Origin: Oligoflexales bacterium
Lineage (GTDB): Bacteria > Bdellovibrionota_B > Oligoflexia > Oligoflexales > Bog-1112
Direction of reading: 5' to 3'
DNA: 22,232 nt
NCBI GenBank assembly: GCA_045105515.1
Contig: JBGCDR010000212.1
Span: 1-22,232 of the forward strand
A program made the position numbers and the translations under genes. The notes under the pieces are model-generated. The model searched no databases. It had not been told where the DNA came from and saw only the letters and a program-made list of their open reading frames with translations. This document shows, piece after piece, positions 1 to 22,232 of the stretch; position 1 is the first letter of the stretch; each line of letters starts with the position of its first letter.

Positions 1-21
1 GTTGATATTTTTTAGTTTCAT
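1..21 (-). CDS. Possible 5' end of a gene running off the window (MKLKNIN...)
   Basis: Minus-strand ATG at 21, open to the window edge, with AGGA about 11 nt upstream and a sigma28-like motif at 96-121. Only 7 codons are visible. Confidence 0.35.
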
Positions 22-95
22 GCCCACAGATTTCCTGAATTCATATGTAAATTCAGCATAATACCTAATCTGTGCGAAAATTGATTTTTAATATG

Positions 96-121
96 TCTTC
101 GGCTTGTATGACGAGTTTTTA
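96..121 (-). promoter_or_regulatory. Putative sigma28 (FliA) promoter
   Basis: Minus strand reads TAAA-N14-GCCGAAGA against the consensus TAAA-N15-GCCGATAA (spacer 1 nt short). Lies directly downstream of chemotaxis genes. Confidence 0.35.
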
Positions 122-125
122 GAGT

Positions 126-566
126 TCAGTCAGTGCTCCTGTCTGCTAGTATGTCCATATCAAGCTCGATCTGTTCGCCTTCTTCATCTTTGTCGTTATA
201 TTTTTCTTTTTTGGTAATTGCGACTATCTGATCTACAATTTTTTCTTCACGTATTTTGTCTCTTTCAAAGTCGTCATCGGAAATATATACATCACGGAAG
301 TCTGATAGGTATGCCTGACTATCTAGCAGTATGTTCAAAATAGGTTTGCTAAATTGTTTTAGATCGCTCCGGCAAATATTTACCAAATCTTCATTGTAAT
401 GGATAAAGGTACTTAAATAAGCTTTTAAAGTATGCAGACATCTCGATAACTCTTCGATCACGTGCTGGGATACTTCTTCTTCAAGCAGGCGGAAACATAG
501 ATCCTGCCAGTCATCGACTAGATGATTTAATTCATTTGATTGGATGACATCTAGCTTATTACTCAT
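126..566 (-). CDS. Stand-alone Hpt (CheA P1-like histidine phosphotransfer) protein, 146 aa
   Basis: ELSRCLHTLKA (His45) resembles the CheA P1 motif xIFRxxHTLKG. Helical acidic N-terminus. ATGA overlap with the cheW stop. Confidence 0.6.
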   Translation of the reverse strand: MSNKLDVIQSNELNHLVDDWQDLCFRLLEEEVSQHVIEELSRCLHTLKAYLSTFIHYNEDLVNICRSDLKQFSKPILNILLDSQAYLSDFRDVYISDDDFERDKIREEKIVDQIVAITKKEKYNDKDEEGEQIELDMDILADRSTD

Positions 567-1108
567 GCACGCTTCTCATATTCTTTTTTATTTTCTTTAA
601 TGTGTTTAGCTATCATACTTGTAAGTTCACTAATGTCAGGCCTGCCGATCCAAGATTTAATATTAAGATGAGTGACTATTTCAGAGCCCATTTTTGAGAA
701 GCCTATAAAAATTTCATTATTTTCCGTCTCGAGAGGCACTTCTTGTTTTATAGAATCTTTTGGGATAGAAACTATATCCCTTATATCATCGACTGCGGCA
801 GCTAGAAAAGTGTGGCCATTTTTGAAAAGGATGAGGATATCGCCTATATCTTTGTTCCCCTCTATTTTTAGAGCTTTTTTTAGATTTAAAACTCCAACAA
901 AATCATCAAGGTAACCGACCACTCCCTGGAAAAAGTTAAATGAAGATGGAACTTTATGGATATTTTTCATCTCCTCAAATCGATGGACAGTATTTAGGGG
1001 AACAGCATAAATTTTTTTATTTAAATCAAATATTAGATAAGGATCTCCTTTGGATTTGCTGATCCCATCCACTTTCTTGAGTTTGATTTTGAGTGCGTTT
1101 TGAAGCAA
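563..1108 (-). CDS. cheW: Chemotaxis coupling protein CheW
   Basis: YLIFDL..YAVPL..V, IHKVP..FFQGVV, VLNLKKAL and AAAVDDIRDIV follow the CheW domain pattern. TTG start with AGGAGAG upstream. Confidence 0.85.
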   Translation of the reverse strand: MLQNALKIKLKKVDGISKSKGDPYLIFDLNKKIYAVPLNTVHRFEEMKNIHKVPSSFNFFQGVVGYLDDFVGVLNLKKALKIEGNKDIGDILILFKNGHTFLAAAVDDIRDIVSIPKDSIKQEVPLETENNEIFIGFSKMGSEIVTHLNIKSWIGRPDISELTSMIAKHIKENKKEYEKRA

Positions 1109-1134
1109 GCCCTATCTCTCCTATTAGGTAATAG

Positions 1135-1161
1135 TGTTCGGTTTTTTAATGTATTTCTTAA
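1135..1161 (-). promoter_or_regulatory. Putative sigma28 (FliA) promoter of cheW
   Basis: Minus strand TTAAG-N14-ACCGAACA against the consensus TAAAG-N14-GCCGATAA, about 27 nt upstream of the cheW start. Confidence 0.45.
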
Positions 1162-1216
1162 GAGAGATTAATCAAGGTAATTTATAGGTATTTTACCCTA
1201 CATATTTACTTGTATT

Positions 1217-3961
1217 TTAGAGGCCTATTGTTTGGATACGATCAAGATCATCATATTCAAGATAATAGGCGAGGTTTCTGTACCTTTTTGTTTTGATCTG
1301 ATTGTAGATACTCAACCTCTTATCTAAGGATACTCCCTGTCTTTTAAGGTCAAAAAGTGCAAGGAGATGAGTTCTAGCAGCTAGCAGAGAAAGTTTGTGA
1401 GCATGATAGTAGTAAAAAGAATGAGCATTGGTGTTATGAAGATTTAATTCATAGCGAATGAAAGGATCATGCTTAAGTTTATTTATAGCCTCATTAAGTT
1501 GTGCAATAGTGTTATAGAAAGTTTGAAATGCTGTTTCGATGACTTTGCTATTATCCCCAATTCTTAGCTTAATTTTTTTACGATGGTATTGATAGTTATT
1601 GCGGGTGTATTTGAGGATGATGTTTTTAGCCTCATCAATAGGATCACTATAAATATCGCAATCAGTGATAATATATAATTTCTTACGGTGCATACCTAAA
1701 ACACGGTGCAGTAAAGCAAAACCATTGATTCCTGTTTTCAAGATGAAAGCTAAAATTGGTTTTGGAGTATCATGTGAGCTATGGGATTGTAGTTCATTGA
1801 CGAGTTTGGCGATCTCTTTTTCTTTGATACCAGCTTGGGAGAATATCAAGAATTGATTTTTTGGGGTAGCTTTTAATTTTTGCAATTCGCTGCTGCTTAG
1901 CACTTGTCTGAGTTCTACCTGTCTGATTTCATGTCCTACGTCATACCTAAACTTAGGAATTTTAGTGTGAAACAGCTTATTCAAGTAGTTTGCGATTCTG
2001 TCTTGTTTGGCTGTTCTTAGGTATGAGTCTTTAATCAATGCGGTTAGTTCAAGCTCTTCAGAGACTTTTTCCATTTTTCGGTTCTTATTATTTTGTTCGT
2101 ACTTCCTCTTATTCATTGCTGACATGGCAACAAGGTAGTTACCATTATAAAGTTTTTCTTTGACCTTTTGACGCAGTATTATTTTATGAGAAGTCACTGA
2201 TCTTCCATTAGTTATAAGCGAATAGCCTTTTGCCCTAGTACGAGAGACTCCGAGTCCGGTCCATTTGTCGTTATGAGGCAACCATTCGATATCGACACCG
2301 CTCCAAGTATTATGACTTGGAAGATAGGTGTGTTGCATCTCTAGAAGGCAAATGCCGCGACTTGCCAATGATTTTTTCTGACTTGCAAAATATCTAAGTA
2401 AGCTCTTTTTTTGATCGTCCTCGAATTTGACTAAGAAGGATTCACTTAAGCCGGGAATCTTTCCTCTAAGTAGTCCAATATAAGATTCCTCAGAACCTTC
2501 TTTTTCAAAGTCAAATTCATAGCTGTAGCTTGTTGCTGCAGCAAGATTTGAACTAAAACTGCACTTGTATGCTCCTAGTAGACTTAAAAAAGGCCCCCAC
2601 TCTTTGATTTCTTTTATTTCTAAGGAAGCGAAAATTTTTTTATTCTTTAATTTTCTAACTTTTATGGAAAACAGACCTTTCAATTCAAAGGCAATTCCAG
2701 CATGGGCAGCAGGAAAAACATAGCCACCCCTAATTCCCATAACGCCACCTCCATAAATCTTTCCCTGGACAATTTTTTCAGCCTCTTCGCCTTTAATCCA
2801 TTTGAGCGGAGTTAAAAGATTTAGAGGTTCATTTTTTTTTGATTTGGAGAAGATCTTTTTAAATCCCGTTTTATCAGCTACTTTTTGATAGCTCTGGGCA
2901 TTTTTGAGTCTAGTATAAATCCTATATATTGATTTCTTTACACTTTCGTAGGCGACCCATGCACCAAAATCTGGGCTAATAGGCATACTACTTGCACCAC
3001 CTAAAATAAAACGATATTTGTGTTTGTTCGCATCTTTTAACTGAATTTTATGATAATTTTGCAAGCTATGGTTCTTACCTTTGTAAGGTTTAAGGTATTG
3101 GAACGTTTGTGAGTGAGTATTGCGATAATAAATCCCACTTGAAACAATATGTCCCGTGGGGCTAAGATATCCTGCAGCTACACTTCCGCCAATTTTATCA
3201 GACCATCCTTGCAAATAAGCACTGACACCAACCAAAGAGTTATTGCTTCCTGCACTTAGAGGAAATGCATATGAAAAGCCTAATTTTGCAATATCTGACT
3301 TCGCTTTAAACCAAGCTCCAATTCCAGCTTGTTCTGATACATAGCCACCTCCAAATCCAAGGTATCTGTGGTCAAAAAATAGGTTTGTAAAAATTGCTGC
3401 CTGATGGTCATCGCTTAATTCATTAAAAAAAATATTGCCTCTCGTTTGGTAGTAATTATATTGACCATAAAAACCTTCGACACCTAGCATAGGCGTCGAG
3501 TAAATATTGGTAATAGGTTTCAGTTTGTTGATCATTTTGTGAAAAATATCGAGGCGCATAAAATCCCTAAGCTCTTGAATGTTGAATTTGCCAGTTTCTT
3601 GCTGTGCCGCAAAAGCTTCATCAAAAGCTTGTTCAAGAAATTCTAGAATTTTTTCTTCGGTAATTAGCTGTTCTTTGATGGCTATTTCTGCGTTAATACT
3701 TGCATGCTTAAGGAAGTAGGGAATTTCCTTGAGATCGAATAAAAATACAAATTTTGGTGCAAACCACGAATCACTATCTGATTGAGCAATATAGATCTTT
3801 TCTTTAAGGAGCCTGTCGCATTGAAATTTTGTCCATTCAAATTGGGTACGGGCTTCTGCAAAAGTTAGGATACCTATATTATAAATATAAACATAATTAT
3901 TAGCATAAATATTTCTTAGAGATGTAAATAAAATCAGGATGATCAAACACTTTTTTCTCAT
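1217..3961 (-). CDS. Large hypothetical secreted protein, 914 aa
   Basis: Long uninterrupted ORF. N-terminal signal peptide-like sequence MRKKCLIILILFTSLRNIYA. Gly/aromatic-rich beta-strand-like middle and helical basic C-terminus. No family recognised. Confidence 0.8.
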   Translation of the reverse strand: MRKKCLIILILFTSLRNIYANNYVYIYNIGILTFAEARTQFEWTKFQCDRLLKEKIYIAQSDSDSWFAPKFVFLFDLKEIPYFLKHASINAEIAIKEQLITEEKILEFLEQAFDEAFAAQQETGKFNIQELRDFMRLDIFHKMINKLKPITNIYSTPMLGVEGFYGQYNYYQTRGNIFFNELSDDHQAAIFTNLFFDHRYLGFGGGYVSEQAGIGAWFKAKSDIAKLGFSYAFPLSAGSNNSLVGVSAYLQGWSDKIGGSVAAGYLSPTGHIVSSGIYYRNTHSQTFQYLKPYKGKNHSLQNYHKIQLKDANKHKYRFILGGASSMPISPDFGAWVAYESVKKSIYRIYTRLKNAQSYQKVADKTGFKKIFSKSKKNEPLNLLTPLKWIKGEEAEKIVQGKIYGGGVMGIRGGYVFPAAHAGIAFELKGLFSIKVRKLKNKKIFASLEIKEIKEWGPFLSLLGAYKCSFSSNLAAATSYSYEFDFEKEGSEESYIGLLRGKIPGLSESFLVKFEDDQKKSLLRYFASQKKSLASRGICLLEMQHTYLPSHNTWSGVDIEWLPHNDKWTGLGVSRTRAKGYSLITNGRSVTSHKIILRQKVKEKLYNGNYLVAMSAMNKRKYEQNNKNRKMEKVSEELELTALIKDSYLRTAKQDRIANYLNKLFHTKIPKFRYDVGHEIRQVELRQVLSSSELQKLKATPKNQFLIFSQAGIKEKEIAKLVNELQSHSSHDTPKPILAFILKTGINGFALLHRVLGMHRKKLYIITDCDIYSDPIDEAKNIILKYTRNNYQYHRKKIKLRIGDNSKVIETAFQTFYNTIAQLNEAINKLKHDPFIRYELNLHNTNAHSFYYYHAHKLSLLAARTHLLALFDLKRQGVSLDKRLSIYNQIKTKRYRNLAYYLEYDDLDRIQTIGL

Positions 3962-4115
3962 ATTAATTTCCAGATATTTTAATATTTACTGTTTCTTTAT
4001 GATATATTTATAAATTCTTAATATAACCAATGGTGAGGCATCTCTCAATTTGTAAAAAATTGCGGATTTAGCATTGCAGTGTAAAAAACCAACACTCTAC
4101 AGGTGGATAAAGATC

Positions 4116-4829
4116 ATGAAAAACGAAGCATTGCTAACAGAATTTGGCAAGAACATATGGATTGTAGAGGGCGAATTAGTCAGTTTTTTTGGCTTTCCTT
4201 ATCCAACTCGTAGCGTCATTGTCAAACTAGCGAGTAGTGATTTATGGGTCTGGTCTCCTATTGCTCTCTCAGATTCCCTGAAAAATGAGTTACAGCCGCT
4301 GGGGACTGTGAAACACTTAGTGAGTCCGAATAAAATGCATCATTTGTATTTACAAGATTGGCTAAAAGAATACCCCAATGCCCAGATTTGGGGGCCCAGG
4401 TCGACGATAAAAAAACGTGGAGATTTAGCTTTTAGTGCGCCTTTGATTGACGAAGCACCTAGTGATTGGAAAGACGAAATCGATCAATTCTGGATAAATG
4501 GGTCTTTTGCTATAGATGAGCTGGTGTTTTTTCATAAAGATACTAAGACTGCAATAATCGCTGATCTCAGTCAAAATTTCTCCGAAGATTTCTTAGACAA
4601 TAATTGGAGTTGGTGGAAAAGAAAGTTTGCTTATTTTTGGGGGATTACCGAGCCAAATGGTTCTGCCCCACTCGAAATGCGGCTTACTTGGTACAAGAAA
4701 CATGAGGATCGGTCTAGATTAAAAAGATTAATGACTCATAATCCTGAAAATATCATTATGGCTCATGGCGAGTGTCTCAAAGGAGGTGGAATGTCCTTTA
4801 TAAGCAACTCTTTCCGTTGGCTTCTTTAG
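4116..4829 (+). CDS. DUF4336-family protein (metallo-beta-lactamase-like fold)
   Basis: FPYPTRSVIVKL, LWVWSPI, LVSPNKMHHLYL, ELVFFH..TKTAIIADL and IIMAHG motifs. ATG at 4116 preceded by AGGTGGA is preferred to the TTG at 4074. Confidence 0.8.
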   Translation: MKNEALLTEFGKNIWIVEGELVSFFGFPYPTRSVIVKLASSDLWVWSPIALSDSLKNELQPLGTVKHLVSPNKMHHLYLQDWLKEYPNAQIWGPRSTIKKRGDLAFSAPLIDEAPSDWKDEIDQFWINGSFAIDELVFFHKDTKTAIIADLSQNFSEDFLDNNWSWWKRKFAYFWGITEPNGSAPLEMRLTWYKKHEDRSRLKRLMTHNPENIIMAHGECLKGGGMSFISNSFRWLL

Positions 4830-4853
4830 GACGCCTTGACGGAAATCAAGCCC

Positions 4854-5711
4854 TTAGCTATGTTCGGAATTGCAAGGCTTCGTAAATCTGAAAATTCCCC
4901 AGCATAAATCTCCAGATTTGCCTCCTTCTATCCAGTGCCGAAGTCCCTTTTTCATGTTTTTAATATAATCCGTAGAACACTTGCCCTTGATGCTTGCTTC
5001 TTTTCTCTCAATGTCTTCCAAAACTTTAGTGTAATGTATTTCTAGGTTTTTCGATTTATCCTCAAATAAACAGTCTCTAAATCCGATAGAACTAGCATTT
5101 TCGCGATAAAATGACACCGTGCTTAATGAATCTAAGTGTATTCGATCAAGAATCGCTCGTAACGAACTCTGATCACTATCTTCACTTTGCATTGGGTCGG
5201 TAAGAATGAACATCCCTTGATGTTTCAGTACCCTATAAACTTCTTGCAAGACCCGCTGTCTATTTTTGCTATGCAATATTGCATCTTGGCACCAAACAAC
5301 ATCATAAAATTGAGCTTCATATGGCAATTCTTCAAAATTTCCAGCTGTGACGCTAATAAGATTTTCAAGCTTTTCATTCTTATTTAATATGCGATTTACA
5401 GCATTTTGCACTTCACTTAGATTAAGGCATTCGACCTTGCATTTATATTTCTTTGCTAAAAATCTAGCTGAGCCACCAAAGCCTGAACCAATATCTAATA
5501 CTTTGGATTGATTATTGAGAATAGGAGTCAGACTCCCCATTGTGGAAACTGTTTTACGACTAGCATCAAAGATAGAGTCAGAATCTTCTTCGTAGATACC
5601 AATATGGATATCTTCTCCCCCCCAAATATTGTAGTAGAAGGAATTTGCATCGTTGCTATCATAATATTTCTTTGTTTTTTCGGTTAAATTATTATTAGTT
5701 ACATTCTCCAT
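4854..5711 (-). CDS. Sarcosine/dimethylglycine N-methyltransferase (SDMT)
   Basis: YYDSNDANSFYYNIWGGEDIHIGIY, SAM-binding VLDIGSGFGGSAR, WCQDAILH, TDPMQ, MKKGLRHW and LCWGIF. Start moved to ATG 5711 (GGGGGTGA upstream), which overlaps the GSMT 3' end. Confidence 0.9.
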   Translation of the reverse strand: MENVTNNNLTEKTKKYYDSNDANSFYYNIWGGEDIHIGIYEEDSDSIFDASRKTVSTMGSLTPILNNQSKVLDIGSGFGGSARFLAKKYKCKVECLNLSEVQNAVNRILNKNEKLENLISVTAGNFEELPYEAQFYDVVWCQDAILHSKNRQRVLQEVYRVLKHQGMFILTDPMQSEDSDQSSLRAILDRIHLDSLSTVSFYRENASSIGFRDCLFEDKSKNLEIHYTKVLEDIERKEASIKGKCSTDYIKNMKKGLRHWIEGGKSGDLCWGIFRFTKPCNSEHS

Positions 5712-6486
5712 TATCACCCCCATATTCATTTCCATATAGTTTTTCGGCGCAATGAATAAAAAAGTCAGGCTCATCTTGCTTATAAGTCTCTTGGAAATCT
5801 CCATAAGTCTTGACTTGCTGAAATCCAACGTCAAACATCAAATGGCGCATATATTTTTTTCTTAGTGGATAAAAATTAAGATGAAACTTCGAGTAATCTG
5901 GAAATCGGTAACAAAACCTTGCCACACTATCGTTTACTTCTTCTGGATCGACTTTGACATCGTCCCCACAATAATAATAAGTTCCACGGTTTTTATACTG
6001 TTCCTTGAGCAAAGAATCATAATTACGTTGATCGAGAATTAGGATACCATCGTGTCTAAGTGCAGCATAAAATTCGGCTAAAGCTTTGTGTCTATCTCGC
6101 TCAGAAAACAAGTGGGTAAAGGAATTTCCTAAGCAAATTACAGCATCATATTTACCATGCACATCACGGTTGAGCCAACGCCAATCAGCTTGTACCGTGC
6201 GCAAAATTAAATTTCTTTTTCTAGCATTTTGAAAAGCTTTTGCAAGCATAACGGGACTACCATCGGCACTTGTGACATCAAAACCTTCCTCTAATAACTT
6301 TACTGAGTGGAAACCCGTTCCTGTCGCCACATCCAATACTTTTTTAGCACCGCGTTCTTTTAGTAAATCTACGAAAAAGCAACCTTCACTTGATGCTCTA
6401 GCATCCCAATCAATCAATGAATCCCATTTTTCAACGAATTCATGAACATACTCGGCCTTATAATTATCTGTTTCCTGTAAGCTCAT
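5695..6486 (-). CDS. Glycine/sarcosine N-methyltransferase (GSMT)
   Basis: EYVHEFVEKWDSLIDWDARASSEG, VLDVATGTGFHS, ICLGNSFTHLF, LDQRNYD, YYYCG and PDFFIH are characteristic of the bacterial GSMT family. Confidence 0.92.
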   Translation of the reverse strand: MSLQETDNYKAEYVHEFVEKWDSLIDWDARASSEGCFFVDLLKERGAKKVLDVATGTGFHSVKLLEEGFDVTSADGSPVMLAKAFQNARKRNLILRTVQADWRWLNRDVHGKYDAVICLGNSFTHLFSERDRHKALAEFYAALRHDGILILDQRNYDSLLKEQYKNRGTYYYCGDDVKVDPEEVNDSVARFCYRFPDYSKFHLNFYPLRKKYMRHLMFDVGFQQVKTYGDFQETYKQDEPDFFIHCAEKLYGNEYGGDNGECN

Positions 6487-6733
6487 CTATAAGGGGTCTC
6501 CCTGTATTCGTAAATCCGAAGTTTTTACAAATTAAAAATATAGTTGCTATTAAATCTAAGCTAATAATCGGCGAAAGCTCCTTTTCATATCTTCAAGAAT
6601 AAGTATTGTAGTTTCATGTTCAGTCCACTCACACAAGTTTGTTGCTTACCATACAATAAGATATTTTCATTTTTTGAAACTACCGTATATGCTTAACATA
6701 TAATTCTATTTTTTAAATATGCATGCTAGCGAA

Positions 6734-6844
6734 GATAGGTTAAACCTAATCCAAATAAAAAGAACATAGTTGTGAAGCACGCCAATACTATTAGCATATA
6801 ATTCGAATAATTAAATAAAATAATGGCATGGATAGGTTAAACCT
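6734..6844. repeat. Two identical 14-bp copies GATAGGTTAAACCT (6734-6747 and 6831-6844) with palindromic core AGGTT-A-AACCT
   Basis: Read directly from the sequence. Copies are 97 bp apart in the non-coding region upstream of GSMT. Confidence 0.8.
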
Positions 6845-6952
6845 TACCTGGAAGAGTAGAGTTATTACAATGACCAGCGGTAATTAATATAGTATTTTTA
6901 TGTGGTGGGATTTTGCATTTTAGTGCAGCAAGCTCTGTCTTATAGAAAAAAT

Positions 6953-7936
6953 TTATATAGATGCAGCTCGGTTAAGTTTGTCACGAATTGCATGAAAGCA
7001 TGGTTCTTGGGGGATTACTACAATAATTTCTTTCAGACCCATTTGATCAAGTTCAAATAGTGATCGATAAAGCATATGAGCTGCTTGTTTTGCATCGGTT
7101 CCGAGGTTGAGAGCATTCGGAAGCTTATAGGTTTGTTCTTGAAACAATAAAAGTCCGGTTTTTCCAGGCTCTAAGTTTAGCTGGGCTTCATTCAAGTTTG
7201 CTACCAGGCGAATTGGGGTATGTGGTGAATAGTGTTTTTTATCCTGTCCAGGGGATGAGGCATGACTTAGAACTTGTTGTCTGACCTTGATATCACATTC
7301 TTTAAGTTGATTTACTGTAATGGGTCCGAGCCTGTGAATGGTTAAAGTATCATTCTGGATCGAAACAACAGTAGATTCAATACCCTCTTTGCAGTCTCCA
7401 GAGTCAATGATGGGGAATTTGCGATTGACAAATTGGGCATCAACCATCTGAGCAGAGGTTGGACTTAACTGTTGATAAATATTTGCACTAGGAGCTACCA
7501 ACGGCATTTCCAGAATTTTTAGAACTTGCTCCATAGCACATTGGTATGGGCGCCTAATTGCAACATATGGACTTCCAGCAGTGACCAGATCTGAAATTTT
7601 CGGACCTTTAGGCATAAGTAATGTTAATGGGCCACTTGGAAAACGCTTTACGACTTTTTCGTAAACTTGACGCCACATATCACCAGTTTGGTCGCTCACA
7701 ATGCCATTTGTAGTTAAGGTGCCAAGATCAGACCATGTAGTTTGGCAATGGACAATCAAGGGGTTATGAAGAGGACGTTTCTTTAATTCAAATATTTTTC
7801 GAATTGCAGCTGTGTTTTCGAAATCAGCAGCCAATCCATAGACGGTTTCAGTTCCAATTGCACAGACACCCCCACTACGTAAGAGCTTTGCAGCTTCTTT
7901 AATGTTTGAGTTTGACAATTTCCAAATATGCTTCAT
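6953..7936 (-). CDS. sua5: L-threonylcarbamoyladenylate synthase, Sua5 type (YrdC domain + SUA5 C-terminal domain)
   Basis: TETVYGLAAD, IFELKKRP..NPLIVH, GPLTL, VAIR, APSAN, GIESTV, linker SPGQ..KHYSP and C-terminal AIRDKLNRAA. Confidence 0.93.
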   Translation of the reverse strand: MKHIWKLSNSNIKEAAKLLRSGGVCAIGTETVYGLAADFENTAAIRKIFELKKRPLHNPLIVHCQTTWSDLGTLTTNGIVSDQTGDMWRQVYEKVVKRFPSGPLTLLMPKGPKISDLVTAGSPYVAIRRPYQCAMEQVLKILEMPLVAPSANIYQQLSPTSAQMVDAQFVNRKFPIIDSGDCKEGIESTVVSIQNDTLTIHRLGPITVNQLKECDIKVRQQVLSHASSPGQDKKHYSPHTPIRLVANLNEAQLNLEPGKTGLLLFQEQTYKLPNALNLGTDAKQAAHMLYRSLFELDQMGLKEIIVVIPQEPCFHAIRDKLNRAASI

Positions 7937-8285
7937 ATGCTTAATGGGGCTAAGAGGCTTATAATATTTGACTTCTATAAAATTCGAGTCCTAAAAATCC
8001 AAGCAATCATTTACCATTCTTTCAGTTTGTATTCAAGTTGTAAGTGAATAAGTTGATAGTACTCTCTTGAATGATTTCAAATAGATGGTATCCATATAAT
8101 TGCGATTGAGAGACGGGTGCAATAATTGTCATGATTTAACTTTAAAAATGAAGGTGTATTCCTTAGATAAGTTGTTCCTCGCCTGGTCAAAGTGAATGTT
8201 TAGTATCCTAGAGTGTGATACAACTTTGGTTTCTTATTTGAATTTTAATTCTTAGTGGATTTGATAAGTTAGTCGAAAGGTGGAC

Positions 8286-8780
8286 ATGGAAGTTTCGAAT
8301 GAAAAAATTCAATTATTGGGCCTTATTATCAAGTCTCTTGAAACTGAATTTGCAGCAATTATTAAATCTGCTGAATCTGCTTATCAAGGAGCAACCCATG
8401 AGGACGCAGTTTCAAAAAGTAAGTATGAAACTCATGGCCTTGAACTAAGCTACTTGGCAGGTTCTCAGTTTGAACGAGCACGAGTATTGAAGCAGCAGAT
8501 CATGTCTTTATCTAATAAAGTTTTCAAGACATTTAAAAATTCTGATGAAATTGCTGCTGAAGCTTTGGTTACTATGCAAGCATCGGAAAATCGTAAATAT
8601 CATTATTTGGTTTATTCTCTCGGTGCTGGACTAAAATTGGATTTGCTAGGAAAAACAATACAAGTGATTTCACCCCAGTCTGCTATAGGTAATGAGCTTA
8701 TTGGGGCTTTCTTAGATGATGATATTTTTATTGAGCGTGGTAATAAAGTTGAAGAATGGAAGGTTGTCGCAATTCAATAG
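8286..8780 (+). CDS. GreA/GreB-family-related transcription elongation factor-like protein
   Basis: Coiled-coil tip ATHEDAVSKSKYETHGLELSYLA and C-terminal VISPQSAIGNELIG..DD of the GreA/B C-domain type. Start is ATG 8286 or GTG 8280. Confidence 0.75.
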   Translation: MEVSNEKIQLLGLIIKSLETEFAAIIKSAESAYQGATHEDAVSKSKYETHGLELSYLAGSQFERARVLKQQIMSLSNKVFKTFKNSDEIAAEALVTMQASENRKYHYLVYSLGAGLKLDLLGKTIQVISPQSAIGNELIGAFLDDDIFIERGNKVEEWKVVAIQ

Positions 8781-8854
8781 TTGTTCTGTCATCATAATAC
8801 TTGCTCTTTTAACGGTGATTCATTTGTTCGCGAAAACTGCTTATATTTAGATGT

Positions 8855-9250
8855 TCAAAAGTGTTTGCAAATGATTTTAAGGGCATCTACATAGGTAAAA
8901 ATCCCTAGTATTTTCATCGAAAAATCAGCGATCACAGTAGAGCCAATTTGTTGAACAGCCATAGTTTCGCAAACTTTTTTTAAGCTGGTTTCAGGAGGAA
9001 CCCAAAAAGGATCTGCAGTCATCACGTCGCTAGCACATGCCTGATCTATATTGACATTCTTTAATCCTGAGACAAAAGTCAAATCACGTTCTGAGATGAT
9101 TCCGATTAGCTTTTCCTGCTTTAAAACCGGGATGTGATTGATCTGATGTTCGGCCATGAGCTTTTTCACAATTTTTATGTTATCACCAACGTCAACCGTC
9201 AATGGTATCTTAGTCATAAACTGTTCGATTGATTGCTCACTCATGCTCAT
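8855..9250 (-). CDS. CBS-domain pair protein
   Basis: FMTKIPLTV, INHIPVL..LIGIISERDL, DVMTADP and LGIFTYVDAL form two CBS repeats. ATG 9250 is preceded by AGAGGA. Confidence 0.88.
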   Translation of the reverse strand: MSMSEQSIEQFMTKIPLTVDVGDNIKIVKKLMAEHQINHIPVLKQEKLIGIISERDLTFVSGLKNVNIDQACASDVMTADPFWVPPETSLKKVCETMAVQQIGSTVIADFSMKILGIFTYVDALKIICKHF

Positions 9251-9297
9251 GATATTTCCTCTCATTTATATCTGCTAAGTATTTTTATTGGTCCCAT

Positions 9298-9356
9298 AAT
9301 CCCTAAATTTAGCTGAAATAACAGGGATTTTGTGTTATATAGACATCCATATGGAT
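9298..9356. promoter_or_regulatory. Inverted repeats in the divergent CBS / kynurenine-operon promoter region
   Basis: AATCCCT-N18-AGGGATT (9298-9329) and the perfect palindrome ATCCATATGGAT (9345-9356). The function is inferred only. Confidence 0.4.
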
Positions 9357-9446
9357 TTAATTAAAATCTAGCCATAATCAAGGTCGTTAGTAAAATCTAT
9401 GCTGCTAGGGCAGTGATTTTACTCCTTGGGAAATAGGATAATTTAT

Positions 9447-10235
9447 ATGGACTTAAATCTAAATGGCAAAAATGCTTTGGTATGCGGTAGCAGTCAAGGA
9501 ATTGGTAAGGCGGTTGCAGAAGAGTTAGCAAACTTGGGAGCGAATATTGTTTTATTCGCTCGCAATGAATATTCCCTTACTCAAGTTAAAAGTGGATTAG
9601 ATCGTTCCAAAGGGCAAGAACACAAGGTTCTTGTTGCAGATTTCGCTGATCCTAAGCAGGTTGAAACTGTGATACAAGGACACCTCAAAGATAATCCCCC
9701 CATTCACATCCTTGTGAACAATACGGGAGGACCAGCTCCGGGACCAGCTCATCAGGCTGTTGAGGATGCTTATCTTTCCGCTTTTAAGCTCCACCTTATA
9801 ACTAACCAATTGCTTGTGCAAAGCCTCTTACCAGGCATGAAATCAAGTTCCTTTGGCCGAATAATAAATATAATCTCTACATCAGTGAAGCAACCTATTG
9901 ATGGCCTTGGGGTATCGAATACCATCCGCGGGGCGGTGGCCAATTGGGCTAAAACCCTTGCCAACGAATTGGGCGAATATGGAATTACAGTAAATAATGT
10001 ACTTCCTGGTGCAACTCAGACAGTACGTTTACAAAATATCTTGGAATCTAAGGCTAAAAAACAGGGCAAAGCCTTAGCGCAGCTCGTGGAAGAAGAAAAA
10101 GCAAGAATCCCACTCAAGTGTTTTGGAAAAGCAGAAGATCTTGGAGCAGCAGTGAGTTTTTTAGCTTCCCCAGCAGCATCTTATATAACTGGAATCAATC
10201 TACCAGTAGATGGTGGACGTACCTCTTGCCTCTGA
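9447..10235 (+). CDS. Short-chain dehydrogenase/reductase (atypical active site), first gene of the kynurenine operon
   Basis: CGSSQGIG Rossmann motif, ILVNNTGGP, GITVNNVLPG and ITGINLPVDGG. The catalytic YxxxK is replaced by SNTIR. ATG 9447 follows AGGA. Confidence 0.9.
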   Translation: MDLNLNGKNALVCGSSQGIGKAVAEELANLGANIVLFARNEYSLTQVKSGLDRSKGQEHKVLVADFADPKQVETVIQGHLKDNPPIHILVNNTGGPAPGPAHQAVEDAYLSAFKLHLITNQLLVQSLLPGMKSSSFGRIINIISTSVKQPIDGLGVSNTIRGAVANWAKTLANELGEYGITVNNVLPGATQTVRLQNILESKAKKQGKALAQLVEEEKARIPLKCFGKAEDLGAAVSFLASPAASYITGINLPVDGGRTSCL

Positions 10236-10289
10236 ACTTATTGGTGGATCTATTCTGGCATAGCAGTGTTTTTCTTTGGGAGCAAAAAC

Positions 10290-11732
10290 ATGCAGAAAAT
10301 TGATAATTACATAAATGGTGAGCTAGTTCCACCTAAGAAAGTTGATTACCTCGATAATTTTAATCCAGCTACTGGTGAAATTTATAGTCAAGTTGCAAAC
10401 TCCTCTTCATTAGACCTGGAAGATGCAATTGTTGCTGCCTCAGAGGCATATCCAGCTTGGTCTGGTAGTTCCAATGATGAGCGCAGTGCTTTAATTAGAG
10501 AACTTGCAGATGAGGTAGGAAGGCGCTCAGAGGCCTTAGCAATGGCAGAGGTTCAGGATACGGGAAAACCGCTAAGTTTGGCGATGAGTGTCGACATTCC
10601 TCGAGCAGCAAGTAATCTCCGATTTTTTGCCAATGCGATCACTCAATTTTCGTCGCAATCCCATAGTATGGGAGGCCTTGGACTAAATTATACCTTACGT
10701 GATTCACTTGGGCTTGTGGCTTGTATTTCGCCATGGAACCTACCCCTTTATTTGTTCACATGGAAAATTGCCCCAGCTCTTGCTGCAGGTAACTGTGTGA
10801 TTGCAAAACCATCTGAGATTACGCCTATGACTGCGTATTTGTTCTCGCAAATATGCTCAAAAGTCGGACTTCCAGCAGGAGTTCTTAGTATTTTACATGG
10901 GGCGGGCAGTGAAATAGGAGCAAAAATTTGTGCTCATGATGCAGTTAAAGCCATCTCTTTTACAGGTGGTACCCAAACAGGTGCTACCATTGCTTCTATG
11001 GTTGCTCCAAAGTTTAAAAAAGTGTCATTGGAATTAGGAGGTAAAAATCCTTGTTTAGTGTTTGCTGATTCCAATTTAGAAGATGTTGCAAACCAAGTCG
11101 TTAAGGCGGCCTTTACCAACCAAGGTCAAATATGTCTGTGCGCATCCAGGATTTATGTGGAGAAGAAAATTTATGAAGAATTTTCTGAACTTCTAACAAG
11201 TAAAACTAGAAATCTAAAGGTCGGAGATCCCCTAGAGGAAAATACTAATATGGGTGCACTCATTTCAGCTTCGCACCTCCAAAAAGTTCAGGCCTATGTG
11301 GACAAAGCGGTTGAAGAAGGGGCGAAGATCCTAGTTGGAGGTTCAAGCTTTCGACCATCTGGACGTTGTATTCAGGGTAGTTTTTTTGAACCTACTATTT
11401 TAAGTGGAGTTTCTCAAAATAGCTGCGTAAACCAAGAAGAAATCTTTGGTCCAGTCATAACTTTACAACCCTTTGCTGATGAAAAAGAGGCACTGCAACT
11501 AGCAAATGATAGCAAATACGGACTTTCTGCAAGTATTTGGAGTCAAGATCTTAGCCGATGTCATCGTTTAGCTAAAAATATAGAAGCAGGAATTGTTTGG
11601 GTTAATAGCTGGATGTTACGAGATTTGCGGACTCCTTTTGGAGGCTATAAGAGCTCTGGTTTAGGTCGTGAGGGGGGCCTGGATGCTCTGAATTTTTTCA
11701 CCCAAAGTAAAAATGTTTGCATAAAATATTAG
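10290..11732 (+). CDS. 2-aminomuconate 6-semialdehyde dehydrogenase (ALDH8/HMSDH family)
   Basis: [55 protein letters not shown] and [12 protein letters not shown], plus operon context. ATG 10290 follows GGGAG. Confidence 0.88.
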
Positions 11733-11743
11733 AAGGGGAAAAT

Positions 11744-12268
11744 ATGGCAGAGTTAATCATGCCACCTATTAACTTTAAGAAATGGATTGATGAGCATAGA
11801 CCGCTTTTGAAGCCACCAGTTTGCAATAAGTTGGTTTTTGAAGAAAATGGTTTTTTTATTATGGTGGTTGGAGGGCCGAATTCTCGTAAAGATTATCATT
11901 ATGATGAGGGACCGGAGTTCTTTTATCAGATTGAAGGAGACATGCTCCTGAAGACCATCCAGAAAGGTAAGGTGGTGGATATTCAAATTAAGGAGGGAGA
12001 AGTTTTTTTGCTCCCTCCACAAGTACCGCATTCACCTCAGAGATTTGAGAATACAGTGGGACTTGTCATAGAACGTCGTCGCACTAATTCGGAAAAAGAC
12101 GGGCTGCAGTGGTACTGTGATTACTGTACCAATCTATTATATGAAGAATATTTCACCTTAAAGAATATCGAAAAAGACTTTCCACCTGTGTTTGATCGTT
12201 TTTTCTCAAGTCAAGATTATCGTACCTGTAATAAATGTACTCACATCATGCCTTGCCCGGGGGAATAA
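11744..12268 (+). CDS. nbaC: 3-hydroxyanthranilate 3,4-dioxygenase
   Basis: [39 protein letters not shown] and rubredoxin-like CDYC/CNKC. ATG 11744 follows AGGGG. Confidence 0.96.
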
Positions 12269-13281
12269 TGGATCTGACCATTGATATTCATACCCACATT
12301 CTTCCTGAAAATTGGCCAAATCTCAAAGAAAAATATGGGTATGGGGGATTTATTCATTTGGATCATCATCGCTGTGGCTGTGCTCGGATGATGATGGATA
12401 GTAAATTTTTTCGCGAAGTTCAAGCTAATTGTTGGGATCCAAACCTTAGGATAGCTGAGTGTGATACTCAAGGGGTCCATGTCCAAGTCTTATCCACGGT
12501 TCCCGTGATGTTTTCTTACTGGGCCAAGCCTGAACATACTCTTGACCTTGCAAAACTACTGAATGACCATATTGCTGGACTTGTGAATACTTATCCAAGT
12601 AGGTTCCTTGGTCTTGGAACCATTCCTATGCAGGCTCCAGAACTCGCTATTAGAGAGTTAGAGCGTTGCATAAAGGAACTAGGTTTAAGTGGCATACAGA
12701 TTGGATCGCATATTAATGATTGGAATCTAAATGCTGAAGAATTATTTCCTATTTTTGCTGCTTGTGCTGACTTAGGTGCCACCGTTTTTGTCCATCCTTG
12801 GGATATGATGGGCAAGGATCGTATGGCTCAGTACTGGCTGCCATGGTTAGTTGGAATGCCCGCAGAATCTTCTTTGGCAATCTGTTCGATGATATTTGGT
12901 GGGGTCCTTGAAAAGTTACCAAACTTAAAAATAGCCTTCGCCCATGGAGGAGGTTCCTTTCCGGGGACTGTTGGGCGCATCGAACACGGATTTAATTGTC
13001 GGCCTGATCTCTGTGCGGTAGATAATCCAAAAAATCCCCGTGAGTACCTTAAAAAGATCTATGTGGATTCCCTAGTTCATGATCCTGCTCAACTAAGGTT
13101 TATCGTCGATATGTTTGGAGCGGATAGAGTAGTCTTAGGCTCTGACTATCCATTTCCGCTTGGAGAAGCAAAACCAGGAAAATTAATAAAGACTTGCGGA
13201 TTTGATGATGCCACCACTGCAAAACTATTGCACGAGAGTGCTTTACAACTTCTCGGAGTTTCGAAGGAACGGTTTGTATGA
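12268..13281 (+). CDS. nbaD: 2-amino-3-carboxymuconate 6-semialdehyde decarboxylase (ACMSD)
   Basis: [41 protein letters not shown] and [15 protein letters not shown] stop/start overlap with nbaC. Confidence 0.95.
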
Positions 13282-14096
13282 TCGACAACTTGTTTTGCCT
13301 TATCGAAAATAAAAAATACTTGGTTAAGCTAGTAAATGCTCAGCATATTAGCATTCCCCTAAATTTCAGTGGGGAGCAGCCAAGTCTTTATGCTGCCCCT
13401 AGAGCTGATGCCCAGGTATTCGAGAGCGGTGGGTTTGTAGGGTCGACTGGTTCTGGGGGAAGCTGCAATGTCGCTCATATTAGTTTGGTCCCTCATTGCA
13501 ATGGAACCCATACTGAGTGCATAGGTCATATTAGCAATAAGGTCGAAGCCGTCCATGATTGTCTGCAAGACTCTTTAATCGCTTCGACTTTGATCTCTGT
13601 AAATCCGATCCTGGCAGGTAATTCTCAAGATGAATACTTACCGAACAAAGAAGACTCCGACCTTTTGGTGACCCGTGATAGTTTAGAAGAAGCCTTATTT
13701 TCGGTCAGTGAATCGTTTGTTCAGGCTGTTATTATCCGTACCCTTCCGAACCCAATCAGTAAAATGGGTGCTACTTATGGGCCTAGTTTGCAGCCTGTAT
13801 TTCTATCTTTCGATGCAATGAAATACCTTGTGAGTCGCAATGTTAGGCATTTGCTCGTAGATTTTCCTTCTGTTGACAAGATGTATGATGAAGGCAAGTT
13901 GAACAATCATAATTATTTTTGGGGTCTTGTTGGGAATGCAGTATATCCTGAATATCGGAAGACGATTACAGAAATGATTTATGTACGTAACGAAATCGCT
14001 GATGGAAAATATTTTTTGAATTTACAGATTCCAGCATTCAAGTCTGATGCAGCTCCCAGCCGACCAATTCTCTATCCGATTGAGGAGGATTTATGA
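13278..14096 (+). CDS. kynB: Cyclase-family metal hydrolase, probable kynurenine formamidase
   Basis: [13 protein letters not shown] metal motif, [16 protein letters not shown] and DAAPSRP. ATGA overlaps with nbaD and kynU. Confidence 0.8.
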
Positions 14097-15370
14097 ATTT
14101 TGAAAGTGGTAAAGCCTTTGCACAGAAATTAGATGAGCAAGATCCGTTAAAAGATTATCGGCAAAAATTTTATATTCCCAAGCAACAAAATGGGGATGAT
14201 GAATATTACTTTTGTGGAAACTCTCTAGGATTACAGCCTAAGAACTGTTTGAAATTTCTCGAGCTTGAGTTAGAAAAGTGGCAACAGCTTGGGGTTAAGG
14301 GGCATACCCATGGTGAATACCCATGGATGCCTTATCATGAGTTTCTCCTTGAAGATTTAGCTATGCTTGTAGGAGCCAGGCCAGAAGAAGTGGTTCCGAT
14401 GAATTCATTGACTGTGAACCTGCATTTGATGTTGGTGAGCTTCTATCGTCCCACTTCACATCGTTATAAAATACTTATAGAAGACCATGCTTTTCCTTCT
14501 GATCAATATGCTCTCGCTTCGCAAATTAAATATCATGGTTTTGCAGAGGATGCGCTGATCCGTCTCAAGCCAAAATCTAGATCGACCCTCTTGACAAAAG
14601 AGGATTGGCTTGAGGCTATAGAACGCGAAGGTGAACAGATTGCACTAGTTCTTTTACCAGGGGTTCAATATTACTCTGGTCAGATAAGTCCAATGAAGGA
14701 AGTGACTTTGCTAGCACAACAGCGTGGTTGCAAAGTTGGAATAGATCTTGCTCATGCTGTAGGTAATATTCCCTTAAGTCTTCATGATTGGCAAGTGGAT
14801 TTTGCGGTCTGGTGCCACTACAAGTATCTAAATAGTGGCCCAGGAGCGGTTGGTGGATGTTTTATTCACAAGAAGCACCATAATTCAAATTTAACTAAGT
14901 TTGCAGGTTGGTGGGGCCATGACAAGAATAGTCGTTTCAAGATGCGAAGCGAGTTCAAGCCAAGTGCCTCTGCTGAAGCATGGCAGCTATCAAATCCGCC
15001 TATTCTAGCTATGGCAGCAATTAGAGCTTCAATGCAAGTTTTTAGAGAGGTTGGGGGCATGGAGCCTCTACGTCAGAAATCGTTGAAAATGACTGCTTAC
15101 TTAGAGTTTCTCTTGCAGTCGAAGCTTGCAAATAAGTTGAATATTGTCAGCCCAACTGATCCTGAAAAACGCGGTTGTCAATTGTCACTAGAGCTATGTA
15201 CAAATCCAGGCGCTTCAAAACAGGTTTATGGATACCTAAGTGAAATGGGTGTCACAAGTGATTGGCGAGAGCCTAACGTGATGAGAGTTGCACCAGTTCC
15301 TCTCTATAATTGTTTTATGGATGTTTATAAATTTGTTGAACTTCTTGAAGAGAGTATGTCTCATGTCTGA
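14093..15370 (+). CDS. kynU: Kynureninase
   Basis: YFCGNSLGLQP, MNSLTVNLHL, FPSDQY, DLAHAVGN, WCHYKYLNSGPG (PLP Lys), GWWGH, SNPP and RVAPVPLYN. Confidence 0.97.
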   Translation: MNFESGKAFAQKLDEQDPLKDYRQKFYIPKQQNGDDEYYFCGNSLGLQPKNCLKFLELELEKWQQLGVKGHTHGEYPWMPYHEFLLEDLAMLVGARPEEVVPMNSLTVNLHLMLVSFYRPTSHRYKILIEDHAFPSDQYALASQIKYHGFAEDALIRLKPKSRSTLLTKEDWLEAIEREGEQIALVLLPGVQYYSGQISPMKEVTLLAQQRGCKVGIDLAHAVGNIPLSLHDWQVDFAVWCHYKYLNSGPGAVGGCFIHKKHHNSNLTKFAGWWGHDKNSRFKMRSEFKPSASAEAWQLSNPPILAMAAIRASMQVFREVGGMEPLRQKSLKMTAYLEFLLQSKLANKLNIVSPTDPEKRGCQLSLELCTNPGASKQVYGYLSEMGVTSDWREPNVMRVAPVPLYNCFMDVYKFVELLEESMSHV

Positions 15371-16715
15371 TCGTGAAATTACTTTAGTTGGTGCTGGATT
15401 AGTCGGTTCTCTCTTATCAATTTTTTTAGCTAAAAGAGGTTTCAATGTCTCTGTTTATGAACGTCGGCCTGATTTAAGAAAAACTGAGATATCAGCTGGT
15501 AAGTCAATCAATCTTGCACTTGCAAATCGGGGAATTTTCCCTCTAGAACAAGTAGGACTGATGGATCGAGTTCGCAAGATCATGCTACCTATGCGTGGGC
15601 GTATGATTCATGATGAACAGGGGAACACTAGTTTTCAAGCTTACGGACAAAAAGATCACGAAGTTATTTACTCAATATCACGAGGCCAGCTCAATGCTTT
15701 GCTCCTGGATGCTGCTGAAGAAACAGGTCAGGTTAAATTCTTTTTTAAGCATCAATGCAAGCAGGTTGATTTTTCAAATAAGCAGTTGAATTTTCTCGAC
15801 GGTGTTAAGGGAGAATATAAAAGAGTTGAATTTAAACATGTGATAGGAACTGATGGTAGTAGCTCAGCTGTCAGAAAGGGGATTTTATCGCAAAAGGGTG
15901 AACAAAATTCTCAAGAACCGCTGGGTCATAGCTATAAAGAGCTATGCATGCCTAAACGGCCTGATGGAAGCTTTGCTATGGAAGCTGACGCATTGCATAT
16001 TTGGCCCAGAGGAGAGTATATGCAGATAGCTCTTCCAAACTTAGATGGAAGTTTTACTGTTACACTCTTTATGCCAAGTGAAGGAAATTTTGGCTTTTCA
16101 GGTATTGATTCTGTTTCAAAACTCAGGGCTTTTTATAAAGCAAATTTTAGTGATGCGTTACCATATTTGCCTGGACTCTGTGATGAATATTTCAATAATC
16201 CTACCGGAAGTTTAGTTACCGTGAGGTGTAAACCTTGGTTTTTTGAAAACAAAGGTCTAATTCTAGGGGATGCCGCTCATGCAATTGTACCCTTCCATGG
16301 ACAGGGAATGAACTGCGGATTCGAGGATTGTTTGGCCCTAATGGAATGCATGGATGGGTCGGATTCCTGGGAGGAGGTTTTTAGATCCTTTGAATTACTG
16401 CGTAAACCCAACTGTGATGCAATAGCAGACCTAGCAATTTCAAATTACCTTGAAATGCGCAAGACTGTGAGAGATCCTAAGTTCCAACTAAAGAAACAGT
16501 TAGCCTTTCAGTTGGAAGAGCTTTATCCAAATATTTTTATCCCTCAATATTCAATGGTTATGTTTCATCGAGTGCCATATTTGCGAGCTAAACAGATTGG
16601 TCAGGTCCAGGAAAAAATCCTAGAACAGTGTGTCGAAGGAGTAGACATTCCTGAAAGAATTGATTTTGCGATGGCATGCCGCTTGGTAGAAGAAAACCAA
16701 TTGAGTCTCAATTAG
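15363..16715 (+). CDS. kmo: Kynurenine 3-monooxygenase
   Basis: GAGLVG FAD motif, GKSINLALANRG, YKEL, ALHIWPRG, IALPNLDGSFT, GDAAHAIVPFHGQGMNCGFED and NYLEMR. ATG 15363 overlaps the kynU end. Confidence 0.96.
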   Translation: MSDREITLVGAGLVGSLLSIFLAKRGFNVSVYERRPDLRKTEISAGKSINLALANRGIFPLEQVGLMDRVRKIMLPMRGRMIHDEQGNTSFQAYGQKDHEVIYSISRGQLNALLLDAAEETGQVKFFFKHQCKQVDFSNKQLNFLDGVKGEYKRVEFKHVIGTDGSSSAVRKGILSQKGEQNSQEPLGHSYKELCMPKRPDGSFAMEADALHIWPRGEYMQIALPNLDGSFTVTLFMPSEGNFGFSGIDSVSKLRAFYKANFSDALPYLPGLCDEYFNNPTGSLVTVRCKPWFFENKGLILGDAAHAIVPFHGQGMNCGFEDCLALMECMDGSDSWEEVFRSFELLRKPNCDAIADLAISNYLEMRKTVRDPKFQLKKQLAFQLEELYPNIFIPQYSMVMFHRVPYLRAKQIGQVQEKILEQCVEGVDIPERIDFAMACRLVEENQLSLN

Positions 16716-16746
16716 AGAAAAGAGTATCCTCATGATTTTTTTCCGC

Positions 16747-16775
16747 TTGACAGCTCGTTGTACGCTGGATAATTT
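16747..16775 (+). promoter_or_regulatory. Putative sigma70 promoter
   Basis: Perfect TTGACA (16747-16752), 17-nt spacer, TAATTT (16770-16775). Alternative -10 is GATAAT at 16768-16773 with a 15-nt spacer. Confidence 0.55.
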
Positions 16776-16844
16776 GACCTTAAAGGGTAAAAATTTAGGT
16801 GTCTAAAAAACCTAAGTTCACCATAAACACGCGGTATAAAAAAA

Positions 16845-16940
16845 ATGTCTGTAAATAAAAAAAGCAATAGTAGTGTCTTATTCATTCTTTCCCAAAATGA
16901 CTTCTGTCTTGCTTCTGCCCTTTCTTGTTGTTGCTGTTAA
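16845..16940 (+). CDS. Putative poly-cysteine leader peptide, 31 aa: MSVNKKSNSSVLFILSQNDFCLASALSCCCC
   Basis: ATG at 16845, ending TGT TGT TGC TGT TAA. Lies between the promoter and the EamA gene. No clear Shine-Dalgarno (A-run upstream). Too short for the supplied ORF track. Confidence 0.4.
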   Translation: MSVNKKSNSSVLFILSQNDFCLASALSCCCC

Positions 16941-17073
16941 TTTTTGAAATATTTTCCAAGTAAAAATTTTTTAACTAGCCTCTAGCGTTGTGCTTGCTTA
17001 AATATTTTTTGATGCCAAGTGCTCAAAAGTCGAGCTGCGCATTACTAGAGTCTTAATTTGAAGAAAGCTGTTT

Positions 17074-17979
17074 GTGAAGCCTCTTAATGTGTCATTAAAT
17101 GTATATAAGAGTATCTTGTGGGTCTTGTGCTGGTCATTAAGTTTTAGCTTGATGATGGTCTTAATCCGTAAGCTTGAGGATCGGGTTAGTATCCCCATGT
17201 TAGTTTACATAAGGCTTATATGTGGATTCTTGTTTTTCCTTCCTTATTGCTTTAGTTTTGGACTTGCAAACCTTAAAACTAGCAAGGGTAGCTTTCATCT
17301 CTTAAGGGTTCTTCTTTATACCGGCTCAATGTTATTGACATTCTACGCTTATGCCCATTTACCAATGACCACTGCAACTAGTATTGGATTCTCGGGGCCG
17401 ATTTTAACCTCTTTTCTATCTATTTTTTTATTGGGAGAACGGGTTGGTAGGCTTCATTGGTTGTTTATTCTTCTTGGGTATGGTGGGGTACTTGCTTGCG
17501 TTGGGCCTACGAGCATCGCTATGAGCACGGCTGTTGTCTCTTCAATACTTGCTAACTTACTTGCAAGTTTTAGCCTTATTGCGATGAAAAAACTTACCCA
17601 GACAGAAAATCTACCGAGGATCATGTTTTGGGCTAACTTTTTCAGTATCATATTACTCAGTTTTGGAGCTCCTTTTTTCTGGCAAGCACCAAGTAGTGAA
17701 GATTTATTGATCCTTATTTCGCTAGGGGTAATTGGAGTATTTTCACAATTTAGCTATATCAAAGCTTTAGTAAATGGAACGCCAGCCTTGGTAGCTCCCT
17801 TTGAGTTTTCTAGGCTTTTATTTGCAGTCCCGATTGGCCTGTTTTATTTTTCGGAGCCTTTTCATATTTGGACTTTTTTTGGTGGTGTTTTGATCATTGT
17901 TGCTAATACAGGCATTGCCCTCTTGAGTCAAAAAAACAATTTAGCAAATAGTCAACCAGTCCACGCTTTAGAGTCTTAG
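17074..17979 (+). CDS. EamA/DMT-family transporter (about 10 TM, two EamA repeats)
   Basis: About ten hydrophobic segments. FYAYAHLPMTTATSIGFSGP, LLGERVG..HW, QFSYIKAL and VAPFEFSRL..GLFYFSE. GTG start. Confidence 0.9.
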   Translation: MKPLNVSLNVYKSILWVLCWSLSFSLMMVLIRKLEDRVSIPMLVYIRLICGFLFFLPYCFSFGLANLKTSKGSFHLLRVLLYTGSMLLTFYAYAHLPMTTATSIGFSGPILTSFLSIFLLGERVGRLHWLFILLGYGGVLACVGPTSIAMSTAVVSSILANLLASFSLIAMKKLTQTENLPRIMFWANFFSIILLSFGAPFFWQAPSSEDLLILISLGVIGVFSQFSYIKALVNGTPALVAPFEFSRLLFAVPIGLFYFSEPFHIWTFFGGVLIIVANTGIALLSQKNNLANSQPVHALES

Positions 17980-17987
17980 GTGAGTGT

Positions 17988-18785
17988 ATGTGCCGCTTGT
18001 TCGCAATGAAATCAAAAGAAGTCAATGCCGTATTCCCTTACTTGGTGGAAGATAACAATGCGCTCATCCACCAAAGTGTCACAAATCCTCATGGCTGGGG
18101 TCTAGCTTTCTATCAGGAAAATAAAGCATTTATTTTGAAATCAGAAAAGACTGCTCATCAATGTTCACAGTTTCGTAGTGTATCTAGATCACTTATGGCA
18201 GATACAGTCCTTGCTCACATTCGCAAGGCAACTGTTGGTTTTCAAAAGATTGAAAATTCACATCCATTTAGATTTGGATTTTGGACCTTTGTGCATAATG
18301 GTAATATCAAAGGTTTTGACTCGATAAGGCCATTGATCATCCAGGAAATAGATCCACTCTTAAGAGATCAGATTCAAGGTGATACAGATAGTGAAGCAGT
18401 TTTTTTCTTAATTTTGAGTTTTCTGAATAGGAAGAGAGCTCTCTGCACCCCAAAGTTAAATTCAAAACATGTCATTGCAAGCATTGAAGAAGCATGTGCT
18501 AAGATTTGTGATATAGCTGGAGAGCTTTGTCCAGACGACCGTGCAGAAGCAACGGAAAATTTTTTGACATTCTTGCTTTCCAACGGCAATACCATTTGGG
18601 CACATCAGGGAGGCAAAAACCTTTACTATCGCTTGTCATATCATAATGGTCGCGATCTCAAGAATATTACTTTTAGCAGTGAGCCACTTAATGATCAAGA
18701 ATTGTGGACTCTTTTGAAGTTTCGTGAAATTGCTGTGGTAGACCATTGCTTAGGGTTTAAGTTATTTCCTTTTAGTGAATATTAA
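17988..18785 (+). CDS. Class II glutamine amidotransferase (YafJ/EgtC/Dug3-like Ntn hydrolase)
   Basis: N-terminal nucleophile MCRLF, HGWG, AHIRKAT, NSHPF, FVHNG, GDTDSE and SSEPL. Starts 8 nt after the EamA stop, with AGGTGA as RBS. Confidence 0.9.
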   Translation: MCRLFAMKSKEVNAVFPYLVEDNNALIHQSVTNPHGWGLAFYQENKAFILKSEKTAHQCSQFRSVSRSLMADTVLAHIRKATVGFQKIENSHPFRFGFWTFVHNGNIKGFDSIRPLIIQEIDPLLRDQIQGDTDSEAVFFLILSFLNRKRALCTPKLNSKHVIASIEEACAKICDIAGELCPDDRAEATENFLTFLLSNGNTIWAHQGGKNLYYRLSYHNGRDLKNITFSSEPLNDQELWTLLKFREIAVVDHCLGFKLFPFSEY

Positions 18786-18793
18786 CATCTAAC

Positions 18794-18821
18794 TACTGGT
18801 TACCACCAACCAAGTACTTTT
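18794..18821 (+). terminator. Weak candidate intrinsic terminator
   Basis: TACTGGTT-accacc-AACC(A)AGTA hairpin followed by CTTTT, just after the GATase stop. Confidence 0.3.
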
Positions 18822-19003
18822 CTTAAAATCAACATTTTTTAATGTGAAATCTGAGCATTCACTATATCTAACAATTATTGGTAGTTATGAAGATTGCAAA
18901 AACATAGTTATATTTTTTAAATATAATAGCCGATAATATTACTAAGTAGGGACTTATTACCACAAATATATGTTTTTGATTTCCAGATTTCTAGGAGTAA
19001 AAA

Positions 19004-20767
19004 ATTAGAAATTTATTGAAAATAATTGGAATTTTGACTGTTTTTATTCAGCTTCTAGGGTGCAGTGGAAAATCTGTTAAAACTAATGAAGGATCTGGGC
19101 ATGTAGCTCATAAAAAAAGTCAGAATTCCCCTGGCGATGAGACTGAAGGTGATAATGATATTATACAGATTATTTCTCAGTCGAATATAGGCGCGACCAA
19201 TGCACAACTAGATGCAATAAGTCAAAGGTTATCTGAAAGTCTTAAGAGAAGTACTCTAGAAATTTTAAGTACTGAAGAGTTTGCAGCAATAGTTCAAGCA
19301 GTAGTAGACTCAGTATTATCCGAGCTTTCTCAAGAAAAGCGAGTTGAAACAGCAAAAATTTTAGTTGATTCATTATGGGATAAATTAGGGGTGGGAGACT
19401 CCATAGAAAATCCTGAATTGAGCGAAAACAATGACGAATCAGATACTACTTCACCCTCAATTCAGTCTATACCTAGTGAGCAGATGGTGTATTTAGATTA
19501 TGTTGAGGAATTCTTAGACAATCAAAAAGTCGCTTATCCACTGGATAACCGCATCAAAACAATTAATACCTATGATGTATCCAATTCAGGTCAAAAGATA
19601 TTTGATAAGGTAAGCGACGTTTATGATAATGCTTTAGCATCAATTTTTTTTACAGTAATCGGCAAACCGCGAAAAGCAGCAGACATTCTTAATTCTTGGC
19701 TTCGAATTTATCATAACAATGATTATAAACCACTGATAGCCAGGTTTAATAGTGAGACTCTCAATGGAGCTGTGGAAGCAGATTACTTCGATACTGGTAA
19801 CAATGCATGGATGGGTATAGCATTTTGTCGTTATTTCATTCAATACGCTGATGATAACAATAAAGACAAAATGATAGTCTATTACAATGCAGCCAATGAA
19901 ATCATGAAGCAGCTGCACTCTCATCAATGTGTACAAGGATTATACCGGGGTTATATGGGGCGTCCAACTAACTCGGGAACTCAAGCAGGTATGTGGCAAT
20001 CGACCGAGCACAATATCGATATGTACGCGCTTGGAGCCTGCTTAGTCGGAGCAGCAAAAGTAAATGGTACGGACAATGTGTTTGCTGCTCAGGTTCGAGA
20101 TATCGCAGGCACATTCGTGAATCAAATGTTTGATGAGGCAAAAGGGATCTATCAGATTGGAACTAATAATGTATGCAGTGATAGCACTACTATCAATCTG
20201 GGAGCTACCCCTGCTGACGCCCAATCTTGGCGCTTGCTGTCAAGAGCAGAGATGGGTGGGTCAGAAGAGAGATCGAAAAGCTCTCAAGAAGCTCTGCGAT
20301 CAGAACCTTTTTTCGAAAGGGATGCTGATTTTTCTGATCTAATTGGTCAAGACATTTTTGGGGTGCGATTTACTGATTTTGGCCGGGGGGTTCAAATGGA
20401 GAACACTGGATCTGCTCTCCTTTCATTAAATGATTTCTATGGTGAGCAGCCAGCAGATTCGGTGACTGATTTAAGAAATAGTATTAAATACCTCTTTGAT
20501 TTTTACAAAGGCGGCGGCATACCTGCAAGTTCTCAATCTGACCCAAATCCGCAGGCTCGTGGTGGATTTAATACCGGTTTATCATGGAGCTATTTTGACT
20601 GGCCACATGTGGCATCCACGGTATGGTCCGGACTAGCTTTAGCCTATCAATTTGAAGAAAACGGTGGAATTCTAATTGGGATGAATCCCTTTTATCCAGG
20701 AAGTTCTATGGTTCCGGTACTAGAAGATATTCCAACACCTCCATCGGCGGCTGAATTATCTGATTAA
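19004..20767 (+). CDS. Lipoprotein with probable six-hairpin glycosidase-like C-terminal domain
   Basis: Lipobox LLGC, then an acidic/low-complexity linker, then a domain with YDNALA, DTGNNAW, STEHNIDMYA, ENTG and PHVASTVW motifs. The fold is inferred. Start is ATT 19004 (6 nt after AGGAG) or TTG 19016. Confidence 0.65.
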   Translation: MRNLLKIIGILTVFIQLLGCSGKSVKTNEGSGHVAHKKSQNSPGDETEGDNDIIQIISQSNIGATNAQLDAISQRLSESLKRSTLEILSTEEFAAIVQAVVDSVLSELSQEKRVETAKILVDSLWDKLGVGDSIENPELSENNDESDTTSPSIQSIPSEQMVYLDYVEEFLDNQKVAYPLDNRIKTINTYDVSNSGQKIFDKVSDVYDNALASIFFTVIGKPRKAADILNSWLRIYHNNDYKPLIARFNSETLNGAVEADYFDTGNNAWMGIAFCRYFIQYADDNNKDKMIVYYNAANEIMKQLHSHQCVQGLYRGYMGRPTNSGTQAGMWQSTEHNIDMYALGACLVGAAKVNGTDNVFAAQVRDIAGTFVNQMFDEAKGIYQIGTNNVCSDSTTINLGATPADAQSWRLLSRAEMGGSEERSKSSQEALRSEPFFERDADFSDLIGQDIFGVRFTDFGRGVQMENTGSALLSLNDFYGEQPADSVTDLRNSIKYLFDFYKGGGIPASSQSDPNPQARGGFNTGLSWSYFDWPHVASTVWSGLALAYQFEENGGILIGMNPFYPGSSMVPVLEDIPTPPSAAELSD

Positions 20768-21095
20768 AACTTAATGGGATAGTCCAAGGTGAGTGAATCA
20801 ATAATTCTACTAGCGACTTTCTACTTAATAGCCATGATTCAATTTTTCGGCGAATACATCTTTACTCGGCCAGTGCATAAAAGAATGCAGTTCCAATTCA
20901 TTGCTCATTAACTTATATGATTCTTCACCATTAAACTGAACTAAAATATCAACTTGTAGGCATCTGTACCCTTTGCAACCTTTTCTGCTAAAATTCTTGC
21001 TTCTTGACTGATATAATCTCAAAACTAAAAAATGCTTGAAAATTAGAAAATTGGGGCTACTATTCACTTGTTTTTATTCTGTTGTAGGGGTTTTT

Positions 21096-21872
21096 ATGTT
21101 CAAGAATTTGCTCATCAGTTTGTTTCTGCTTATTATAGCTCATTCCGCTTTTTCAAATTCTCAAGAGGAAATACAAAAACTGGAGGAATTTTTAGACCAA
21201 ACAGACATAAAATTCATGTCCGAAAGTGATGCAGAAGAATTTAATTTCTTGACCGTGGAAGTGGATGATAAATTTTCCATTAAAGCTGATCTTGGAGCAG
21301 TGGCTAAAGCATCCATAGCCCTCAGGAATGCAGTGAATAGGGATATTGGTAGAAAAAAGGAAGCAAAAGATAATCATGATAATAAGTCCTACCAGCTAAA
21401 ATTGGCGCAGTTAAGCTATAGTGCAAATGCCGTAAAATTACTGAGATTAATCGTTAAAAAAGAGTTTATTCCTTACAGTGAAGATATCATAAAAAGATAC
21501 CCAGACATCATGGAAGAACTTTTATCAATTATGGAAAGCTATGGAATAGATGGATTGTCTTATGTGATTGCTAATGCTTGTAAATCAGATTATTTCTGCC
21601 CTTCTTCTGCTAAATTTGCCGAACTGCTTCTTCATAGTAATCCTGATAGCCTCATTATTAAATCGCTCATGGAGTCCATTTGTTGGGCTTCTCTATCTAA
21701 ATCTTCTAAGAATGTGTCATTAGATGCTGAAGAACTTTTTAAAAATTTTGTAGTGACCAACTTCAAAGATTTATGTACTAGATTTTCTTTTTTTCAATTA
21801 GTTCTAAGTGCTTTTAGTGTTGAGTCACGTGTTGATACTTTGGTTAGAAGAGTTGTCAATAGATATAAGTAG
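21096..21872 (+). CDS. Hypothetical secreted protein (possibly the 5' part of an interrupted gene)
   Basis: ATG 21096 follows AGGGG. Signal peptide MFKNLLISLFLLIIAHSAFS. Helical-looking body with no family recognised. Confidence 0.7.
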   Translation: MFKNLLISLFLLIIAHSAFSNSQEEIQKLEEFLDQTDIKFMSESDAEEFNFLTVEVDDKFSIKADLGAVAKASIALRNAVNRDIGRKKEAKDNHDNKSYQLKLAQLSYSANAVKLLRLIVKKEFIPYSEDIIKRYPDIMEELLSIMESYGIDGLSYVIANACKSDYFCPSSAKFAELLLHSNPDSLIIKSLMESICWASLSKSSKNVSLDAEELFKNFVVTNFKDLCTRFSFFQLVLSAFSVESRVDTLVRRVVNRYK

Positions 21873-22154
21873 ATGGAGTGGGGTGAATCTGAAGATTTAA
21901 GTCTTACCAACGAAGAAATTAATTTTTTTAAATACATCAATGGGAAATTTAATAATTCAAATAGTTATAATAGTTTTACATCATATGATGGTATAACACC
22001 GAGATTTGGATTGACAGAAAGTCAAAGCGAAGCACTGATCAGTTCAGAGGCAGAGATTAATGGAGATATACCAAATGAATTGATTTTTTTAAATAGTGTC
22101 TGGTCGGAAACTAAATTCTTGCCTTTGCAACTCAGTTTTTTTTATCGCGGTTGA
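21873..22154 (+). CDS. Hypothetical 93-aa ORF, in frame with and abutting the upstream gene (possible 3' fragment)
   Basis: TAG (21870-21872) is immediately followed by ATG (21873) in the same frame, with no RBS-like sequence upstream. Confidence 0.45.
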   Translation: MEWGESEDLSLTNEEINFFKYINGKFNNSNSYNSFTSYDGITPRFGLTESQSEALISSEAEINGDIPNELIFLNSVWSETKFLPLQLSFFYRG

Positions 22155-22232
22155 AATTAATTTTAAAAACTCTTCTTATTTTCCAGTGATAAGTGAAAAA
22201 TACCATATTTTCGGCAATTAAATATCTTCGTG

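Follow-up and report, generated by a model that had tools for sequence, protein, structure and literature searches.

What is the role of a short open reading frame (ORF) that ends in four consecutive cysteine codons and lies in the 5' leader of an operon of two genes, coding for an EamA-family transporter and a class II amidotransferase-like hydrolase, in an uncultured Oligoflexales bacterium? A leader ORF that finishes with a run of a single codon is a hallmark of the sensing of tRNA charging, and a sequence-only reading of the window (i.e., the whole stretch of 22,232 nt analysed here) had proposed a cysteine-responsive attenuator at this site. The small ORF, the EamA gene and the GATase_4 gene follow one another on one strand; a gap of 133 nt separates the small ORF from EamA, and one of 8 nt separates EamA from the GATase gene. 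All coordinates given previously (the TTGACA-N17-TAATTT site, the 31-codon ORF with its SCCCC-stop end, the 133-nt gap and the 8-nt EamA-hydrolase spacing) were confirmed when re-read. The features of the locus are the following:

16747..16752, + strand: -35-like hexamer TTGACA, invariant together with the flanking TTTTTTCCGC in the two-genome alignment; putative promoter element
16770..16775, + strand: -10-like hexamer TAATTT, 17 nt after the -35; TAGTTT in the congener
16792..16818, + strand: 5' leader hairpin with a 9-bp stem and a 9-nt loop; -8.0 kcal/mol, z -3.33, equalled by 1 of 200 shuffles
16818..16829, + strand: conserved block TCACCATAAACA, single-stranded, past the hairpin and ahead of the ORF start; invariant alignment columns
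16845..16940, + strand: 31-codon poly-Cys small ORF, candidate leader peptide, ATG at 16845; translation MSVNKKSNSSVLFILSQNDFCLASALSCCCC, then stop
16926..16937, + strand: four tandem Cys codons TGT TGT TGC TGT, with the TAA stop immediately after
16941..16958, + strand: conserved U-rich block TTTTTGAAATATTTTCCA directly after the stop, from the two-genome alignment
16941..17073, + strand: spacer of 133 nt from the small ORF to EamA, with poor conservation in its middle
17074..17979, + strand: EamA/DMT-family transporter (PF00892, 95.3 bits, two stretches)
17988..18785, + strand: class II (Ntn, N-terminal Cys) amidotransferase-like hydrolase of the GATase_4/YafJ type (PF13230, 81.7 bits)

The DNA comparison comprised two congeneric genomes: the source genome and one congeneric Oligoflexales MAG (the congener), in which the gene order KMO / small ORF / EamA / GATase is the same. 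Both promoter-like hexamers are kept in the congener and, if they are used, the transcript would start near 16782, about 63 nt upstream of the small-ORF ATG. As TAATTT agrees with TATAAT at only 3 of 6 positions, this promoter goes uncalled by a consensus scan. A leaderless start at the small-ORF ATG was also considered and seems unlikely: the TATAAA at 16835-16840 is too near the ATG and has no properly spaced -35. The A-rich sequence upstream of the small ORF contains no Shine-Dalgarno.

The product MSVNKKSNSSVLFILSQNDFCLASALSCCCC has 31 codons and five Cys residues, with SCCCC-stop at its C-terminus. At the syntenic position, the congener carries a 36-codon ORF, MSVHNKSSISSVLSALAQNLSSPVSSSSCCCLCCCC, which ends in CCCLCCCC-stop; its tract reads TGT TGC TGC CTT TGT TGT TGC TGC TAG, with Cys at seven of the last eight codons. 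The Cys tract is, in other words, kept in 2/2 loci compared at the DNA level, and the difference between the ORF lengths (96 vs. 111 nt) is 15 nt and preserves the frame. Over 28 aligned codons there are 20 identical residues, 6 of which are written with different codons (for instance, Leu CTT/TTA, Gln CAA/CAG and Asn AAT/AAC; Ser and Cys codons also vary synonymously). The dN/dS of the small ORF is about 0.22 and its dS about 0.98, while in the three flanking genes dS has reached saturation. A search for a terminal Cys run with TGT/TGC variation in an orthologous EamA-GATase locus, suggested as a check of the initial proposal, was thus successful in one congener locus, and this conservation speaks for a poly-Cys small ORF that is under selection and probably translated.

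Beyond this pair of genomes, the clade is narrow, with about five organisms in the protein database for the orthologous proteins; three orthologous proteins are known besides those of the two genomes, and one Logan contig of 12,121 bases appears to encode both EamA and the GATase. An ortholog search of 41 relatives and 131 genomes of the class returned only the congener (76%), all others being at or below 45%; a scan of genome contigs for further orthologous loci found the congener record only, and a scan of JGI metagenomes found none. Among the paralogs (L030-L036 left out), none adjoins EamA and no Cys-run ORF occurs in their flanks of roughly 1.5 kb; likewise, no paralog of the peptide or of the leader was found elsewhere in the genome. 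Among sequencing runs, none of RNA was listed as containing the locus, whereas three DNA runs from a single study contain the stretch and may be where it comes from. One 180-nt contig from these runs agrees with 16902-16972 apart from 2 differences and with 17058-17079 throughout, the 85 nt between the matched parts being replaced by 87 other letters, which is a weak hint of a third variant of the locus. The first of these matches, of 71 nt, also includes the post-stop block.

Could the Cys run be a product of chance? It had been cautioned that TGT repeats may arise fortuitously, and a functionless ORF in AT-rich, TGT-repeat-prone DNA was weighed by a census of all six frames of the 6,286,444-base genome. 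Runs of at least four TGY codons directly before a stop occur 4 times, which speaks for chance, as does the ease with which TTG/TGT repeats arise; runs of exactly three occur 49 times. One such case is a second poly-Cys frame (VVCCC end) after the congener GATase; it was rejected as a further candidate, since it is not conserved in the source genome. Nevertheless, the ORF at 16845-16940 is the sole ATG-started ORF of the 6.29-Mb genome to end in at least four Cys codons. There are 67 short ATG-ORFs (8-60 aa) with three or more Cys codons in a row, 7 of them outside long ORFs; among these 7, at least four consecutive Cys codons are found only in this ORF and in one (CAA)n microsatellite artefact. 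The main argument is conservation in a second genome: start, frame and Cys tract are kept even though the synonymous divergence of the flanking genes is saturated. A chance TGT repeat is, in consequence, an unlikely explanation of the ORF, and an accidental frame devoid of function is regarded as very improbable.

The preferred explanation, held with about even confidence on the basis of the present analysis, is that the 31-codon ORF may be a leader ORF that senses cysteine in the manner of the mycobacterial polycysteine small ORFs (sORFs). The steps would be as follows: (i) a real, selected and probably translated ORF lies on the 5' leader of the two-gene EamA + GATase_4 operon; (ii) the terminal Cys codons would make ribosome transit dependent on charged tRNA-Cys; (iii) the dwell time of the ribosome on the last codons would set operon expression in cis; and (iv) start-site masking, Rho or some other route may lead from stalling to expression. 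As regards its direction, the operon would preferably be on at low cysteine and would salvage a cysteine-yielding compound; this is the weakest step. A ribosome positioned on the last codons would cover the conserved post-stop block.

The search for an RNA switch covered several of these routes. No terminator-like site was found in 16400-19100; trpL/hisL-type attenuators, by contrast, have a terminator and an antiterminator after the regulatory codons. By eye, the spacer is not C-rich and, therefore, gives no positive hint of a Rho site. A post-stop hairpin was no better than shuffles in either genome (z +0.41 and +0.08), and a hairpin around the EamA start was not significant (z -0.47 and -1.07). 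When the Cys tract was masked as occupied by a ribosome in a stall simulation, the EamA start window had a mean unpaired probability of 0.32 instead of 0.36 here and of 0.51 instead of 0.57 in the congener, with no opening in either. No stable pairing of the Cys tract with the downstream ribosome-binding site was found (pair probabilities of at most about 0.28 here and below 0.2 in the congener). In RNAalifold, UGC-UGU-UAA pairs with the EamA start region with one compensatory pair, the whole consensus reaching only -7.15 kcal/mol. Among leader folds, consensus folds, local hairpins and a shared-helix scan, nothing beyond the 5' hairpin beat the controls. Of the proposed cysteine-responsive attenuator, then, the conserved poly-Cys ORF stands, while no terminator, switch hairpin or stall-induced opening was computed.

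The folds also bear on another reading of a translated upstream ORF, with either reversed logic (high cysteine turning on EamA as a thiol exporter, in a tnaC-like manner) or a constitutive role in setting basal translation. Members of the EamA family, that of E. coli included, typically act as exporters, and in both genomes the EamA start becomes slightly less accessible under the simulated stall. In the ensemble of the source genome, moreover, the purine-rich stretch that precedes the EamA start is competed for by a CUUUCUU located just ahead of the Cys tract (pair probabilities of about 0.28 vs. 0.3). These folding effects are, however, small and model-dependent; moreover, the terminal one-codon run is the mark of tRNA-charging control, and the published cases turn on at shortage. 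This reading is accordingly rated as quite unlikely.

Counting against the cysteine-sensing leader are the restriction of the DNA comparison to two congeners, the absence of a Shine-Dalgarno, of a terminator, of stall-induced opening and of a regulon, and the nature of the two genes that follow, neither of which is an established cysteine gene.

The one structure that exceeded its controls is the 5' hairpin. Its congener counterpart reaches -13.2 kcal/mol (z -3.75, equalled by 0 of 200 shuffles), and the two share 8 homologous pairs with 16/16 cells paired. Both partners differ in 2 of these pairs and a single partner in 2 more; for a comparison of just two sequences, the shuffle control of this covariation is not significant (127/500). 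The hairpin and the post-stop block, both conserved outside the ORF, would suit a non-coding element, that is, a regulatory RNA or a protein-binding leader in which the frame and its Cys codons are by-products of a UG-rich sequence. The lack of a Shine-Dalgarno agrees with this, and the ORF dS, lower than that of the flanking genes, points to constraint at the nucleotide level. Furthermore, each of the two genomes allows three registers of pairing between the UG-rich tract and an invariant AGUAGUG block; these pairings are, nonetheless, mostly G-U and A-U. Rfam yielded no credible family, neither for the whole window at gathering scores nor for 16600-17200 at E up to 10, and a tRNA scan found none. 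In addition, a non-coding element sits poorly with (i) the survival of ATG, frame and stop position across the 15-nt length difference; (ii) the synonymous changes at Leu, Gln, Asn, Ser and Cys codons; and (iii) the extra 12 nt of the congener tract, which give additional Cys codons instead of arbitrary sequence. It is, in sum, considered unlikely.

It may also be asked whether the peptide itself matters, as a Ser/Cys-rich product that is either a poly-thiol or metal-binding peptide or a precursor for the Ntn hydrolase and for export by EamA. Residues outside the Cys tract (the N-terminal MSV-NK-S-SSVL, plus L-QN) are conserved with synonymous changes, the products of the two genomes are both rich in Ser, the operon also codes for a hydrolase and for a transporter of exporter type, and no RNA switch was found. 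On the other side, the middle of the peptide is poorly conserved, with only 5 of 15 codons identical between VL and the Cys tract (own count on the two ORF sequences), and the length of the Cys tract varies (4 vs. 7). The conserved unit has no maturase-type gene (radical SAM, cyclodehydratase or similar), synteny with the congener stopping after the GATase, where the downstream 278-aa proteins are unrelated. The peptide shows no signal peptide or membrane helix and gave no usable match in a Protein Atlas feature search, and a C-terminal Cys run before an operon is the published design of a sensor. A functional peptide appears improbable and, within this idea, a three-gene module of a kind not described, with a poly-thiol peptide of 31-36 residues processed by the YafJ-type Ntn hydrolase and exported by EamA, is judged very unlikely. 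The conserved MSV-NK-S-SSVL and L-QN residues are, in any case, something that a pure codon sensor does not need.

To return to the cysteine-sensing leader, control of gene expression by ribosomal reading of cysteine supply is itself already known from other bacteria, and the published poly-Cys leaders found in the literature come from Actinobacteria and Rhodobacterales only. The closest design is that of the mycobacterial polycysteine leaderless sORF attenuators, described as Ms5788A/Rv0815A and a 'Cys ribulon' (Canestrari et al., bioRxiv 10.1101/834739). As portrayed in that report, the sORF of Ms5788 has 90 nt, eight terminal Cys codons, a 97-nt spacer and cysteine-responsive control (bioRxiv 10.1101/834739). 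Going by the same description, the mycobacterial sORFs and this ORF have in common (i) about 30 codons with a Cys run at the C-terminus directly before the stop; (ii) a spacer of about 100-130 nt to the first operon gene and no intrinsic terminator; and (iii) a Cys tract conserved in relatives, with the non-Cys residues partly so. They differ in their hosts (Oligoflexales vs. Actinobacteria) and in transcript type, probably leadered here, with the 5' hairpin before the ATG, and leaderless there. Also unlike the mycobacterial type as reported, the present ORF gave no stable duplex of the Cys tract with a ribosome-binding site in the computed folds, is a single locus and not part of a multi-locus regulon, and precedes EamA and a YafJ-type amidohydrolase, which are not annotated cysteine genes.

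Two further designs can be compared on the basis of their published outlines. The uORFC-8-2 motif before cysS of Rhodobacterales is presented as a tandem-Cys upstream ORF with two stems and a U-run terminator (Brewer et al., 2021, PMC8632094). It shares with this ORF tandem UGC/UGU Cys codons and a leadered transcript (a probable one here), and is proposed as a sensor of charged tRNA-Cys; uORFC-8-2, however, has a terminator and precedes cysS, whereas no terminator is found here and the region before cysS (C98) lacks such an ORF in this genome. In Actinobacteria, Cys-run leader peptides were predicted before cys/cbs operons (Seliverstov et al., 2005, PMC1262725); by that account they have no conserved terminator, and their mode of action was left open, with Rho as a suggestion (PMC1262725). 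Cys codons near the stop and the lack of a conserved terminator are thus common to those leaders and to this ORF, but the former precede cysteine-synthesis genes in the outline given and the latter EamA and GATase_4.

What, then, do these two genes do? The EamA gene starts with GTG (ATG in the same column in the congener), its product is 85% identical to that of the congener (255/300 residues), and its two EamA repeats score above the PF00892 cut-off. In NCBIfam, it meets generic EamA/DMT models only, all below cut-off (best, 2A78, with 59.5 bits vs. 230.2). The EamA of E. coli (YdeD) exports cysteine and O-acetylserine.

The hydrolase, preceded by GGTGAG as Shine-Dalgarno, clearly belongs to its Pfam family (81.7 bits vs. 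a PF13230 gathering cut-off of 23). Its N-terminus MCRLFA is kept in 5/5 orthologs, and the motifs HIRKAT, NSHPF and HNG are present in the five GATase orthologs. The fold family GATase_4 and the N-terminal Cys nucleophile (MCR...) are shared, as far as that group has been described, with EgtC, YafJ and Dug3, and the known members among the EgtC and Dug3 class II amidohydrolases are portrayed as taking gamma-glutamyl groups off thiol compounds. The kinship to EgtC put forward in the sequence-only reading was weakened: against TIGR03442, the protein scores 89.7 bits, under the equivalog cut-off of 218.65, and, unlike EgtC, it has no egtB/egtD neighbours. Its structural relatives include PDB 1te5, 3mdn and EgtC 4zfj, the best solved ones, 1te5 and 3mdn, being uncharacterised. 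That the operon moves and de-glutamylates glutathione or gamma-Glu-Cys is, therefore, a guess.

The cysteine-gene context of the genome fits a need to watch cysteine. No CysE reached the cut-off in the source genome or in the congener (best, 31.5 bits vs. 210.65), while a CBS-like frame of 473 aa, a Cys/Met PLP enzyme, GGT and GshB are present. No comparable leader ORF lies upstream of seven other cysteine-related genes of the genome, cysS included, which indicates that there is no regulon. A 16-codon MCC... ORF before a CysK/M-like gene (C112) was examined and rejected, as it has no counterpart at the best congener match, which follows a ThiF/MoeB-like gene. Against this background, a leader that senses tRNA-Cys and, in bacteria that lack CysE, turns on a salvage pair for gamma-glutamyl thiols can be put forward as a tentative and rather doubtful extension.

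The narrowness of the clade limits the weight of the case. If the cysteine-sensing leader is real, ribosome-based cysteine sensing would extend to the Oligoflexales (Bdellovibrionota), and control of this type would reach beyond the genes of cysteine synthesis to those of an orphan EamA transporter and of a YafJ-type amidohydrolase. Both proteins would then gain a testable link to cysteine or thiols that is absent from their family assignments; were the salvage pair also true, it would provide the first functional link for YafJ-type GATase_4 proteins.

The small ORF, its promoter-like site, the 133-nt gap and the two downstream genes all lie exactly where the sequence-only reading had placed them. 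The window is the entire contig C212 of G000, an assembly of 6.29 Mb, 461 contigs and 38% G+C, and the locus comprises the following features:

16747-16752, +, -35 hexamer TTGACA, read from the sequence
16770-16775, +, -10 hexamer TAATTT, 17-nt spacer after TTGACA
ATG at 16845, +, translated small ORF of 31 codons, MSVNKKSNSSVLFILSQNDFCLASALSCCCC-stop
16926-16937, +, Cys codons TGT TGT TGC TGT, the last four of the small ORF, then TAA stop
17074-17979, +, EamA-family transporter, 133-nt gap after the small ORF
17988-18785, +, GATase_4 protein, 8 nt after EamA, own GGTGAG Shine-Dalgarno

A consensus scan did not flag the promoter-like site at 16747-16775, because only three of the six -10 positions match, and found no terminator-like sites in 16400-19100. 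Rfam gave no match at gathering scores, nor at E up to 10. A 51-codon antisense ORF (16730-16885, -) crosses the promoter and 5' leader, with a 47-codon antisense ORF at its counterpart in G001, a congeneric Oligoflexales MAG; their likeness tracks the conserved promoter blocks, with no codon-like pattern, and the frame is taken as incidental.

The small ORF is most likely a poly-Cys leader ORF. The Cys run by itself is not astronomically rare, since G000 contains (i) four cases of at least four TGY codons directly before a stop (both strands, all frames; 49 more with exactly three), among which only that of the window has an ATG-started frame; and (ii) 67 short ATG-ORFs (8-60 aa) with no fewer than three Cys codons in a row, seven of them outside long ORFs. 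Among those seven, only two reach at least four Cys codons: the small ORF and the reverse-strand reading of a (CAA)n microsatellite. At the ends of two contigs (G000:C123:7358-7519 and the terminus of G000:C391), a long (CAA)n/(CAG)n microsatellite gives 36 Cys codons when its other strand is translated; as a gene, this frame was rejected as an assembly-breaking repeat. No second copy of the peptide or of the leader DNA occurs in G000, and the functional case rests on conservation.

The GATase protein was searched against 41 relatives, followed by 131 genomes from the class, and only G001 carries an ortholog (76% identity). All remaining matches (<=45%) form a paralog group, also present in G000 on contig C60, whose members stand alone at the inspected loci, with no EamA gene in front. 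G001 and the window share the order monooxygenase, small ORF, EamA, GATase, and the G001 small ORF occupies the same place (36 codons, MSVHNKSSISSVLSALAQNLSSPVSSSSCCCLCCCC-stop), with the tract TGT TGC TGC CTT TGT TGT TGC TGC TAG. Hence, the terminal Cys run with TGT/TGC variation, looked for at an orthologous locus following the earlier proposal of a cysteine-sensing leader peptide heading an EamA and class II GATase operon, is present in G001. The length difference of 15 nt between the two ORFs preserves the reading frame; of 28 aligned residues, 20 are identical, and six of these 20 have differing codons (Leu CTT/TTA, Gln CAA/CAG and Asn AAT/AAC among them), with dN/dS about 0.22. The three flanking genes show codon differences at about half of their identical residues, and their dS is too saturated to be computed.

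DNA between genes, if free of constraint, would be expected to have lost its resemblance at such divergence, as the central part of the ORF-EamA spacer has. Conserved, by comparison, are (i) the -35 hexamer with the T-run upstream of it, and the -10 hexamer; (ii) the block TCACCATAAACA; (iii) the ORF start, the AGTAGTGTCTTAT block within the ORF and the Cys tract; (iv) about 18 nt after the stop; and (v) the EamA start region, with ATG in G001 where the window has GTG. We consider it quite probable that the small ORF is under selection and functional in one way or another, and highly improbable that it arose by chance.

The protein database holds three further GATase orthologs (74-78%; next best 42%) and three further EamA orthologs (75-86%; next best 45%), from ENA and Logan assemblies; the same longest-contig figure (12,121) for one GATase and one EamA ortholog suggests that a third organism has the two genes side by side. 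In X2, one sequencing run of the probable source study, a 180-nt low-depth contig (window 16902-17079) keeps the ORF 3' end and post-stop block with two differences and is identical at the EamA start, the intervening 85 nt being replaced by 87 other letters. This appears to be the same pattern as between G000 and G001, and suggests a co-occurring related strain. Just after the G001 GATase, in a TTG/TGT-repeat stretch, lies a 33-codon GTG frame ending VVCCC-stop (G001 locus L028, 1321-1422, -); considered as a second poly-Cys element, it shows no conservation in the window and is probably due to chance.

The 5' hairpin (16792-16818) folds well (z -3.33 in G000, -3.75 in G001) and keeps all eight homologous pairs, with two two-sided and two one-sided changes, a pair count that is non-significant with two sequences (reached by 127 of 500 shuffles). 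The post-stop hairpin does not outdo shuffled sequences (z +0.41 in G000, +0.08 in G001), and a small hairpin around the EamA start is weak in both genomes (z -0.47, -1.07). In G000, CUUUCUU just before the Cys tract may base-pair with the AAGAAAG that precedes the EamA start (probability only about 0.28); in G001, no pairing of this type exceeds 0.2. RNAalifold pairs UGC-UGU-UAA with the EamA start, with one compensatory pair (stop UAA/UAG against U/C two bases 5' of that start), in a whole consensus of only -7.15 kcal/mol. Masking the Cys tract as ribosome-occupied does not open the EamA start window (mean unpaired probability 0.36 to 0.32 and 0.57 to 0.51 in the two genomes), and the helices common to both are mostly A-U and G-U pairings. 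As folds, masking and helix scan yielded no switch, we infer the mechanism and the sign of regulation by analogy.

The layout is like that of Ms5788A in Mycobacterium smegmatis: an ORF of about 30 codons closes with a Cys run, and a terminator-free spacer of about 100-130 nt leads to an operon. There, a ribosome awaiting Cys-tRNA in the tract blocks a duplex between tract and downstream ribosome-binding site, as shown by start-codon, nonsense, frameshift and compensatory mutants (bioRxiv 10.1101/834739). Cys-run leaders without terminators had been predicted in Actinobacteria (PMC1262725), and in Rhodobacterales, cysS is preceded by a uORF that has tandem Cys codons and a terminator (PMC8632094). 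Due to this design and these published leaders, the small ORF is read as a putative cis-acting sensor of charged tRNA-Cys. Unlike the mycobacterial type, it (i) is probably leadered; (ii) has no demonstrable tract/ribosome-binding-site duplex; (iii) occurs at a single locus in the genome; and (iv) heads genes without an established cysteine role. It also lacks the terminator that defines classical attenuators. A cysteine-sensing cis-regulator has, in our judgement, about an even chance of being correct; a functional peptide as the product and a non-coding element with an incidental frame are each unlikely, and a uORF with reversed or non-specific logic is rather improbable.

Upstream lies a complete-looking kynurenine/tryptophan degradation row on the same strand (10266-16715, +): aldehyde dehydrogenase, 3-hydroxyanthranilate dioxygenase, ACMSD-type amidohydrolase, cyclase/formamidase-type protein, kynureninase and, ending at 16715, a kynurenine-monooxygenase-type FAD protein/flavoprotein. 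At least its final two genes are syntenic in G001 (L028 3495-6120, -). Since no terminator is predicted between row and leader, read-through into the EamA operon is possible. Synteny stops directly after the GATase gene, where the window carries 583-aa and 278-aa ORFs (19016-20767, + and 21036-21872, +) without Pfam or NCBIfam match; the 278-aa protein after the G001 GATase is unrelated to the window's, though equal in length. Elsewhere, a CheW-domain protein (563-1108, -) adjoins a 914-aa ORF without Pfam match (1217-3961, -).

In G000, no comparable ORF was found upstream of cysS or the CBS-like, CysK/M-like, Cys/Met PLP, GGT, GshB and GATase paralog genes, and these seven regions argue against a poly-Cys leader regulon. 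About 60 nt before the CysK/M-like gene, which has a strong Shine-Dalgarno, is a 16-codon ORF, MCCFANSKNLISCFGQ, with tandem Cys codons at positions 2-3 (locus L038, G000:C112:7010-7060, +); as a second leader it was rejected, since nothing corresponding was seen at the best hit in G001, where a ThiF/MoeB-like gene comes before the hit instead.

In neither G000 (91% complete) nor G001 (94%) does a CysE pass its cut-off (the best match scores 31.5 bits, with 210.65 required), and both lack an E. coli-type GshA. Both have a Cys/Met PLP enzyme, a gamma-glutamyl transpeptidase, a GshB-type ligase and a CysK-family match below the cysK cut-off, whose open frames (473 aa in G000, 466 aa in G001) look like cystathionine beta-synthase. 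Cysteine auxotrophy is not claimed, because G001 has the additional CysK/M-like gene behind the ThiF/MoeB-like one. The transporter matches generic EamA/DMT models only. The GATase_4 protein begins MCRLFA in five of five orthologs, which fits an N-terminal Cys nucleophile. Its EgtC model score is 89.7 bits (cut-off 218.65), and among solved structures the uncharacterised proteins 1te5 and 3mdn rank as closer relatives than EgtC. Two roles are equally compatible with the sequence: (i) EamA may be an exporter switched on at high cysteine; or (ii) EamA and GATase may be a salvage pair, for uptake and cleavage of gamma-glutamyl thiols at cysteine shortage, which would agree with the findings above and also with the known chemistry of EgtC and fungal Dug3.
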